Shown here: one piece after another, positions 1 to 64,000 of the stretch | How positions within the stretch are numbered: position 1 is the first letter of the stretch | Layout of the letters: each line of letters starts with the position of its first letter | Assembly: GCA_000165345.1 (NCBI GenBank) | Contig: CM000432.1 | Coordinates: 736,001-800,000 of the forward strand | Direction of reading: 5' to 3' | DNA length: 64,000 nt | Notes under the pieces: model-generated | What the model saw: only the letters and a program-made list of their open reading frames with translations | Told to the model about the DNA's origin: nothing | The model's database searches: none | Position numbers and translations under genes: made by a program

Positions 1-2550
1 GCCTTGCAAAACTGGCTTTAGTTTATGCAAAGTCCAGTGAAAAGAAGGATGGGTAAGTTCTTTTGCTAATCCATAAATTGAATTATCTCGATCGATATTC
101 GAAAATCCTTTCTTCTCTCTTGATTTAGTTAGTCGCCATGACTCTACAATATCCGTACAAAGAGTCTTCCAAGGTAATAAAGGCACGTTTCCAATATTGA
201 TGAATGGCGTATCTGGCATATTACTACATAAAAAAACTTTTCTCTCTAACTTTTCTCCAAGATGAACAATATTTTGAATAATTTCATCTATTCCACAGTT
301 TTCCTTACCATAAATGGTCATAACACCTCCTAAATCCAATGTTGGGCGCAATATTGGATCCCAAGGTTCATAGTACTCCCAGGGCATTAGAGGTCCAAGG
401 AATTTGCTTTCTGGCATGCTCTCCATAGCATAGTCAGGAATTACTCTAAAATTTGGGCCGTTCATATCTGGTAGGCCATAGCTATATCTTGGCTTAAAGA
501 ATTTTTTTAGTTTCTTTAATGGCTTCCAGCCTCGCCAAGTTCTGATACTCTGAAGATTTTCGATATTTAGGTTTATATCAGTATTTTGATTATTTGAATT
601 CTCTGTTGTTAATAAATTATCTGTAGAAAGCCCATCTTTAATATTAGAATTATCTTTATTGTTTGATAAATTTGAATCTTCAGGATTACCTGTTTCGGCC
701 TTTCCACCGGTACTACCTTGTAAACGGCTTCTAGTTAATATGCCAGTTGGAGAAAATGTATCAATTGATACATCTTTTCCTTTAGGATAAAATGACTCTT
801 TTTGTATGAACTGCATTGCGTGGTTACATGCTTCATATGTATTTAAATCACATAAAATTTCATTCTCTCCAGCTCTTGCCATTAATCTGGCTGACAAGTT
901 AACAGTATCGCCTAGTGCTGTGTACTCTTTACGAATTTCGCATCCAACTGTTCCAATCCAAACTCTACCAGTACCTATTCCAATACTTGAACTTAATCCC
1001 ATAAATCGAATGCTATCTAAAATCCTTAACCCTGCAAAAACTGCTCTCAAGGGATCATCCAAATGATATACTGGGGGGAGGCCAAATATGATTAACAATA
1101 ATACGCCCTTATCGTCTACCAAGAATTTGTTTACACTACCTTCCATTGTATACGCTGCTTTCTGGACCAACTGCATTAATTGATGTGCGGTTTTAGAACC
1201 ATAGTGAGTCGAAATATCTAAACCTTTAACTGAAACAAATATACAAGTCAAACGCCTCACTTCATTCAAGAAAACGTTATAGCCGCTTGATAAACATCTA
1301 TAAACTGGAGGCGGAATATACCTTCTTAATAGATCAACATCCTCATCATGAATATGAATAGAAGCCAAGGGAGGAGGAGGTGGTGGTCTAGGCAAAAGTA
1401 GACTGTTAAGTTTTTTAAAATCAGGATTGCCTTCGCATGGTTCCACACTTACATGCTTACCGAGAATTGAGAAAACTGAAGGAGATATAACAGTTTCCCC
1501 ACTCTTTGCTAATGGCTCCGCAATTGCTATTTCTTCAAATGGTGGCCCACCTACGACATATTCCCATCTATCCATTACACCCCCAACTTGTAAAATTGTT
1601 GTCCTACCATAACCAACACCAATATGTAAAGTTAAATGCCTTCCTGGAATTGGAGTAGGGAAGTTGTGTAAAGTCCTATGTATATCCATGCAACATTCGC
1701 ATGCCAACCTACAAGCATGAAACATATCAACAGAATATGTATCAGCAGCATTTGAACTATATTGTGAAGGCGATTCCTCCGATTCCAATTGCTCTTCTTT
1801 ATTCCATCTTTTTTCGGAAGTAGCTGGGCTATTATCATCTATACTGACTTTTGACTTGTTTGAAAACTTACTTGAATCTCTTGCTAACTTGTTAAATTGT
1901 GGGTTGCATTCAGAAGCATTGGCTTGAGACGAACTGTTAGTACTTTCAGTTATCAGATTGACCCCTCCATTATTTAAATTAATAGATTCATCATCTACTG
2001 GCCAAACAACACAAATCGCATCGCCACTAAATTTAATAACATCACCTCCCCAATAATGGATAATCTGGATTAATGGAGTAAAAAAGTTATTAATACATTC
2101 ACCCAGCCTTTCTGCGCCATTTAACTGTTTGTCAAGTGCTGCCGTTAAAGCAGTAAAACCCGATGCATCACAAAACATGATCGCTCCTTTGAAACTCTCA
2201 ATAATAACATCGAAGTCATCTGCATATCCAATTCTTTTGTCAGCAATCGCCTCCAATACAGTTCTCGGAACAAAGCAAGAAAATTGGTTTATATCAAATG
2301 TACTACCTAGCTTTTTTTTCAATTGCTCCGACGAAGAATTCATCTTTTTCATATTATTAAGCCGTTTTTCAGACTTTAAAGCAAGCCATCTCCAGTCATC
2401 TGAAATTCTATCTCTTTCTCCAGACGCTATTATATCTAAATCAGGTGGCCTTTGTGGGACCACTTTTTCTTTATTGCCTACAACAATTGAACGAATACCA
2501 GAATACACAAATAATGTACTTTTGGCAGCGATCAAAGGCACCTGTCCCAT
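1..2550 (-). CDS. Class III nucleotidyl cyclase with two tandem cyclase-homology domains at the N-terminus (soluble adenylyl cyclase / ACbeta-like); 5' ~850 codons only, gene runs off the left window edge
   Basis: Minus-strand frame opens at ATG 2550-2548 with an in-frame upstream TAA and stays open to position 1. Translation gives CHD1 (GAIMFCDASGFTALTAAL ... GDAICVVW) and CHD2 (FVSVKGLD ... GIGTGRVWIGTVGCEIRKEYTALGDTVNLSARLMARAGENEILCD). The ORF track shows no long ORF here because the frame has no stop inside the window. Confidence 0.75.
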   Translation of the reverse strand, partial: MGQVPLIAAKSTLFVYSGIRSIVVGNKEKVVPQRPPDLDIIASGERDRISDDWRWLALKSEKRLNNMKKMNSSSEQLKKKLGSTFDINQFSCFVPRTVLEAIADKRIGYADDFDVIIESFKGAIMFCDASGFTALTAALDKQLNGAERLGECINNFFTPLIQIIHYWGGDVIKFSGDAICVVWPVDDESINLNNGGVNLITESTNSSSQANASECNPQFNKLARDSSKFSNKSKVSIDDNSPATSEKRWNKEEQLESEESPSQYSSNAADTYSVDMFHACRLACECCMDIHRTLHNFPTPIPGRHLTLHIGVGYGRTTILQVGGVMDRWEYVVGGPPFEEIAIAEPLAKSGETVISPSVFSILGKHVSVEPCEGNPDFKKLNSLLLPRPPPPPPLASIHIHDEDVDLLRRYIPPPVYRCLSSGYNVFLNEVRRLTCIFVSVKGLDISTHYGSKTAHQLMQLVQKAAYTMEGSVNKFLVDDKGVLLLIIFGLPPVYHLDDPLRAVFAGLRILDSIRFMGLSSSIGIGTGRVWIGTVGCEIRKEYTALGDTVNLSARLMARAGENEILCDLNTYEACNHAMQFIQKESFYPKGKDVSIDTFSPTGILTRSRLQGSTGGKAETGNPEDSNLSNNKDNSNIKDGLSTDNLLTTENSNNQNTDINLNIENLQSIRTWRGWKPLKKLKKFFKPRYSYGLPDMNGPNFRVIPDYAMESMPESKFLGPLMPWEYYEPWDPILRPTLDLGGVMTIYGKENCGIDEIIQNIVHLGEKLERKVFLCSNMPDTPFINIGNVPLLPWKTLCTDIVESWRLTKSREKKGFSNIDRDNSIYGLAKELTHPSFHWTLHKLKPVLQG

Positions 2551-3052
2551 CCTTAATTCAAATACTATTTATTTTCGCCAGCTTTGCTTTTGATTCACTC
2601 CTAAAATAGTACTCTCGTATATTTTGCTGAGAGGAACTACCCTTAGCCTTAAAATTCTGTGTGGTATTTTCCCGCCAGACCATTAAAATAATAAAAAAAG
2701 CATTTCCTGATGAGAAGATGGCGGCAGCATCTTTAATTTGTCAATACTCAGTACATGTATACAGCAATGGGATAAATTTTATAAAGCCTTATAATAAAAA
2801 ACTAAAGTGTTTGCCTACATTTAATAGCGCATGTTTCCATTCGAATTCTAATATCTAGATAAAAGTCACTTCTTTTCATAAATAACACTCGTAGGAATGT
2901 TAAAGAGTTATTTAGGGTATTTTCTAATGTTATTTCTAAATATTTTTTCGAGGAAATAGATAAGCCACAAAAAAACCTCGTTGCAATTGAAGTTCTGAAT
3001 TTCATATATAACCTTCTGCTGAATTATGTTTCTGCTTATAAGTTTTTATTAT

Positions 3053-5263
3053 TTAAGTTATTGTTGATTCTTCCGTATCACTTCCCTCAAAATGTGGTCC
3101 AGAAAGCCCCTGGATATCATTACCTGCAGCTTCTCTTTCAGATTCAACAATTATGCTAACGTCCAGAGATATGTTATCATTCGATGCTTCAACTGTTCTG
3201 TTATTTGGGATTTCATCAGCTGAAATTTGTCTGCTCTCAACTACGGGTGAGGCATATACACTAGCAGGCATTGAAACCGAAATTTTAGACATACTGCTCT
3301 TTAAATCAGTGGAGCTTTCTCTCGAAATGTTGGAGAATTTTTCAAACAAATTTTCTAAATCTTTTTGCTCTGAAGATTTTGTCGTTAATGTATTACCAGT
3401 ATATTGGCTTTCTTGCCTTCCATTTGAAATACAACTGTTTAAGGAAACAGATCCAGTAATCTTCTCATCTGAACCATTATTTCTATTTTTATTGGAACAA
3501 ATTTCTCTTTGATCGTTTTTACATTCACATTTAATCTCTATCTCTGAGCCCTCTTTTTCTGACTGGCATACACATTCTTTGATTTCTTGAGAAATCATTG
3601 TCAATTCTGCTCCAGAGAAAGTATTAGTATGATCTATTAGATCTCCAAAAATTTCATAATTATATTTTTTATTATGAATAACATCTGAACTATAGCAAAG
3701 TTCCTCGACCTCTGATAACTCTTTTGTAAGAATTGATACCTTTTGTTCAAATTCTGGCTTGGAAATAACTATGCCATTTTCAGAGCTTACTTCAGATTGA
3801 GAGCTTGATTTACCTCCGGAATTGCAATTCAGAGACTTTGCAAAACCATACCATACCGATCCTGCAAGAGTTAAACAAATACCAGTAATAGTGTGAACAC
3901 TTGCATGGTCATGGAATATTATGAATCCACCTGCTGTTTGGGCGCAACTCTTGAACATGCCTAACACATTAAATGTAACTGGGGAGGTATACCCTACGAC
4001 CAAAAATGTAAAGTAATTCAGAAGCATTGAAAGTAATCCGCACAATATCAACAAAGTCCAAAGTCTAAAGAACTCAGGTGAATTTGTATTAAAAGCAGCC
4101 GAACCCATTATCAATTCTAATTCACGGGCAAGGAATATGCATGGTATTAACAGAATGGTAGAAATACATTGGTTATATTTCATTAGTTGTATTGCATCTC
4201 CATTGAAATAATTCATACATTTTTTCATAAATACATTATAAAATACTTGGCAGAATGATGATGCTAATCCTGTAACAATTCCCATAGCTGAAAGAGTAGA
4301 CCTGTCTAGAGAGCCTATCAGAAAACCTGCACAAACGACTATGCATGCAAGAATAGATTGCCAAGTTTGTTTTTGCCCGAGCATAAAATATGATACAATA
4401 ACAGTGAAGATCAAAGACCCCGATCTTGCGAGTTGATAAGTTGAAACCTGTACATATTTTAAACAAATATTTCCAAATGCAACGAGCCCGACAAAGCAAA
4501 TTGACATAGGTAATATTTTTAGTAACTTCTTCATTTCAGCACTGAACTTAATGTTAGTTCTTTTCTGTTTCGCCTTTTCATTAACTGTATTTTCTTCAAT
4601 TCTAATGTTCTGTGAAGAGTTTGCTACAGAGCTATCTTTCAGTTGAGTTTCTTCTATTAAAGAATTTTCTTGGAACGAAATTTCAATGGGAATACTTCTA
4701 TTAGAACCTGCTTCCAGTTCTTTAGCTGAAATATTTTCGTTGGACGTACAATTTGTACTTGTTGCATTTACCTTTCTTGTTTCATTTTCTTTCCTTGGGT
4801 TTGTACTATCTCCGGAATTTTCAGAAGAATCCTTATTCATTTTTGACATGTTTGGAGTTCTTCTAGAAAGTGATAAAATTCCAAAGCAAAATACTCCTAC
4901 AATCTGTTGAACCCATGTTGCAAATACAGGAAAGGGCGCAACTTTATCAAAGAGCCAATGATTATAGTAAATAATTGCAATTGATGTAAAAAAATACCCA
5001 ACTATCGTATATAATGTTAAAAATATGTTATTGTTGTTAGAGAGCCTAATTCTGCTAAATATTTTGTTCTTCTTTGGATTAACACTTTCCTTGCCATCTT
5101 TTCCAATATTAACTAAGTTATCGCATTTATTGCCAAGTATTCCTTGTTCCAAATCTCTATTTAAGTCGCTTTCTATCTCGAATGAAGGATTTTTAAGTTT
5201 TGCTTCCGCTTTAAGACTCTTTTCTTCAGATGAATTATTAATCTTTGAGTCGCTTGAAATCAT
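3053..5263 (-). CDS. TPT/SLC35-family nucleotide-sugar transporter-like membrane protein with long Ser/Asn/Glu-rich N- and C-terminal extensions and an internal low-complexity insert
   Basis: Multi-TM core (LTLYTIVGYFFTSIAIIYYNHWLF ... GSLIFTVIVSYFMLGQKQTWQSILACIVVCAGFLIG ... NYFTFLVVGYTSPVTFNVLGMFKSC) resembles GDP-fucose/UDP-sugar transporters. The ORF-track start 5269 is TTG; the first ATG is at 5263. Confidence 0.7.
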   Translation of the reverse strand: MISSDSKINNSSEEKSLKAEAKLKNPSFEIESDLNRDLEQGILGNKCDNLVNIGKDGKESVNPKKNKIFSRIRLSNNNNIFLTLYTIVGYFFTSIAIIYYNHWLFDKVAPFPVFATWVQQIVGVFCFGILSLSRRTPNMSKMNKDSSENSGDSTNPRKENETRKVNATSTNCTSNENISAKELEAGSNRSIPIEISFQENSLIEETQLKDSSVANSSQNIRIEENTVNEKAKQKRTNIKFSAEMKKLLKILPMSICFVGLVAFGNICLKYVQVSTYQLARSGSLIFTVIVSYFMLGQKQTWQSILACIVVCAGFLIGSLDRSTLSAMGIVTGLASSFCQVFYNVFMKKCMNYFNGDAIQLMKYNQCISTILLIPCIFLARELELIMGSAAFNTNSPEFFRLWTLLILCGLLSMLLNYFTFLVVGYTSPVTFNVLGMFKSCAQTAGGFIIFHDHASVHTITGICLTLAGSVWYGFAKSLNCNSGGKSSSQSEVSSENGIVISKPEFEQKVSILTKELSEVEELCYSSDVIHNKKYNYEIFGDLIDHTNTFSGAELTMISQEIKECVCQSEKEGSEIEIKCECKNDQREICSNKNRNNGSDEKITGSVSLNSCISNGRQESQYTGNTLTTKSSEQKDLENLFEKFSNISRESSTDLKSSMSKISVSMPASVYASPVVESRQISADEIPNNRTVEASNDNISLDVSIIVESEREAAGNDIQGLSGPHFEGSDTEESTIT

Positions 5264-5870
5264 TTTCAAAATTTATTTTTCATTCAATTTCTAACAGTTG
5301 TCTTTAATTTATGAGTTATTTTGCATAAATTTCTTCATTTAGGTGCACATACATTGAGAAACAGTATTCTCAATAACTTAATAAATCAATTGTTGTCCTT
5401 TGCCTCAAACACATAAATTAGTGCATTATTTGGGGGTTTTTAGACAGAAACGCGGAACTATTAATTAGTTCATGCTTATGGCTTATCCGCCAAATAAAAT
5501 TTATTTTAAATTTGTTTTGAAATCACAAGTTCTTGATAATTAGGGGATCAAACTCAGCAATAAAGTGTAATCTATTTCAAAGGTTATCCTGTTAGATTTG
5601 CCTTGGTTTGCTAATTTTATTTTTTTTCACCACACTTTTTTTCTCGATTTTCGCATGCAAAAAAAATATTTGGCGGTATAACATTGGGTCAAGGCATGAG
5701 GGGTGAGAATAGTTATTTACTCCTGAAATTCATCTGTTTTCAATTGATAATAAATACACAGATAGAAATAAATTCCAACTCCCTTGCATTATATAACTTT
5801 CACTATATTTGTTTAATGAAGTGAACATAGACGCGATAGAAATAATAGATTTTGTGTTTAAGTTTTGACA

Positions 5871-7460
5871 ATGTTAAAGGTAATTTTGGCAGTATTAATA
5901 GGAATCCTTCTAAGGATGCTTATTGGATATTCTGAATATTCTGGCCAATCAGACCCACCAATGTTTGGAGACTTTGAGGCACAACGACACTGGATTGAAA
6001 TTACTACAAATTTGCCAGTTAATATGTGGTACATTGATAATAAACACAATAATTTGAGTTATTGGCCATTGGATTATCCACCATTAACTGCATATCACAG
6101 TATGCTGTGTGGCAAGGTTGCGCATTTTTTAGGATTTAGCAAATTTTTTGAATTGGACAAATCAAAGGGAATAGAGAGTGAGACTCTAAAATGGTTTATG
6201 AGAGGTACCGTTTTGGTTAGCGATATTCTGATTTTCTTTTCTGCTTTTGTATTTTATTGGAGTGTTTCCAATCCTATTAGAGATAAGAGTGAATCAAACA
6301 AATATTTGTTGGTGACTCTTGTATCAGCACCTTATATTTTCGTGGACCATTCTCATTTCCAATATAATTGTGTTGCAATCGGTTTGGTAGTTTGGTCGGT
6401 AAATTTCCTTTATTGCGGCTACCACGCTTTATCAATATTTTCCATAGTTTGTGCAGTATTCTTTAAACAAACCATGCTTTACTTTATACCTGCGTTTGCA
6501 TTCATTTATATTTCAATAATAATTAATACTAAAGGATTCGTAGTGAAAGTCAAACGAGTAATTTATTTCGGGTTAACAGGAATACTTTCAACGCTGTCAA
6601 TTTTGTATCCGTTTATTTTTGATAATATAAAGAATCCATTAAACTATAAAGATATCTTTTATACTACAAGATTTGGTAGTTTACTAGCCAAATATAAAAT
6701 GAATTTTCTTATTCCAATAATAAAAAGAGTTATACCTATATGGAGAGGTGCTTGGGAAAATCATGTCGCATCTTTTTGGTTTGCAAATATATTTATTGTT
6801 AACTTAAAGAAATGGGCAATGAAAAGTGAAGATAACTTAAATACTGCGCTTCAAATCTGTACAACTTGTACTTTATTGGGGTTCTTGCCAGCATGCTTAA
6901 ATTTATTAAATAATCCTTCAAGAAAAAAATTCGAGATTGCTTTGCTTGCATCCTCTCTTTCATTTTTTTTATTTTCTTGGCAGGTACATGAAAAAAGTAT
7001 TATTTTACCACTTACGCCAGCATTACTATTAATGGATACTTTCCCATTGATATCGCTAAGCTTCATTATAGTTTCATCATTTTCGCTTGTAACACTATCA
7101 ATCTTGGATAAAACAACTTCATATCTAATGATTTTTGGATTATTCTCAATTATCATTTCATTTTATGTTTTGCATGGTAAAATTGAAAGATCCAATGGAA
7201 TTGTTGGGTTAATGTATGATAATATGCCGATAATTCTGTCAATATTGTTTTCACTTATGCTTGCTTGCCAGTATTTAGTTCCCCCACCTATAAGATACCC
7301 ATGGTTACACGAATTTTTAAATGCACTGGTCTGCGCATGGACTCTATTTTCTCTACTTATTATATGCACATTGAAGGGAATTTCTTCTGGAGGAAAAAAC
7401 GAACAAAAAAAAGGGTCTCAAATTAATGATATTAACCTAATTTATAATGATAAGAATTAA
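5871..7460 (+). CDS. ALG6: Dolichyl-P-Glc:Man(n)GlcNAc2-PP-dolichol alpha-1,3-glucosyltransferase (ALG6 family)
   Basis: GDFEAQRHWIEITTNLPVNMWY ... LSYWPLDYPPLTAYHS is the ALG6/ALG8 N-terminal signature (EAQRHW matches ALG6), and the protein is multi-pass. The ORF-track start 5865 is TTG; the ATG is at 5871. Confidence 0.85.
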   Translation: MLKVILAVLIGILLRMLIGYSEYSGQSDPPMFGDFEAQRHWIEITTNLPVNMWYIDNKHNNLSYWPLDYPPLTAYHSMLCGKVAHFLGFSKFFELDKSKGIESETLKWFMRGTVLVSDILIFFSAFVFYWSVSNPIRDKSESNKYLLVTLVSAPYIFVDHSHFQYNCVAIGLVVWSVNFLYCGYHALSIFSIVCAVFFKQTMLYFIPAFAFIYISIIINTKGFVVKVKRVIYFGLTGILSTLSILYPFIFDNIKNPLNYKDIFYTTRFGSLLAKYKMNFLIPIIKRVIPIWRGAWENHVASFWFANIFIVNLKKWAMKSEDNLNTALQICTTCTLLGFLPACLNLLNNPSRKKFEIALLASSLSFFLFSWQVHEKSIILPLTPALLLMDTFPLISLSFIIVSSFSLVTLSILDKTTSYLMIFGLFSIIISFYVLHGKIERSNGIVGLMYDNMPIILSILFSLMLACQYLVPPPIRYPWLHEFLNALVCAWTLFSLLIICTLKGISSGGKNEQKKGSQINDINLIYNDKN

Positions 7461-7469
7461 CTAGATCAT

Positions 7470-7485
7470 CTTGCATTTATGCAAG
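7470..7485. other. Palindrome CTTGCA-ttta-TGCAAG located where the convergent ALG6 and eIF6 genes abut (stop codons only 16 bp apart)
   Basis: The ALG6 stop TAA is at 7458-7460 and the eIF6 stop is at 7479-7477 (minus strand). The palindrome overlaps the eIF6 stop codon. Confidence 0.55.
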
Positions 7486-8235
7486 CGTATCTATTATTGA
7501 AGATTTAAGTTTAATATCTTTCTCACGCATTTCTTCTTGGTTATTCACATTACTATAGGTTCCGAGTTTGAAAATTCTTTCAATTACTGCCATTTCCGCA
7601 GCAGTAGTTTCCATGCCAACGAAACCCGCCCAGTCATTTACTACACAACCTGCACTAACAACATCGCTTCCTCTATTAACTGTACCTGAGGTAATTGGGA
7701 TTTGGAGTAATGCCGACAATTCATTCATTTCATCTTCAGATGCTAATGTATGCACAATTCCACCTTGATTTGTGAACTTTGCGTAACTCCCTACCAACAC
7801 ATGCCCAGCTATTGTAGTCCTAAATACTTCAACTCCAAGCACATCCTGAATTATCTCCTCGGACTCTTTATCCATATCTGTATGAATAAGAGCAACGTAG
7901 TCGTTGCATGCAATACAGTTGCCCAAAGCACTTAGACGCTCCTCTATTCTTTGAACTTTTACATTATCTGGTAAACTATTCCTCAGGTGTTGAAGCTCTT
8001 GATCAGTTGCCATATTTGAAACCAAAAGGCCATTGCGATTCCCAACTGTGCATCTTCCTACTAGCCTTGTACCTCCTATTAAGGTATTAATAATAGGGAT
8101 ATGGTCCATCAATTCTGCTTCAAAGACAGATGTAAATGCTGCAGAGGAGCCATGAGCTAGTAAACAATATCTATTAGTAAGGTTCGCAAAAACTCCGATT
8201 TCGGAAGAACTTTCATATGCAACTCTTAACGCCAT
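7477..8235 (-). CDS. EIF6: Eukaryotic translation initiation factor 6 (eIF6)
   Basis: Near full-length collinear match to eIF6 ([31 protein letters not shown] ... [14 protein letters not shown] ... RLSALGN ... NDYVALIH ... [14 protein letters not shown] ... [10 protein letters not shown]). ATG at 8235. Confidence 0.95.
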
Positions 8236-8433
8236 ATTGCAAATTTTATGTCGAATAAATTTGATACCTATATTAATTGGTACTTATATTAAAAACCCGC
8301 CACAACCGTTCTGGTCACGGCGCCATTTAGCCTGTAATTTTAAAAGACAAGTGGAGTTGTAAAGCTAAGGCGTTATACAGGCCGTAAAGCTCTTTTAATA
8401 AGTTGTAACTGGAAGTGGAACGGCATTTTATAT

Positions 8434-9375
8434 ATGGAACACAAATATGGCGATTTAAATAGTTCTTCGAGAGTGTACGAGCTTACAGGAATTAATGGAG
8501 AATGTTTAGGTACATGCTTTACAAGTGATGGAAGGTCTATTTTGGTTTGCGGAAATGACCCACAGATTCTCCTCTTTCAAAACTATGAAAGTAGTAAACA
8601 TGGAATATCTATGCAAGGGCATACTAAGGCTGTTCTAGAAGTTTCCATGAATAAACAGCATGGCCTTCAGTTTTCCTCTTGTTCTGCAGACAAAACAGTA
8701 CGCTACTGGGATATTGAGACATTAAAATGTATCTCAAAGTTCAAAGGGCACACAAAGATAGTAAATTCGTGTAAATGTAGCAATACCTTGATTATTTCAG
8801 GGTCTGATGATGGGCAAGTGCGTGCATGGGATACTAGAATAAAACAAAATAAAGCGTGCGTTTATAAATATGATAATAAATATCCGATAACAGCAGTGTC
8901 ATGTGAGGGAGAATTGTTTCGAGTTTTTGCAGGAGGAATTGACAATAGCATCTATATGATCGATATGAGAATATCTACCGCTTTCACCCTTTCTACGCTT
9001 AACGATACAATTACGGGGTTGGATGTTAGCCCCGACAATTCTTTTCTAGTGTCAAACTCTATGGACAACCAAGTAGTCATATGGGATATTCGACCTCATT
9101 CAGATTTACAAGACAGGAAAATGGGAACTCTGGTTGGTGCAAAGCATAATTTTGAGGCAAATTTGCATAGGGTAAGATGGAATTTTGATGGGGATCTATT
9201 GGCTGCAGCTTCTTCAGATACAATCATATATATTTGGTCGTTTAAACACAAGAAATTAATTAATAAGTTGGTTGGTCACAAAGGAGCTACTTTAGATATT
9301 AGCTTCCATCCTAGCCTTCCCATTATTGCCTCGGCTGGTTCCGATGGCCGTGTGATTGTTGGAGAATTTATTTAG
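8434..9375 (+). CDS. SNRNP40: WD40-repeat protein, U5 snRNP 40 kDa (SNRNP40/Prp8-binding)-like
   Basis: Collinear similarity to SNRNP40 (GHTKAVLEV ... SADKTVRYWD ... KGHTKIVNSC ... SGSDDGQVRAWDTR ... FAGGIDNSIYMIDMR ... DTITGLDVSPDNSFLVSNSMDNQVVIWDIRP ... KHNFEANLHRVRW ... GHKGATLDISFHPSLPIIASAGSDGRV). Confidence 0.8.
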   Translation: MEHKYGDLNSSSRVYELTGINGECLGTCFTSDGRSILVCGNDPQILLFQNYESSKHGISMQGHTKAVLEVSMNKQHGLQFSSCSADKTVRYWDIETLKCISKFKGHTKIVNSCKCSNTLIISGSDDGQVRAWDTRIKQNKACVYKYDNKYPITAVSCEGELFRVFAGGIDNSIYMIDMRISTAFTLSTLNDTITGLDVSPDNSFLVSNSMDNQVVIWDIRPHSDLQDRKMGTLVGAKHNFEANLHRVRWNFDGDLLAAASSDTIIYIWSFKHKKLINKLVGHKGATLDISFHPSLPIIASAGSDGRVIVGEFI

Positions 9376-9603
9376 CTGCTACTAATCAACTAAATCTACT
9401 CAAGTAAAAGATATAAATAGGTAGAATTTGTATAGCTATATGCAGAAATATATTTTTTTTTAATTAGCCAACTGTTTCTTTTATTCGTTGCAAACAATTA
9501 GGGCATCCGTACTACATGGAAAGTTTGAAAATAATAGAATAAAAACCATAATAAATTTAGAACAGATTCGTTTTAAATATATTTTAGTTCGATTAGTGTA
9601 TCA

Positions 9604-12084
9604 CTATGCTAAGTATAAGAGCTTTTCCGGGTCGTCTTGATCATTTTCAAGATACTCTCTTTCTATTAAATATTTAATTTTGTCGATTATCATTATTTCA
9701 GAGGGTTTATATTCGCATAGTTGGGATGAGACATGGGCAATGATATCGCTTCTTGTCATTTGTCCTTTAATTTTCATAATTTTAACAATTGCTGCTTCTA
9801 TGGCATGGCTTTTGTCGTATTCAGTACGATTCTTTCGAGTTGTTTCTGTTTGATGTGGTAATTTAATAATTATTGGAGATATGACATCGGTTGAAACAAA
9901 CTCAAAATTCACTTCAAATACTGGATTGTCTGGGGAAATTTGGGTGTTATTGACAAATTTCAAAATTCCTACGTCAGAATATAAAGGTTTTATATGTTTT
10001 AATATGATGGACTTTTCTGTATTTAGTAAGCTTTGAAGCTCAAGTAAAGATAAGCTGATAAAATCATTGAATTGTAGCAGAATACATGCTTGGTACGTAT
10101 TACAATGTATTTCAAAGAATTTAAATGTTCCATTTGGCGTTGGCAGCTTGTAGTCTAAAACACATTCCCCATACCAATATATCCAAGTGAGCTTTCTGTG
10201 GCTAGTTTCTAAGGAATAAAATGTTTCAAAATCGCTTATACAGTTTTTTAGGTTAGTTGGCAGGTTTATGTTTGAGGAGTCTAATGTAGGCCAATTCGAA
10301 CTTGTCAAAATATTAACGGCAAAGTCAACTTTCGTAGGAATTAGAGCCTTAACAATTTGTAAACCCAAATCAGATATTTTGTTGTCTTTTATTTCAAACT
10401 CTTTATTTTCTATTTCACCTTTTTTAATGTCTCTTAAGTACTCTTTGAATTTATTATTCAAATTTCGAGTCATTCGAATATCCGTAATCATCCCTTCTAA
10501 CTTGGATGTGAACCCAGCTCCACATTTGCTTTTAAGTAAAGATATAATATACAGCTCATTTTTTTCTAAGGATAAGTGATATTGAAGAAGCCTTTTTGCA
10601 AGTAGAAACTTGTAAATTTGAAGAAAGTAATCTTGAAAGTGGATGTAGGAAAAAATTTCCACAAGTTTTCCAGCTAATACAGCAAATTGATTGTTAGACA
10701 GGAAAGCGTTGAAATCGTTCCCAATCTCAGAGTAGCTGTTTTTTAATAATAAGTCGCAATAAAAACAAACAAGTTTTGCCTGGTTTTGGCAACCAACTTC
10801 TAAATTAACAATTACTTCAAAAGACTCACGAATTGTCTTTTGAACTGCAGTATCATTATCAAAACAGTTTTCCAATAAGTATATTGAATGATCAAAAAGA
10901 GAAATAATCGTTTGCACGAATAAGGTTTCGTATTTCATATTCATAAAAGGAACAATAATTGATTTTCCAAGCATCCAAGGCCAATTTTCGGCTAAATTAT
11001 GCGTAGATTGGATTTGGTCAAAAGTTTCTTCATTATCAATCTCAATATCTTCAGCAAAATGAATTGACTCCGAGAATTTATTAATTACCAATTGGCCACA
11101 CTCAGTTAGGTAGTGCTTAAATTGAGTATTTAATGCATGCATTCCATGATGAATTGTAGAAAAGTGTCTAAACAATAATTTTAGTTGCTCGAATTCATTG
11201 TCTAAAAACATCTTCTTAATAGAGCTAGAATTTGAAAGAATCGCTTTCATTTCATCTGCAAGTAATATTTGAGTTAATGATTTTTGTATTTTTTTCCTCG
11301 TAGAATTAAATAAACACAATTCGCATAGCTTATTCTCAAAATTAACAATGCCATCCACGCGAGATAAGTATTCTAATAATTTGTCATTCCTAACCCATTT
11401 GGGTGCAAGACTCCCATAGTAAGAGTTTAAGCGATTAATAACGATATTTTCTATCTCATTTTCGTATATTTCTGGGATTTTGCTCTTCTCGCTCATTTCC
11501 AAACACACATTCACAACTCCTTTCATAAGTTCACTGTCAATATCTTTGGTTCCAAGCCTGTACTCCTGAATAGAATTACTGAATGAAAGTGAAATACTCT
11601 CTTTGAATTCCAAATATATAGTTTCATAAAATATAGTGATTCCTTTTAGCATTAGACTTCCTTCTCCTGCAATCTTAATGTGATATTTGTTCAAGTAACC
11701 AAAAAAGCGTTCCATCCAGTGCGTATAAATTAAGTGGTTACTCCATGAAAGCCGGAATTCAAACAGTAGCCCAGATCCTGTAGAATTTTTCAATTTACTA
11801 ATAACGTTTTCTTTCAAAAAATTCTCAATAGTTTCAGAATATTTGGTAAATAACTGCCTACTCCAATTTCTAGGATTTTGGGTGCACATATTATAAATTA
11901 AAGTATAGATTTTTGAATAATCTTTGGCAGTAAATAAGTTCTTTACTGTATCATTAATCTGGGTCCTATTTAGCAAATATGTTTCCAAAGGCTCGATAGC
12001 TTCTCTTTTAATTTGGGCCCATCCCTCCTCAAACCCAATGTTTTTATCCGAATCTGTGCATTCTCTATTGAGTGATTCCGACAT
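9604..12084 (-). CDS. Cullin family protein (CUL1-like)
   Basis: 824 aa with a cullin-repeat architecture and a C-terminal neddylation / winged-helix tail (IEAAIVKIMKIKGQMTRSDIIAHVSSQL ... IDKIKYLIEREYLENDQDDPEKLLYLA). The ORF-track start 12117 is TTG; the first ATG is at 12084 (MSESLNRE...). Confidence 0.8.
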   Translation of the reverse strand: MSESLNRECTDSDKNIGFEEGWAQIKREAIEPLETYLLNRTQINDTVKNLFTAKDYSKIYTLIYNMCTQNPRNWSRQLFTKYSETIENFLKENVISKLKNSTGSGLLFEFRLSWSNHLIYTHWMERFFGYLNKYHIKIAGEGSLMLKGITIFYETIYLEFKESISLSFSNSIQEYRLGTKDIDSELMKGVVNVCLEMSEKSKIPEIYENEIENIVINRLNSYYGSLAPKWVRNDKLLEYLSRVDGIVNFENKLCELCLFNSTRKKIQKSLTQILLADEMKAILSNSSSIKKMFLDNEFEQLKLLFRHFSTIHHGMHALNTQFKHYLTECGQLVINKFSESIHFAEDIEIDNEETFDQIQSTHNLAENWPWMLGKSIIVPFMNMKYETLFVQTIISLFDHSIYLLENCFDNDTAVQKTIRESFEVIVNLEVGCQNQAKLVCFYCDLLLKNSYSEIGNDFNAFLSNNQFAVLAGKLVEIFSYIHFQDYFLQIYKFLLAKRLLQYHLSLEKNELYIISLLKSKCGAGFTSKLEGMITDIRMTRNLNNKFKEYLRDIKKGEIENKEFEIKDNKISDLGLQIVKALIPTKVDFAVNILTSSNWPTLDSSNINLPTNLKNCISDFETFYSLETSHRKLTWIYWYGECVLDYKLPTPNGTFKFFEIHCNTYQACILLQFNDFISLSLLELQSLLNTEKSIILKHIKPLYSDVGILKFVNNTQISPDNPVFEVNFEFVSTDVISPIIIKLPHQTETTRKNRTEYDKSHAIEAAIVKIMKIKGQMTRSDIIAHVSSQLCEYKPSEIMIIDKIKYLIEREYLENDQDDPEKLLYLA

Positions 12085-12705
12085 AATTATTTGAACAATA
12101 TAATGAGTACAGAACAATTCTCATCTCCGCTCATTCGGCCATAACAGCCATTCTCGTTATTTTTAACAATTCGGAAAAACTATCGATTTTTTACTTGTAT
12201 TTTGTGAGAGGCGGGAATTTTAAAAAATAATATTTTTTTTTGACAGTTAAGAACACGTAACTTTTTCCTGATTATGAATATAAAGAAATAACATTTTTTT
12301 TTTAAGTTTAAAATAAAAGTACTTTAGAAAATGAATAAGCTGATAGATTATATTTCTACGCAAAAATACTATTTATACCAATACCTAAAATAGTTGCAAT
12401 TGCCCTGTAAATTTTCCGCATTCAAAAGTAAAATAAAGGAAATTAATAATAGATTTGTAATATTTCTTAAATATACTTGAGAGAAAAAAATTAGGAAATG
12501 GTAAAAATTTCACATTCGGCAGATATTTCCAAGCGGTATATTATTTACAAAGAAATTGCATGGCCAAAATTTATCTAACATTTTTTAGATAATTTAATCT
12601 CTAATTAATTAAGAATAAAATGCAAATTATTAAACTATTATATAATTATTGATAAATTAACTTTATTGCTCCCCACAAATGAAAATATATTTAGAGAGAC
12701 AGCGA

Positions 12706-12714
12706 TTTGGCGCC
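12706..12714. promoter_or_regulatory. E2F-like TTTGGCGCC site in the cullin/RPS3a divergent promoter
   Basis: Exact TTTGGCGCC, ~150 bp upstream of the RPS3a ATG. The same GGCGCC / TTTGGCGG family recurs at 5668-5676, 8319-8324, 17644-17649, 23420-23427, 28419-28424, 34125-34130, 35122-35129, 44904-44909, 48924-48941, 54469-54474, 56476-56484, 58297-58305 and 58364-58372. Confidence 0.5.
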
Positions 12715-12860
12715 GCATCTGCGTCTCTCATCAACACCTGGGACGAGTATAGTTAAAATGGTCAAGGTACGGCGTCTCAAAGCGCAAAAGCAACATTAAC
12801 AATAAAAGAAAAAAAGAGCTTGCTGCTTTCTTTTTTTATTAATTTCAATTAACATCGAAT

Positions 12861-13649
12861 ATGGCAATTGGTAAGAATAAGCGAATTTCTAAGGGTAGAA
12901 AGGGAGGACGTAAGAAAATTATTGATCCTTTGTCACGTAAGGAGTTTTACGACTTACGTGCCCCAAGTACCTTTAAAGTACGTAACTTCGGTACCACTAT
13001 TGCTTCCAAAAATCAAGGTACAAAGTTAGCAGTTGATGCTCTTAGACACAGAGTATATGAAGTGAGCTTGGCTGACTTAAACAACGATGAGGATCAGGCA
13101 TTCAGAAAGATTAAGTTGCAATGCGAGGATATTCAAGGAAGAACTTGCCTTACTGAATTCCATGGAATGGATATGACTAGGGACAAGCTCTGCTCCTTAA
13201 TTAGAAAGTACCAGACACTTATTGAAGCTCACTGCAACGTTAAAACTTCTGATGGTTATGTATTGAGATTGTTCTGTATCGCATTCACAAGAAGAATGGC
13301 GGACCAAGTAAAATCGACTTGCTATGCCCAGACTTCTCAAATTAGACAAATTAGAAAGAAGATGGTGGAGATTATCACAGCAGAGGCAGAAGGTACAACT
13401 CTACGTGATTTGGTAAAGAAATTCATCCCAGAGTCAATAGGTAAGGAGATTGAAAAGGCATGTAGGCACATTTTCCCATTACAACATGTATTTATTCGTA
13501 AGGTTAAGGTATTATCAAAGCCATCGTTTGATGTGTCTCGTCTTATGGAAAGCCATGTTGGTGCTGATGGTGTTGAAGAAAAAGGTACTAAGGTTGTTTC
13601 CGAATCAAACCAAGCAACCAATTTATTGACTGCTGAGATGAAGGCATAA
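12861..13649 (+). CDS. RPS3A: 40S ribosomal protein S3a (eS1)
   Basis: [46 protein letters not shown] ... is the canonical eS1 sequence; single exon. Confidence 0.95.
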
Positions 13650-14114
13650 CTTTAAACTTTTCGATTTCATAGATATTATTAGGGATTATCTTCACATTTA
13701 AGTGATCAATTTCAAATTTGTATGTTCTCCTGATTTTTGCTTCTATTGCGTACGCGATTTCTGTTAGTGCATTGCAGAATTTGAAGTTCCTTTCAGAGTT
13801 CTTTGGAAGAGAAACGGACTTAATGAATAGTTATTTGATGCCAGAAAGGTCAATTGGAATAGCTTTTTTCTTTCTCCAAACACTTAGCACTTTGCCATAC
13901 AAGAGAGTTATTTTGTAGTAGATGCTAGCTAAAGTATTGCTCAAGGGTGAATTACTAATCTTTATAAGCTATTATTTCACAAAATAGTCTAAAGATTTGT
14001 TTGATTTCTTCGCTTATCCCGCTGTTAATTTTTTATCCAATTAATTTTTTTTAATAGGCAAATTAGTCTACAACTTAGCAGGCGGAAGAAATTAGTCGCA
14101 AATCAAATATTAAA

Positions 14115-14718
14115 ATGGGAGAGCCTTCTGAGAATAAACCCCAAAGCTTGCCAAATAATTTATTTCTAAATGATAACTTAAAGTTTGACAAATTGGATTT
14201 GGATGTAACAAAATTTAGAAGAAAGCAAGATTTATACTTTAACTCTTATGACAGGCTTTGGGGGGAAAAGGTAACTTATAGTGTGGGTCTATCTTATGGG
14301 ACAGGTATGCTTTCTCCCTGTTTTTTTATTAAGCAAATAATTATGATTTAATTAGGTTTTTGTTTGGGCTCTACATATGGGCTAATTAATGCAATGAAAA
14401 GGCCTGCACTTACACCTAAGCTTAAAATAAATTCAATCCTCAATGAGTGTGCATCTAGTAGTGCAAAAATTGCAAATCCACTTTCTATTATTAGTAAGTC
14501 CTCACGATATTGATGCGCCAGCGAGCATTGTAATTCACATAGCTTTATTCTATTGTGGGTTTTATAGAGCAACAAAAGCTATTAGGAAAAAAGATGATTC
14601 CCTAAATTCTATAATTTCTGGAGCTTTGTCCGGAGCACTATACAAGTCAGCGTCCTCAAAACGAGTTTTGGGAAGATATACACTAATCTCAGCAGGTAAG
14701 TTTGCGATAAAGAAGTAA
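14115..14718 (+). CDS. Tim17/Tim22/Tim23 (PRAT) family inner-membrane translocase subunit, three exons: 14115-14304, 14356-14493, 14543-14718
   Basis: Two ORF-track fragments (14115.. and 14443..) are joined by two short introns (GTATGC...TAG and GTAAGT...TAG) into a ~167 aa protein. Exon 3 carries the PRAT signature G-x2-[FY]-x10-R-x3-D-x6-[SG]G-x3-G (GFYRATKAIRKKDDSLNSIISGALSG). Confidence 0.6.
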
Positions 14719-14841
14719 TTTAGAGAGTTTTATTAATTTATGAAAAAAAAATTAAAAATGAAAAAAATATAGTTGCTTTTACTCTTATTGACCAAGTAAT
14801 ACGTTATAGTGAAAAATTATAGTCTATATCAATCTTTACGA

Positions 14842-16167
14842 TTATTTCTTTTTGTTACGATTTTTTAGTTTTCTATGACCAACTAGTGCTGTTTTTTCAT
14901 TAGAATCATTAAGTTCTGCATCAACAGTTCTTAGAGAGTCAACAACCTTTGCATGAATTGCCATTACTTCTTCTCTTTGTAAAGAAGTATACTCATCAAG
15001 TTTTCTATTTAGCGCAAATTCAATCCTCTGGAAAGTCTCAACGTCATATTGGGTAACCATAGAAATAGCTCTACCGCTCCTACCTGCTCTTGCAGTACGC
15101 CCAACACGATGTACATAATCCTTACTTGATGTCGGGATATCGAAGTTAATAACGAAGTCAACGTGTGGAATATCCAAACCTCTGCTTCCTACTTCTGTAG
15201 TAAACAATAACCTCTTTTGTTTTCCTTTGAAGAGATTCAATGCTGATAGACGTTGAGACTGCGACATTCTACCATGCAAACTAATGCTGTTAAATCCAAG
15301 TTCCTTTGCAAGCAAATCTCCTCTTCTACAATTGATACAAGTATTACAGAATATAATTCCAGTATATTGGCCCAAATTTTGGAGCATTCCAATAAAATAA
15401 CTCCATTTATACTTAAATGGTATAAACATATAATATTGCATTAAATTAGCAGCGGTATCATATTTTGTGTTTACACAAATTTTAATTGGATTTGATAATG
15501 AAATCTTCTGAAGTTTAGCGACCTTTGTTGTCATTGTTGCTGAAAATAAATAAGTAGTTCTATTTCTTGGGGACGATTCTACGATTTTATTCAATGCAAT
15601 TTCAAAATCCATAGATAACAATCTATCAGCCTCATCCATAACTAAGAACTTGATCCCCCCAATATTAAAACCCTTAGTGTTTTCTAAATGGTCAACTAAT
15701 CTTCCAGGGGATGCAACAATAATATGAGGTTTTTTTGCTAATGAAAGGGATTGCATAACCATATCAAGCCCTCCAACCAATGTTGCAATTTTCAAAGAGA
15801 TTAAAGAACCGAATGCAGAAAATTGTTCAGAAATCTGAACGCAAAGTTCTCTTGTTGGAGCTAATATAACAGCATACATTGGAACCTGATCATCAAGCAA
15901 TCTTTGCAATATTGGGATAATAAACGATCCAGTTTTGCCAGAACCTGTCTCTGCAAGTCCAATAATATCCCTTCCTTCAAGAGCTACTGGGATAGTCTTT
16001 TTTTGTATTTCTGTTGGAGTTTTCCAGCCTAAGGATTCACATGCAATACAAAGTTCTTTACAGACTCCTAGGGAAGCAAATGTTACGCTTTCCGAACTTT
16101 CTTCTTCAACATGTTCCGCTATTTTTGAAACATGACTTTCTAAAAACTCTGTACTTTTATTCTTCAT
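14842..16167 (-). CDS. DDX47: DEAD-box ATP-dependent RNA helicase, Rrp3/DDX47-like
   Basis: Q motif plus AETGSGKT, PTRELCVQI, VMDEADRLL, SAT and HRVGRTARAGRSGRAI. The N-terminus (FASLGVCKELCIACESLGWKTPTEIQ ... IPVALEGRDIIGLAETGSGKTGSF) is collinear with Rrp3/DDX47. Confidence 0.88.
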   Translation of the reverse strand: MKNKSTEFLESHVSKIAEHVEEESSESVTFASLGVCKELCIACESLGWKTPTEIQKKTIPVALEGRDIIGLAETGSGKTGSFIIPILQRLLDDQVPMYAVILAPTRELCVQISEQFSAFGSLISLKIATLVGGLDMVMQSLSLAKKPHIIVASPGRLVDHLENTKGFNIGGIKFLVMDEADRLLSMDFEIALNKIVESSPRNRTTYLFSATMTTKVAKLQKISLSNPIKICVNTKYDTAANLMQYYMFIPFKYKWSYFIGMLQNLGQYTGIIFCNTCINCRRGDLLAKELGFNSISLHGRMSQSQRLSALNLFKGKQKRLLFTTEVGSRGLDIPHVDFVINFDIPTSSKDYVHRVGRTARAGRSGRAISMVTQYDVETFQRIEFALNRKLDEYTSLQREEVMAIHAKVVDSLRTVDAELNDSNEKTALVGHRKLKNRNKKK

Positions 16168-16724
16168 TTCTACTCTTGTAGCTTATTTAATAAAATACAG
16201 TCGCATCAAAATCCAATTATTTGTCAAAAATATAATGTGAAGATAGCGTTTCTCAGTTTAATAAATTTTGGAAGTAGGGTTATTTGCCTTAAGTTATACC
16301 TTTTGAATCTTTTATTTCTTGAAAACGCAAATCCATAAAGTAGAAATTATACTCTTTTCCCTTAATAATAGTCAAATTTGATTCTTCGGTACACCGCCAA
16401 CACGCATCGGTCTCGAAGCTTATTATTATTGGTTAAGATCAGATTTAAGAGAAGCTAGGCAATAATATATTTAGAATATTAAAAATTTTAAAGGAAATAA
16501 TGTTAATGAGGGGAAGACTGGTATAATAAAAGCTAAAATTTTGAAATTAAAACTGAAAGATTTCAAATTCATATTTGCATTTTAAATGTAGTTGAAAGAG
16601 TAGCAAAATTTCAAATTTACCATATTTGAGAGTAATATATTTATAGACAATTATCGCTTATTAAGGTATTATTAAATTTTTTACCTATATAGTAATACTG
16701 AGATATTTATTAATATAAAAATTA

Positions 16725-17045
16725 ATGACTGAAGATTCCAATATTGAATCGCAAACTACAAAAAAAGATAACCCCAGCGAAGGGCCTCTAAGCTTATTAA
16801 CAGAATGTGTAAAAACAAATACACAAATTCTTGTTAATTGTAGAAATAATAGAAAGATTTTAGGGAGAGTTAAAGCATTTGACCGACATTGTAATTTACT
16901 TCTTACAGATGCAAGAGAAATATGGACGGAGTCCATGAAGTCCGGTAAAAAAGGATCTGCTAAATATATCAACAAAGATAGGTTTATTTCTAAATTATTC
17001 GTGAGGGGAGACTCTGTTATTTTAATTTTAAAGAGTCCGAACTGA
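16725..17045 (+). CDS. SNRPD2: Small nuclear ribonucleoprotein Sm D2
   Basis: [36 protein letters not shown] ... [20 protein letters not shown] matches SmD2 almost motif for motif. Confidence 0.9.
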
Positions 17046-17167
17046 CTAATTAATTAACTAGTATCATTATATAGCTTTTCGCATTGTTGAATAGTACTTT
17101 AATTTTATGTTTAATAGTGAATCATTTTCTAGATTGAAATTGATTTTACAATATATTGAGTTGTTAA

Positions 17168-17584
17168 TTAAGCAGTTTGATATTGATCTAGGACTAAGTT
17201 AATGCAGCCTTGTTCTTCTTCGTTATGTGAGTCAAATTCTTCCTCTGATTTAAATGATTTTTGGTTTTCAACCATTAATCTTTCAATAGTAGAATTAACT
17301 TGAAATTCAACATTGTCGTGCATAGTATTAATCTTTGTATTTAGAACATTTGAAAGTTCGTTTACATTTTTGTAGTAGCTTTAGAGATGATTAATTAAGT
17401 TCATTGCAAATTTCACTCAAACTTACCTAATTATATGACCTTCAAGCTCACTTTGTTTTTTTGGGTCAACTTTTGAAATAATGTTAACTGTTTCCTTAAG
17501 TTCATTCAAGATATTTATAAGTAAATTTTGGGTTTTTTCTAGGAATTCTGCTGGCCCTTCCAAAATATCCTTCTCTATTTCCAT
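17168..17584 (-). CDS. Hypothetical small coiled-coil protein (~122 aa), two exons: 17584-17427 and 17378-17168 (minus strand)
   Basis: ATG at 17584; exon 1 ends ...GHII+AG followed by a consensus GTAAGT donor (the plus strand shows ACTTAC at 17421-17426). A 48-nt intron ends ...AAAG, and exon 2 continues in frame to a TAA at 17170-17168. This gene is absent from the ORF track and has no recognisable family. Confidence 0.35.
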
Positions 17585-17643
17585 ATTTCATTACTGATCC
17601 AAAGATAAAATGCGATTCTTTTTTTTTTTTTTTTGAAGTTGAA

Positions 17644-17656
17644 GGCGCCTATAAAT
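17644..17656. promoter_or_regulatory. GGCGCC immediately followed by TATAAAT in the promoter between the 17168 small gene and the AC19 gene
   Basis: gaaGGCGCCTATAAATgcat read directly; ~320 bp upstream of the AC19 ATG. Confidence 0.4.
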
Positions 17657-17977
17657 GCATCTAATTAAGATTACCAATGCAGAGGTATGTTTTGAAGAAT
17701 AAAGTTTAAAGAAAGAGAAGACCAAAGAAGCAGAATAACAGTGGTTTTAGAAGTGCAACATGTCTAGCGGCGTATGGCCAGTTTGACGACTAAATTTATT
17801 TATTTTTTATTTTATAAAATTTAAGTGGCGCTAATTGTACTATCTTTTTTACATAAAGGATAAATTTTTAGGGTGGAAAAACGATAAGAATATTAAGATT
17901 TTATTTTCACTATAATAAGATTATCGAATTATACTATTATTTAAATAGGCTCTTATTTATTACGATTGCCCAAGAAA

Positions 17978-18497
17978 ATGGAAGATGTTAGTATGAAAGA
18001 AGAAACTGAACATGGAAACAACTCTGTTAATTTGGCTTCCAAAAATGAAATGTTAAGCAACCTTGAAGGACCTAATTTGACATTTCAAATACATGAAGAG
18101 GATCATACATTAGGTAAGCTAATATTAATTTGTTTACATATAACTTTTTATCCTTAACCAACATATAATATTTTTAGGTAATGCATTACGTCACTTGGCG
18201 ATGCTGAACCCAAACACAACATTTGCAGGTTATGCAATTCCACATCCATCTATTTCCACAATGAATTTGAGAATAGAGACTATATCTAATGTTGAAGTTG
18301 ATAATAAGAACTATAATCTGGATTTGAAGGCTGCGCCCAGCCCAAGTCTAGACAAAAAAAGCAGCTCAAAAAAGCAAAGTAGCAAGGTAGGAGCTACTCA
18401 AATCCTTTTAAAGGCATGCGATGATCTGAACTTAATATGTAACAAAATTGAAGATAAATTCGATAAGGCAGTGCAAGTTCATCTCTCGAGTAACTAA
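17978..18497 (+). CDS. RNA polymerase small subunit of the Rpb11/AC19 family (closest to AC19/RPAC2 of Pol I/III), two exons: 17978-18113 and 18178-18497
   Basis: Exon 1 ends ...EEDHTLG followed by GTAAGC, and exon 2 starts after TTTTTAG, giving [30 protein letters not shown] ... NLRIET, which is the Rpb11/AC19 dimerisation motif. The ORF-track start 17966 is TTG; the ATG is at 17978. Confidence 0.7.
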
Positions 18498-18740
18498 TAA
18501 CACAAGCTTTTCTAAAACTTATTATATCGAAGTTAAACTAATATATGGGAAGTAAAAAAAAACAAATATTCTTAGACGAATTTAAATATATTTAATATTA
18601 TAACTCAGTGTATTAACATTTTACTAATATTAATTATGTTTTATTTTTTTTACTAAAATATTACATGAAAGATGTTTTTTTTTAACTCCCGCCTTCATTT
18701 ATGATAAATTACTTTCAATGAAATTTAATTAAGTCGATAA

Positions 18741-19418
18741 ATGAATAGATTAGTGAATCAAATAACAGCAACTAGCATTCCAGAAACAATTGAATGTGAC
18801 TTATCAAAGAAGAAAGACGGCAAATTTTTTATATTAGAGTCAAAAAATGATATTTCAAGTGCCAAGGAGCTATATAAAGGGTTTAGAAATGGCTTGAGAT
18901 CAAACTGCAATATTCAAAATCATTTACATTTTGAAAATAGACTAAAAGACCTTGTTCTTCGGATATCTTCTGATCAAGATTTCACTTTGAATGATGATCA
19001 AGATCTTGACGATGATGTAACCTGTTTAAGCGTTCAATCAAAAGAAGATATTATGCAGATACTAGAAAAATCCAGAAAGTTAAACAAAGAAAACATTCAA
19101 GTTATAGATGGCGTGGAAATTCTTCTTTCAGGGCAAGGCGGAAGACCGTTTGCCAAGCTTGATAAGGATTTTAATACTCAGAAAGTCGAAACTAGAGAAT
19201 TTGAACCTGAACAAAGAGCTCAAATACTTCGAGAACTTGACAGCTTACTGATTTCAACTCTTAAATGTACAGCGGAAGTTGACCGTCTTAGCCAAATTAA
19301 CGCTAACTCCAATATCAACCACTGTCCAAATTCCTCCGTAAGCAGGAACATCAATGAGATGAGGAGCTTAATCACGGAACTCTACTTAAACTCATTCAAG
19401 GGAACACACAACCTATGA
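18741..19418 (+). CDS. Hypothetical protein (225 aa), no recognisable domain
   Basis: Clean ATG-to-stop ORF in a gene-dense context; acidic central region. Confidence 0.5.
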   Translation: MNRLVNQITATSIPETIECDLSKKKDGKFFILESKNDISSAKELYKGFRNGLRSNCNIQNHLHFENRLKDLVLRISSDQDFTLNDDQDLDDDVTCLSVQSKEDIMQILEKSRKLNKENIQVIDGVEILLSGQGGRPFAKLDKDFNTQKVETREFEPEQRAQILRELDSLLISTLKCTAEVDRLSQINANSNINHCPNSSVSRNINEMRSLITELYLNSFKGTHNL

Positions 19419-19497
19419 GTAGGAATTCAAACTAGAACAATTACCAATATTAATGTATAGATTACTTAATTTTCTTAATTCTATTTTACACTATTAT

Positions 19498-19513
19498 GGC
19501 GGCTAGTGCCGCC
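19498..19513. other. GC hairpin GGCGGC-tagt-GCCGCC (6-bp GC stem, 4-nt loop) in the convergent 3' region shared by the 18741 gene and histone H3
   Basis: Read directly from the sequence; ~80 bp past the plus-strand gene's stop and ~185 bp past the H3 stop. Confidence 0.6.
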
Positions 19514-19698
19514 TGGAGAGCAGGCAAAATGCATGTGTTATAGTTAGGGAATGCCATTAGCAATTTGTAACATACTAAATGGCGACTGGAAAGCTTCGAT
19601 ATCAAAATTGCATGAATAGCAAATGCTCGCAATACTGGAAATCAAAATACTGAATTTCGAATACATTAAACACCACTAAGTAGCATCAGGGCTCAGAT

Positions 19699-20145
<447 letters not shown>

Positions 20146-28922: not shown

Positions 28923-31343
28923 ATGTCAGTTATAGGTCTTGACATAGGAACTATAAATGCAGTGGTTGCGACAATTAATAGAGGGGCTGTAACCATTGTG
29001 AGAAATGAACTCTCAGAAAGAACGACTCCAATATTGGTTGGTTATACTGACACTGAACGTTTAATTGGCGAGCCGGCTTTGACAAAAATGAAATCAAACT
29101 ACAGAAACACTTGTAGGTATATGAAACCCTTGATTGGTATGCTCCCAAATAACGTGGTAGAGACGGAGAAACTTTATTCATTGGCGGAAATCACAACATG
29201 CGAAAACGGTAACATTGGGTTCAGAGTAAACTATAAGGGCAATCAACAAGTAGTTTCCTTGACTAGTGTTTATGCATCTTTTCTCAAGCGTCTCAAGGAA
29301 AACACTGAGAAGAGTACAGGCCAATCTGTTAGAGATTTGGTTATTAGCATTCCAGGATATTATGATAACGTTGCAAGACAAAATGTATTAGATGCTTTAC
29401 ATATTGCAGGGATCAATTGTTTGAGACTTATGAACGAGGAAAGTGCAGTTGCTCTTGATTATGGCATATTCAGATCTAACAATTTTGCAGAAAATGAAAA
29501 TGTTATCGTAGCCTTCATAAGTTGTGGGGCGGGATACTTTTTTGTTTCCATTGTGAGATTTACTAAAGGCAAGTTTGACATTCTTGCAACAGTTTATGAG
29601 AACAGAATTAGTGGGCGTTTAATGGACTACGCTATTATGGAATTTGCTGCTAGAGACTTTAACCAGAAGTATAAGACTGACCTATTAAAAGACCCAAAAG
29701 CTAGGTTAAAATTAGAGGATTCTGCAACAAAATGCAAGAAGATTCTAAGTGCTAACCAGGAGGCAGCCTTCGTAACAGAATGCGTCGACGGTGAAAACGA
29801 TATTAGTATGATGATTGAGAGAAAAACATTCGAAGAGCTTTGCTCTAATATGAGCGGATATATTAACAACATGGTTGATTCTGCGCTAAAGCAAGCTGGA
29901 ATTAAGATTGAAGATATCTCTTCAATTGAGATAATCGGCGGTTGTAGTAGAATCCCATGGGTTCAACGCGCAATTGGGGCAGCCTTTAATGATAAGGAGC
30001 TTTGTAAGACTTTAAATGCTGATGAAACGGTTGCAAGAGGCTGTGCTCTTCAAGCTGCTATGTTATCTCCAGTTATCAAAGTACGTGAATTCAATATGAC
30101 TGAAAGATTCGCTTATGAAGTTCTTTTGTTTTGGCAAAACTCTGCTGGATCCTCAGATTTCAAATCAGCAACTCTCTTTTCACTTGGAAGCGACTTGAAT
30201 GTTTTAAAGAATTCCACATTTTCCAAAACTGAACCATTCGAGATTGCACTCAGATATGCACCAAATTCACATACAAATAATCTTGATCTTGGAAGATACC
30301 TTGTTGATCTCCCTCCTCAACAAGATTCGAAAGTCAAGCTTTACATTAGACTAGATAAGAATGGAATTGTCTGTCTGGAAAAAGTTGAACAGATTAAAGA
30401 GGAAGTAGTAATGGAGAGTGCTCCCACACCAACTCCGGCATCAGGAAATCCTGAAGACTCCAACTCTAATGACGCGCAATCAAATGAGTCTAAACCTGAA
30501 GAACAGCCAGCTGCCCCCCAACCTACAATGAAGACAAGGATTAAAAGGACTAATGTACCATTCAAACAGATTGGTGAATTACAAGGATATTTGAGCGAGG
30601 AGTCAAAGGCTAAGTTCAAGGATGGAGAAGCCCGTATGAGTACAGAAGACTTGCTGATTCATTTAACACGTGAAAAACTGAATGAATTAGAGTCATATGT
30701 ATTTGATATGCGCTCTAAAATCTCACCTGGAGGCAATTTAAATCAATATGCAGAGAAGCAATCAATTGAGAACTTCTTAGGGTTCTTGGCACAGGCAGAG
30801 AACTGGATCTATGATAACTATGAAAGCACAAAAGAGATCTTTGAAAAGAAGCTAGAGGAACTTAAAGTATATGGAGACCCGATTGAGATGAGATACCAAG
30901 AGTCTCTTCAATTAGAGGAGATTCAATCCTATATGAATTCAATGTTTGAGCATTTCCAGAAGGTATGCACAAATGTGGACATGGAATTTACTCCAGAAAG
31001 CAAACAGCAAGTAATGGATGGTTTGAATCAAAGATATCAGGAATTTAGTGAAGCTATCAGAAAGAATTTTGAAGATAGAAACAAGTTTGAAAACCTGATT
31101 GTTTCTTTAGACTCTCTGAGGCAAATGTGCGATGAAGCCAAGAAATATTGCAACGATAATTTAATTCCAATCCCGAAGGTAACTGAACCAACAAATAATG
31201 GAGGTGAAAAGATGGACGATTCTAAGCCATGTGCAGAACCAGGAAACAATGGTGATGTACAGATGGAGGGAGATAACAACGGAGCTCAGGGGGCTGGAGA
31301 AACCTCAGAAATCTCGCAAGAGTCAGAGATGAAAGATAATTAG
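28923..31343 (+). CDS. Hsp70-superfamily Hsp110/Sse1-type chaperone (nucleotide-exchange-factor class)
   Basis: MSVIGLDIGTINAVVATINRGAVTIVRNELSERTTPILVGY ... is an Hsp70-like NBD. The extended substrate-binding domain with an acidic insertion and a long C-terminus is typical of Hsp110. Confidence 0.88.
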   Translation: MSVIGLDIGTINAVVATINRGAVTIVRNELSERTTPILVGYTDTERLIGEPALTKMKSNYRNTCRYMKPLIGMLPNNVVETEKLYSLAEITTCENGNIGFRVNYKGNQQVVSLTSVYASFLKRLKENTEKSTGQSVRDLVISIPGYYDNVARQNVLDALHIAGINCLRLMNEESAVALDYGIFRSNNFAENENVIVAFISCGAGYFFVSIVRFTKGKFDILATVYENRISGRLMDYAIMEFAARDFNQKYKTDLLKDPKARLKLEDSATKCKKILSANQEAAFVTECVDGENDISMMIERKTFEELCSNMSGYINNMVDSALKQAGIKIEDISSIEIIGGCSRIPWVQRAIGAAFNDKELCKTLNADETVARGCALQAAMLSPVIKVREFNMTERFAYEVLLFWQNSAGSSDFKSATLFSLGSDLNVLKNSTFSKTEPFEIALRYAPNSHTNNLDLGRYLVDLPPQQDSKVKLYIRLDKNGIVCLEKVEQIKEEVVMESAPTPTPASGNPEDSNSNDAQSNESKPEEQPAAPQPTMKTRIKRTNVPFKQIGELQGYLSEESKAKFKDGEARMSTEDLLIHLTREKLNELESYVFDMRSKISPGGNLNQYAEKQSIENFLGFLAQAENWIYDNYESTKEIFEKKLEELKVYGDPIEMRYQESLQLEEIQSYMNSMFEHFQKVCTNVDMEFTPESKQQVMDGLNQRYQEFSEAIRKNFEDRNKFENLIVSLDSLRQMCDEAKKYCNDNLIPIPKVTEPTNNGGEKMDDSKPCAEPGNNGDVQMEGDNNGAQGAGETSEISQESEMKDN

Positions 31344-31893
31344 AGAGATTTCTTCAAATTGAACTTTTCTAATTACATTGATTAGAATTAGGCGGAGCTA
31401 GATTAGAGTTAAATGAACGCTTTTTTTTTCAAAGATAGAAAGGAACTCTTTTGCTTTGTCTAGTATGAGTTAGTGATATTTCAAATAAATTAATATTAAT
31501 AAAATTTAACTCTAAACTTTCCTATTTTTTAAAAGCATATCTCCTTAACATGTTAGATTCTCTACTTAGCGTTACTGCATAAATTGCATGCATTTGTTTT
31601 GCGCACCGGTAAAGCAGAGATTTGATATGAGGAAAACTTTTACAAGCCAAAATGATTAAATAAGGAAACATTTATTGCTGGTTCAAATATTAATGAGTTT
31701 AGAATTCTTTCTTTCAACTATTTGATAACTAATTTAGTTACAAATCACACTAAGAAAAATTTCTGTATAATAGAAAGATAAAAAAAGAAATATTTGTTAC
31801 ATAATATAATATTAACCTTTAAATATAATAAATTTGGAGGGATAATAATTTTATCTGAATAGAAATAAAATCTAGTCTGATAATGCCATTATG

Positions 31894-33570
31894 TCATTCA
31901 GACTGCGTATATGATGCCTCTTGTTTATATTTAGAGTGATTATCAGCCACTTTGGGCTTGGAGGCAGTTATACATTGATTCTGAGAATATAAGTACGGAG
32001 GTAGAGGCGGAGGAACCTTCTTACCATTTCTATATCTTGGGCGGTTTCTATCATACTTCATATAGCATGCATTACAGCAAATTTGTTTTTCAACATATGT
32101 AGTGGGTGGAATATTACTTGATGGACTTGTTTCAGGTGTAGACGAGATCTGATCTGACTGAGTGTTGAACGCATGGTTAGATTCTTGTTTTAGAGATATC
32201 GAATGTTCATCTTTATTGCTTGAATATAGTTCTCCCAAATTAAGAAATCTCCACTGTGAAGTTTGAGTAGTTCCGCAAACAATACAAATAGCAGAGCTCT
32301 TGTCAATTTTTCTTCTTCCTCCAATATTTGATTTAATGGATTTTCTAGGCTTTTCAGCCTTTCTACTTTCTTGTCTGAGACCTATTTTAGATACCCAATC
32401 CCCTAGTGTGTTGGAGATCTCGAATCCTCCATCAAAATTATTGAGTGACTTTCTAGAATTTGAAGATTGTGATTTACTAATAGGCGAAAGAATTGAGGGA
32501 ATTGTCTGGGAAGAGTGAATTGGGGAGCTATTCACTGAAATACTACTGCTGCTCACTCCACCCGTAAAATTGACAGATGGTATATTTAATCGGCTTTCTG
32601 AGCCTCCAATAAAATTGGCTGTAGGAGTCAAATTAGCACCTACAGCCCCCCCATTACACGGAATTTGAGATAGCGATGCCAATGATACCATATTTGGAGC
32701 CTGAGATCCTCCATTTTGTAACTCAAATAGGTTAAAAGGCATAACTGTGGATCCAGTTCCAGATCCAGTTACAGTTACAGTTCCAGCCCCAGCCCCAGTC
32801 CCAGTCCCAGATCCAGATCCAGTTCCAGTTCCAATTCCAATTCCAATTCCAGTTCCAGATCCCGGCCTAGATCCCTGTCCAGTTAATGCATTATTATTAC
32901 CTTGCCAACCAAGATACATTTGTCTAAGTAATGGATTAAAACATCCTGCTGTTGTACCTGCTATTCCGTATCCACCAGCTAAAATTGGAGAATACATAGC
33001 CATGGCCATTTGATTGTATAATGCTAACTGTTGATAATAAGCATTCATAGTGTTATTCCACTCTATCTGAGATCCAGGATAAGGAAATAAGCTATTTGAC
33101 GAATCTACTTTCGATTTTAAACTCCCTTCATCTACACTGAATGAATTGAAACTATTCGAGTTATTACTCTGAGAGTTATTGACTAAGCTTGGAGGAAGCA
33201 GTTGAGCACCTGTTGCTGGGCTACATGAAGAAAATCCAGCTCCTAATCCTGTATTATTAGAAGTTGATCCTCCATTTGGGAAGTAACTATTTGAAGCCAT
33301 TTCTTTATTCTTCATCTCAGTAATTTTTGAAAATATTGAATAAAAGTTACTCAGGTTTGAATATGCGTCATCTCTTTCATTTACTATATTGCATCCTGGT
33401 GACGAATTCGCACTAATAAACATAGTAGGAGGACTATCAGGAACATTCTGAGATGCCAGCTTGCCAGTTGTTGAGTAGATAAGCATAGGATCTTGCGCCA
33501 AATCTGAAGCTTTGACATTACTCATCTCGGGAATTGCCTCTTTGGATATTAGATTTGTGCTGAATGACAT
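31894..33570 (-). CDS. Low-complexity nuclear protein with a divergent GATA-type zinc finger
   Basis: C-terminal CIVCGTTQTSQWRFLNLGEL ... (~50 aa Ser/Thr-rich insert) ... QICCNACYMKYDRNRP matches the two halves of a GATA finger (CxxCx4TxxWR ... CNACxxxxxxxRP). The N-terminal half is Asn/Ser/Gly-rich. Confidence 0.65.
   Translation of the reverse strand: MSFSTNLISKEAIPEMSNVKASDLAQDPMLIYSTTGKLASQNVPDSPPTMFISANSSPGCNIVNERDDAYSNLSNFYSIFSKITEMKNKEMASNSYFPNGGSTSNNTGLGAGFSSCSPATGAQLLPPSLVNNSQSNNSNSFNSFSVDEGSLKSKVDSSNSLFPYPGSQIEWNNTMNAYYQQLALYNQMAMAMYSPILAGGYGIAGTTAGCFNPLLRQMYLGWQGNNNALTGQGSRPGSGTGIGIGIGTGTGSGSGTGTGAGAGTVTVTGSGTGSTVMPFNLFELQNGGSQAPNMVSLASLSQIPCNGGAVGANLTPTANFIGGSESRLNIPSVNFTGGVSSSSISVNSSPIHSSQTIPSILSPISKSQSSNSRKSLNNFDGGFEISNTLGDWVSKIGLRQESRKAEKPRKSIKSNIGGRRKIDKSSAICIVCGTTQTSQWRFLNLGELYSSNKDEHSISLKQESNHAFNTQSDQISSTPETSPSSNIPPTTYVEKQICCNACYMKYDRNRPRYRNGKKVPPPLPPYLYSQNQCITASKPKVADNHSKYKQEASYTQSE
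32750..32885. repeat. Imperfect hexanucleotide microsatellite (CCAGWY)n, ~22 units, inside the GATA-like CDS
   Basis: ccagttccagatccagttacagttacagttccagccccagccccagtcccagtcccagatccagatccagttccagttccaattccaattccaattccagttccagatcc. On the coding (minus) strand it encodes a (Gly-Thr/Ser/Ile/Ala)n dipeptide repeat. Confidence 0.85.
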
Positions 33571-35860
33571 TTGGATTAATTCTTTTAAAGTTTTGAATAA
33601 CTAATATACTCTATTAAATAACTGATAGTTAATTGGCCAAAGCCAAATTATTTTTATTAATTTCTGATATGCACTGCTTTATTTTATATATTCCTTAGTT
33701 TCCCCGTCTAATTATCAGTGCATTTTACTTTCATTCGTGACCTTTCTTTTTTTTTGTTGCTACTGACTGAAAAAGAAGCCCTTAGAAACAACTTCCTCAC
33801 TCCAACCAGATACCAGAAATCTGCTCAACTCACCTTATCAATTTGCTAAAACCTTGACTCACTTTTTCGATACTTTTTTTCTATTCTGTTACCTTGATCT
33901 TTATAACTTTTGCATCACAAAGATTTAATTATAGTACTTAACCACTTTATACTCACTAAAGCCTTGAATTTTACCTCTTCATATAATGATATATTTGCAG
34001 GCTAATTATCATTACAATCTCCCTTGATAATCTTTTTCTACTTTTTTCTAATGATCTGTAATCTAAAATTATACCGTTACTTGCAATTAATGATTTTAAC
34101 GTCTTGCCTCTTGTCGAGAAGCTAAGGCGCCAACACTGCTCGATATGATGTTTGTATGGGATTTCGCGATGGGTAAAAAATTATACAATTTTTTTTTAGT
34201 TAATTTTCCTCTAAAAAGTACATTTTAGAGCCGATTATAGTGGATTATGATAGCTTTAGTTTCTAGTTCTTGCATTTTCTTCATAAAGAATTCATTTTTT
34301 TTTTTAAGATATTAATTATAAGCATACAAGTTATTAAAGACAACTCGACAATATTTTTTTGTGACTTATTAGTAAACTTATAAATAGTTAATCCTATTTC
34401 GGATTTGGTCTTTTATAATGAATTACTCCATCTTACTAATGATAATTATTATTCGCATGCATTATATGTGTGAGCCAATCATTTAAATCATTAACCAAAG
34501 ACTATAGTAAAAGTGACTTAAAAAAAATTAGGAATATTTTTGGTGCTTACAGCTATACATGATCTTTTGTTTATCTGTTGTTCTTTACATTATTAAATCA
34601 TCTTCAAGCCTGCTCAAAATTATAAAATTTGATTAATAGTAAATACTACAGAATATGTATAGAAGCTCAGTTGGATACGCATACAAACGAGTTATGTGCA
34701 TTATTTAGAAAATAAATAAAAGTTACTTTATTAATGTGTAGAGTAGAATAAACCGAGAGAAAAAAAACTTTTAGTTTAAAATTAACCTTTCAAATTATTA
34801 AACTATTAACATCAAAACTTTCCTCCTACTGATAGTTTGGTCTACTATTCTTTTCTACTCTTATTTCTTCCCACCATGAAGGCTGTGCAACTTCAACCGG
34901 AGGATCCTAAAATTTTTTTATTCATTAGTAATAGATCCTTGAATATCAACTACCCAACTATTTTGGAAGTTCTACTTAACTTACCCTACAACAACCGAGT
35001 ATCTTAAATAAAAACAAAGGATCAAAGTTCATTCTCTTCAAGCTGTTTTACTGCAATTAATTCACTTGTTGAACTCTGTGGGGTTCTCACAATGTTTGAT
35101 TAATTTTCAGAGGTAAATTGATTTGGCGGCACGTCCAAAGTAAGTTTAGTTTTTTTTTAGTACCTATTTTAACGTAGAATTGATAATGCAACAATTATTA
35201 AAAATTACGTATTGAACTTAATAGAAAGTTTTGATAACGAAATACTGAAATGGTAACAGAAACTTTAAATAACGAGTCAAAACATGCAAATAGATCTTAG
35301 TAGAATTCTAGAAATAAGTGAAAAACCTAAACTTTAGATTAAAGGTAGTATTATGTATTCCGGGAATACATAATAAATAAAAGGTCATCCATCCTCTCTT
35401 TTCCCTTCCTGCAATATCTCTTGCCAAATTTTCCTTGTATCTTAAGAATTGCCTTTCCCGTAAATTAGAAATCCTTTTTTGATTTTTTCATTATACTTTT
35501 CATTCTTAAGTTGAAAAAAATAATATAATAGTAATAATACCTTCCTTATAAGATGGTGAGAAAAATTTTATCGTTTCTTAATATAATTACAATAGAATAG
35601 TAATAACAGCACCACTATAGTGAGATCAATATTGCATTTGTGCATACAATGTAAATTCAGATATTCTTATCTTGCGAATATTAAGCACTACTTCGACAGC
35701 TTGGTCTCTTTCTATCCCTTCTATTTTTCCTCTCTACTCATTAAAATGAGATTAGTAAACATTCTAATATAAACAAAGAAAGTCAAAAGCATCGTGTAAT
35801 AAAGATTCTCTACTATTCATGAGGTTTAATAATTGAGGCAAGGAATCTCATTGTAATGCT

Positions 35861-37408
35861 TTATTGTTCCAAACTTTCAGAATTTACCTCTTCCTTTGGA
35901 TTCTCACTTGCATTGCAGCACATTGAAGTTATTGAGAAACCATCGTGATGCGATGCTTCAATAGCCTCAGGCTTTATTGGAATAATATCCTTCGGCATGC
36001 TTAGAGGAGCAGCGCCTAAGACTGCCATTGGAATACATTGTTGAACTGGATAAGTGACAATAGGTGTTTGATCCATTGGACCTAATGTGTCAACATTGAC
36101 GACTTCTTTAGATTCAAGTCCTCTAATTAGATTCTGAGCTCCAGAAGGAAGTGAATCAATATCAACAACTCCAGCAGCAGCTTCACATCCACATAATGAG
36201 ATCTGGTGTGGTGCTAAGTTAACCTGCTGAGGTGCACCGGTTACCAAATTATATACAGCCTGTTGTTGTAACATAAAGAATTCTTGAGTATACATTTCTT
36301 GAGTTTGAATAGTAGGTGTAAGAATCCATTGGTTTTGTAAATATGTCATCATTAATGGATTTCCTGGAGACATTGGTAAAGGATCCCACAATTGTCTTTG
36401 CAAGTTCATTTGTCTCTCGAAGCTCTGCATACGTTCTAGGCTTGGTTCCTGGTTGGAGTCAATACCATCCATTGCCTCACGGTATGGTGTAATCATCCTA
36501 TCAATTTCCATCTCGCCAACTAAAACTCTTCTTTCTTCTAATAAATCTGCATTAACCCTCATCCACATTGCATGGAAGTCAGCCTGTGATAATTCTGCGG
36601 GATTCATCAAGTGAACATCCATCTCTCTCTCTCTCTTTCCAAATTCAACATCAACAGGTACTGGTTTGATAATATCTTCATACACAAAATAGGGAACTTC
36701 TCTTACACATTCCACCTCGTATACTTCCTCAGTCATCTTAAACTTTGGAACTACTCGCTTTCTTACTGGAATTGGAACAAAATGATCACGGAATTCCAAA
36801 ACTGGAACATGGACTGGAACAACAAAGGGCTTTGGGACCATGTATGGCACGGGAAGCTCAATCAAAGATGGAACAGCGTCTCCTACTGCAACTCTTGTGA
36901 TGCTAACAACAGTGTTTTCATCGATCTCAATAGGGTTTGGTGGGAAAATTGGGAGTGATTCAGGGGCGTTAATAAAAGGTTTTTCTGGTTCCTCTACATA
37001 TGTCACCTTTTCTACAATCTTCTCAACTGTTTTATACTCGACAACAGGTTTGGTTACAACCTTCTCAACAATCTCCTCTTTTGGAACGTATTTAACGTTA
37101 TACCTCACAACGGGATCCTCGATAATTTTTTCCACTGTCTTAATTACTGGAACCTCCACAACTTTCTCTCTATATTCAGGAACTATACGTGGAACTGTTC
37201 TCACTACTTCCTTAACTTCAACATCTGGTACTACAGTTTCTACCAACTTAACTAAAGGTATTCCTCCCTCAGCTACGCCACTTGTCGAGCTTTCTTCCGG
37301 GATTTGGAGCGATGGAACCACATATCGCTGCTCCTGAACTTCATCTTCAGCAAAGCGAGCATGGTGCTCACGTCCCGAGGTCTGACCTGAACGCTCACTA
37401 TTACTCAT
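35861..37408 (-). CDS. Alveolin-domain inner membrane complex (IMC) protein
   Basis: Iterated EKVVEVP / EKIVEKV / VPV repeats (EKVVEVPVIKTVEKIIEDPVVRYNVKYVPKEEIVEKVVTKPVVEYKTVEKIVEKV...) and C-terminal paired cysteines (LCGCE, MCCN), as in palmitoylated IMC proteins. Confidence 0.82.
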   Translation of the reverse strand: MSNSERSGQTSGREHHARFAEDEVQEQRYVVPSLQIPEESSTSGVAEGGIPLVKLVETVVPDVEVKEVVRTVPRIVPEYREKVVEVPVIKTVEKIIEDPVVRYNVKYVPKEEIVEKVVTKPVVEYKTVEKIVEKVTYVEEPEKPFINAPESLPIFPPNPIEIDENTVVSITRVAVGDAVPSLIELPVPYMVPKPFVVPVHVPVLEFRDHFVPIPVRKRVVPKFKMTEEVYEVECVREVPYFVYEDIIKPVPVDVEFGKREREMDVHLMNPAELSQADFHAMWMRVNADLLEERRVLVGEMEIDRMITPYREAMDGIDSNQEPSLERMQSFERQMNLQRQLWDPLPMSPGNPLMMTYLQNQWILTPTIQTQEMYTQEFFMLQQQAVYNLVTGAPQQVNLAPHQISLCGCEAAAGVVDIDSLPSGAQNLIRGLESKEVVNVDTLGPMDQTPIVTYPVQQCIPMAVLGAAPLSMPKDIIPIKPEAIEASHHDGFSITSMCCNASENPKEEVNSESLEQ

Positions 37409-38042
37409 CTTAATTCTATTTTTCCCTTGTCCTCTTATATCTCTTATTCTCTCCTGCTATTTTTTTAATACATGTATTAGACATAGACATAATGAATTTC
37501 CATATAGCACACAAACTCTACGTCATGCTTTATTAAATTTTTGATCCCAATTATCTCACAATTAAATAAAGAGCACTTTACCGCCATGTCTTGTATATGA
37601 TCTTTAAAATTATTTCGGAAATAGCTAAAATTGTTATTGGAGTTTAATAATAAACACTTGTTACCTGATTCATTAGTTATTCTTAGAATTGTTGTGTCAA
37701 ATGTAATGTTTAGTATTTTCTTTATCCTTCTGAATTTTTTTTTCCTATTATTGCAACTTTGATTCCCTGTTTCTAGACAACATTATGACAGAGGATTATA
37801 CAAGAATAGCATAATTCGAAATTCTAAAAATATAGATATTCTTTCAGCGAGATAAATCTGCAAATCCTATACGAGAGTGCCATCAGTTATGGCCACTTCC
37901 TCTTGCTTCTAAACCTAACGTTTCTTAATCATGCACCTGTAACATAGAGCTAAAAACGTATCAAAGAGCTATATTATTAATAATATTAACTATTCAATTC
38001 AATATTAACAACACTCAAACGGAGAATCAAATTTTCTCTATT

Positions 38043-38088
38043 GCATGCAAGAGTTGTCCATGCAAAAATGTTGCATGTGGGATGGCGC
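38043..38088. promoter_or_regulatory. Cluster of three (T)GCATG(C) motifs plus GGCGC within 46 bp in the divergent alveolin promoter
   Basis: ttGCATGCaagagttgtcCATGCAaaaatgttGCATGTgggatGGCGCt. Similar GCATGC clusters lie at 45158-45189 (acatgcattcatacttgcatgcatgcacac) and 54231-54249 (gcatgcatgcattgcatcc). Confidence 0.5.
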
Positions 38089-38610
38089 TATTTTAAATAA
38101 TCTGCCTGCTTTAATGATATATTAAACATTTAGAAATAAATAAGAAGGAGAATTATTGTGTTAGGAATTAATTCATTTCTCAAACTAATAGCTGTAATAA
38201 TCTAACAATAACTTTTTTTACACTCAATGTTGCACTTTATTTTGATCCATCACTTATATTTCAATAATTATTGAAAAATATAAATTTACTTTGTTGTAGA
38301 CGAGACGTGAAGAACTGTGATAGCATGTGCGTACGTATATATTATAAAGTAATATATGATGTATGATAATGTAAGTAATATTATATATATAATCAATTGA
38401 ATAGTATAATAAATGCGATAATCTGATTAATAGAAAATCAGAAAATATTAGCGGTATTTGAGTAGGAGAAAAGCAAAACAATAAGTTTTAAGGCTTGAAT
38501 TAAAGATCGTGTGCGAAGAAAAAAATAATTAGGGGGAAAATTCCAACTTTATATTGAATTAGGTAATTATTATATATTTAGAAAATAATAATTGATAATA
38601 GAAATTAAAG

Positions 38611-39405
38611 ATGCCAGCAAAGAAGAATAATGGTGGACAAACCGATAGAGATTCAGAATCAGGATTAACTGATCGTCAATCTAATAAAGTTGAAAGTAAC
38701 ATAGTTGAAGTGCCAGAATTGCATTTCCATGAAAAATATTCAGCTGTGAATATCCCTGTGGTACAGGAGAAGATTAGATATGAAACAAAGGAGGTGATTC
38801 AAGAAAGAGAGGTACATGTAGTGAAGCCAGTCGTTAAGGAGAAAATTGTTGAAGTTCCAAAATATAAAGTTGTTGAGAAAGTTGTTGAAGTTCCCCAAGT
38901 TGTTGTGCAGGAAAAGCTGATCGAGGTTGAGAGAGTGGAGGTCACTTCAAGAAGCAGAAATCAATCAAGACCAATAAGTCCGGTGGAAAAGAAACAATTA
39001 GATATTGTTACGCAATATCGTCAAGTCCCAAAGCCAGTAGAAGTTCCTATTGCATTTTACTCTGCTATTCCTGTTCCTATTTTGATAGATAGAGCAGTTC
39101 CTGTTCCAATGGAATTGCAAATTATTCAAGATATATTATGTCCAAAGATTGAGGCGATCTATAAAGACATTCCAATTCCAATTCCAGTTAAGAGAACAAT
39201 TGAAAAACCTGTGCCAATTGGTCTATATGATCAGCCAGAACTTCTCCAAAAATACCTTCACGACCCTAATGAGCCATTACCAAATCCAGTCGCAGCTTTA
39301 GAGCAAATGGCTCAACAAGCATCCATGGCTGCTGCATTAAACCAACAAAATATGATGCAAATGATGCAACAGCAGGGCAGTGTACAACAAGAGCCTCAAG
39401 AGTAA
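38611..39405 (+). CDS. Alveolin-domain inner membrane complex (IMC) protein
   Basis: VKPVVKEKIVEVPKYKVVEKVVEVPQVVVQEKLIEVERVEV is a canonical EKIVEVP-type alveolin repeat, followed by a Pro/Val-rich region and a Gln/Met-rich C-terminus. Confidence 0.82.
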   Translation: MPAKKNNGGQTDRDSESGLTDRQSNKVESNIVEVPELHFHEKYSAVNIPVVQEKIRYETKEVIQEREVHVVKPVVKEKIVEVPKYKVVEKVVEVPQVVVQEKLIEVERVEVTSRSRNQSRPISPVEKKQLDIVTQYRQVPKPVEVPIAFYSAIPVPILIDRAVPVPMELQIIQDILCPKIEAIYKDIPIPIPVKRTIEKPVPIGLYDQPELLQKYLHDPNEPLPNPVAALEQMAQQASMAAALNQQNMMQMMQQQGSVQQEPQE

Positions 39406-39566
39406 ACGGAATTTGTTGTGTTTCTACTCTGACTACCGAAATTAAGACAAATAAAAAAAAATAATAAAAGAATAGATTGTCAAAACTTGTTGTATTTAAT
39501 ATTTAGTTAATTATTATTTATATGTTAATATAAATACTTTTTTTTCGGAGGCTTATATATAATAAT

Positions 39567-41498
39567 TTAATCTTTAGAAAAGTACTTGATGAGTAGATCC
39601 TTGATAAATCCCATAATATCTTTTGCTCTTTCTAATGTTGGTGATTCTACATATACCCTTGCAACTTCCTCAGTGCCTGATGGTCTTATAAATGCTCTGG
39701 AGTAATTATCGTTCAAATTTGAGATATAATTATCAATGCTTTCCTGTATTGCTTTTGGTTCAACTAGAAATTTTTCTGTTTCTTTATCACATATTAGAGT
39801 CTCGAGGTCGCATCTATTTAAATAGACTTTATCTTGAATGACATTAAGATCGTCATAAAGGCGCATAGAAAATTTGCAGCCAAATCTGGTTTGTATAAAT
39901 TTTCTTGCAACTTCAAATGCAAGCATATCAGAGATTGCATCTCCAATTACAGGATTAAACAAGTTCAGGAAATAAGTTAATAATCTGCATGAATTATTAT
40001 TTATCCCAAATTTTGACATCTCTTCAACCCATGATTTTAACTTGTCTTCTTTGTGAATTACAGTTCCATGGCCATTTGCCTCGAAATATACTGCAATGTC
40101 ATATTCTTCTGCTTTTCTGTGGAGATGCTTAACTCCAGTTGGGACACAGTTAATAGAAAATCTGAAATATTTTGGATTTAATGCACTAAGTAAATCATTT
40201 AGATACTTGGTACTAGCTCCATTAGCATATGCTGTTTGGATTACACCTAAACACAAAGTGGGAATTGTGTCTGTTTCAACTGTTATCTCTCTTATGGATT
40301 GACTTAATAGGGTAGCAACCACAAGAACATAGCATGCTGAAATTCTATCTCCATCAATCAAAAAAATTTCAGAATTATCATTTTTATGAAAATGATTAGG
40401 TACAAAGTATATCAATCTGTCAGCATCCCCATCAAAAGCCGCAACATAGTCAACTTTATCTGAATCATAATCTTGGTAAGAATAGAACCCAACAGGAGGG
40501 AGGGTATTTTTTTGAATATGTTCTGCTCCGCAGCCATCATTAAGTTTTTCAGGATTATCGCAGTTAATCATTTTTAGACTCAAACCAGCATAAGATAGTA
40601 TCTTTGAAACCCTATCAGCGTGGTATTTTCCCACGCCATTCGCCACATCTACCAACAAGATCCCATTTTCATTTATCTTGTAATTTTCAATTTTGTTGGG
40701 TTTTGCCTTAAAAAAAAGATGGCTATTTTGAGTAAAAAGGAATGAGTGATCATCATTTTGTATCAAATTCACTAACTGTTTAAAGTAATATTCATGATAG
40801 GCAAAGTAAACCTCAAAGAACGATGAGACCATTTCACTCTTATTTTGGTTGCTACATTTCTCCAAGTCTTTAATAAGATTTTCGAACATTACAGTTTTTT
40901 TAATATCAATTGGAACTCTGTCGATGATCAATCCATTTGCAAATGCTACCATGAAATGCAACTGCGGAGTAGTCGTAAATCCAAAGTTTAAAAATCTCGA
41001 GATTCCGAATTCTGATATAAATCTCTCAATAGACTCTAGAATATATTTTGATGATGGTCTGGTATCGAAACCTACTATTAGTTTTGCTTTTGAAAGCTCT
41101 ATTTTGTTTAGCTCATCATCGCCTAATGCCAACTTCTCCTTGAAATAATGCATCAATACTCTCACTGGATTGCTCGCATCCTCATGGTTTACAGCATTAA
41201 AGCAAATTTGCTCAAAATCTTTGTTCAGCATACTTCCTGTAACATCCACAATCTTCACTCCATTATCTTGAATTGGGTTATGCGATGCTGTTATTACAAC
41301 CCCGACCCACTTTTGTTCCAGAATACTTCTTAGGCAAGCAATTATTGTGCAAATCATAGCCACTTGTTCTACTCTATGTGGATTCTCCTCATAATTCATT
41401 CTGAATCCAGCTGTTCCATATATTAATGGCCTTAAACTTTGTAACTTTCCACATTTTTCTATTAGAACTTTTGTCACTCTTTCTTCAAATTCGCTCAT
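39567..41498 (-). CDS. Phosphoacetylglucosamine mutase (AGM1/PGM3 family alpha-D-phosphohexomutase)
   Basis: N-terminal GTAGFR plus the active-site ITASHNP phosphoserine loop, and the four-domain phosphohexomutase length (643 aa). Confidence 0.88.
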   Translation of the reverse strand: MSEFEERVTKVLIEKCGKLQSLRPLIYGTAGFRMNYEENPHRVEQVAMICTIIACLRSILEQKWVGVVITASHNPIQDNGVKIVDVTGSMLNKDFEQICFNAVNHEDASNPVRVLMHYFKEKLALGDDELNKIELSKAKLIVGFDTRPSSKYILESIERFISEFGISRFLNFGFTTTPQLHFMVAFANGLIIDRVPIDIKKTVMFENLIKDLEKCSNQNKSEMVSSFFEVYFAYHEYYFKQLVNLIQNDDHSFLFTQNSHLFFKAKPNKIENYKINENGILLVDVANGVGKYHADRVSKILSYAGLSLKMINCDNPEKLNDGCGAEHIQKNTLPPVGFYSYQDYDSDKVDYVAAFDGDADRLIYFVPNHFHKNDNSEIFLIDGDRISACYVLVVATLLSQSIREITVETDTIPTLCLGVIQTAYANGASTKYLNDLLSALNPKYFRFSINCVPTGVKHLHRKAEEYDIAVYFEANGHGTVIHKEDKLKSWVEEMSKFGINNNSCRLLTYFLNLFNPVIGDAISDMLAFEVARKFIQTRFGCKFSMRLYDDLNVIQDKVYLNRCDLETLICDKETEKFLVEPKAIQESIDNYISNLNDNYSRAFIRPSGTEEVARVYVESPTLERAKDIMGFIKDLLIKYFSKD

Positions 41499-41625
41499 TT
41501 AAAATTAACAATTATTTTTCAATGGCCTTTCAAGTTTTGTATGCAAATTTTATGCTCTTTCCATTTCTGTCTAATTTCTTTTTATTTTTATAATGCAATG
41601 ACGTGTTATTTAAAATGACTCCTAG

Positions 41626-41651
41626 CCCCTCCCTTCCCCTCCCCGCCCCCC
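41626..41651. other. 26-nt C-tract cccctcccttcccctccccgcccccc (G-quadruplex-capable on the minus strand) in the divergent promoter between the PAGM gene and the putative 41948 gene
   Basis: Read directly from the sequence. It has at least five C3-6 runs with 1-3 nt spacers in an otherwise ~70% AT intergenic region. It is followed by CGCGCATG and GCATGC motifs. Confidence 0.8.
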
Positions 41652-41947
41652 AACGCGCATGTAAATACCGGTATAAACGCAATGAAAAACGCATGCAAAA
41701 TCTTTGTGGACATAATTACGTGTATGCGTTAAAAGGAAGCTGAGGAAGAGATACTGTTAATATTGCGAGTCGAAGTATAGTTGAAATTGAAAGCATTCAA
41801 ATTTATTCTATTAATGAGCTTGTAAAACAATCTGAAATTAATCAATTACTGAGAATATCATCCACATTATTTTTGGGTGAACCTAAAAATCTTCTTTTTT
41901 CTAATCATAGAATCATTTAGATTTGTTCAAAGTAGCAATCAAAAATA

Positions 41948-42469
41948 ATGGAAGATCAGCCAATACAGCAAGAAATAAATGAGGAGCTCGAGGATAAAAC
42001 CAGTGAATTCAAGGGTATGCAAGAAGTTAGTAATTTAGAACTGAATGAAAACAATGAAGAGAGCATTGAGTATTTTCAGAATGAGCGAAAGTCAAATGAA
42101 CTATTAGACTCCAAACCTTCAATTCAGGAAAGCAAAATTTCAAATATAATTGAAGCAAATACAAGCAATGAAAAACTATATGTTAACATCAGAAATGAAA
42201 ATGTAAGTTTAAGAATATTATTCTAGGGAAATACATCGATAAATTGCCCCTTGAACCAATAACGAAAAACATTTAATAAAACGAAATTTTAGGGAATCTA
42301 TAAAGAAAAGATTGACCCAAACAATTTTTATGAAATGTTGAGTTACGAGCTATACAGATCAAATGGGATAGAAAGGGACTATCCAATTGATTTATGTTTA
42401 GATATTCAGGAAGATATTGATAATATATTACCATTTCTACAAAAGTCAATAATTAATAGAAAGAAATAA
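41948..42469 (+). CDS. Putative two-exon gene for an acidic ~143 aa protein (exons 41948-42202 and 42293-42469); unknown function
   Basis: Exon 1 is the ORF-track ORF up to ...IRNEN, followed by a consensus GTAAGT donor at 42203. A 90-nt intron ends TTTTAG, and exon 2 (GIYKEKIDPNNFYEMLSYELYRSNGIERDYPIDLCLDIQEDIDNILPFLQKSIINRKK) stays open for 58 codons in AT-rich DNA. No homology recognised. Confidence 0.3.
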
Positions 42470-42504
42470 ACTAGATAAATTATTATAATTAAGCAGAAAC
42501 TGAT

Positions 42505-44592
42505 TTACATATTAACTAGTTTCAAAATATAATATAATGGCTTGAGCTCTTCAATCGCACTTTTTGAGGGCTCATCATCGCCAGCAGGGAAGGTTTCTTT
42601 TCTACCAAAATATCTCCTTATTGAAATAACCGCATTTTTTCGAACAGTATTATCAGCAGATTCAGATAAAAGCATATTGCAACCCAATTTAAGTGTTGCG
42701 TTTGAATTATTATTCTCTATTATTTCGTTAAAAATGTAATATAAAGAGACTTCTTGGTATTTCCATGCAGATAATATACAATTTGCATCAATTGGGAAGT
42801 CATTACATGGAATGCCTTCTGGATCTAAAAGAACTCTAAGCTTCGGAAATTTGATAATTATTTGACCGCAAAGCTTAATTAAGAAAATACTCGAATCAAC
42901 TTCACCAGATTTGCACAATACGAGTGAAATTTCTGCGATAACAATTATGAGACGGTAAAGATAGCTCGAATTAGAACTTGAAAAAATGCTTGTATTAAGA
43001 ATGACTGTTGGTAGCTCTTTATCCTGAAGGGAAATACTCATCTCTTTCAAGTAATTAGAATCAGCTTTTTTAGGAGAATTGAGAATATTCTTCATTTTTA
43101 AATGTTCTTTCTCAAGTCTTAAAACAAGATATCTCAAAATCCAAGAATTATCTTCAAGTTGTTGCTCATTAAGTTGGTTTCCTCTTTGAAGTAAAGAAAA
43201 GCAACATTTAAGTACCATTACAAAACTTTTCCATTTTAGATTATCACTCTTATAGAGCTTTCCTTTTATAATTTCAATTAACTCAGATCTTATCTTCAAG
43301 CTTATCCTATTACTATACTGAGATATTCCTAGATAAACATGTTCAAGTTCATCCAAATCCAAAAGTAAAACTTTCGAGTAAAACGTGAAAAGGTGCTTTA
43401 AAATTTGTTCCTCTCTTTCTATAAGTATCTCAACCTTTACTCTAGTTGTACTTGTCTGTTGTATCTCATCAATAATTTCCTTGCTAATGGTGTTGGTGTT
43501 TGGACCAAAAATCCTCCTAAATTCACTCCTTGACTCTTCTATTCTATGCCAAGGAGCGTATTTAGTGAATGGTATAAGGATCCATTTTGAAAGTGTGAAC
43601 ATATTTGCGGCATTCTTCTTACTCTTTCTGTTAAATAAAGTCTCATGTATCATATTCACTGCTTCAACTCCTGTTTCAAGAGATGCATCGTTGGCTAACA
43701 TGTTTGTTAATCCTTCACAACAGTAAGAAAGGCAAGATCTCGTCTGAAGATCTTCTTCATTTCCTGACATTAAAAATAATATGATCATTCTAAGTAATAT
43801 AGTATGGTGATTGAAGTGATATGTCGCATCAAGTAAATCCATCGTTGACCTTAAAATGGCAGATTTGTTTTTAGTGATGGTTGTATTATTTTTAACACCA
43901 AACCCAAGTATTTTCTTTAGTAGAAGGCATGTTCTCTTATAAATATTGAGAATTTTCCTCTCAAAAGAGTGTATTTTTTGAGTTTCTTTTCTGAGACTTA
44001 CTTTATCATTTGAAGCATCAGAACCTGCGCCTTCTAAACCAATTATTTGACTTGAAATCTTATATCCAGGAACAAGATCTTTCACAACTATCAAAAGAGA
44101 AATAATGCAAAGCTCAATCGGGAAATTCACAGTACTCTTATTTAAATTACTTGAATTCCAATTTTTTTCGCAATACTCTAAAAGTACTGTGAGCAATTCA
44201 ATATTATTTTCTGGGTCAGCCATTACCAAATCACAAATTTTTGCAACATCTTTTGGTCTTTTTATTGAAACAATTTCATTATTAAAGTTATCGTCATTGT
44301 CATTAACTTTATTCTGTTTAACTTTCTTTAACTTAGCAGCTTCCTTCTTTTTTAGATCTTTTAAACGTCTCAACTCAGTTTTTGAAAGAATTTGCATATT
44401 TTCTTGACTTTTCCCCGTATTATCCCCTTCCAGATCTTGTTTTGCCTTCTTATTTACATTGTTTGTAGGAATATGCCACCCTTTTCTCTTGTTATCTAAA
44501 ATAGGTAACCCTGTTAGAGTATCCGCATTATCCGACCATTTTGCAAACTGAGTGGCTCTTCTTGCTCTTTCGTACTTTTCTTCAATTTCCAT
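42505..44592 (-). CDS. Hypothetical alpha-helical protein, possibly of the NOC3/CBF-domain nucleolar family
   Basis: Intact 695-aa ORF with a true ATG, a Lys-rich N-terminal segment and a long helical-repeat body. The family assignment is a guess. Confidence 0.5.
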   Translation of the reverse strand: MEIEEKYERARRATQFAKWSDNADTLTGLPILDNKRKGWHIPTNNVNKKAKQDLEGDNTGKSQENMQILSKTELRRLKDLKKKEAAKLKKVKQNKVNDNDDNFNNEIVSIKRPKDVAKICDLVMADPENNIELLTVLLEYCEKNWNSSNLNKSTVNFPIELCIISLLIVVKDLVPGYKISSQIIGLEGAGSDASNDKVSLRKETQKIHSFERKILNIYKRTCLLLKKILGFGVKNNTTITKNKSAILRSTMDLLDATYHFNHHTILLRMIILFLMSGNEEDLQTRSCLSYCCEGLTNMLANDASLETGVEAVNMIHETLFNRKSKKNAANMFTLSKWILIPFTKYAPWHRIEESRSEFRRIFGPNTNTISKEIIDEIQQTSTTRVKVEILIEREEQILKHLFTFYSKVLLLDLDELEHVYLGISQYSNRISLKIRSELIEIIKGKLYKSDNLKWKSFVMVLKCCFSLLQRGNQLNEQQLEDNSWILRYLVLRLEKEHLKMKNILNSPKKADSNYLKEMSISLQDKELPTVILNTSIFSSSNSSYLYRLIIVIAEISLVLCKSGEVDSSIFLIKLCGQIIIKFPKLRVLLDPEGIPCNDFPIDANCILSAWKYQEVSLYYIFNEIIENNNSNATLKLGCNMLLSESADNTVRKNAVISIRRYFGRKETFPAGDDEPSKSAIEELKPLYYILKLVNM

Positions 44593-45534
44593 GCTTTCCT
44601 AGTAAAGTAATAATTCCAATATTACCATAAAAAAAAGATTATTAAAGTTTTATATACTCTCGTTAGTTCACTTGATAATCCCGCAGCTATCAGCCATGTG
44701 CTTATTCAATGAGGCTACCAGAACATAAAACCGCAAGAAGTCTAACTCTCCACTTACAAATCTATAGCTACGATTCTTATATTAAACTTTTAATACACTT
44801 TTTCCTATTTTAAATTCAGACTTGTCAGCCTTTACAATTTTTATATACAAAAGGGCGCTCCAACTCAGAGAGTAGTAATATTACAAAATTCCTATAAACT
44901 TATGGCGCCAAAATTTTATTATTTTTTTACAATTCACATTAGGCAATTCAATGCAAAATTCAGGTCTTTGAGAGACAAAGGGAAAATCATATTTCATAAT
45001 TTGTCAATCCTATAATTGTCATTTTGAATAATTGTTCTGAATAGAAAAGGCAATAAAACTTCTCATAGTTATGTCCGCCTTTTTGATATTAAATTTGTTT
45101 TTTGATGTTTAAGAAAGATTTTCGAATAGAATTGAAAAATTATTGAGCTCCTAAAATACATGCATTCATACTTGCATGCATGCACACACAATATTTAGTA
45201 TCTAGCTCCTTATTTAGATTTTTGATGAAAATGAGATTACAAGTTTTGAATCAATAGGACACAAGCTTAATATGAACTTACTCTTTAAGTTAAGGAGCCA
45301 AGAATTAAGAATGTTCGAAGGTATTACATAATATTTTTATAAATTTCAAATTCTCTCTTCTTTCCCTTCTTCATTCCGCAATACTCTAAGAATTGATTAA
45401 TAAGTAGATATTGATATTCCAATCGTATTTAAAGAAATAACAAATACTTATACTTTTGCTAAAAGCGCCTATAATCTAAACGTTTTTTTTACAAACAAAC
45501 AAGAAAGATCATTTAGAGGTAAACTGGTAAATTC

Positions 45535-47403
45535 TTAGTTAATCATGTAATCCAAAAATTCGTTCCAGTCCACAACTCCATCGCCATTTGTATCAGCAGC
45601 CTTAATAATACTATCCCAATCTTTGTGAACAAGGAGCTTTTGGTCACCACTACAAAGTACCTTCTCAAACTCATTCACTGATAGCTTTCCATCGCCGTCA
45701 ATGTCCATTTTATTGAAAGCTGCCCTTATAACACCAAGTTCGCTGTCCCTCCATTCATAGCATGCTGCCAAAAATTCGGTATAGCTAATAAATCCTGTAT
45801 CATCTACGTCCATTGACTGAACAATTCGATTAATATCCCATTGTGGAACTCCAGCCGATTGTAGTCCTGAAATAAGCTCCTCTGGAGTAAGAACGCCATT
45901 TCCATCCTGATCTAGTGACTTAAATGCCTTGGTTATCTGCTTAATCTGGGGTCCAGTTACGTTTAATTGGTGTGCCATCATATTTACTAACGCATGTTTG
46001 AGCTGATTTTGCTTCATATAATTCTTCAAATTATGAAGCAGCCTATTATTGATGCAAATCGGTTCATTGTTAGATTTTGAATACCTGAACCAAGGATGTG
46101 AAAGTACCTCTCTAGCTGTTGGTCTACAAGCTGGATCTTTTTGAAGCATTAATTGTAGTAAATCTATTCCTTCTGGAGTAATATGTACGCAATCCTCTTC
46201 ATACTTTGGCTCTGTATTCAAAACACTGTTTCGTACTTCCTTTATACTTCTTCCTGTGAATGGAAGTGTTCCTGCTAAAAGAAAGTACATTACAACTCCT
46301 GCACTCCAAACATCACATTCCGTCGTAATATCACGCAAAAATACTTCTGGCGCCATATATAGCACAGTACCAGCCGCATGATTACTATGGTCATCCACAG
46401 ATTTAAAGATTTCTGCCAATCCAAAATCAATAATTTTTATTGAAGAGTGGTGTGATTTCTCTTGCATCAAGATATTTTCTGGCTTTAAGTCTTTGTGTAC
46501 TATATTTCTAGAGTGAAAATAGGCTAATGCTGCCATTATTTGTCTCATTATGTGTGCTACATATCTTTCACTTAGTCTGAAACCTTTAGATACTGCCTCA
46601 TGTATACGTTCAAAGAGTTCCCCTCCTCCACAATTTTCCATAATAATGTACATGTGTTCTTTGTCTTCGTATACCTCGAAGATTTTAATAATGTTTGGAT
46701 GGTCTAAACTTTTCAAAACTGCAACTTCTGCTTCTATTTGTTCTAAACTCATATTCGACAAAGATCTGTCAATTATCTTGCATACTCTTGTTAATCCACT
46801 ACATCTCTCTCTGACTAAGAAAACCTTTCCGAATGAACCCTCTCCAATTTTCTTATCAAAACTAAATATGCTTTCAATATCATCAGCTTTCTTTAAAGAA
46901 GTTCTACGTACAAATTGGTCGCGGGTAACCAAAATCGACTTTTCTGGGTAGTACTTTTCTCTTATACTATTCAATAAGTGCCAAAAGAATTTTGCAAATT
47001 GCTCGAAATTTAAAAAGCCTGTTTTTCCAACATCATACTTTGCAAATATTACTTTAAGCATTTTATCATCTATTGGAGGGAGCTCCAAGTTTATTGCTAA
47101 CCTCTCAAGCAAGCGTTTAGTTTCCGTATAATTTAATTTACCTCTTTTCTCTTCGTCAAACTGAGAAAATGAAGATTTTGCACTTTGAAGAAAAGAACTC
47201 TTACTTGACAAAGCCATTGCCAAACGAGTCCGGATTGCCTCTAAATTACTTTGCTCCTGCTCTTGGTACTGATCCTGGTCATCCACACCATAATCATAGT
47301 ACTGCTCTTGGTTTGAGTCTTCCAACTGCCCTACATTTGCGTAGTCTATATATTTATCGTATTCATTTTCCACAAATCCGTCGTCAGTATATTCACTACT
47401 CAT
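45535..47403 (-). CDS. Calcium-dependent protein kinase (CDPK) with a ~170-aa N-terminal extension containing a degenerate EF-hand pair
   Basis: Ser/Thr kinase domain (GEGSFGKVFLVRERCSGLTRVCKII ... HRNIVHKDLKPENILM ... DFGLA ... APE). A junction region leads to four canonical EF-hand loops (DQDGNGVLTPEE, DVDDTGFISYTE, DIDGDGKLSVNE, DTNGDGVVDWNE). The N-terminal extension has DEEKRGKLNYTE and DVGKTGFLNFEQ. Confidence 0.9.
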   Translation of the reverse strand: MSSEYTDDGFVENEYDKYIDYANVGQLEDSNQEQYYDYGVDDQDQYQEQEQSNLEAIRTRLAMALSSKSSFLQSAKSSFSQFDEEKRGKLNYTETKRLLERLAINLELPPIDDKMLKVIFAKYDVGKTGFLNFEQFAKFFWHLLNSIREKYYPEKSILVTRDQFVRRTSLKKADDIESIFSFDKKIGEGSFGKVFLVRERCSGLTRVCKIIDRSLSNMSLEQIEAEVAVLKSLDHPNIIKIFEVYEDKEHMYIIMENCGGGELFERIHEAVSKGFRLSERYVAHIMRQIMAALAYFHSRNIVHKDLKPENILMQEKSHHSSIKIIDFGLAEIFKSVDDHSNHAAGTVLYMAPEVFLRDITTECDVWSAGVVMYFLLAGTLPFTGRSIKEVRNSVLNTEPKYEEDCVHITPEGIDLLQLMLQKDPACRPTAREVLSHPWFRYSKSNNEPICINNRLLHNLKNYMKQNQLKHALVNMMAHQLNVTGPQIKQITKAFKSLDQDGNGVLTPEELISGLQSAGVPQWDINRIVQSMDVDDTGFISYTEFLAACYEWRDSELGVIRAAFNKMDIDGDGKLSVNEFEKVLCSGDQKLLVHKDWDSIIKAADTNGDGVVDWNEFLDYMIN

Positions 47404-48923
47404 TTTTTAGGCTTATTTTAACTGCTTATAGCTGATTATAGTATTTTCTATGGGAATTTTTTTTAAAAAAATACCTTCACAAAAAACTGACTTAATTTGA
47501 ATTTTTCTTAATCTGCCTCTAACCCAAGCTTTTTTTTATTCAAATACAAAAACTTTCCCTCCTTATTTAAATAACTAATTAATAAGATATTTATCTTCCT
47601 ATTTTTAGCAATTAAACTGAACTAATTCTTGTAATTTGTGGTGTTATTCAAGCCTTTTGAGTTATTTTTTAAGTAGCATGAGCTAAATCTAAAAGTACGC
47701 GTATGACGTTTTCTATTTGCTCATAAAACCATCAAAAACTCCTCAAAAGCTTTAACAGTGGGTACATATATGCTTGTATTTAACTTCGACCTTTTTATTA
47801 TTCAATTTATATGTTTTTTCACAGTCTATTTTTTACTTATTCTTTTTTTCTGTATTCATTACATGCAATTTTTATGTTCCTTAATTCCCGCCTAACTATG
47901 CCAGACCTTTGAAGTTAGTATGTTACCGCTTAAAATTAAAAGAGTAAAAGTAAAAGGGGGGAGCGAGAGATATAGTAAAATGCAGTTTATTTTGAAAATT
48001 TTTGTGAAGGATTTAAACATTCCCCATTGATTTCATAAGTCTATCTAAGCTCGTTAGTTATATTCAATAGAGGATATGTTTGGTGAATGGGTTAACTCTA
48101 CTTCAATTTATCAAGACTGGATTTCTCTAATTTAAGCTTGGTGGCTTTAATATGTATCTTCATTTGCCATTTTGAGGTAACTTTACTGCATTAACAAAAT
48201 TTGAGTTTCCAGAGACTTATACTCGAAAATTTTTTTTTGCATATTCGTGGATTTTGAGTTTACAAATTGAACAAAATTCCCAAATTAAAAGCCTGTATCG
48301 TCGAAAGATTTTTGAAGTACAGGTCGGTATGCAATAGAAGAGATAGGGGAAAGAGGATAGTTATTTAGAAAGACACTTGCGTTTAAGAACGGATGTTGCT
48401 CCTCGAAAATATTGGTTTCCGTTTTTAGTGATTTATGTCCTTAACCTATATTGAAACTCTAGACTTGTAATAGTTTGTTCTAATAAAATAATAAAGATAA
48501 TAAAACTAGGAGGAACTTAAGTGGGGAAGTTAACCACAAAACAAGGAAAAGTATAATTGAGTTTAAGCTTAGTGACGAGTTCTCCCAGTTAAAACTAAAA
48601 TGACAACTTCCTTCTTGAGCTCGAAGATGTGTCAAATATGAATTTGTATGCATTCATTTGTTTAGGTTCATCTCATACATCTAGAATCGTATATTTTTGA
48701 TTTACAATTCAAAATATTTACAAATATAAAAAGGAAAAATTCCGCCTACGTATAAAATCAATACGTTAATTTACTGCATAGTATTAAATGCTTTACTTAC
48801 AAGAATTACAAATATTTTAAAAAAAAAAAATCCCTCCATTTTATCTTATAAACTGCTAATTAATGTTATATAAATTTACACATTCTGCTATTTAATTTTT
48901 TTTAAAGTATTCGACGTGGAAAT

Positions 48924-48941
48924 GGCGCCATGTGTGGCGCC
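48924..48941. promoter_or_regulatory. Tandem pair of GGCGCC motifs (aaTGGCGCCAtgtgTGGCGCCtgg) ~320 bp upstream of the PH-domain gene
   Basis: Read directly from the sequence; the two copies are 6 bp apart. Confidence 0.5.
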
Positions 48942-49257
48942 TGGATGCAGAATAGAGGAAATTCCAAGTCAGTGAAATAGAAATCGAAGAATTTGAAAGA
49001 ATATTAACGTAAAATTTGGAGATAGATTTTCTCTATTTATCCGCTAAAACAGGCTCCCGTCCGCCTTATAACACGGCAAAGTCTAAGCTTAATGAGCATA
49101 AAGCCTGTCGAGAAAAGGAGTTTTTGAGACGTGGAGTTAAAAGGTTAGAAAGCATTCAACAAATATTTATCTGTTCAATTAGTTTCCGATCCAAGAATAT
49201 AAAGTCAAAGTATATGCATATATAGTAAGCCTTCCCAGCTCCTTGATCTATTTCAAG

Positions 49258-51486
49258 ATGGGCGACTTAAGTCATTCGTCAAATTTAAAGACGGATTATC
49301 TGGAGAGATCGGCTTCAATGGTTCAGGAATTAATTGAGCATGAATACGTTTCTGGATATCTTAAGAAATGGAGTCCAGTAATAGGTAGAGGTTGGCAGAG
49401 TAGGTATTTTGCTCTTCTAGAACAGGACAGAACATTGGTGTATTGGGCAAAGAAACCCAGTTTTAGAGATGAGCAACCTCGTGGATCAATTAATCTTAAG
49501 ATCGTAGAAAATGTATTTGCTGATGGCCCGCTTGGAATAACCCTAAGCACGCCGCATAGAGACTATCAACTTAGAGCGTCGACCCCAACTGAAAAGGACA
49601 AGTGGATGGATGCCATCATACTTTGGACCCTAAAGAGCAGAAAATACCGGTCGAAAGCTGAAGACTCAAAAAATTTCCGATTTAGCAATATGCTAATAGA
49701 AGCAACTCAGTCATGTCTGCATTATATAGTGGAGAGTTTTCTGAAGCCATTCAAGAAATCTGCGACAAGAGCCATAGAGGTTGGTCCTGAAACACTATCT
49801 AACTCGAATAAAAAAAAGTTCCTAAAGGATCGTGGATTATACAATGTGATATGTAAGGCTTGGATGGTTTCTAGAGAATTAAAGGGAAATAGAGCCAGTT
49901 CAAAGAGAAAAGGAAACTTGAATTATCTTAGAGACGGACTTGAAACGAGAGCTGTCTCTGCTCTGTCAATTGATAAGGAGTATCAATTTAATGAGATATT
50001 AATGCAAAAGGAACTCGATGATTGTCGTTGTCGCGAATCCAATCAGAATCAGCAGTTGTGTGAGGATACTCCTTTTGGGAATATGACTCATCAGAGCCAC
50101 CCCAGGTTTGGGGTGACTTCTCCCACTTTGAGCATGGAGAGCTCGGAAAATAGTCAAGATTCCGAGGTATTTTGTTCTCTTACTGAGATTGAAGACGTTT
50201 CAATGGGATGCGAAGCTGATGAAATTTTGATACCTTTTGATAGTGCTTTGTGTATATATGATCATAACTGTCCTCCTACGATAGAGGAAGATGAGGAGTA
50301 TGTTAGACTTAAGCAGCATAAGTATAGCCTGCAATTATCAGAACTCATGCTTAATCAGCTTTCAAATCTTTCAAATGAGGCATTTCTGGATAATTGTATC
50401 TTTGGGCTTGTTTATATTAAAAGAAGTAATCCAATAATACCTTCTTTACAAAGTAACAATATATTTTGGGCATTAATGATCAGTTCTAGATCACTCTCTG
50501 ATTCTCATCAAATTTACCCATCTCCACTATTAAGTGAGAAGACTATTTTAGGTGATTGCCTTAGTTTATATAGGGAGGTCAGAATTTCCTCTTCTAAAAA
50601 TAGCGTCACATCCAGCTCCAAGTACAGCTATAATCATAGTCGAACTCAAAGCCAAAGTAATAGAGATTCTATCCCTGTGCTTGGGGTTATTAAAAAATCT
50701 CATATATCAAAGTCCTCGATGGATGGAATTATGAATGCGAATGAATCTGGACTCAAGACTGAAGTCAAATACGTTGATCATAAGACCCAAATTGATAATA
50801 CCTTATTCTCTCCATTGGGAAATAATTTCCTGAACAACTTAAATGTCGACATTGGTAATGGTAGCGTGCATATTGGAATTAATAACCAGACTATGGACCC
50901 ATATGGATTCCTTCTTGATACATTATATCTCTATTATCCAAGGAATGAATCAAAGAACCCTGTCCATATGCTTGATCCTGGACTTATTATTTCTGTTGGA
51001 ACCATCTCTGAGAGTGTTAATGGTTTTAGCTTTTCAGTCTCATATCTTGGCTCATCTGTCATTGAGGATTATATTGCTTCTGATTTAGAGTTCAACGATG
51101 ACTCACCGTCCAATATACCATTCTCAAATGGCACAAATTTTGCTCCATCTATCGAAAAAGAGCCAATTACTCTTGAGTTTTGTACTAGGTCTTGGAGAGA
51201 TGCCAAAGCCTGGAGATATTCGCTTTTGGTTGCTAGAAAATCCAAAATGGCCGATAACTCTTATGAAGAAGCCGCCACAAAAAATTGTCAGTATGAAAAT
51301 AGAAATTCATGTGGAAGAGGAAAATGCGTGCATACTGATGACCACCATGCCAAGGGCCAAAATTACCATTGTTTTGATTCCTGTCCAACATTAACAACTA
51401 CAGCTAGTAGCAGTGCCAGAACCAGTCATGGTTATTATTTGACCAATTATAGGAGGAATATATCAAACTTTGCTCTACATAGATGA
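49258..51486 (+). CDS. PH-domain-containing protein (hypothetical)
   Basis: N-terminal PH-domain pattern (SGYLKKWSPVIGRGWQSRYFALLEQDRTLVYWAKKP ... GSINL ... KDKWMDAI). The ORF-track start 49243 is TTG; the ATG is at 49258. Confidence 0.65.
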   Translation: MGDLSHSSNLKTDYLERSASMVQELIEHEYVSGYLKKWSPVIGRGWQSRYFALLEQDRTLVYWAKKPSFRDEQPRGSINLKIVENVFADGPLGITLSTPHRDYQLRASTPTEKDKWMDAIILWTLKSRKYRSKAEDSKNFRFSNMLIEATQSCLHYIVESFLKPFKKSATRAIEVGPETLSNSNKKKFLKDRGLYNVICKAWMVSRELKGNRASSKRKGNLNYLRDGLETRAVSALSIDKEYQFNEILMQKELDDCRCRESNQNQQLCEDTPFGNMTHQSHPRFGVTSPTLSMESSENSQDSEVFCSLTEIEDVSMGCEADEILIPFDSALCIYDHNCPPTIEEDEEYVRLKQHKYSLQLSELMLNQLSNLSNEAFLDNCIFGLVYIKRSNPIIPSLQSNNIFWALMISSRSLSDSHQIYPSPLLSEKTILGDCLSLYREVRISSSKNSVTSSSKYSYNHSRTQSQSNRDSIPVLGVIKKSHISKSSMDGIMNANESGLKTEVKYVDHKTQIDNTLFSPLGNNFLNNLNVDIGNGSVHIGINNQTMDPYGFLLDTLYLYYPRNESKNPVHMLDPGLIISVGTISESVNGFSFSVSYLGSSVIEDYIASDLEFNDDSPSNIPFSNGTNFAPSIEKEPITLEFCTRSWRDAKAWRYSLLVARKSKMADNSYEEAATKNCQYENRNSCGRGKCVHTDDHHAKGQNYHCFDSCPTLTTTASSSARTSHGYYLTNYRRNISNFALHR

Positions 51487-52620
51487 TTTAAGGTCATTTG
51501 GTAGTATAAAATTTACTCAAGTGGATTTGTTAAATACACATCTATTGGAATTTCTTTGCATGAGGTACAGCAGAGGGGGGAAATGAGCAAAAAGAGGGTT
51601 TGAATAGGAAGTATTTTTTAAAAGGCAAGTACTTATTTTTTGCTCCAATGGAATTTATAGAGTTAAGTTTTAATGCTATACTTCTTTCCATCGTACGGGA
51701 GAATATATAATAAGCTGTTTGCTTACTGAGGTTTTTAATTTGGATTTAAGCTCTATTCAAGATATGGAAGGAAAATGCAAATCAAGATTAATGTTTTTTA
51801 CCTAAACAATTACATTGTTATTCTATAAAGCTCGAACTACTTTGACAAGAGAACTGGACAATAATATTCAAATAGGGATATTCATTAGTTGGGGTTCAGT
51901 ATTTGTGTTTATTAGGGGTTTTTAAAGGTAATAATGAAATTAGTAAAGTATCATTTAATCAGATTCTTAGTTGCAAAATTATAATTAGTAGCTGTTAAAG
52001 GTATAATCAGCAGAATTATCTTCTGGTTTTAAGTTTTAATTAAAAATGTTTAAATTTGTGTGTAATCTGTCAATATTTTATAGTATCGAAAAAAAAGAAT
52101 GAAATATAGCAAAATTTTAAAATATATATATTGATATATTAGATTTCCCTCAAATAATCAATTTTATGCCTTGATTCTGAATATGAATTGAGTCTTAATG
52201 TAAATAACGAGAAAAACTAAAGTAATGTTAACAAAGTAATTTTTTTTAATATCAAGTCTTGATATAATTTTTTTTATGAATGTAAATTTGTTGACTTTAG
52301 TTTAATACTAGGAAAGTCTGGTGATTTAATTTTATATTATTTATACAAATATATGTATTTGGAATAAGTGGTAAGAAGTGTATATGCCCTCTAACTTGCT
52401 GAAGTAATTAAGTTTTGCCTTATTAATCTTCTTGTAAGTTATTCACAGAATTATCAATAGACTCTCGCAGTATAAATATGATTCAAATAAGAGTTCTAAT
52501 ACCTTAGAAGACTTTCTTATAACCATAAAATTCCAAATTCTTGGAAATATACTGGCGTGAATTTAATGCAATTAAAATGGAAGCAGATAGGCTGGATAAA
52601 TATCATCTTTTTCCATTATA

Positions 52621-53905
52621 TTAAAGGTTTTCTGAAGTAGCTTTTGGAGTTAAGAAGCCACTAATAAACAATTTACCATCTTTCTTCTTTCTCTTTGTAC
52701 ATAGAATCAACTTTTTTGCCAGCTCTGTCCAGGGATAAGTTTTGATCTTTCTAGAATGAATAGAATTATCTTTCTTATCAGCACGAGATTTGCTTGTAGT
52801 AATTAACATACTATCGCTGCATGTGGACTGAACTCTTCCAACATTTTGAGTCTTAGAAATATCTTGTGGATAAGATGAAATATTGGCTTTGATGGATTTT
52901 GTAATAGTAGAGTCTTCTCCAGAGTTAGGAATAGTGTGTGAAATTTCAATTCTATCTTCAGAAATGGGTGAATCAGCAGTTAAACTGTTGGTTGAAGGGA
53001 TATGAGTATCAGGGGAACTAATATCGGCTTTAACTAGAACTGAATTTACTTGAGTCTTTTGGCATTCTTGATTAGAATCCTTTTCTTGGATTCTATTCGC
53101 AAGGATGACCGAATTTTGTCCAAAATTCAGGCCTTCTTCCATAATATGATTAGCTAACTCTTCCAAAGGTTTGAGTTCATTACACTCCAACAAGTTATTA
53201 AGCATAACTGTATATACAAAATGCTTAAGGCAATAATTAACATGAGCTGTTGCTGTAATTGATTCTACATGCGTCCAATGATGGCAGTAAATATGACTAT
53301 AAACTCTGAATAATCTTCTTAATATGTTTTTAACAATTAATTGAAAATCGTCAGTAAAAGGCACCCCTAAAGATAGAGGGATAAATAAAAATTAATTTCC
53401 CAAATTTGGCTTAAACTTACCAGGCTTTAAAGGAAAGATTCTGGTATCTGAAATCTGGGAATCCACCCATAAAAACAGAGACTTGATATAAACAGTTGCA
53501 GGTAAAGGCAGTGCAGCCTTCTTTGGATCTTCTTGCCATTTAAATACCATGAAATGAGCTCTCATAAGTGGGCAATGGCAGACATTGCTAACAAATCCCC
53601 ATGCCATCTGAGCATCTTTGAACAGATCCATAACTGGGAATCAAAAAATGAGTAAAAGATGTACAAGAATAATGAAACAAAGATATTATAAAAAGAGTGG
53701 GAATATTTCTCTTTTTTGTTTTATCTTTCTTTGCTTCATTTTTTTCAAACTCACCTTTATGTGCTGCCCATTCATCTCTATTTATGCCTTCTGGATTCTT
53801 AACTGCTTCATAAAGTATGGATGTATCAAAAGTTTGGCTTAGAACATCACAAGAAATTGGTGCTTTCATTACTGTATCCATTGGTTGTTTATTATTCGTA
53901 GCCAT
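52621..53905 (-). CDS. MOB1: Mob1/phocein-family kinase-activator protein with a ~150-aa C-terminal extension, three exons (minus strand): 53905-53755, 53633-53421, 53366-52621
   Basis: The three ORF-track fragments join through a GTGAGT...CCCAG intron and a GTAAGT...CTTTAG intron. The result is ...EGINRDEWAAHK-V-MDLFKDAQMAWGFVSNVCHCPLMRAHFMVFKW ... YIKSLFLWVDSQISDTRIFPLKPG-G-VPFTDDFQLIVKNILRRLFRVYSHIYCHHW..., collinear with the Mob1 core (HxxxH zinc site kept). The true ATG is at 53905. Confidence 0.78.
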
Positions 53906-54647
53906 TTTTGTTTGCAAATCGACTATTATTCAATGGCTAAACAATGTTTCTTCATAATAATTATTTTAAAAAGAGTTAATTTCTATTTAATATCAGCTTC
54001 AGTCATTTCAACCAGTTATTAATATTTTAATTTATATATAAATATATATATAAATATATATTTATATTTGCATTCTTAAATATCCTTGTTTAGTTCATTT
54101 TTAAATTTATTAATTTTTTTTTTCTTTATAAAATTTCCCTTAAAATTCAATTTCTCTAAATCTCATACCTTTTGTTTACCTGTGATATAATTCCGTATTA
54201 TATACAATTTATTACTCCGCATGTACTAATGCATGCATGCATTGCATCCACATTATAAACTTGCAAATAAAAATTTGTTAATAGACAGTGGGGGTGATAG
54301 AGATATAATTAAATGAAAGTAAAGAATGTAAAAATAAGGTTTACTAGATTTTTATATTTTATGTACTATTTTGCTTAATTTAAGGTAACTCTTCATTCTG
54401 ATAGAAAAGCTTGAGAAATTTTTTTTCAAGGTTAAAAATTTTAATAAAAAGCAAAATAAATAATTGATGGCGCCACGATGTCTGTCAGCGAGCTACCTTT
54501 ACAGGGAAATATTTGGTTTGACATTTCCTTAAAAAAATTAACAAAGTGGCGGAAATTGACTGGTTTAACTTTTTTACATTTTTGGATCATTTGCCAAAAA
54601 AAAATAGAATACTAAGATATTTGAAGTTAGAAGTATTAAGAGAAAAA

Positions 54648-56307
54648 ATGGCGACTAAGTCCAAGGTAAGTTGATTCAATTGTCCTCTAACTAATGAAAT
54701 GATGAATTTCATAATTAATAATTTGAAAAAAAAAAAATGATTTTTTGATTCAAAAATATATTTATATAACACCTTAACTAACTATTAACTTTTTGAAATT
54801 ATAGGGTAGAAAGCATCTTGAAGTGGAGGAAGACGAGCTTCCTAGTAAGTTTACTCCTAGCAAACCTAAATCTGAGATGTATGAGAAACAAGAAGCAATG
54901 ATGAATGTCGAGGGAGAATTTGCAGAAGAGATGGACGATGAAATAGAAAGCGAAGAAGAAGTAATCAGGGAAGAAACTGAAGATGGGTCTGAAATTGTTG
55001 AGGGAGCTGATGAGGATGTTGAAATTGAAGAACATTATTGGCTTCCAGGTCAGGGTGACGAAAATCAAGAATTAGTATATGAGCCAAAAGCATATAAAAT
55101 GTACCATAAATGCTTGGTTGAATGGAGTTGCCTAACACTAGATATTTTACCAGATAAGCTTGGAGACAACAGAACCCAGTTTCCGCATACATGTTATGTT
55201 GTTGCAGGAACACAAGCAAATATGGAGGATAATAATCATATACTTTTAATGAAATGGTCAAGAATGCACAAAACCAAAAGAGATAGAGACGAAAATGATA
55301 ATAGTGATTCTGATTTAAGTGATTCTGATGACTCTGATGATGACAACTTTGCTGATGAAGACCCTATTGTAAATGTGGCAGCAATTCCTCATAAAGGAAC
55401 TATTAATCGTATTCGGGTTTGCCCTCAACTTCCAAATTTGGTATCAACATGGTCAGAGCTTGGAAAAGTTTGCATGTGGGATATAACAGAATCGATTAAT
55501 AACTTAAATACTGACCATTTGAACTCAAAAACATTGAAACCATCAAACCTTGCAAAGAAATCCACAACTAAGCCAAAGTTTTCTTATGATGGACATCTGG
55601 ATGAAGGGTTTTCAATGGATTGGAATCCCAACCAAATTGCTCAATTTGCTTCTGGAGATAGAAAGGGAAATATATGTTTTTGGCAGCCTATTCAAGGAGG
55701 GTCTTGGAGTGTAAATCCAGTCCATGGAAACTTCCAATCCAGTGTTGAAGCTATACAATGGAAGCGTGATAGCAATAGTAGTAGTATCTTTGCAGCTGGT
55801 CTTGTTAATTCTAATATTTGCATTGTAGATATTAGAAGTGAGTCTGATCAACTGACTATTGAAAACTCTCATAATGGCGATGTCAATTGTATTTCATGGA
55901 ATCCATTTTCCGAAAACCTTTTGCTTAGTGGAAGTGATGATGCAACTATTAAATTATGGGATATTCGTTCAACTAAAGATCCCCTTGAAACATTCATCTT
56001 CCACAGAGAACCTATTCTATCTGTTGACTGGCATCACCAAGACCAAGATGTTTTCCTTGCAGCTTCTTTAGATAACTCCATTAGTTTCTGGGATATTGCA
56101 ATTGATGATGAAGTTATTGATGAAGACAATTCTGACTCAAAGACTGATGCCACCCTAAGTGGCACTCCAAACATCCCAAAGAAGCTTTTATTCTTACATA
56201 TGGGCCAGGAACACATTGCTGAGGCTAAATGGCACAAGCAAATCCCAAGTTTAACCATTTCAACTGCTCAAGATTCATTCAACGTATTTATTCCAAGCAA
56301 TTTATAA
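54648..56307 (+). CDS. GRWD1: Glutamate-rich WD-repeat protein GRWD1/Rrb1, two exons: 54648-54665 and 54805-56307
   Basis: The ORF-track start 54823 is GTG. Upstream micro-exon ATGGCGACTAAGTCCAAG + GTAAGT, 139-nt intron, ...TTATAG, then GRKHLEVEEDELPSKF... giving MATKSKGRK (compare GRWD1 MAARKGRRR). Body: acidic N-terminus, HKGTINRIRV, WD repeats, SGSDDATIKLWDIR. Confidence 0.82.
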
Positions 56308-56610
56308 CTACAATATACTAATTTTCCCTCAATAGAGCCCTTTATTTTTATTTGCCACTCATTCCTTCCTTTTCTTCTCTTTTACTTCATTGTTTTTCAA
56401 TCTAAATATTTTCTCACTAAAAAACTGTATTTCCCCCCTTTGTATTAAATAGTCTTAAAGTGACGCAAATTAAATTTTGGCGGGAGCATTTTATGTAATA
56501 TTTGTTTGGAATCAAAACTTGAGGTATATATTGAGAATAGAAAAGGACCATTAGGGCAGCTAAATTTAATAAATATTTGCATTAAAGAAGTGCTTGAACT
56601 CTTGTTAGAT

Positions 56611-57210
56611 ATGGTTTCAGATGGTTCGTCATATTATTCTGAGGATTCAGAGAGAAGTTTGACATCTGAGGAGGAGAATTTCTCAGAAGGTAGTTGGGAA
56701 GATGAAGAAGACGCAGAGTATATATTTAATTCAAGAGAAGTTTTTGGCTTAAAACTAATAGCGGATGACAAAAAAACAATTAAACCTTTAGACAATGGAG
56801 AATTTCATGTTGATGGATCTGATGGAGTATCACGATGGATAAGGGTCATGATTGACAGTAGTATTCAAACTGAGCATAAAAAAGTAATAGAAGAAATTTT
56901 GAACAATGTATTTCAAGGATTTGGAGTTTCTAAAGATTCATCCAAAATAGAATTCCCTGCAAAAATCAAAATTAAAAACAAAAAGACTGGTATTGAGGAA
57001 TGTTTAATTCTTGACTTCCAACTTCCAAGAGGAGATGAAATTTTATTGGCAGAAACCCCTTCGGAAAGTAAGCCAGTAGTAAACTCACTAATGTCTCACT
57101 TGTATATCTACAAGTATAATGAGGATGGACTCAAATTCAAAAATTATCATAAAGACCAAAAGGTTGATGATGGATTTGGTTTCAAAACGTGGCATAAGTA
57201 CAGCCATTAA
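56611..57210 (+). CDS. Hypothetical protein (~199 aa from the first ATG; the ORF is open 35 codons further upstream from a TTG)
   Basis: The ORF-track start 56506 is TTG, and the first ATG is at 56611. Acidic N-terminus; no recognised domain. Confidence 0.45.
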   Translation: MVSDGSSYYSEDSERSLTSEEENFSEGSWEDEEDAEYIFNSREVFGLKLIADDKKTIKPLDNGEFHVDGSDGVSRWIRVMIDSSIQTEHKKVIEEILNNVFQGFGVSKDSSKIEFPAKIKIKNKKTGIEECLILDFQLPRGDEILLAETPSESKPVVNSLMSHLYIYKYNEDGLKFKNYHKDQKVDDGFGFKTWHKYSH

Positions 57211-57421
57211 TAATATGTACCAGTCACTTATTAGCTAAAATAAATATTTATAGTTTAACTTTAAACTCAAATGTATAAGTATATATATTTAAAAATTAAA
57301 ACTTAATCTTTCTAAACTCTAAATGTATCCTATATAATCGAAATTAAAAACCAGGTTCTCTATTTACGAAATTTAAAGCTCCCCTCCTCTTTTCATATTA
57401 ATGTTTAGTATTTCTCACTCT

Positions 57422-58168
57422 TCAATAATGAAGTTGAGCTACTACACTTTCTTTAGGAGGACTCCCTTGATACGCATTCTGATTGTTTTGAGAATAGCTT
57501 TCATTCAATCCATTTACATCGATTGCTTCCAAACTTGGCTTCAATGCCTCATCTATATCAACATAGTCTGGGTATGGATTAACTCTTTCCGAGATTGAAT
57601 ATCCTTTCATTCCTTCTTTATAAACTATATGAGAAATACGGATGCACTTTCTATTACCGCAAGACATCTGAAAAGGTTCATTAACTCTAATTGTGGACAT
57701 CTTGAGAAAACTACTTGGGGAGTCACATCCAGGGATTTTTCCAAATAAATATGCTAGTACATTGGAGGTATATGTTATCCAAGGTTCATAGGTATTTGGT
57801 AAATGTACTTTAACTGCAGGGCAATAGTTAAACTTATTAATAGGTCCCAGCCATTCACAGCAATCATTAAAAGCTCCTCCGTACTTTGAAGGGTCCATCA
57901 TAAATTGAAGCTTAAAGTGGGATGCATCTTCTAGAGGGCTGTCATTTCTCGGAACATCCTTGCAAATTGAAAATAGTAATTGCTCCTGAAGCTCATTTGT
58001 CGGCCAAAAATACCTAAGTCTACTTACAAGCTCGTGATCTAGGAATATCCTCTCTTTTAGTGCTATTACAAGCTCCCTCACTTCGGTGTCTGTTCTTCTT
58101 AAACTGGAATCTGGAACTGTAATCTTCACTGATCTACTATTAACATTATCTCTGATTTTGTTGTTCAT
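57422..58168 (-). CDS. Hypothetical protein (248 aa), Cys/Trp-containing globular protein of unknown family
   Basis: Clean ATG (58168) to stop ORF. RYFWPTNELQEQLLFSICKDV ... HFKLQFMMDPSKYGG ... CEWLGP; no family recognised. Confidence 0.5.
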   Translation of the reverse strand: MNNKIRDNVNSRSVKITVPDSSLRRTDTEVRELVIALKERIFLDHELVSRLRYFWPTNELQEQLLFSICKDVPRNDSPLEDASHFKLQFMMDPSKYGGAFNDCCEWLGPINKFNYCPAVKVHLPNTYEPWITYTSNVLAYLFGKIPGCDSPSSFLKMSTIRVNEPFQMSCGNRKCIRISHIVYKEGMKGYSISERVNPYPDYVDIDEALKPSLEAIDVNGLNESYSQNNQNAYQGSPPKESVVAQLHY

Positions 58169-58560
58169 CTCTACAGACTTAACAATTATATTACATTAAC
58201 TAATTAACTTTCTCCAACTCAAAATTAATATACGTCTTGTTTGACCGTTCTAAACTTACCATTATCTTTCATGCAATAATACATTTTACACATTTGCCGC
58301 CAAAACTGGGTGTACTGTGCAAATCATACTACACACAGTTACCTTTTTTAGTCCATTAATGATTTTGGCGGGAACTTTCTGTAAGGTGGGAAAGTTCACT
58401 AGGATGGATAAGTAATGAACTGGAGTTGATCATCCAATTTTTTGAATATTTGGGGTGAAGAGCATCATTCATAAGTTATTAAAGTGAGAGTAATTGGAGG
58501 GTAGAGGAGGAAATAAAGGTTAGAGTGAAAACTCGTAAGACCATATAGGGCTTATTGAAA

Positions 58561-61500
58561 ATGGCACTAAAAGGAGTGAGGCAGTTTTCGCATTTAACAT
58601 TGGAAGAGAATGAGGAGTATGTTGCTGATGTATCATGTGTCTGTAAAGCCACAGGAATTCAAATAAAAACATTTGGCAGTGTATTAAAAGGAAGAATCAG
58701 GATTGGGAGTAAAAGCATAATCATAGAACCTGATGACTCAACAATTACTATGATCAAGATTCTCTTTAGTCAAATTACAGATATGAAGCTAGATTTTTCT
58801 AATTCAAAGATGATTATATTTACAAAAGTCGTTCGACTTGTAGATGTGCAGGTAATTGATGGTAAATCAAGAAGTGTTACTCCCAACCAAGTTTTATCTT
58901 CTAAAGATTGTCGAGGCCTTGAATCTAATCGAGACTCTTTCGAGCTTGAAATCACTATTACAAGTGAAATAGCGCAGCACCTAATGAATCTTTCTAGTGA
59001 ACTTTGGATGGAACACTCTAAAAAGCACGGTTCTTCTAATAAACTCGAAGATTTAGTGGGAAAATGGATTAGTTTTCTATACAATAAAGAAATATTGAAT
59101 GTTGAATACGAGTTTCTTTTGGACCACAGAGATCAATTTCTCATTTCAAAGCCTCTAATTGTGAATCGAATCAAACCCTTTACAAAGCATAGAGGGATTC
59201 TACATATTGTTTCTTCAGGAATATGCTTTAAGCCTCTTCCAAACTTCTCAAATAAGCCTTACAAAAGAATTCCGTTGAAAAATATTTGGTTTATATTCAA
59301 AAGAATTTACTCAATGAAGCCTAACTCTGTAGAAATTATATATGGAAAAGAACTTAAGCCTCATATTATGACATGCAAAGGGCGAACAAACTGGAGAAGC
59401 CTTTTTCTAGAATTTCAGTCCACCCAAGATAGAGAGCATATTGTGGCTTTCCTTCAGTCGTACTTAATGAGCTTGAATAGCAAAGGATTTCAGTGGAGCA
59501 GTCATGTACCTCAATATGCATCATGCTTATGCTCATCTCATAATACCTCATCTTGTTTGCCTATGCTTTTTGTAGATCCATTATATGCCAGTCAAAGCCC
59601 ATGCTTTAAGAATCATATCCAAAATCTTTGGATACATGGCTCAATATCTACATATCATTATTTAGATTACTTAAATAGCATTAGTGGAAGATCAAAAGGA
59701 GATTTAACGCAATATCCCATTTTTCCATGGACTATCGTAAGCTTTAATTCAGTATTGAATTCAAGGCACGATCTTTCTCAGTCTTTCAATTACAGAGATT
59801 TATCTAAGCCTTTGGGTTCTATTAATATAAATAACCTAGAGATGCTTAAAAGCAGGATGAAGGACCTCCCAGCCTCGGAACAATTTTTATATGGGTCTCA
59901 TTATTCTACCCCAGGATATATTTCTTATTATCTTGTTAGACAGTTCCCAGAGTACCAACTCAAGTTACACGGAGGAGATTTTGATGTATGGAACAGAATG
60001 TTCCACTCTATGAATGACACTTGGAGAACCATTCTTGAAGGCAAAACTACTTATATGGAATTAATACCTCAATTCTATGAGCAAAATCCCGACTTCTTAT
60101 TAAACAATAAACTTAATATCCGAACCAACTCTGGGTCTTTACTTAATGTTCAAATCCCAAACTGGGAGCTTGAAACTGGCCAAAACCAGTTTAACGCAAG
60201 TACACTGAATACGGCTAATCTGAGTCAGGCTGAGACATTTCTAAGGACAATGAGATATGCACTTGAGGGACAAGTGGTGAGTCAACATATTCACGAATGG
60301 ATTGATTTAATTTTTGGGTTCAAACAAAGAGGGCCTCAAGCTTATAGTTCTGATAACCTTTTTCATCCAATTACATATATTAACTCTTCAATAGCTATGA
60401 TGAATGATAAATCACCTGTATACGCAGTTCAGGAATATAATAATGAGGGAATCAGCAATATCCAACAGGAAATATATACAAGGAGAACAATTGATGAGAA
60501 TGAGGATATTGCCTTGAAAGCTCAAGTTGAAGAGTTTGGACAAGTGCCTATAATGCTTTTTAATGAGCCACATCCTAAAAGAGGTATAACTTCATTTGAA
60601 GAATCAACCATCATGCAACACTTAAATCACGAATGCGCTAATATGCCTTGGTTCGTCCTATTTAAAAGTAATCCCCAACTTTTGGAAGCAAAATATGACT
60701 TTAATCAGAAATTAGACCAGCAAAAACACGAAGAGAGCTACTTAGAGAAGGGTATTGTTTCTAGTTCATTGCTTGATTTACAAAGCCACCTCAAGCCAGT
60801 TAAGGCTTTGAATAGCGAATTTTCTAATACTACAAATAGAATGGATGCGCTTAAGAGAGACATAGTTTCTCAGGAGAATATATTAAGATCAAACTACAAA
60901 CTAGGAAAAGATGAATTTGATAATAGTAAGGAGAAGTTTACTTTGGATGAGAATAATGGGTTTATGTTGTTATTTACAGAAGACTATTGTAATTTCAAGG
61001 GTGGCTTTCAAAAACTGGATTTATCAAAGATTATTCAATTACAAGAAAGTGCTAATAGTAAGACTCAATTCACTTTTCTGACATCAATTTATGAGAGGCC
61101 CGGGGAGTTCGTACTTTTGGCATTACTAGATCAGTTTGAGGAGAGGTTGTTGTTTTACATTTCAGTGTATGGGTTTGAAGAACTTGGATTCAAGTGCATA
61201 TATTCAAGCAAACAAGATCTTTTCGAGAACAAGGCAATATGTATTGATTTGTTGGTATGTAACGAAGGATCAGCCTATGTAACAATTGGAACTTTGTCAG
61301 GAGATTTGATTTACCTGAGGTTTAAACTTTCTAACAAGGCTTCAACATATAACTTGACAAACTCAGAACATGGCTTTAATAACATTTTTGTAATGGCTCA
61401 AAAAGAGAAAGTCCTAAAACAATTCAATATGGGAAATGTAAGTCTATTATTCAGTATTGAATTCCATCAAAGCGATTGCTATATTGTGGCAGTTTCACAA

Positions 61501-62541
61501 GGAGGTATTATGTTGGTAAGTAAACATTCAATTGATAACCGACAGGATTTCCGTAAATCGATTTGGTTTCCCATTGTGGATATTCCACTTAGATATGAAA
61601 AAGTTTCTTCCATAATTCAAATGGATCTAGTAAATCCTGAATTACAAAGTTTGCACATGGATAGTCCAGAGAACCACAAGAATCATAGAAGCCCGGATAG
61701 AAGCACTTCCAGATTTGGAAAAATTACAAAAGATATTGACTCAAGTGGTTTTTGTTTCTCATGCATATTATCTGACTTAGGTGGTAAGAAGCAAAGACTT
61801 TGGAGCTTCGGTGGACAAGACAAGCTACTTTCTTTGGACTTAATTGGAATGTTGAATAGTGTTTTCTCAGTTCAAGGGAATAGTCGGAAAGAAAATGGAG
61901 GAAATATAAATAACAACCTTAGCAATGATGTCATTACTATTGAGAGTGGCTCTGGAAATCCTCAAAGCTTTGGATTGAAAGATATCGAAGAATCCCAAAA
62001 AGTGGAGTGGATATTTCTTAAAGAAAAGAACCTCGTTCTTTACGTTGGATTTAATAGTCCTGGTAATCTGACAATATTAGTCTTTTGGGACATTCAAAAA
62101 AAAGTAGACGCCAAAGTTCACAAGGTCATCTTCATTCCTAGTTTATTTACAGAGTCAGTTTGCTGGGATAAGTACAGAAAAGGACTTTTAATTCTAGGGC
62201 GTCAAATATCGAATGCAGACACAAAGTCTCAATTGCAAACAGAGGATAAAACTGGGTCAAGTCAAAGTATCAATAACGAGGAAGGAAACATATACTTTCT
62301 CCAAGAGAGACATTGGACCTCCAAGAACAATAATGCTTTGCAAATACTAACACTTAAAAGTTCATTTGAGCTACTGTTAAATATGAACATAAGGAGAACA
62401 TTCTCTCTTGACCACAATTCGCCAGATTTTAAACGTTCTACTATAAAATGCACGGAAAAACTCATAATACTGAATTCATATTTAGCATTCCTTGTTTTTA
62501 AAATCTCCAAAAAAAACCAAACAACCGAGAACCTCGGATGA
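58561..62541 (+). CDS. BEACH-domain protein (PH-like + BEACH; neurobeachin/LYST/FAN-like) with a long C-terminal region
   Basis: [11 protein letters not shown] ... LSKPLGSIN ... [31 protein letters not shown] ... [13 protein letters not shown] ... [31 protein letters not shown] is a complete BEACH signature. The ORF-track start 58555 is TTG; the ATG is at 58561. Confidence 0.88.
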   Translation: [1326 protein letters not shown]

Positions 62542-62952
62542 GCTACTCAAAGCAATACTTTGAATAGTAGAAATAAGCCTAGTATAACTTTTACTCTACT
62601 CTCGCACACCACTTGTTTGTCTATTTACTAATTCATAGCAAAAATGCATTTACCGCCCCCACTTCGTAATTGCATGCAAAAATCACATCATCCACATGTA
62701 ATCTCCTTCGAGTGCTTTACACCAGCAATATAGGCGGGAGGGGAAAAAAGAATGATACCCATTCGGAATAGATGACCAAGGATTGACCAACTGAGTATAG
62801 AAAAGTTAAAAGTTATTGATTTGAGAATAGCTTTTTCTGGAAAAGGAAATGAACTGGAGGAAATATTACTAGTAATAAATCAAAAAAAGCAAAGGGATCT
62901 CACACAGAAAGAACTTCAAGGGGGGTAAGCTTAAAGAGAAGAATTCTCTCAT

Positions 62953-64000
62953 TTATAGCTTATTTCCTAATTTGTTGTTGATTATTACATAAAGCTTCTC
63001 GACTTTGTCCAAGTATACCTTGTTTGCCTTGTGTCTCATAAGCTTGTTTGTTGGGGTTAATAGGCCATTTTCAACTGTGAACCCATCACATTCAAGATAA
63101 AAATCATTGACCTTCTTGAATCCCTTTATTCCTTGCTGGTCTTCCACATGTTTAAGAGAAGCAATAATTTCTTCACGGAGAGGAGTATTGGTGTTTTCTT
63201 CAAAGTATTTTGTGTTTGCTTCAGTACATATCTGTTTAAATTGAGCTTGCCAATCTGAGGAAATAATTACCCCATTTTTTTTTGACCAATCTTTAACGAA
63301 CTCGGAATCTGGAACAATTACTGCAACAATCACAGACTCTGTAGTTTTAGCGGTGATGAACATTTGTCCAACTATTTGAGAATGAGCAATATAAATATTT
63401 TCAAGAGTCTCTGGTGAGATATACTCACCTTGAGAAAGCTTGAATAAGTGTTTTCTTCTGTCAATAATTCTAATTGCACCGCTGTCAGTCAATTCGGCAA
63501 TATCTCCAGTATGTAACCACCCATCCTTGTCAATAGCCTCGGCTGTTTCCTTTGGCTGTTTAAGGTATCCTTTAAAAATAGTAGTACCTCTAATCAAAAG
63601 CTCACCCCTTATTGGATAGCTTTTGGCATCATAGTCCATTTCTGGAATACTCAAAAATCTAAATTCTATGCATGGAATTGGTCCTCCAACATTGTTCACG
63701 CTCAAGTCTGTGAATTCTGGACAAAACGCAGCTAGAGCCTCTGTTGTACCATACCCCTGTACTACATGAGTTCTCAGTAAAGCCCTCATATCTCTCTGAG
63801 TATGCTCATCCAATGGAGCTGCTCCACTTAATGTAAACTTAATCTTCCCTCCAAGAACGTTGCTAATCTTCTTAAATGATAAAGAATCATATAGCCAGTG
63901 CTTGACTGGATGATTACTATGAACCTTTCTTCTTAAAATCTTGAAGAAAAACTTCTGTACGCCATCACTCTTCTTCCTTACTTCTTGTAGTACTTTCCCT
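62953..64000 (-). CDS. Long-chain acyl-CoA synthetase (AMP-binding enzyme), C-terminal part; 5' end lies beyond the right window edge
   Basis: GYGTTE, GWLHTGDIAELTDSGAIRIIDRRKHLFKLSQGEYISPETLENIY, and the frame stays open upstream of the ORF-track Met (63813) to position 64000 (...GKVLQEVRKKSDGVQKFFFKILRRKVHSNHPVK...). Confidence 0.85.
   Translation of the reverse strand, partial: GKVLQEVRKKSDGVQKFFFKILRRKVHSNHPVKHWLYDSLSFKKISNVLGGKIKFTLSGAAPLDEHTQRDMRALLRTHVVQGYGTTEALAAFCPEFTDLSVNNVGGPIPCIEFRFLSIPEMDYDAKSYPIRGELLIRGTTIFKGYLKQPKETAEAIDKDGWLHTGDIAELTDSGAIRIIDRRKHLFKLSQGEYISPETLENIYIAHSQIVGQMFITAKTTESVIVAVIVPDSEFVKDWSKKNGVIISSDWQAQFKQICTEANTKYFEENTNTPLREEIIASLKHVEDQQGIKGFKKVNDFYLECDGFTVENGLLTPTNKLMRHKANKVYLDKVEKLYVIINNKLGNKL

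Follow-up and report, generated by a model that had tools for sequence, protein, structure and literature searches.

The first 2,550 positions of the window (the whole 64-kb stretch of DNA that was analysed), read on the minus strand, make up the 5'-terminal 52% of the ACβ gene of Cryptosporidium parvum (cgd4_3100), which is annotated already. Taken as a whole, the encoded protein (CpACβ) is best explained as the ortholog, in Apicomplexa, of soluble adenylyl cyclase (sAC), with an intact catalytic core, probable pH regulation and a probable scaffold part, a reading to which a probability of roughly 0.9 was assigned. The following features were delineated:

1..2550, minus strand: ACβ gene (cgd4_3100; EAK87803.1), codons 1-850; open frame, match to CM109964.1, exact protein match
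2203..2550, minus strand: N-terminal extension, aa 1-116; motif in homologs, pLDDT
1996..2202, minus strand: cyclase domain C1, first part, aa 117-185; HMMER alignment to 4clf, pLDDT > 90
1726..1995, minus strand: Ser/Asn/Glu-rich 90-residue insertion in C1, aa 186-275; alignment gap aa 189-282, pLDDT
1366..1725, minus strand: cyclase domain C1, second part, aa 276-395; sAC alignment, residue mapping
751..1329, minus strand: cyclase domain C2, aa 408-600; PF00211, sAC alignment, pLDDT > 90
541..708, minus strand: low-complexity linker rich in Asn and Ser, aa 615-670; disorder predicted, pLDDT < 50 at aa 610-666
1..345, minus strand: start of a STAND-type NTPase module, aa 736-850; continues outside the window to aa ~1574

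Translation of the minus strand gave an open frame at 1-2550 of 850 codons without a stop, starting from an ATG at 2550 (N-terminus MGQVPL...), with an in-frame stop nine codons 5' of this ATG. A sequence-only reading of the window had described an apicomplexan gene that is cut by the window edge and omitted by the ORF lister. All three statements were borne out: the frame runs off the window and, on the 1.1-Mb public chromosome CM109964.1 (one mismatch to the window in 5263 nt), reaches a stop after 1631 codons (full ORF at L005:12714-17609), and an exact protein look-up showed the full product to be identical to EAK87803.1 of C. parvum Iowa II. DNA to the left of the window, which holds the other 781 codons, was retrieved via exact look-ups of two complete neighbour genes, encoding eIF6 and a TPT transporter. 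The ACβ gene consists of a single exon on C. parvum chromosome 4. It is annotated in several Cryptosporidium genomes, orthologs carry the name adenylyl cyclase, and cgd4_3100 is one of the three C. parvum adenylyl cyclases listed in a 2023 review, according to which ACβ is present in Cryptosporidium (PMC10865986). Since the gene is annotated and among the listed cyclases, nothing is added as a genome finding; by-products of the analysis are the intact catalytic site, the apparent lack of the mammalian bicarbonate switch, a His in place of a pyrophosphate-binding Lys, and an apicomplexan-wide loss of the STAND lysine. No functional study of cgd4_3100 turned up in the literature searched, and the 64-kb window showed no tRNA genes.

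Fusion of the cyclase to a membrane module was not supported. The highest 19-residue hydropathy value, 1.65, belonged to a β-strand of C2, and no hydrophobic segment of transmembrane grade was present. The upstream neighbour is a 10-TM TPT transporter gene, separated from the cyclase gene by 502 nt; a spliced transporter-cyclase fusion, which would imitate a membrane-fused cyclase, was rejected in view of the transporter's own stop, the stop-rich spacer with its in-frame stop nine codons before the ATG, and the separate gene calls in all assemblies. An N-terminal multi-pass membrane module of the P4-ATPase-guanylyl cyclase or ACα type is thus absent from CpACβ, as the sequence-only reading had maintained. 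Within the N-terminal extension, aa 1-37 were predicted to be disordered (pLDDT), and apicomplexan and dinoflagellate relatives also carry the motif DWRWLALKSEKRL found at aa 52-64 (window 2359-2397). The PROSITE N-myristoylation pattern reads G-{EDRKHPFYW}-x(2)-[STAGCN]-{P}; the sequence GQVPLI after the initial Met misses it, and N-myristoylation was rejected.

Sequence and structure comparisons both placed the cyclase domains with those of human sAC. The motifs FCDASGFTAL, GDAICVVW and GIGTGRVWIGTVGCEIRKEYTALGDTVNLSARLM were located at aa 126-135, 176-183 and 523-556, respectively. Human ADCY10 was the best PDB match in a phmmer search, and, on the basis of its E-value (1.3e-30), the combined motif and domain match was judged to be far beyond chance. 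Its alignment covered C1 as aa 117-189 and 282-391 and C2 as aa 408-583, in unchanged order. C2 scored 45.1 bits against Pfam PF00211 (cut-off 21.9); C1 was missed by Pfam, yet aligned to C1 of human sAC at 41.2 and 10.9 bits. In an AF2 model, C1 and C2 folded as cyclase domains with pLDDT > 90, and the top 24 Foldseek PDB matches of this model were all human sAC (E 4.5e-29, target TM 0.80), versus an E-value of 1e-17 for membrane AC9. The model predicts two class III cyclase domains packed together on one chain, as in human sAC. The tandem of class III domains near the N-terminus and the sAC/ACβ architecture, both proposed from the letters of the sequence, agreed with these motif, Pfam, domain-order and fold matches. 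C1 is interrupted by the 90-residue insertion, which is predicted to be disordered (pLDDT < 50 at aa 191-267) and is missing from human sAC, and its second part is closed by a poly-Pro linker (aa 387-396). As a side observation, Pfam alone under-describes ACβ, in that it sees only C2 in the window-encoded part.

Catalytic residues were mapped via the 4clf alignment, with functional positions taken from the tables of PMC12867704 and PMC12250328, and conservation was scored over 66 aligned relatives (11 apicomplexan and 55 other), a set without the P. falciparum ortholog. In C1, D128 (window 2167-2169) and D177 (2020-2022) were identified as metal-binding residues. C2 contains the base-recognising K475 (1126-1128), T544 (919-921), which contacts adenine and is a marker of class IIIb, and the transition-state residues N551 (898-900) and R555 (886-888). 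All six are intact in CpACβ and conserved in 65 of the 66 relatives, and the human metal pair D47/D99 as well as K95, K334, T405, N412 and R416 are all kept. Comparison with a second Cryptosporidium assembly yielded an overall pN/pS of 0.061. C1 and C2 showed no amino-acid changes versus 20 synonymous ones, and two of the five amino-acid differences in the window-encoded part fell in the C1 insertion. The ACβ gene is under strong purifying selection.

These results bear on whether the protein is a catalytically dead pseudo-cyclase kept as a scaffold, or the product of a decaying gene. A degenerate STAND module (see below), the detection of C2 only by Pfam and the disordered interruption of C1 could each be taken in that sense, but they are opposed by the six intact residues, by the selection pattern across C1 and C2 and by a 1631-codon frame that is unbroken in several independent assemblies. 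Moreover, the insertion loop also varies in active relatives, and P. falciparum ACβ (PfACβ) likewise carries inserts (PMC3383692). A dead enzyme or a decaying gene is, on this evidence, scarcely credible. The sequence-only reading had singled out the metal-binding Asp pair, whose loss would mark a pseudo-cyclase, and the substrate-specifying residues as the positions to inspect; both Asp residues are present, and the Lys/Thr pair is of the ATP type. Because the catalytic residues are intact and pN/pS is 0.06, CpACβ appears to be a live, ATP-type cyclase.

Membership of the sAC family does not by itself fix the substrate, since the soluble guanylyl cyclase of Dictyostelium (sGC, SgcA) combines an sAC topology with cGMP production (PMC8684759). 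That enzyme, compared here by description, also has a C-terminal AAA-type ATPase domain with a non-catalytic role (PMC8684759), and it is the origin of the label 'SgcA' carried by the ortholog in C. hominis TU502. A guanylyl cyclase with sAC topology is nevertheless very improbable for CpACβ. The Lys/Thr base pair is exactly that of human sAC and of the P. vivax ACβ-type homolog; the P. falciparum ortholog is reported to have the same Thr, and recombinant PfACβ(1-785) made cAMP and minimal cGMP (PMC3383692). In addition, C. parvum has a dedicated separate guanylyl cyclase, cgd3_1110 (PMC10865986), and the 'SgcA' label probably reflects best-hit transfer.

For an ATP-type CpACβ, the residues and the characterised P. 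falciparum ortholog suggest that the enzyme would make cAMP from ATP at a single site in the C1-C2 interface, through the two-metal mechanism usual for cyclases. C1 provides D128 and D177 for the metals, and C2 provides K475 and T544 for the base and N551 and R555 for the transition state. The cAMP formed would feed the parasite PKA.

Regulation of this activity may differ from that in mammals. In mammalian sAC, bicarbonate between C1 and C2 frees a catalytic aspartate, and activation of CpACβ in the same way would be consistent with the retention of K173 (window 2032-2034; human K95) and of T544, since the former Lys and the class IIIb Thr are held to be predictive of bicarbonate regulation (PMC3383692). 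Moreover, a cAMP rise sensitive to bicarbonate and to KH7 is reported for P. falciparum merozoites (PMC5746546). However, the position of human R176, the partner of D99 in the inhibitory salt bridge and the residue that bicarbonate engages (PMC12250328), is occupied by A342 (window 1525-1527) in CpACβ, and none of the 66 relatives has an Arg in that column. Of the bicarbonate-site pair, only the Lys95 equivalent is therefore present. A sea-urchin sAC with Asn at the R176 position obeys pH and not bicarbonate (PMC12867704), and PfACβ, unlike mammalian sAC, depends strongly on pH, with a sharp optimum at 7.5 (PMC3383692). A bicarbonate assay of PfACβ was not feasible (PMC3383692), and another residue may serve in place of the Arg; on balance, bicarbonate activation of CpACβ is rather unlikely. 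Because the residue that bicarbonate engages is an Ala, the mammalian switch is unlikely to work, and direct pH sensitivity, as for PfACβ, would be the more likely mode for CpACβ. A candidate titratable group is H309 (window 1624-1626), which occupies the position of human K144 (pyrophosphate contact) and is found family-wide. The Lys95/Arg176 pair marks the mammalian regulatory mode, not the sAC fold family.

Beyond C2, the C-terminal part of CpACβ is a module of the STAND type, with NTPase, helical and winged-helix portions and no TPR repeats. The sequence-only reading had expected a STAND/TPR region outside the window. The STAND module does continue there, but it starts inside the window at aa ~736, with a P-loop unit at 280-330 that consists of the strand GVMTIYG, the loop KENCG and the helix IDEII.... 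The TPR expectation failed: Pfam gave no TPR match in the full protein at E-values up to 1, profile-profile alignment with bacterial relatives was confined to their NTPase, helical and winged-helix portions and ended before their TPR part, and the predicted model had no ordered structure after aa 1574. Pfam also gave no AAA_16 match in the full protein, and a GMT-wHTH match at aa 1108-1144 was disregarded (16.7 bits; Pfam cut-off 27). The post-C2 modules of these groups are homologous: their alignment with hhalign yielded E-values of 3.9e-36 for apicomplexan versus protist and 3e-33 for protist versus bacterial sequences, while direct alignment of apicomplexan and bacterial regions recovered the helical and winged-helix part only (95.5%). 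Since the direct alignment missed the NTPase part, protist intermediates were needed to link the apicomplexan to the bacterial NTPase.

In the P-loop of CpACβ, I754 and D755 (window 286-291) stand where Walker A has Lys and Ser/Thr, and the acidic residues of Walker B are substituted as well. The Walker A Lys was absent from all 11 apicomplexan sequences and present in 50 of the 55 other relatives, a loss that does not prove that nucleotide binding is lost. The module may no longer bind or hydrolyse nucleotide in the canonical way and would then probably act as a docking scaffold, for instance as a rhoptry tether via ARO/AIP. A joint reading was considered, in which a nucleotide-blind pseudo-STAND module, once a molecular switch and now a fixed docking scaffold for a rhoptry tether, is combined with direct pH sensing through H309 instead of bicarbonate sensing via Arg176, and in which a single loss of the Walker A Lys occurred on the way to Apicomplexa, the acidic pair of Walker B having disappeared earlier, in protist relatives. 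We put it forward tentatively, at somewhat below even odds. Its pseudo-STAND and H309 points were not found in the ACβ literature searched, and the term 'P-loop' does not occur in PMC5746546, PMC6530879 or PMC3383692.

Comparison with known cyclases placed CpACβ within the ACβ group. Top matches in a large protein search, which listed no Cryptosporidium protein although the exact sequence is in the collection, were ACβ-type sequences of Cystoisospora, gregarines, Cardiosporidium, P. vivax, Babesia and Theileria, which covered up to 97% of the query; those of Cystoisospora, gregarines, Babesia and P. vivax were collinear with the window-encoded part along as much as 97% of its length. Apicomplexan closest relatives, a shared architecture and the shared loss of the Walker A Lys all point, at sequence level, to membership of ACβ. 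PfACβ (PF3D7_0802600) and TgACβ are, like CpACβ, soluble, with tandem sAC-type C1-C2 domains near the N-terminus, and apicomplexan ACβ proteins share low-complexity insertions in the catalytic region, the same catalytic residues, and a post-C2 module whose P-loop lacks the Walker A Lys. CpACβ differs from them in its single exon and in the lengths of its disordered inserts (aa 186-275, aa 615-670 and long ones outside the window), and it is 37-51% identical to its nearest relatives outside Cryptosporidium.

Human ADCY10 (4clf, 5iv4) shares with CpACβ the fold of the C1-C2 pseudo-heterodimer and a STAND-type NTPase module after the cyclase domains. CpACβ differs from it in the R176 to Ala and K144 to His replacements, the lost Walker A Lys, the absence of a TPR region, an additional N-terminal extension of ~80 residues and the C1 insert. 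The domain order of CpACβ also occurs in sAC-like cyclases of free-living alveolates and other protists (dinoflagellates, Perkinsus and Amoebophrya) and in bacterial cyclase-AAA_16-TPR proteins. As in CpACβ, these protist and bacterial relatives have a small residue at the R176 position, and protist relatives have His at that of K144. In contrast to CpACβ, these relatives keep the Walker A GK[S/T] (50/55), and in those from bacteria the acidic pair of Walker B and a long TPR region are present too.

The activity and role proposed for CpACβ are extrapolated from orthologs with only about 40-50% identity. In malaria parasites, cAMP made by ACβ is needed for host-cell invasion; PfACβ is required for this process and colocalises with ARO at the rhoptries (PMC6530879), and TgACβ resides on the rhoptry surface of Toxoplasma through ARO/AIP (PMC5746546). 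By analogy, invasion or development of Cryptosporidium, against which hardly any drugs are available, would plausibly be controlled at ACβ. Transcripts of cgd4_3100 are low in sporozoites and increased at 24 h and 48 h (PMC10865986).

An uninterrupted minus-strand frame of 850 codons, whose translation starts with MGQVPL, was found in window positions 1-2550. An in-frame stop lies 9 codons before the ATG at 2550, and the 502-nt spacer to the next gene (2551-3052) is stop-rich in this frame. The open frame described in the sequence-only reading was thus borne out, and the three motifs quoted there were located at aa 126-135, 176-183, and 523-556. As that reading had correctly stated, the frame is missing from the mechanical ORF list, because it runs off the window. 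Pfam analysis of the window-encoded part yielded a single cyclase-domain match (PF00211, aa 515-593, 45.1 bits vs. a cut-off of 21.9), and no hydrophobic segment of membrane-span grade was found along the cyclase. In a phmmer search of PDB sequences, human soluble adenylyl cyclase (sAC, ADCY10) was the best match (E = 1.3e-30). Three stretches aligned, aa 117-189 and aa 282-391 with C1 and aa 408-583 with C2, so that the proposed tandem cyclase domains occur in the order of the human enzyme. Together, the frame, the motifs, the Pfam match, and the ordered ADCY10 match demonstrated that the cyclase observation is real and far beyond chance.

All relatives found in a search of 5.8 billion proteins were apicomplexans or other alveolates, with identities of at most 51% (Cystoisospora, gregarines, Cardiosporidium, P. 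vivax, Babesia, and Theileria). The search missed the Cryptosporidium cluster, even though the collection includes the exact 1631-aa protein and five congeners; taken alone, it would have led to the wrong inference that the organism is unsampled. Exact look-ups with two complete neighbor genes, eIF6 (7477-8235) and a TPT-family transporter (3053-5263), identified the same locus on 1.1-Mb chromosomes in public assemblies and in many sequencing-run assemblies. The reverse complement of the window showed 1 mismatch in 5263 nt with L005 (GCA_048859185.1, CM109964.1), located within the transporter gene (window 3542, G vs. A). On CM109964.1, the cyclase frame continued, with no intron needed, to a stop after 1631 codons. 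The gene is therefore truncated by the window edge, as the sequence-only reading had stated, and the window holds 52% of it.

The full 1631-aa translation is identical to C. parvum Iowa II EAK87803.1, which is annotated as 'hypothetical protein'. Adenylyl or adenylate cyclase is the name given to orthologs with over 90% identity from C. hominis, C. meleagridis, C. tyzzeri, and the chipmunk genotype; the C. hominis ortholog has locus tag CHM_4g3100 and is labeled 'SgcA' in TU502. The window gene was equated with cgd4_3100 because of its position on chromosome 4, the locus tag of the C. hominis ortholog, and its annotation as a cyclase. In a 2023 review, which mentions ACβ for Cryptosporidium, cgd4_3100 is among the three adenylyl cyclases listed for C. 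parvum; its transcripts are reported as low in sporozoites, with up-regulation at 24 h and 48 h (PMC10865986). Since it is annotated and listed in the literature, the cyclase gene is already known and minor as a scan finding.

Functional residues of human sAC (PMC12867704, Table 1; PMC12250328) were mapped onto C. parvum ACβ via a HMMER alignment.

Functional residues of human sAC and their counterparts in C. parvum ACβ
D47, metal binding: D128
D99, metal binding: D177
K95, bicarbonate site: K173
K334, base recognition: K475
T405, adenine contact: T544
N412, transition state: N551
R416, α-phosphate: R555
R176, bicarbonate switch: A342 (changed)
K144, pyrophosphate contact: H309 (changed; window 1624-1626)

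The metal-binding Asp pair and the substrate-specifying residues, whose inspection had been recommended, were all intact (D128, D177, K475, and T544), and catalytic positions were kept in 65 of the 66 aligned sequences. The Lys/Thr pair is that of human sAC and also occurs in the aligned P. vivax ACβ-type homolog; Dictyostelium sGC, which has sAC topology yet produces cGMP (PMC8684759), is a caveat on this ATP-type assignment. P. falciparum ACβ (PfACβ), which lies outside the 66-sequence alignment, was reported with the same Thr, and a stretch of its first 785 residues produces cAMP, with a Km similar to that of human sAC, and minimal cGMP (PMC3383692).

An AlphaFold2 model of the 850 window-encoded residues showed pLDDT values above 90 over aa ~90-185 and ~270-605, with disorder in aa 1-37, a Ser/Asn-rich insertion (aa 191-267), and a linker (aa 610-666). 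The 24 best Foldseek PDB matches were all human sAC (E = 4.5e-29 to 1e-25, target-normalized TM ~0.80), followed by membrane AC9 (1e-17). Comparison with a second Cryptosporidium assembly (L003, GCA_045269125.1) showed 66 synonymous and 15 non-synonymous codon differences (pN/pS 0.061), with none of the latter in C1 or C2. In view of the conserved catalytic residues, the confident sAC-type model, and this pN/pS value, it is very unlikely that the gene encodes a pseudo-cyclase or is a pseudogene.

In human sAC, bicarbonate engages Arg176 and breaks an inhibitory Arg176-Asp99 salt bridge (PMC12250328). C. parvum ACβ differs in having Ala at this position, where Arg occurred in 0 of 66 aligned sequences. 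In sea-urchin sAC, the equivalent residue is Asn, and control is exerted by pH rather than bicarbonate (PMC12867704). Unlike mammalian sAC, recombinant PfACβ shows activity that peaks sharply at pH 7.5; its bicarbonate response could not be assayed (PMC3383692). By analogy, these observations favor direct pH sensitivity of C. parvum ACβ over a bicarbonate switch of the mammalian type. At the K144 column of the 66-sequence alignment, His was found in essentially all eukaryotic protist relatives and Arg in most bacterial ones. Purely as a hypothesis, H309, which occupies the pyrophosphate-binding position, would be a candidate titratable residue; a titratable His at such a phosphate-binding position could explain the sharp pH optimum of PfACβ.

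In a MAFFT alignment with relatives carrying Pfam AAA_16 (PF13191), their Walker A motif fell on aa 748-755 of C. parvum ACβ (window 280-330). The motif reads GEAGIGKS in bacteria, GxxGxGK[S/T] in protists, and GKENCGID in C. parvum; its Lys was present in 0 of 11 apicomplexan sequences vs. 50 of 55 other relatives. As in protist relatives, the acidic pair is missing from the Walker B strand, which lies off-window (SIICLH, aa 958-963). In profile-profile comparisons, the whole apicomplexan post-C2 region was homologous to its protist counterpart (99.9%, E = 3.9e-36), and the latter to the NTPase, helical, and winged-helix part of bacterial proteins (99.9%, E = 3e-33), with no homology extending into the bacterial TPR part. 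Of the STAND/TPR half that had been expected off-window, the STAND module thus starts inside the window, and the TPR region does not exist. Save for these two points, the observation made from sequence was confirmed and its interpretation supported.

PfACβ is the blood-stage cAMP source, is needed for invasion via PKA, and colocalizes with the rhoptry protein ARO (PMC6530879). Toxoplasma ACβ resides on the cytosolic face of rhoptries via ARO and AIP (PMC5746546). A literature search for experiments on the Cryptosporidium protein found none. By analogy, Cryptosporidium ACβ would most likely provide PKA with cAMP during invasive and developing stages, and its degenerate STAND module may be a docking platform.

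The following genes lie beyond the cyclase start:
3053-5263, minus strand, TPT/nucleotide-sugar-transporter family gene (PF03151), 736 aa, directly upstream of the cyclase on the same strand
5865-7460, plus strand, ALG6/ALG8 glucosyltransferase
7477-8235, minus strand, eIF6
8434-9375, plus strand, WD40 protein
9604-12117, minus strand, cullin
12861-13649, plus strand, ribosomal protein S3Ae
14842-16167, minus strand, DEAD-box helicase

The transporter has N-terminal (~110 residues) and Ser/Glu-rich C-terminal (~250 residues) extensions beyond its membrane core. Positions 5865-16167 hold densely packed, single-exon housekeeping genes typical of C. parvum, with ALG6/8 and eIF6 tail to tail and their stops 16 nt apart; no tRNA genes were found across the entire 64-kb window. 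Left of the window (L005:17610-22211), the cyclase stop is followed by an opposite-strand 538-aa ORF with no Pfam match and then by a ubiquitin-ribosomal protein S27a fusion gene. The commonest over-represented motif in Cryptosporidium upstream regions is GGCGGGAA-like. Two candidate E2F-type motifs lie on the minus strand within the 502-nt spacer: TGGCGGGAAAA (2667-2677, ~120 nt upstream of the cyclase ATG), whose reverse complement includes the classic E2F site TTTCCCGCC, and TGGCGAAAA (2572-2580, ~25 nt upstream of the ATG).

Follow-up and report, generated by a model that had tools for sequence, protein, structure and literature searches.

The 64,000-nucleotide stretch of Cryptosporidium parvum DNA analysed here (the window) in all likelihood carries an intact, single-copy gene for the mitochondrial import protein Tim23, read from its sequence as four exons encoding 176 residues and four transmembrane (TM) helices (Table 1). 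The gene is already known in the genus, and the outcome is a modest correction of the C. parvum gene model. The spliced coding sequence of 531 nt is interrupted by three introns; every junction is GT..AG and in frame, and each intron, if retained, terminates the reading frame early, with retention of intron 1 leading to a stop and a 78-aa ORF. Across the exon 3/4 junction the frame runs …TLISA-VAFTLIDQVIRYSEKL, residues 161-176 reading (V)AFTLIDQVIRYSEKL, and the product ends …YSEKL. Tryptic peptides spanning the three junctions of the spliced product are VTYSVGLSYGTGFCLGSTYGLINAMK, IANPLSIITLFYCGFYR and YTLISAVAFTLIDQVIR. An exact look-up of the 176-aa C. parvum product in the protein collection returned no match.

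Table 1. Predicted Tim23 gene of C. parvum and its flanking genes (positions within the window)
Feature	Position	Strand	Description
Ribosomal protein S3a gene	12861-13649	+	flanks Tim23
Exon 1	14115-14304	+	190 nt; residues 1-63 and first base of codon 64; ATG at 14115
Intron 1	14305-14355	+	51 nt, GTATGC…TTAG, phase 1
Exon 2	14356-14493	+	138 nt; remainder of TM1, loop, most of long helix 2
Intron 2	14494-14542	+	49 nt, GTAAGT…ATAG, phase 1
Exon 3	14543-14695	+	153 nt; end of helix 2, PRAT-type motif, TM3, first half of TM4
Intron 3	14696-14772	+	77 nt, GTAAGT…ATAG, phase 1; AG acceptor at 14771-14772
Exon 4	14773-14822	+	50 nt including TAG at 14820-14822; residues 161-176, C-terminal half of TM4
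DEAD-box helicase gene	14842-16167	-	flanks Tim23, convergent

A preliminary description of the locus had proposed a Tim17/22/23 family gene of three exons and two introns, joining 14115-14304, 14356-14493 and 14543-14718. Splicing these segments together, with removal of introns of 51 and 49 nt that have GTATGC and GTAAGT donors and AG acceptors, keeps the frame open and yields 167 aa followed by a stop. The proposed family membership is borne out by an HMM check, in which the 167-aa product scores 74.7 bits (E=9.2e-21, cutoff 32.7) on PF02466, the alignment covering residues 54-151 and running across both junctions. Taken separately, the unspliced ORFs give 34.1 bits (91-aa ORF) and no score (78-aa ORF) on the same profile. 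A strong match across both junctions, against a weak match or none for the separate ORFs, therefore indicates that the splice-joined reading is real and not a product of chance. Both introns of the preliminary description thus stand, but its exon count does not. A third intron opens at 14696, hence four exons, and the segment 14696-14718 (…GKFAIKK*), previously taken as the coding end, reads instead as the start of that intron.

The N-terminal tail encoded by exon 1, ahead of the start of TM1, is short and poorly conserved, and both the Pfam and the Tim23 alignments continue unbroken through exon 2. The GC content of the introns is 23.5%, 44.9% and 16.9%, respectively, intron 2 being much richer in GC than introns 1 and 3, than the exons on either side of it (34-37%) and than the 22% reported as the intron mean for the genome. 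An RNA-seq-based reannotation found ~90% of C. parvum genes to be without introns, those containing introns having a mean of 2.6 exons and a mean intron of 99 bp with a GC content of 22% (PMC4637869). The C. parvum Tim23 gene is unusually intron-dense for its genome, and this density is probably the cause of the repeated errors made by gene callers at the locus.

Several other splice boundaries were considered and rejected. An intron 3 acceptor AG at 14726-14727 is in frame, but implies a 32-nt intron and coding across a stretch with non-triplet interspecies indels; the remaining candidate AGs for this intron yield short, non-conserved tails. Shifting the boundaries of intron 2 by one leaves the frame intact, but the intron then no longer has GT/AG ends.

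Conservation of the exon structure

The orthologous loci of six Cryptosporidium species (C. parvum, C. tyzzeri, C. meleagridis, C. ubiquitum, C. xiaoi and C. bovis) were aligned. Exons 1-3 are fixed at 190, 138 and 153 nt in all six, and the GT and AG of all six splice sites are invariant throughout. Over the same species the introns range in length from 48 to 89 nt (intron 1), 49 to 63 nt (intron 2) and 71 to 87 nt (intron 3), the longer form of intron 2 (63 nt) being that of C. xiaoi and C. bovis, while the other four species have 49 nt. Exon identity is greater than intron identity in every comparison; between C. parvum and C. ubiquitum, for instance, intron 3 is 60% identical, compared with 84% for exon 3 and 81% for exon 4. 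The GTAAGT donor of intron 3 and its AG are conserved in 6/6 species, and the frame of exon 4 is likewise preserved in each (VAFTLIDQVIRYSE, VAFTLIDRIIRYSE, VAFVLVDQILRKRE). The annotated tails that result from reading through intron 3 diverge among species (GKFAIKK, GKLGLKKKTFRQ…, GKLRNEKYF…), and the 'GK' with which they invariably begin is present because the GTAAG donor has been read as codons.

Support for exon 4 extends beyond the genus. A word-indexed homologue search gave only three Cryptosporidium clusters, and an exhaustive HMMER search reached Babesia, Oxyrrhis and others, with homologues of ~175 aa in Babesia gibsoni, the dinoflagellate Oxyrrhis marina and metagenomes. The alignments of these homologues extend as far as query residues 171-173 and so reach into exon 4, whose peptide aligns with the Babesia C-terminus VAFTGIDYALRNS and with Oxyrrhis VVFTSLDQAMK. 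On an independent profile, built exclusively from non-Cryptosporidium sequences, the scores are 174.2 bits for the 176-aa model, 159.5 for the 167-aa model and 96.5 for a 115-aa model, exon 4 adding 14.7 bits.

The B. gibsoni orthologue, named 'hypothetical protein BgAZ_202020' (JAVEPI010000002.1; 1501-2084 of the locus examined), has a sole intron of 56 nt, which lies at the site and in the phase of Cryptosporidium intron 1 (YGT|G, phase 1). Intron 1 is therefore ancient, being older than the split between Cryptosporidium and Babesia. Within Cryptosporidium, C. bovis has 31 nt inserted in intron 1 when compared with C. xiaoi, and the gene spans 3001-3643 and 3001-3674 of the loci examined in C. 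xiaoi and C. bovis, respectively. The 63-nt intron 2 of these two species is in frame and free of stops; in the public models it is treated as coding and adds 21 residues (SKLIIIIKMLLKLRHKLQLQLA) midway along helix 2.

Family assignment, predicted structure and maintenance of the gene

The 176-aa model scores 75.2 bits (E=6.5e-21, cutoff 32.7) on PF02466 (Tim17/Tim22/Tim23/Pmp24). The canonical PRAT motif of this superfamily is [G/A]-x2-[F/Y]-x10-R-x3-D-x6-[G/A/S]-G-x3-G, and the C. parvum string is T110-x2-Y113-x10-R124-x3-D128-x6-S135-G136-x3-G140. The strict canonical regular expression therefore finds no match in the C. parvum protein, with only the first position deviating (T110 for G/A). 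The preliminary description had reported the signature as GFY-x10-R-x3-D-x6-SG-x3-G, for which there is no regular-expression match either, as the aromatic residue that precedes the arginine by 11 positions is Y113 of 'LFYC' and not the Y of 'GFY'. It had also placed the complete signature inside the last exon, which does not hold: the motif starts at the exon 2/3 junction and is not wholly in one exon, because the codon of its first position, T110, is split by intron 2.

Within the family, Tim23 ranks first in every comparison of sequence, profile and fold, and it is by this ranking that the C. parvum protein is filed as a putative Tim23 orthologue. In sequence searches against PDB chains the E-values are 1.4e-10 for yeast Tim23, 0.65 for Tim17 and 1.1 for Tim22; the corresponding profile values are 5.6e-27, 2e-5 and ~2e-4. 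Amongst the NCBIfam models, TIGR00983 (Tim23) gives 77.5 bits and TIGR00980 (Tim17) 31.3, both under the curated cutoffs. As the TIGR00983 score is far below its cutoff of 181.7, the protein is assigned to Tim23 by the ranking of its best matches; with positions 25-145 of the 149 in the model aligned, the low score reflects divergence and not truncation. The nearest relatives that bear a name in their source databases are called TIM23.

An AlphaFold2 (AF2) model was made from the C. tyzzeri protein, which differs from that of C. parvum by one residue. The model has a mean pLDDT of 85.6, rising above 90 from residue 50 on, and places helices at residues 49-78, 84-124, 129-143 and 149-175. The four TM helices that had been expected from the first inspection of the sequence are thus found in the model, provided that exon 4 is included: exon 4 supplies residues 161-176 and, without it, TM4 is halved. 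Residues 1-50 have a pLDDT of 56-65, and the low-confidence region ahead of TM1 comprises ~45 residues; exon 1 shares 58% nucleotide identity between C. parvum and C. xiaoi. The best Foldseek match in the PDB is 8e1m_B (TMt 0.88, rmsd 1.6 Å), which we take to be yeast Tim23 because the Tim17 sequence is that of 8e1m_A and 8e1m appears under the Tim23 sequence as well. The Tim17 chain, 8e1m_A, follows with a TMt of 0.75 and an rmsd of 3.3 Å, and Tim22 (7cgp_A, 6lo8_A) with a TMt of 0.45-0.54.

Nei-Gojobori estimates of dN/dS for the four-exon coding sequence lie between 0.06 and 0.23, and between 0.04 and 0.13 in the membrane core (codons 46-174). Such values argue against a pseudogene and, judged from its coding sequence, C. 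parvum Tim23 is a maintained gene, not a relic. All seven genomes examined share the gene order cullin, RPS3a, Tim23, DEAD helicase, LSM, and positions 11115-17513 of the window are identical at 6,399/6,399 bases to the C. parvum chromosome 4 record CP044419.1 (GCA_015245375.1). The stop codons of Tim23 and of the DEAD-box helicase (14842-14844, on the opposite strand) are 19 nt apart, so the 3' UTRs of these genes must overlap as antisense transcripts. Upstream, GGCGGAAGAAA occurs at 14080-14100 of the window, ~25 nt before the Tim23 start codon, and is a possible counterpart of GGCGGGAAA, an E2F-like motif described from the promoters of Cryptosporidium genes. Scans of the whole window for tRNAs and Rfam families gave no matches.

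Public annotations and alternative readings

Eight annotated Cryptosporidium species were examined and five different gene models were found among them, one of which agrees with the four-exon structure. This is the 176-aa C. tyzzeri protein TRY52065.1 (CTYZ_00002081), already annotated with the identical four exons and differing from the C. parvum product at one residue (R35K); it belongs to a species other than C. parvum and is without a functional name, being an 'Uncharacterized protein'. The models for C. hominis, where the gene is annotated 'TIM23-1', and for C. meleagridis are 167 aa long and equal that of the preliminary description, with intron 3 read through. Intron 3 is also read through in C. 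ubiquitum (179 aa) and in C. xiaoi and C. bovis (194 aa), the latter two additionally keeping the in-frame intron 2 as coding, and the C. ryanae model is truncated at 127 aa. The expectation that this gene would be easily mis-annotated proved well founded in C. parvum itself, where the reference stops at 115 aa. This 'Uncharacterized protein' is carried by two assemblies (QOY42122.1 / WRK31904.1; cpbgf_4003170 / CPATCC_0019450) at the same locus, with DNA that is 100% identical and exons 1-2 identical to those described here. Intron 2 is retained, so that the model ends …IISKSSRY*, exons 3-4 are unannotated and the last 66 residues (110-176: end of helix 2, PRAT motif, TM3 and TM4) are missing.

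Should the three-exon model be correct, 14696-14718 would be coding and the protein would end, after 167 aa, in …ISAGKFAIKK. The frame is open to a stop at 14716-14718, the Pfam match is strong and the public annotations of two species use this model. However, the residues following 'SAG' are not conserved among species (FAIKK, LGLKKK…, LRNEKYF…), their leading 'GK' is accounted for by the donor, and the region holds indels that are not multiples of three. TM4 would moreover be cut to ~12 hydrophobic residues and a lysine-rich tail, in place of the 27-residue helix of the AF2 model and the homologues, and the score on the independent profile falls by the 14.7 bits that exon 4 contributes; this model is accordingly regarded as highly unlikely. 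More improbable still is that the C. parvum reference is right and that the organism possesses a degenerating, two-helix Tim23 of 115 aa. Besides its presence in both assemblies, such a protein would suit the description by Fukasawa et al. 2017, who placed C. parvum Tim23 in the Tim23 column of their survey as 'fragmental' and of weak similarity (PMC5455965). Yet intact exons 3 and 4 follow immediately after it, with conserved splice sites and under purifying selection in six species, and their omission removes the PRAT motif, TM3 and TM4 and costs 78 bits on the independent profile. The published remark is explained by the reference annotating just 115 aa, and it is the annotation, not the gene, that is 'fragmental'.

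Two further alternatives leave the four exons in place and concern what the gene does. The protein might not be a dedicated Tim23, but a Tim17 or Tim22 orthologue, or else the sole Tim17-family translocase, acting as a generalist, as in Giardia or kinetoplastids. One report (PMC6200312) describes mitosomes of other lineages that have collapsed to one Tim17-family protein, and the subthreshold TIGR00983 score would fit such a reading. Against this stand the wide margin by which Tim23 is ranked first in the sequence, profile and fold comparisons, the TIM23 names of the closest named relatives and the column chosen by Fukasawa et al., and the proposal is considered very unlikely. It is also conceivable, albeit at a low probability, that intron 2 or 3 is kept in a stage-specific manner to give truncated, non-functional products that tune mitosome import capacity. 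The presence of three introns in so short a coding sequence, in a genome of which ~90% of genes are intronless (PMC4637869), and the early end of the frame upon any retention would be in keeping with this; however, simple inheritance accounts just as well for the conserved introns, as intron 1 predates the Cryptosporidium-Babesia split. That splicing efficiency sets the amount of functional Tim23, and hence mitosome import, the 115-aa and 167-aa products being real and stage-specific rather than annotation errors, is a conjecture to which we attach little likelihood.

Few components of inner-membrane import can be recognised in the Cryptosporidium mitosome, and Tim23 is one of them. Where the TIM inventory is concerned, several reviews touch on Cryptosporidium only briefly. 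With a complete gene, four helices and purifying selection, an apparent oddity disappears from surveys of mitochondrial import evolution, and the correct reading frame is now given for tagging, knock-down and heterologous expression in the reference species. Five models for one gene also provide a test case for curators, although no new biology.

Comparison with known import systems

As the mitosome has no genome, all of its proteins, including the enzymes of Fe-S cluster and ubiquinone metabolism, need an import route. These two pathways depend on import that is thought to require a membrane potential, the source of which is unresolved (PMC12691609). In yeast, cryo-EM has revealed a back-to-back heterodimer of Tim17 and Tim23 in which the Tim17 cavity forms the translocation path, Tim23 having an architectural role and a cavity restricted by its inward-tilted TM4 (PMC11452300). 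By analogy with the yeast TIM23 complex, C. parvum Tim23 would reside in the mitosome inner membrane and may pair back-to-back with a Tim17 paralogue, so as to make up the scaffolding half of the core of the presequence translocase. Imported proteins would then cross along Tim17, with TM4 of Tim23 leaning into the cavity of Tim23 itself.

The C. parvum protein and yeast Tim23 (PDB 7clv, 8e1m, 8scx, 9j9b) have the four-helix membrane fold of the Tim17 family in common and are 28% identical over 130 columns. The R-x3-D-x6-[GAS]-G-x3-G core and the 'GALYKS/GALFKS' motif of TM3 are conserved between them, whereas the first PRAT position is Thr in C. parvum and Ala in yeast. At 176 aa the C. parvum protein is shorter than yeast Tim23 (222 aa), and the alignment begins near yeast residue 90. 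The presumed intermembrane-space N-terminus comprises ~45 residues, predicted with low confidence, compared with ~95 in yeast, and the handling of presequences and of Tim50 may therefore be simplified.

To our knowledge, intestinal Cryptosporidium species are without complex I and a plastid. Yeast Tim17 and Tim22, the complex I subunit NDUFA11/B14.7 and OEP16 share the PF02466/PRAT superfamily fold with the C. parvum protein, but yeast Tim17 and Tim22 are far weaker matches than Tim23 in both sequence and structure. The myzozoan homologues B. gibsoni KAK1443326.1 (175 aa) and the O. marina transcripts (178 aa) are of similar length to the C. parvum protein, possess a similarly short N-terminus and are 33-40% identical to it. 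The Babesia gene contains one intron, equivalent to intron 1, compared with three in Cryptosporidium, and both Babesia and Oxyrrhis have respiring mitochondria, unlike the mitosome of Cryptosporidium.

Follow-up and report, generated by a model that had tools for sequence, protein, structure and literature searches.

The window, a 64,000-nucleotide stretch of chromosome 4 of C. parvum, contains two open reading frames arranged head-to-head. The larger frame corresponds to cgd4_3290 (515 aa) and the smaller to cgd4_3300 (264 aa). The distance from ATG to ATG is 1,202 bp, and no gene lies between them. The original prediction, which had placed a divergent alveolin pair at these positions around a 1.2-kb intergenic region, agrees with the reading frames, the measured spacer and the domain matches. 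With the gathering score of Pfam IMCp (PF12314, 21.1 bits) as the cutoff, both proteins are called alveolins, scoring 51.4 bits (cgd4_3290) and 32.5 bits (cgd4_3300), and both contain valine/proline-rich repeats of the EKIVEVP type. Both would be structural components of the network beneath the inner membrane complex. Existing annotation already covers the two genes and their adjacency. Published qPCR primers tie the gene identifiers to the frames: the reverse primer for cgd4_3290 maps to 36637–36658 and the forward primer for cgd4_3300 to 38919–38940. The coding features are as follows.

35861–37408, minus strand: cgd4_3290, IMC1/IMC1a-type alveolin (EAK87794.1, CPATCC_001712); open reading frame, Pfam IMCp, exact match to the C. 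parvum Iowa II protein.
37004–37219, minus strand: IMCp alveolin repeat domain of cgd4_3290, residues 64–135, with EKVVEVP at residue 81; Pfam and motif search.
36182–36196, minus strand: LCGCE cysteine pair of cgd4_3290, residues 405–409; alignment.
35915–35920, minus strand: C-terminal CC of cgd4_3290, residues 497–498, inside MCCN (496–499 of 515); alignment.
38611–39405, plus strand: cgd4_3300, IMC4/IMC1e-type alveolin (EAK87793.1, CPATCC_001711); open reading frame, Pfam IMCp, exact protein match.
38788–39006, plus strand: IMCp alveolin repeat domain of cgd4_3300, residues 60–132, with EKIVEVP at residue 77 and EKVVEVP at residue 89; Pfam and motif search.

Outside Cryptosporidium, the best matches of cgd4_3290 are IMC1 of the Eimeria/Toxoplasma group and Plasmodium IMC1a. 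The protein contains the region C-terminal to the alveolin repeats (PVPYMVPKP...FRD..VP.PVR; NP.EL.Q.D.HAMW.RVN; PL.MTYLQN.W) that characterizes the IMC1/IMC1a group, with invariant columns in the alignment across Cryptosporidium, Eimeria, Neospora, Cardiosporidium and P. berghei. Residue C497 is invariant across the same IMC1/IMC1a proteins. The MCCN motif aligns with KCCN of P. berghei and ACCG of Cardiosporidium, and the terminal cysteine motif of coccidian IMC1 proteins aligns with the CC as well. The paired cysteines had been predicted to be typical of IMC proteins; this is borne out for MCCN, which corresponds to the terminal motif of IMC1/IMC1a, but not for LCGCE, which is confined to Cryptosporidium. 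The C-terminal CC may be palmitoylated. None of the four Cryptosporidium sequences in the alignment has the N-terminal cysteine motif (M-x3-C ... CC) that other IMC1 proteins carry. A candidate exon further upstream (MAVKC...) was rejected for its lack of conservation in the chipmunk genotype, C. canis, C. felis and C. bovis.

The smaller protein fits the IMC4/IMC1e group, both by its best similarity to IMC4-type proteins and by its head-to-head position with an IMC1 orthologue. Its C. felis orthologue has been given the name IMC4. In tblastn searches, cgd4_3300 matches the IMC1-adjacent gene of Neospora, Eimeria, Plasmodium and Gregarina. With Cardiosporidium IMC4 as the query, the small alveolins of Cryptosporidium score 131–137 bits, while Plasmodium IMC1e scores 365–390 bits versus approximately 100 bits for IMC1g.

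The spacer between the two genes contains a cluster of short motifs and several conserved blocks.

37409–38610, no strand: divergent intergenic region, 1,202 bp, with six GCATG-type sites (37524, 37930, 38043, 38059, 38073, 38323); sequence and motif scan.
37460–37605, minus strand: cgd4_3290-proximal non-coding block, 50–200 bp upstream of the ATG, holding CATGC (37524–37528), GCACAC (37507–37512) and TAGACATAGAC (37478–37488); alignment, footprint scan and frame analysis.
38042–38049, no strand: palindromic TGCATGCA, a full, perfect AP2_1 site; sequence and the consensus BGCATGCAH (PMC3734150).
38059–38064, minus strand: middle TGCATG site (CATGCA on the plus strand); sequence.
38070–38091, plus strand: composite element GTTGCATGTGGGATGGCGCTAT, joining TGCATG (AP2_1, 38072–38077), TGTGGG (G-box-like) and GGCGC (E2F-like, 38084–38088); footprint scan and motif consensuses.
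[quoted passage not shown]
38481–38505, plus strand: conserved block, presumed 5' leader of cgd4_3300; footprint scan.

The six GCATG-type sites compare with a mean of 1.25 expected from 5,000 dinucleotide-preserving shuffles of the spacer (P~0.001). Three of these sites fall within 36 bp (P~0.002), and 0.2% of the shuffles contained at least one triple within 50 bp. The predicted tight cluster of three motifs with GGCGC near 38043–38088 can be read directly at 38042–38088 and exceeds the shuffle expectation. Compared by eye, the E2F-like GATGGCGCTA of C. parvum matches 8 of the 10 positions of the consensus DTTGSCGCCH / TTTGGCGGGAAV.

Across the window, TGCATG is approximately two-fold over-represented (61 versus 30 expected). 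The non-coding DNA contains four triples, against 0.034 expected, a number reached in none of 500 shuffles; other triple clusters are located at 1687, 26489, 45159 and 54219. The window-wide excess and the clusters elsewhere indicate that the enrichment is typical of the genome and not special to this locus. GCATG clusters are also found upstream of NOC3p-like and RBBP4-like housekeeping genes, so the motif alone cannot set timing.

The spacers of C. parvum, the chipmunk genotype, C. canis, C. felis, C. bovis and C. andersoni were compared. A paired or triple TGCAT module is present mid-spacer in all six. It consists of two to three TGCAT-core sites 24–32 bp apart in the chipmunk genotype, C. 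canis, C. felis and C. bovis, and of a weaker pair, 43 bp apart, in C. andersoni. C. canis and C. felis have TGCATGCA in the corresponding place, and the chipmunk genotype and C. bovis keep TGCATG. The middle TGCATG site is restricted to C. parvum/hominis and the chipmunk genotype. In the footprint scan (at least 18 of 20 identical positions among C. parvum, the chipmunk genotype and C. canis), the composite element at 38070–38091 is a conservation island within a diverged spacer, and related modules occur in C. felis and C. bovis. The C. felis module reads TGCATGCA, 16 nt, TGCATGCA and then GTTGCCGCCA, a 10/10 match to the E2F-like consensus at the same place as the C. parvum site. The E2F-like site is absent from the spacers of C. 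bovis and C. andersoni. The cgd4_3290-proximal block is largely conserved out to C. bovis and partly in C. andersoni. The motif cluster is therefore retained in the orthologous intergenic regions of other Cryptosporidium species.

The general two-fold excess of GCATG-type words in the genome would also suit a cluster that arose by chance or composition and has no function. We find this barely credible in view of the shuffle statistics and the number of triples in non-coding DNA, and the position of the module is conserved across species while its flanks have diverged. Alternatively, the module could belong to a small gene missing from the annotation, to a non-coding RNA or to a chromatin boundary/origin-type element: it lies 530–660 bp from either ATG, which we judge to be far for a compact genome, and the spacer is long enough for a small transcript. 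This is highly unlikely. No Rfam match was found at E<=1 in 37300–38700 or at the gathering score anywhere in the window, and no tRNA genes were found in the spacer. Its open reading frames are short (the largest has 75 aa and a TTG start) and none is conserved, including the attractive upstream frame. The module is moreover built from known transcription factor motifs that are enriched upstream of the expression clusters of both genes.

The AP2_1 consensus BGCATGCAH has a TGCAT core. Of 200 C. parvum expression clusters, 33 (motif 1) to 55 (whole family) show an upstream excess of this motif family (PMC3734150). These include both clusters that hold cgd4_3290 and cgd4_3300. The motif is the general AP2_1 element and is not specific to IMC or pellicle genes. 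In protein-binding microarrays with isolated AP2 domains, four AP2 proteins of C. parvum (cgd2_3490, cgd1_3520, cgd8_3230 and cgd5_4250) recognize TGCAT in vitro; cgd1_3520 binds the G-box as well and its expression peaks at 12 h (PMC4117751). The best-characterized binder of TGCATGCA, cgd2_3490, peaks at 48–72 h and not at 12 h.

Expression was assessed from published qRT-PCR data covering 2–72 h in culture (Mauzy 2012, supplement). At 2, 6, 12, 24, 36, 48 and 72 h, cgd4_3290 reaches 0, 0, 100, 6, 28, 3 and 1% of its maximum, and cgd4_3300 reaches 0, 0, 100, 6, 55, 8 and 3%. Both genes are silent at 2 and 6 h, have their maximum at 12 h and show a second peak at 36 h. Their profiles are closely correlated (Pearson r=0.967 across the seven time points; for 28 paired samples, Spearman 0.956), in line with the co-regulation that had been predicted. 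Neither of the two outcomes named as refuting in the original prediction, uncorrelated expression and loss of the motif cluster from orthologous spacers, was observed. The two peaks, which we take to be times of merozoite assembly, would correspond to the building of new zoites. Fuzzy clustering assigns the genes to different but similar expression clusters, 30 and 33. AP2_1 motif 1 and an E2F-like motif are enriched in both clusters, and cluster 33 shows enrichment of G-box motif 2 in addition. The transcript levels of the two genes are approximately 200–370-fold apart, to which primer efficiency could contribute; a difference of this size is odd for a symmetric shared promoter. The convergent neighbor cgd4_3310 is uncorrelated with the pair (r=-0.1 to -0.3). 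The gene cgd4_3280, which sits past a separate 2.3-kb spacer, has the same 12 h/36 h profile (r 0.96–0.995), and co-expression therefore does not need the spacer between cgd4_3290 and cgd4_3300.

The head-to-head pair of an IMC1-type and an IMC4-type gene was found in all six lineages tested: Cryptosporidium, Neospora, Cardiosporidium, P. berghei, Eimeria stiedai and Gregarina niphandrodes. The genes flanking the pair are unrelated between lineages, and synteny blocks of at least three genes are otherwise absent between them (PMC3176833). No GCATG cluster was found in the spacers examined outside Cryptosporidium. Tentatively, and with somewhat more doubt than belief, we consider that the pair may have been a unit of co-expression already in the apicomplexan ancestor that Cryptosporidium, gregarines, coccidia, Nephromycida and Haemosporida share, and may have stayed unbroken since then because its two products are direct partners in the subpellicular filament network that have to be produced jointly. 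If so, Plasmodium would be a derived case in which the IMC1a side turned sporozoite-specific.

The spacer of this pair is organized in three layers. A conserved proximal block with one GCATG site lies beside each gene. The central module, approximately 530–660 bp from either ATG, contributes two or three TGCAT-core (AP2_1) sites, and the third of these is fused to the G-box-like TGTGGG and the E2F-like GGCGC. Most likely, stage-specific ApiAP2 factors would occupy both the central module and the GCATG sites of the proximal blocks, rendering the two core promoters active within one time window. The best candidate factor would be cgd1_3520, on account of its in vitro specificity and its 12 h peak, and E2F/DP may contribute. 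By convention, the transcription start sites of a bidirectional promoter are less than 1 kb apart, while here 1,202 bp separate the two ATGs; the spacer is a candidate for a single shared promoter.

It is also possible, though on balance rather unlikely, that two independent promoters (37460–37605; 38297–38347 with 38481–38505) respond to common trans-acting factors, as in many merogony genes, and that the central TGCAT module serves one gene or merely boosts expression. The separate proximal footprints, with one GCATG each, could suffice for this. The difference in transcript level, the assignment to two expression clusters and the equal profile of cgd4_3280, which does not share the spacer, point in the same direction. 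In Plasmodium, the two genes are used in different sets of stages despite the equal arrangement, with IMC1a restricted to sporozoites and IMC1e present in all three zoites (PMC4303705). However, the central module is among the few conserved islands of a diverged spacer and keeps its place near mid-spacer in every species compared. The linkage has also been kept in six lineages with entirely different flanks, which is more easily explained by a spacer that cannot be split. We favor, as probable, the reading in which an ancient apicomplexan divergent gene pair is co-activated from its 1.2-kb spacer by stage-specific ApiAP2 factors that bind there, in the central module as well as at the GCATG site near each gene.

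The locus represents a known kind of feature in an ordinary arrangement and leaves current understanding in place; genes, motif and expression data had all been public before. It offers a compact, well-delimited spacer with a sharp merogony-timed output, in which the module at 38042–38091 could be dissected with existing transfection tools as a route from TGCAT-binding AP2, G-box and E2F elements to stage timing.

Close counterparts of both genes exist in Toxoplasma, where IMC1 (TgGT1_231640) and IMC4 are of the same orthologue types as cgd4_3290 and cgd4_3300. TgIMC1 and TgIMC4 bind directly, co-localize and load simultaneously onto daughter buds (PMC13175489), in agreement with the co-expression of the Cryptosporidium genes. 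No mention of the adjacency of IMC1 and IMC4 was found in the Toxoplasma literature examined. In Neospora, the IMC4-type gene is head-to-head with IMC1 at a distance of 1.6 kb; unlike that of Cryptosporidium, coccidian spacers do not contain a GCATG cluster. Together with the binding of TgIMC1 to TgIMC4, the pairing in all six lineages suggests that the subpellicular network has a conserved heteromer at its core.

The Plasmodium genes imc1a and imc1e (PBANKA_040260/040270; PF3D7_0304000/0304100) form the orthologous arrangement, an IMC1a-type gene head-to-head with an IMCp alveolin. IMC1a has the C-terminal CC(N) motif in common with cgd4_3290. IMC1e matches the small C. parvum alveolin with an E value of 1e-35 (tblastn) and is 58% identical to Cardiosporidium IMC4 over 331 aa; PfIMC1e has been described as a basal-complex alveolin. 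Judged by these similarities and by synteny, IMC4 would correspond in Plasmodium to IMC1e and not, as a recent paper has it, to IMC1g, which suggests a fresh look at this correspondence. The Plasmodium spacer measures 2.4 kb and contains a single GCATG, compared to six sites in the 1,202 bp of C. parvum. The Cryptosporidium proteins differ from those of Plasmodium in that IMC1 does not carry the N-terminal cysteine motif and the IMC4-type protein is about half the length.

The spacer resembles AP2_1 and AP2-Sp-type regulons in its perfect TGCATGCA site at 38042–38049, and differs from them in its homotypic cluster, which is fused to G-box-like and E2F-like motifs. Divergent histone pairs (H2A-H2B, H3-H4) have experimentally proven shared upstream elements and near-equal output. 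By analogy, cgd4_3290 and cgd4_3300 would resemble them as partner or paralogous structural proteins encoded head-to-head, with a linkage kept for a long time and expression limited to a building phase, but the outputs of the alveolin genes are two orders of magnitude apart.

The window averages ~33% G+C, and its ORFs are long and intron-free. The original prediction placed two head-to-head alveolin genes in it, and the ORFs are indeed found there, with both products matching the Pfam IMCp family above the gathering score. Gene identifiers were assigned to the ORFs through published qPCR primers.

Genes of the alveolin locus (window positions)
31894-33570, minus strand: cgd4_3280
35861-37408, minus strand: cgd4_3290, IMC1/IMC1a-type alveolin
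38611-39405, plus strand: cgd4_3300, IMC4/IMC1e-type alveolin
39567-41498, minus strand: cgd4_3310, phosphoacetylglucosamine mutase (Pfam)

The 515- and 264-residue alveolins are identical to EAK87794.1 (CPATCC_001712) and EAK87793.1 (CPATCC_001711) of C. parvum Iowa II. Both contain the anticipated EK[IV]VEVP repeats, and the larger one carries the expected cysteine pairs, LCGCE at residues 405-409 and MCCN at 496-499. Outside the genus, the closest matches of the cgd4_3290 product are IMC1 of the Eimeria/Toxoplasma group and Plasmodium IMC1a, which share with it a conserved region C-terminal to the repeats. The C-terminal double cysteine is also present in these proteins, and one of its cysteines is invariant from Cryptosporidium to Plasmodium in our alignment; LCGCE is confined to Cryptosporidium among the aligned IMC1-type proteins. 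The N-terminal M-x3-C...CC motif is found in the aligned Eimeria, Neospora, Cardiosporidium and Plasmodium IMC1-type proteins and is absent from the four aligned Cryptosporidium ones (4/4). Judged from the alignment, one presumed membrane anchor has been lost at the level of the genus.

We considered a hidden upstream exon that would restore this motif. An ATG at 37587 (minus strand) opens the peptide MAVKCSLFNC..., which resembles the IMC1 N-terminus, and in C. parvum a GT..AG intron could link it in frame to cgd4_3290. The candidate is not conserved and was therefore rejected: the chipmunk genotype carries C5R, C. canis has an early stop, and C. felis and C. bovis lack the ATG. The most conserved bases would, moreover, lie within the putative intron.

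The cgd4_3300 product is of the IMC4 type: its C. felis orthologue carries that name, and it matches the gene adjoining IMC1 in other apicomplexans. A recent Toxoplasma paper gives IMC1g as the Plasmodium orthologue of IMC4 (PMC13175489). However, with Cardiosporidium IMC4 as query, Plasmodium IMC1e scores 365-390 bits and IMC1g only ~100 bits, and P. berghei IMC1e (4027-5565 of the imc1a/imc1e locus) occupies the syntenic position adjoining IMC1a. Because of this similarity and synteny, IMC1e looks like the Plasmodium counterpart.

The head-to-head pair of an IMC1-type and an IMC4-type gene is present in all six apicomplexan lineages tested.

Head-to-head pairs outside Cryptosporidium and their spacers
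Neospora caninum: 1.6 kb
Eimeria stiedai: 0.74 kb
Cardiosporidium cionae: 0.52 kb
Plasmodium berghei (IMC1a/IMC1e): 2.4 kb
Gregarina niphandrodes: ~0.8 kb

The genes flanking the pair are mutually unrelated across these organisms. Between Plasmodium, Cryptosporidium and Toxoplasma, no synteny block of at least three genes was found (DeBarry and Kissinger, PMC3176833), and the retained two-gene unit therefore stands out. A single 71,201-bp contig of Cystoisospora suis is the source of both its IMC1-type and its IMC4-type protein, which would fit such a linkage in a seventh lineage.

Among other members of the genus, the chipmunk genotype, C. canis, C. felis, C. bovis and C. andersoni all keep the pair and the mutase gene collinear, with spacers of 1,126-1,462 bp. 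The C. parvum spacer, predicted at about 1.2 kb, measures 1,202 bp, and no non-coding RNA or tRNA was found in it. All three predicted TGCATG-type motifs and the GGCGC were located in its sequence. Alignment of seven Cryptosporidium spacers, combined with a footprint scan, indicates that they are largely diverged and retain few conserved islands.

Features of the spacer (37409-38610)
37460-37605: cgd4_3290-proximal block, ~150 bp, 50-200 bp upstream of the ATG, kept to C. bovis and partly in C. andersoni
38042-38049: TGCATGCA
38059-38064: CATGCA
38070-38091: 3' part of the central module, GTTGCATGTGGGATGGCGCTAT, the same in C. parvum/hominis and the chipmunk genotype
38072-38077: TGCATG
38084-38088: GGCGC
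38297-38347: TAGACGAGACGTGAAGAACTGTGATAGCATGTGCGTACGTATATA, conserved island ~290 bp upstream of the cgd4_3300 ATG
Between TAGACGAGACGTGAAGAACTGTGATAGCATGTGCGTACGTATATA and the cgd4_3300 ATG: leader blocks, conserved islands

Of the 3' part of the central module, C. canis retains 18 nt unchanged as a core (TGCATGTGGGATGGCGCT). Since MAFFT under-aligned the central module in the more distant species, their sequences were read directly. In C. felis, TGCATGCA is followed after 16 nt by a second TGCATGCA and then by GTTGCCGCCA, a perfect E2F-like match, and C. bovis has TGCATGT, 25 nt and GTTGCATGTAGGG. The expected conservation of the cluster thus takes the form of a pair of TGCAT cores 24-32 bp apart, roughly mid-spacer, in all intestinal species compared; in C. 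andersoni, two cores are spaced by 43 bp. The middle TGCATG site occurs in the C. parvum clade only. Beyond the genus, the GCATG cluster was not found in the five spacers of Neospora, Eimeria, P. berghei, Cardiosporidium and Gregarina: the first three have one GCATG site each, Cardiosporidium a single TGCATGCA, and Gregarina two sites adjoining the ATG.

The cgd4_3290-proximal block is non-coding and holds CATGC, GCACAC (published as the AP2_2 core) and TAGACATAGAC. Nowhere else is the spacer as conserved: 13 bases (ACATGT..TAGAC) are invariant in seven sequences including C. andersoni, far above the conservation of a typical leader. Candidate roles are a core promoter, a 5' UTR structure or translational control; a 36-codon upstream ORF in the C. 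parvum block is not conserved. TAGAC-N-GAC was considered as a repeat common to both proximal blocks and discarded as not significant (one exact match in the window vs 0.16 expected; equalled in 15 of 100 shuffles). The separate proximal footprints favor the main rival explanation, in which two independent promoters use the same factors.

The spacer contains six GCATG-type sites vs 1.25 expected (P~0.001, dinucleotide-preserving shuffles), and at least one triple within 50 bp arises in 0.2% of the shuffles. This enrichment is not private to the alveolin locus. TGCATG is two-fold over-represented across the whole window, whose non-coding DNA holds four GCATG triples vs 0.034 expected; besides the one in the spacer, two of them lie upstream of a NOC3p-like and an RBBP4/CAF1C-like gene. 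There, tight GCATG/TGCATGCATG clusters are located at 45159-45184 (~570 bp upstream) and 54219-54241 (~640 bp upstream), respectively. They lie about as far upstream as the alveolin module does, which suggests a common placement rule for GCATG modules in C. parvum. The ORF 25318-27231 (minus strand), which encodes a TRM1-like tRNA methyltransferase, also contains a cluster of overlapping TGCATG/GCATGC sites (26489-26519) near residue 240. The Pfam match is split in two there, and the cluster may signal an intron, an internal promoter or a mis-joined gene model.

The predicted correlation in expression is borne out by the supplement of Mauzy et al. 2012 (seven time points, four replicates each): Pearson r is 0.967 over the seven time points, and Spearman 0.956 over the 28 paired samples.

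Transcript level, % of own maximum, at 2/6/12/24/36/48/72 h
cgd4_3290: 0/0/100/6/28/3/1
cgd4_3300: 0/0/100/6/55/8/3

The convergent neighbour cgd4_3310 is uncorrelated with the pair. We take the expression peaks of the pair to be times of zoite assembly. Independent promoters are further favored by the unequal transcript levels of the two alveolins (absolute values ~200-370-fold apart), by the uncoupled expression of the Plasmodium orthologues, and by the co-expression of cgd4_3280, which follows the same 12 h/36 h profile (r 0.96-0.995) across a 2.3-kb gap downstream of cgd4_3290.

Fuzzy clustering assigned the two genes to clusters 30 and 33 (Oberstaller et al. 2013, PMC3734150). Cluster 30 is enriched in AP2_1 motif 1 (the TGCAT-core element), E2F-like motif 4 and motif 18, and cluster 33 in motif 1, G-box motif 2, E2F-like motif 3 and motif 14. 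Motif 1 is over-represented in only 33 of 200 clusters (PMC3734150). Four TGCAT-binding AP2 proteins are reported; one of them, cgd1_3520, recognizes the G-box as well as TGCAT and has its peak at 12 h (Oberstaller et al. 2014, PMC4117751). For the other three, the Mauzy data give a late peak (cgd2_3490), a low level at 12 h (cgd5_4250) and a broad profile (cgd8_3230).

Overall, the evidence best supports a co-regulated divergent pair of partner alveolins. A conserved AP2_1/G-box-like/E2F-like module and gene-proximal elements lie in the spacer, expression peaks at presumed zoite assembly, and both genes are inferred to be served by the central module.

The neighbouring cgd4_3280 encodes a 558-aa "hypothetical protein" with a GATA-like finger (CIVCGTTQTSQWR ... 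CCNACYMKY) interrupted by an insert of ~47 residues. The natural sequence gives a half-finger GATA match only (E 0.012); without the insert, the score reaches 23.5 bits (E 4e-5) and stays under the gathering score. One possibility is that cgd4_3280 encodes a DNA-binding protein timed to merogony, another that the insert is an unannotated in-frame intron. The gap between cgd4_3280 and cgd4_3290 (33571-35860) has no ORF of at least 80 aa and no Rfam match, and lies in the most AT-rich part of the window (29% G+C over 34001-36000). For a genome this compact, we consider it an unusually long tandem intergenic region; at the equivalent position, a 117-aa gene is annotated in C. felis.

The finding is real, correctly read in outline and ordinary in kind. 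Public data already included the genes and their adjacency, the motif family and the expression series. New here are the locus-level anatomy of the spacer, the conservation of its motif module within the genus, the retention of the pair amid scrambled flanking genes and the assignment of IMC4 to IMC1e. The recent Toxoplasma IMC1 and alveolin papers searched make no mention of the IMC1/IMC4 gene adjacency. For the Plasmodium orthologues, the arrangement was noticed and sharing of promoter elements suggested (Tremp et al. 2014). The Toxoplasma orthologues bind each other directly and load onto buds simultaneously (PMC13175489), which provides a rationale for coupled expression.

Follow-up and report, generated by a model that had tools for sequence, protein, structure and literature searches.

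Little is understood of gene regulation in Cryptosporidium, and hardly any of its promoters have been dissected. Among the motifs most over-represented upstream of C. parvum genes is the G-box (5′-G.GGGG-3′; motif 6, KKGRGGGGRR), which is bound on protein-binding microarrays by the AP2 domains of cgd8_810, cgd2_2990 and cgd1_3520, and G-box clusters often carry AP2_1-like (GCATGC) motifs too (PMC3734150, PMC4117751). The same motif goes under the names of motifs 2 and 6 (Oberstaller 2013) and G[G/A][G/C]G[G/A][G/A] (Cohn 2010). A G-rich motif was described upstream of 11 of 12 heat-shock genes induced at excystation, with a mean distance of 125 bp between its first occurrence in heat-shock genes and the ATG; for cgd4_3270, named "heat shock 105 kD" and induced 7.4-fold by heat shock, the first motif lies 166 bp from the ATG (PMC2832001). 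The Plasmodium falciparum heat-shock G-box is likewise a G-rich upstream element, recognised by a G-box-binding ApiAP2, and transfection and mutation have shown its role in the promoter (Militello 2004, described in PMC3734150). The E2F/DP sites of C. parvum are represented by motif 4, TTTGGCGGGAAV (PMC3734150), and by the other form [A/T][C/G]GCGC[G/C][A/T] (WSGCGCSW).

We compared with these systems a C-rich tract of 26 nt at positions 41626-41651 of the window, i.e., of the whole 64-kb stretch of C. parvum chromosome 4 that was analysed. A first-pass annotation had located the tract to the exact nucleotide and had read it as a G-quadruplex (G4) or i-motif candidate within a regulatory region, which missed the tandem array of the known G-box (G.GGGG) that it contains. 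According to the reading that we prefer, and to which we assign a probability of about 0.58, the tract would be a homotypic array of four to five overlapping G-box copies, read as duplex DNA in the promoter of cgd4_3310, the phosphoacetylglucosamine mutase (PAGM) gene. Judging from its motif matches, it can be regarded as a new, unusually long example of this known class of cis-element. The tract has four matches to the C. parvum G-box at 128-153 nt from the ATG (published mean, 125 bp), lies like the published sites beside GCATGC-type motifs, and belongs to a motif that is biased to non-coding DNA; moreover, the motif vocabulary of the PAGM promoter is that of the published G-box-bearing promoter of cgd4_3270, 13 kb away. 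It differs in being a contiguous 26-nt array, where the usual G-box is a single site of 6-10 nt, and in lying upstream of an enzyme of a sugar-nucleotide pathway and not of a chaperone. In comparison with the Plasmodium G-box, which belongs to another genus, the Cryptosporidium array is longer and is known from sequence alone. The 5′ part of the tract contains an E2F-like GGCGGG core, but in C. parvum it is without the T-run and AA flanks of the E2F/DP sites.

The 643-aa open reading frame at 39567-41498 on the minus strand was identified as PAGM through a residue-for-residue match to C. parvum Iowa II EAK87792.1 and to CPATCC_001710; the protein is 97% identical to its C. hominis counterpart, and the C. 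parvum gene is cgd4_3310 (PMC9713705), which in the new ID format would be cpbgf_4003310. The neighbours of PAGM are a NOC3-like gene, a CDPK and two alveolin/IMC genes, with synteny kept in eleven Cryptosporidium assemblies. A literature search for transcription-start or 5′UTR coordinates of cgd4_3310 found none. PAGM and the divergent gene are separated by an intergenic region of 449 bp. A Pfam scan of the 143-aa product of the divergent gene found no family, so that the function of this gene is of no use for assigning the promoter. The divergent regulatory region proposed in the first-pass annotation was supported, with PAGM on the minus strand and the 143-aa two-exon gene on the plus strand, and the distances of 128 nt from the tract to the PAGM ATG (41498, minus; span 128-153 nt) and of ~300 nt to the ATG at 41948 (297 nt; span 297-322 nt) were confirmed. 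The adjoining motifs were also found as described, CGCGCATG next to the tract and GCATGC at 41691-41696. The AT content was slightly overstated as ~70%, the window having 33.3% GC and hence ~67% AT. The features of the locus are the following:

39567-41498, minus strand: coding sequence of phosphoacetylglucosamine mutase (cgd4_3310, 643 aa), the gene toward which the putative promoter module points
41567-41574, minus strand: TTAGACAG, which fits published motif 18 (WTAGACR)
41598-41606, minus strand: ACACGTCAT, a conserved block with an ACGT core inside
41616-41621, minus strand: GAGTCA, immediately to the 3′ side of the tract (PAGM sense), which fits published motif 12 (GAGWCA)
41626-41651, minus strand: G-tract, CCCCTCCCTTCCCCTCCCCGCCCCCC on the plus strand and GGGGGGCGGGGAGGGGAAGGGAGGGG on the minus (PAGM-sense) strand, with four overlapping G.GGGG, a GGCGGG core and a canonical PQS with five G-runs
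41654-41662, minus strand: ACATGCGCG (CGCGCATGT on the plus strand), AP2_1-like (ACATGY/CATGC), its position kept in 9 of 10 intestinal species
41665-41674, no strand: ATACCGGTAT, a perfect 10-bp palindrome whose CCGG core is invariant across the 10-species alignment
41690-41697, minus strand: TGCATGCG, AP2_1 motif with its GCATGC core at 41691-41696 (PMC3734150, PMC4117751)
41702-41712, minus strand: TGTCCACAAAG, the best-conserved intergenic block, in which TCCACA is invariant
41948-42469, plus strand: divergent gene of 143 aa in two exons, with a 90-nt intron at 42203-42292, syntenic in every species examined

C accounts for 21 of the 26 nt of the tract on the plus strand. The complement, which is the sense (non-template) strand for PAGM, reads GGGGGG-C-GGGG-A-GGGG-AA-GGG-A-GGGG, in agreement with the initial description of five G-runs of at least 3 with short loops (runs of 6, 4, 4, 3 and 4; loops of 1, 1, 2 and 1 nt). 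The G4Hunter score of -3.04 (25-nt window, plus strand) makes it the strongest compositional outlier in the 64 kb; the runner-up site, at 32784-32808 within a coding ORF, scores -1.92, and the maxima of 200 dinucleotide-preserving shuffles of the window had a mean of 1.50 (sd 0.16) and a top value of 2.16, so that the tract had rightly been called an extreme outlier. By a binomial estimate, 21 or more C in 26 nt have a probability of 1.6e-12 per position, which corresponds to ~3e-5 expected sites on both strands of a 9-Mb genome. Only two canonical PQS were found in the 64-kb window, and only two besides the orthologous tract in 124 kb of Cryptosporidium loci. Gastric Cryptosporidium species have 23-77 predicted G4 motifs per genome, and in C. 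proliferans ~90% of the predicted G4s lie near telomeric repeats (PMC13125899). With so few predicted G4s in Cryptosporidium genomes, a strong PQS in an internal promoter is unusual, and on the basis of these gastric-species counts the tract is probably one of the few strong internal promoter G4 motifs in the genome.

The 449-bp intergenic region showed no differences among three independent C. parvum assemblies (Logan DRR729252, GCA_048859185.1 and GCA_031892065.1), and the C. hominis tract is identical to that of C. parvum. The tract is therefore not an artefact: with the identical tract shared by four independent assemblies, the sequencing error that had been named as a possible refutation was ruled out. 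A telomere-like repeat was also ruled out, since the Cryptosporidium telomere repeat is GGTTTA (PMC13125899) and the locus lies near the middle of the chromosome, ~570 kb into its 1.1 Mb.

In order to examine the surroundings of the tract, we used an alignment of the intergenic regions of ten intestinal taxa, C. parvum, C. hominis, C. meleagridis, chipmunk genotype I, C. ubiquitum, a species known from a Logan run (Logan-run species), C. canis, C. felis, C. xiaoi and C. ryanae. On this basis the tract appears to sit in a promoter module conserved across all ten. The order of the module in PAGM sense is TGTCCACAAAG, TGCATGCG, ATACCGGTAT, ACATGCGCG, G-tract, GAGTCA, ACACGTCAT, i.e., seven short elements in ~120 bp, with ACATGCGCG directly 5′ of the tract. 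The invariant alignment columns fall in TCCACA and CCGG. ACATGY corresponds to published motif 7 (PMC3734150). GCATGC occurs at 22 sites in the window (9 in ORFs and 13 outside) versus 8.1 +/- 2.9 in shuffles, and GGCGCC at 11 sites, 1 in ORFs and 10 outside. Short conserved words separated by variable spacers are the pattern expected of transcription-factor sites, which the elements of the module would be. A search of Rfam with the region 41300-42600 (E <= 1) was also carried out for an intergenic ncRNA, and gave PGK RNA alone (30.1 bits versus a gathering threshold of 50.8, E = 0.32), a match that we treated as chance; with no Rfam family at 41300-42600, the reading of the conserved blocks as ncRNA is unsupported.

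The four overlapping G.GGGG matches of the tract are at 41626, 41636, 41641 and 41646 (minus strand), and its GGGAGGGGAA fits KKGRGGGGRR. GAGGGG accounts for two of the four copies, the published protein-binding microarray consensus being G[T/C]GGGG. The window contains 36 matches to G.GGGG, a total only modestly above that of the shuffles (23.8 +/- 5.3; 36 was reached in 2 of 100), and the tract is the sole multi-copy cluster among them. Their density is 1.15 per kb outside ORFs versus 0.20 inside (ORFs of >=150 aa), a difference of ~6-fold despite the lower GC outside. The intergenic DNA has about twenty further sites, all in single copy, and for several of them the distance to a downstream ATG is 130-340 nt.

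The published expression data were also considered. The gene cgd4_3310 is in expression cluster 21, which was scored GAGA-like and not G-box-enriched (Oberstaller 2013). The motifs over-represented upstream of this cluster are the G/A-rich motif 5 (GDGRRRRARARRRARA), whose MEME consensus GGAGGCGGTCGAGGAG was reported for 6 of 6 cluster 21 genes, together with GAGWCA and WTAGACR (motif 18), the latter with over-representation reported for cluster 21 alone. Set against the cluster consensus, the tract is the sole comparable G/A-rich stretch upstream of PAGM, and GAGTCA and TTAGACAG, corresponding to the cluster 21 motifs GAGWCA and WTAGACR, are both near it. As to E2F, the C. parvum tract has the GGCGGG core and matches E2F/DP motif 4 (TTTGGCGGGAAV) at ~8 of 12 positions only; at the same place C. 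felis has TTTGGCGGGTAA, with 11 of 12 positions matching, and chipmunk genotype I, C. ubiquitum and C. canis have a G-run without any C. The motifs enriched in the ATAC-seq peaks of sporozoites were those of E2F and poly-T alone, with none of the AP2 type (bioRxiv 10.1101/2025.01.17.633476).

The motif vocabulary of the PAGM promoter was found again in the same window, in the promoter of Hsp105, whose 806-aa product belongs to the HSP70 family (Pfam E = 6e-112):

28654-28873, plus strand: promoter of Hsp105 (cgd4_3270; ATG at 28923), with the same motif vocabulary as the PAGM promoter
from 28654, plus strand: GTCCACAA
28745-28761, plus strand: CATGC-AGAA-GGGAGGGG
from 28789, plus strand: TACCGGTA
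28868-28873, plus strand: GAGTCA

The Hsp105 promoter thus reads GTCCACAA ... CATGC-AGAA-GGGAGGGG ... GGTACCGGTA ... GAGTCA ... ATG, and its oriented elements all face the gene, as in the PAGM promoter, with a spacing from CATGC to the G-run of 4 nt versus 5 nt at PAGM. In the window TACCGGTA occurs twice and GTCCACAA four times, and one of each is at 28654-28796; the two within 300 nt of each other were found in 0 of 500 shuffles. The GAGGGG of Hsp105, at 28756, is 167 nt from the ATG, in agreement with the published 166. This recurrence supports a shared composite regulatory module, and it also ties the G-tract to PAGM and not to the divergent gene. The Hsp105 promoter has a single G-box, incapable of forming a G4, so the putative module would work without a quadruplex-capable tract.

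To follow the tract across species, the sequences directly after the ACATGCG anchor were taken:

C. parvum and C. hominis: TTGGGGGGCGGGGAGGGGAAGGGAGGGG, canonical PQS
C. meleagridis: TTGGGGCGGGAGGGGAATAGAGGGG, canonical PQS
chipmunk genotype I: TTGGGGGGGGGAGGGGGAAAGGAGGG, canonical PQS
C. ubiquitum: TTGAGGGGGGGGAGACTGAGGGG, no canonical PQS
Logan-run species: AAAGGGGCGGGCAAA, no canonical PQS
C. canis: TTTAGGGGGGCC, no canonical PQS
C. felis: TTTTTGGCGGGTAA, no canonical PQS
C. xiaoi and C. ryanae: AATGGAGGGTTT, no canonical PQS

A G core (GGAGGG, GGCGGG, GGGGCGGG or G6-G9) follows the anchor in all ten intestinal species, and in the gastric C. andersoni there is no alignable block at the position of the tract. 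Of the 11 species, 4 have a canonical PQS (C. parvum, C. hominis, C. meleagridis and chipmunk genotype I), and the intestinal species that lack it (C. ubiquitum, C. canis, C. felis, C. xiaoi, C. ryanae and the Logan-run species) have a single short G core at the same position. Compared with C. meleagridis, identity is 97% in the 5′ block, 97% in the 3′ block, 88% over the whole intergenic region and 79% in the tract, and the same ranking (flanks above intergenic average above tract) is repeated at greater evolutionary distances. The exact sequence of the tract evolves no slower than the surrounding intergenic DNA, whereas the flanking motifs are clearly constrained. The G core being common to the ten intestinal species and the long tract being found in few, the comparison points to a short core that is old and a long tract that arose by recent stepwise expansion toward C. 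parvum. Probably the ancestor had one short G core here, which slippage lengthened in the lineage of C. parvum and C. hominis; part of this trend is ascertainment, because the site was picked as extreme in C. parvum.

Growth of this kind could also be neutral, with one short core (a G-box or the E2F-like GGCGGG) functional and the remainder of the tract a microsatellite-like product of slippage. Species differ mostly in the length of the G-runs (G6/G4 in C. parvum, G4/G3 in C. meleagridis, G9/G5 in chipmunk genotype I, G8 in C. ubiquitum), the identity of the tract is at or below the intergenic average, and 28 unchanged bases are expected ~40% of the time at a substitution-level identity of ~97%, all of which fits neutral expansion. 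Nevertheless, a G-tract of 20-26 nt in an intergenic background of 30% GC would be expected to decay to A/T, whereas high G content is kept in five species while intergenic identity to C. parvum goes down to 60%, and the interruptions regenerate GAGGGG/GCGGGG units and not random sequence. We consider an explanation by neutral expansion as doubtful. [quoted passage not shown] Still, H-DNA calls for a homopurine/homopyrimidine mirror repeat with arms of at least ~10 nt, and the perfect mirror arms of the tract are ~8 nt, with a C interrupting its 5′ part; single G-boxes, moreover, suffice at most other promoters in the window, and such a role seems very unlikely.

In the structural alternative, the G-strand would form a G4 and/or the C-strand an i-motif on unwinding, or an RNA G4 would form in the PAGM 5′UTR, so that predicted structure, and not recognition of the duplex, would control how PAGM or its neighbour is transcribed or translated. 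If transcription began upstream of 41651, the leader would contain the RNA G4 together with a conserved uORF of 4 codons. The pattern of G-runs resembles that of promoter G4/i-motif elements such as the human c-MYC NHE III1 (Pu27), with G3-4 blocks and A/C loops of 1-2 nt shared on the non-template strand, ~100-150 bp upstream of the gene, and an opposite strand that is C-rich and i-motif-capable. The Cryptosporidium tract differs from it in that its G4 capacity is limited to four close species and its folding is predicted only. The claim of a strong G4/i-motif former stood as far as the formal candidate is concerned, and not as the main reading. In its favour are the five G-runs with loops of 1-2 nt, the G4Hunter score of 3.04, the location of the G-strand on the non-template strand of PAGM and the ViennaRNA G-quadruplex model, under which C. 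parvum and C. hominis have a predicted G4 of four layers, at -32.5 kcal/mol; the G4 also dominates the predicted fold of -202..+3, with -53.4 kcal/mol when the G4 term is included versus -25.6 without it. The rarity of predicted G4s in Cryptosporidium (PMC13125899) also fits. The conservation check, however, went against the G4, since the PQS is restricted to four of the eleven species and the other intestinal species keep the module without it. The predicted stability falls to -12.6 kcal/mol in C. meleagridis, -18.0 in chipmunk genotype I and 0 in C. ubiquitum and the Logan-run species, and for C. canis ViennaRNA gives a hairpin of -4.0 alone and no quadruplex. Furthermore, the tract is no more tightly constrained than neutral-looking flanks, and the module at Hsp105 has a single G-box without G4 capacity. 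With G4 capacity confined to four close species, it is unlikely to be the conserved function; the modelled G4 potential is formally very strong in C. parvum but recent and lineage-restricted, and a function for it is possible but unsupported. We judge the structural alternative improbable. Its narrower form, in which the G-box of C. parvum and C. hominis would have grown into an exceptionally stable four-tetrad promoter G4 plus i-motif acting, as DNA or as an RNA G4 in the PAGM 5′UTR, as a structure-dependent switch on the bidirectional PAGM promoter, is quite improbable; if it were true, the supply of UDP-GlcNAc for the glycosylation of mucins and of the oocyst wall would be tied to stress or excystation, and the tract would be a ligand-addressable site, among very few non-telomeric G4s in a 9-Mb AT-rich genome. 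The four readings, as G-box array, slippage product, G4 and chromatin element, are not mutually exclusive.

In the G-box-array reading, which we prefer, an ordinary double-stranded tract would offer several adjacent sites to transcription factors recognising the G-box, the candidate binders being the ApiAP2 proteins cgd8_810, cgd2_2990 and cgd1_3520, or alternatively an E2F/GC-box-type factor on the GGCGGG core. These would act jointly with TGCATGC/ACATGC (AP2_1 type), ATACCGGTAT, TGTCCACAAAG, GAGTCA and ACACGTCAT. Points that speak against this reading are the missing AP2 motifs among those enriched in sporozoite ATAC-seq peaks, the modest excess of G.GGGG over the whole window, the two GAGGGG copies that depart from the microarray consensus, and the scoring of cluster 21 as GAGA-like. 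The anatomy of the tract, its motif matches, the non-coding enrichment of the motif, the way the elements are conserved across species and the second occurrence of the module at Hsp105 were all observed directly; from them we infer that the sites may be occupied, that the factors may be those named above, and that extra copies could raise occupancy or output.

If the tract is merely a G-box array, which is most likely, it is an ordinary finding and a clear instance of a known motif class. The general interest is moderate to low, and the locus is a convenient test case for the dissection of Cryptosporidium promoters. The PAGM module, compact, deeply conserved and well delimited, suits a first mutational promoter analysis, C. 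parvum being now engineerable. The species form a natural series, with one to five G-box copies, that could test whether copy number tunes output, and could separate duplex recognition from G4 formation in an AT-rich parasite with very few predicted internal G4s.

Finally, a short Logan contig, which was kept out of the evidence, was observed to stop in a run of 17 G (G17), at 109-125 nt from the PAGM ATG on its upstream side. The run at the contig end could be a real G-tract breaking the assembly or a poly-G artefact of two-colour chemistry.

The promoter of Hsp105 (cgd4_3270) carries the same elements, in the same orientation, as the promoter of the phosphoacetylglucosamine mutase gene PAGM (cgd4_3310, minus strand, ATG at 41498), in which the 26-nt C-tract at 41626-41651 is read as an array of G-boxes (G.GGGG). 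These elements are listed below with the other short features considered here.

Short sequence features of the Cryptosporidium parvum window
28654-28873: Hsp105 promoter elements, upstream of the ATG at 28923, namely GTCCACAA, CATGC-N4-GGGAGGGG, TACCGGTA and GAGTCA
41665-41674: perfect 10-bp palindrome ATACCGGTAT, its CCGG core invariant in the ten intestinal species aligned
41550-41564, minus strand: candidate four-codon upstream ORF ATGGAAAGAGCATAA, between the C-tract and the PAGM ATG
32787-32808: canonical quadruplex motif CCCCAGCCCCAGTCCCAGTCCC, inside a 558-aa minus-strand ORF (31894-33570)

Because both content and orientation agree, the sequences suggest that the two promoters have a common composite module or belong to one regulon, which would tie a heat-induced chaperone to an enzyme of the UDP-GlcNAc pathway. 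TACCGGTA occurs only twice in the 64 kb, each time in a G-box promoter, and the palindrome ATACCGGTAT has no counterpart among the motifs named in the cited literature. Across the whole window the E2F-type palindrome GGCGCC is found at 11 sites, 10 of them outside ORFs with 150 aa or more, and GCATGC at 22 sites against 8.1 ± 2.9 expected; both counts agree with the promoter grammar published for C. parvum.

Besides the C-tract, CCCCAGCCCCAGTCCCAGTCCC is the sole canonical quadruplex motif in the window, and its appearance is that of a short repeat within coding sequence, not that of a regulatory element. Long G-runs were also observed at two loci of other Cryptosporidium. The C. andersoni locus has a G15-A-GGG-A-GGG tract (9681-9703) at the 3′ end of an alveolin-like gene (8146-9723), with a homopolymer far longer than any in the C. 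parvum window; this tract may be genuine, or it may have arisen in the assembly. The Logan contig SRR31861040 (Cryptosporidium sp.) has a G17 run at its end (1-17), 109-125 nt upstream of its PAGM ATG. The run is either a poly-G artefact of two-colour chemistry or part of a long G-tract at which the assembly broke off.

The ATG and stop of the candidate upstream ORF are retained in C. parvum, C. hominis, C. meleagridis and chipmunk genotype I, and not in C. ubiquitum; such ORFs are so far undescribed in Cryptosporidium (PMC12246861).

On the opposite side of the intergenic region, the 40 nt directly preceding the ATG of the divergent 143-aa gene (41948-42469, plus strand) are well conserved across species and may, for this reason, be its 5′-UTR. 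A weak Rfam match to PGK RNA just upstream of this ATG (41848-41937, minus strand; 30.1 bits against a gathering score of 50.8, E = 0.32) was judged to be due to chance. Also on this side, C. hominis carries an 18-bp insertion (about 3640-3660 of its locus), a duplicate of the adjacent AATTGATTAATTTCAG and the sole length difference between its intergenic region and that of C. parvum.
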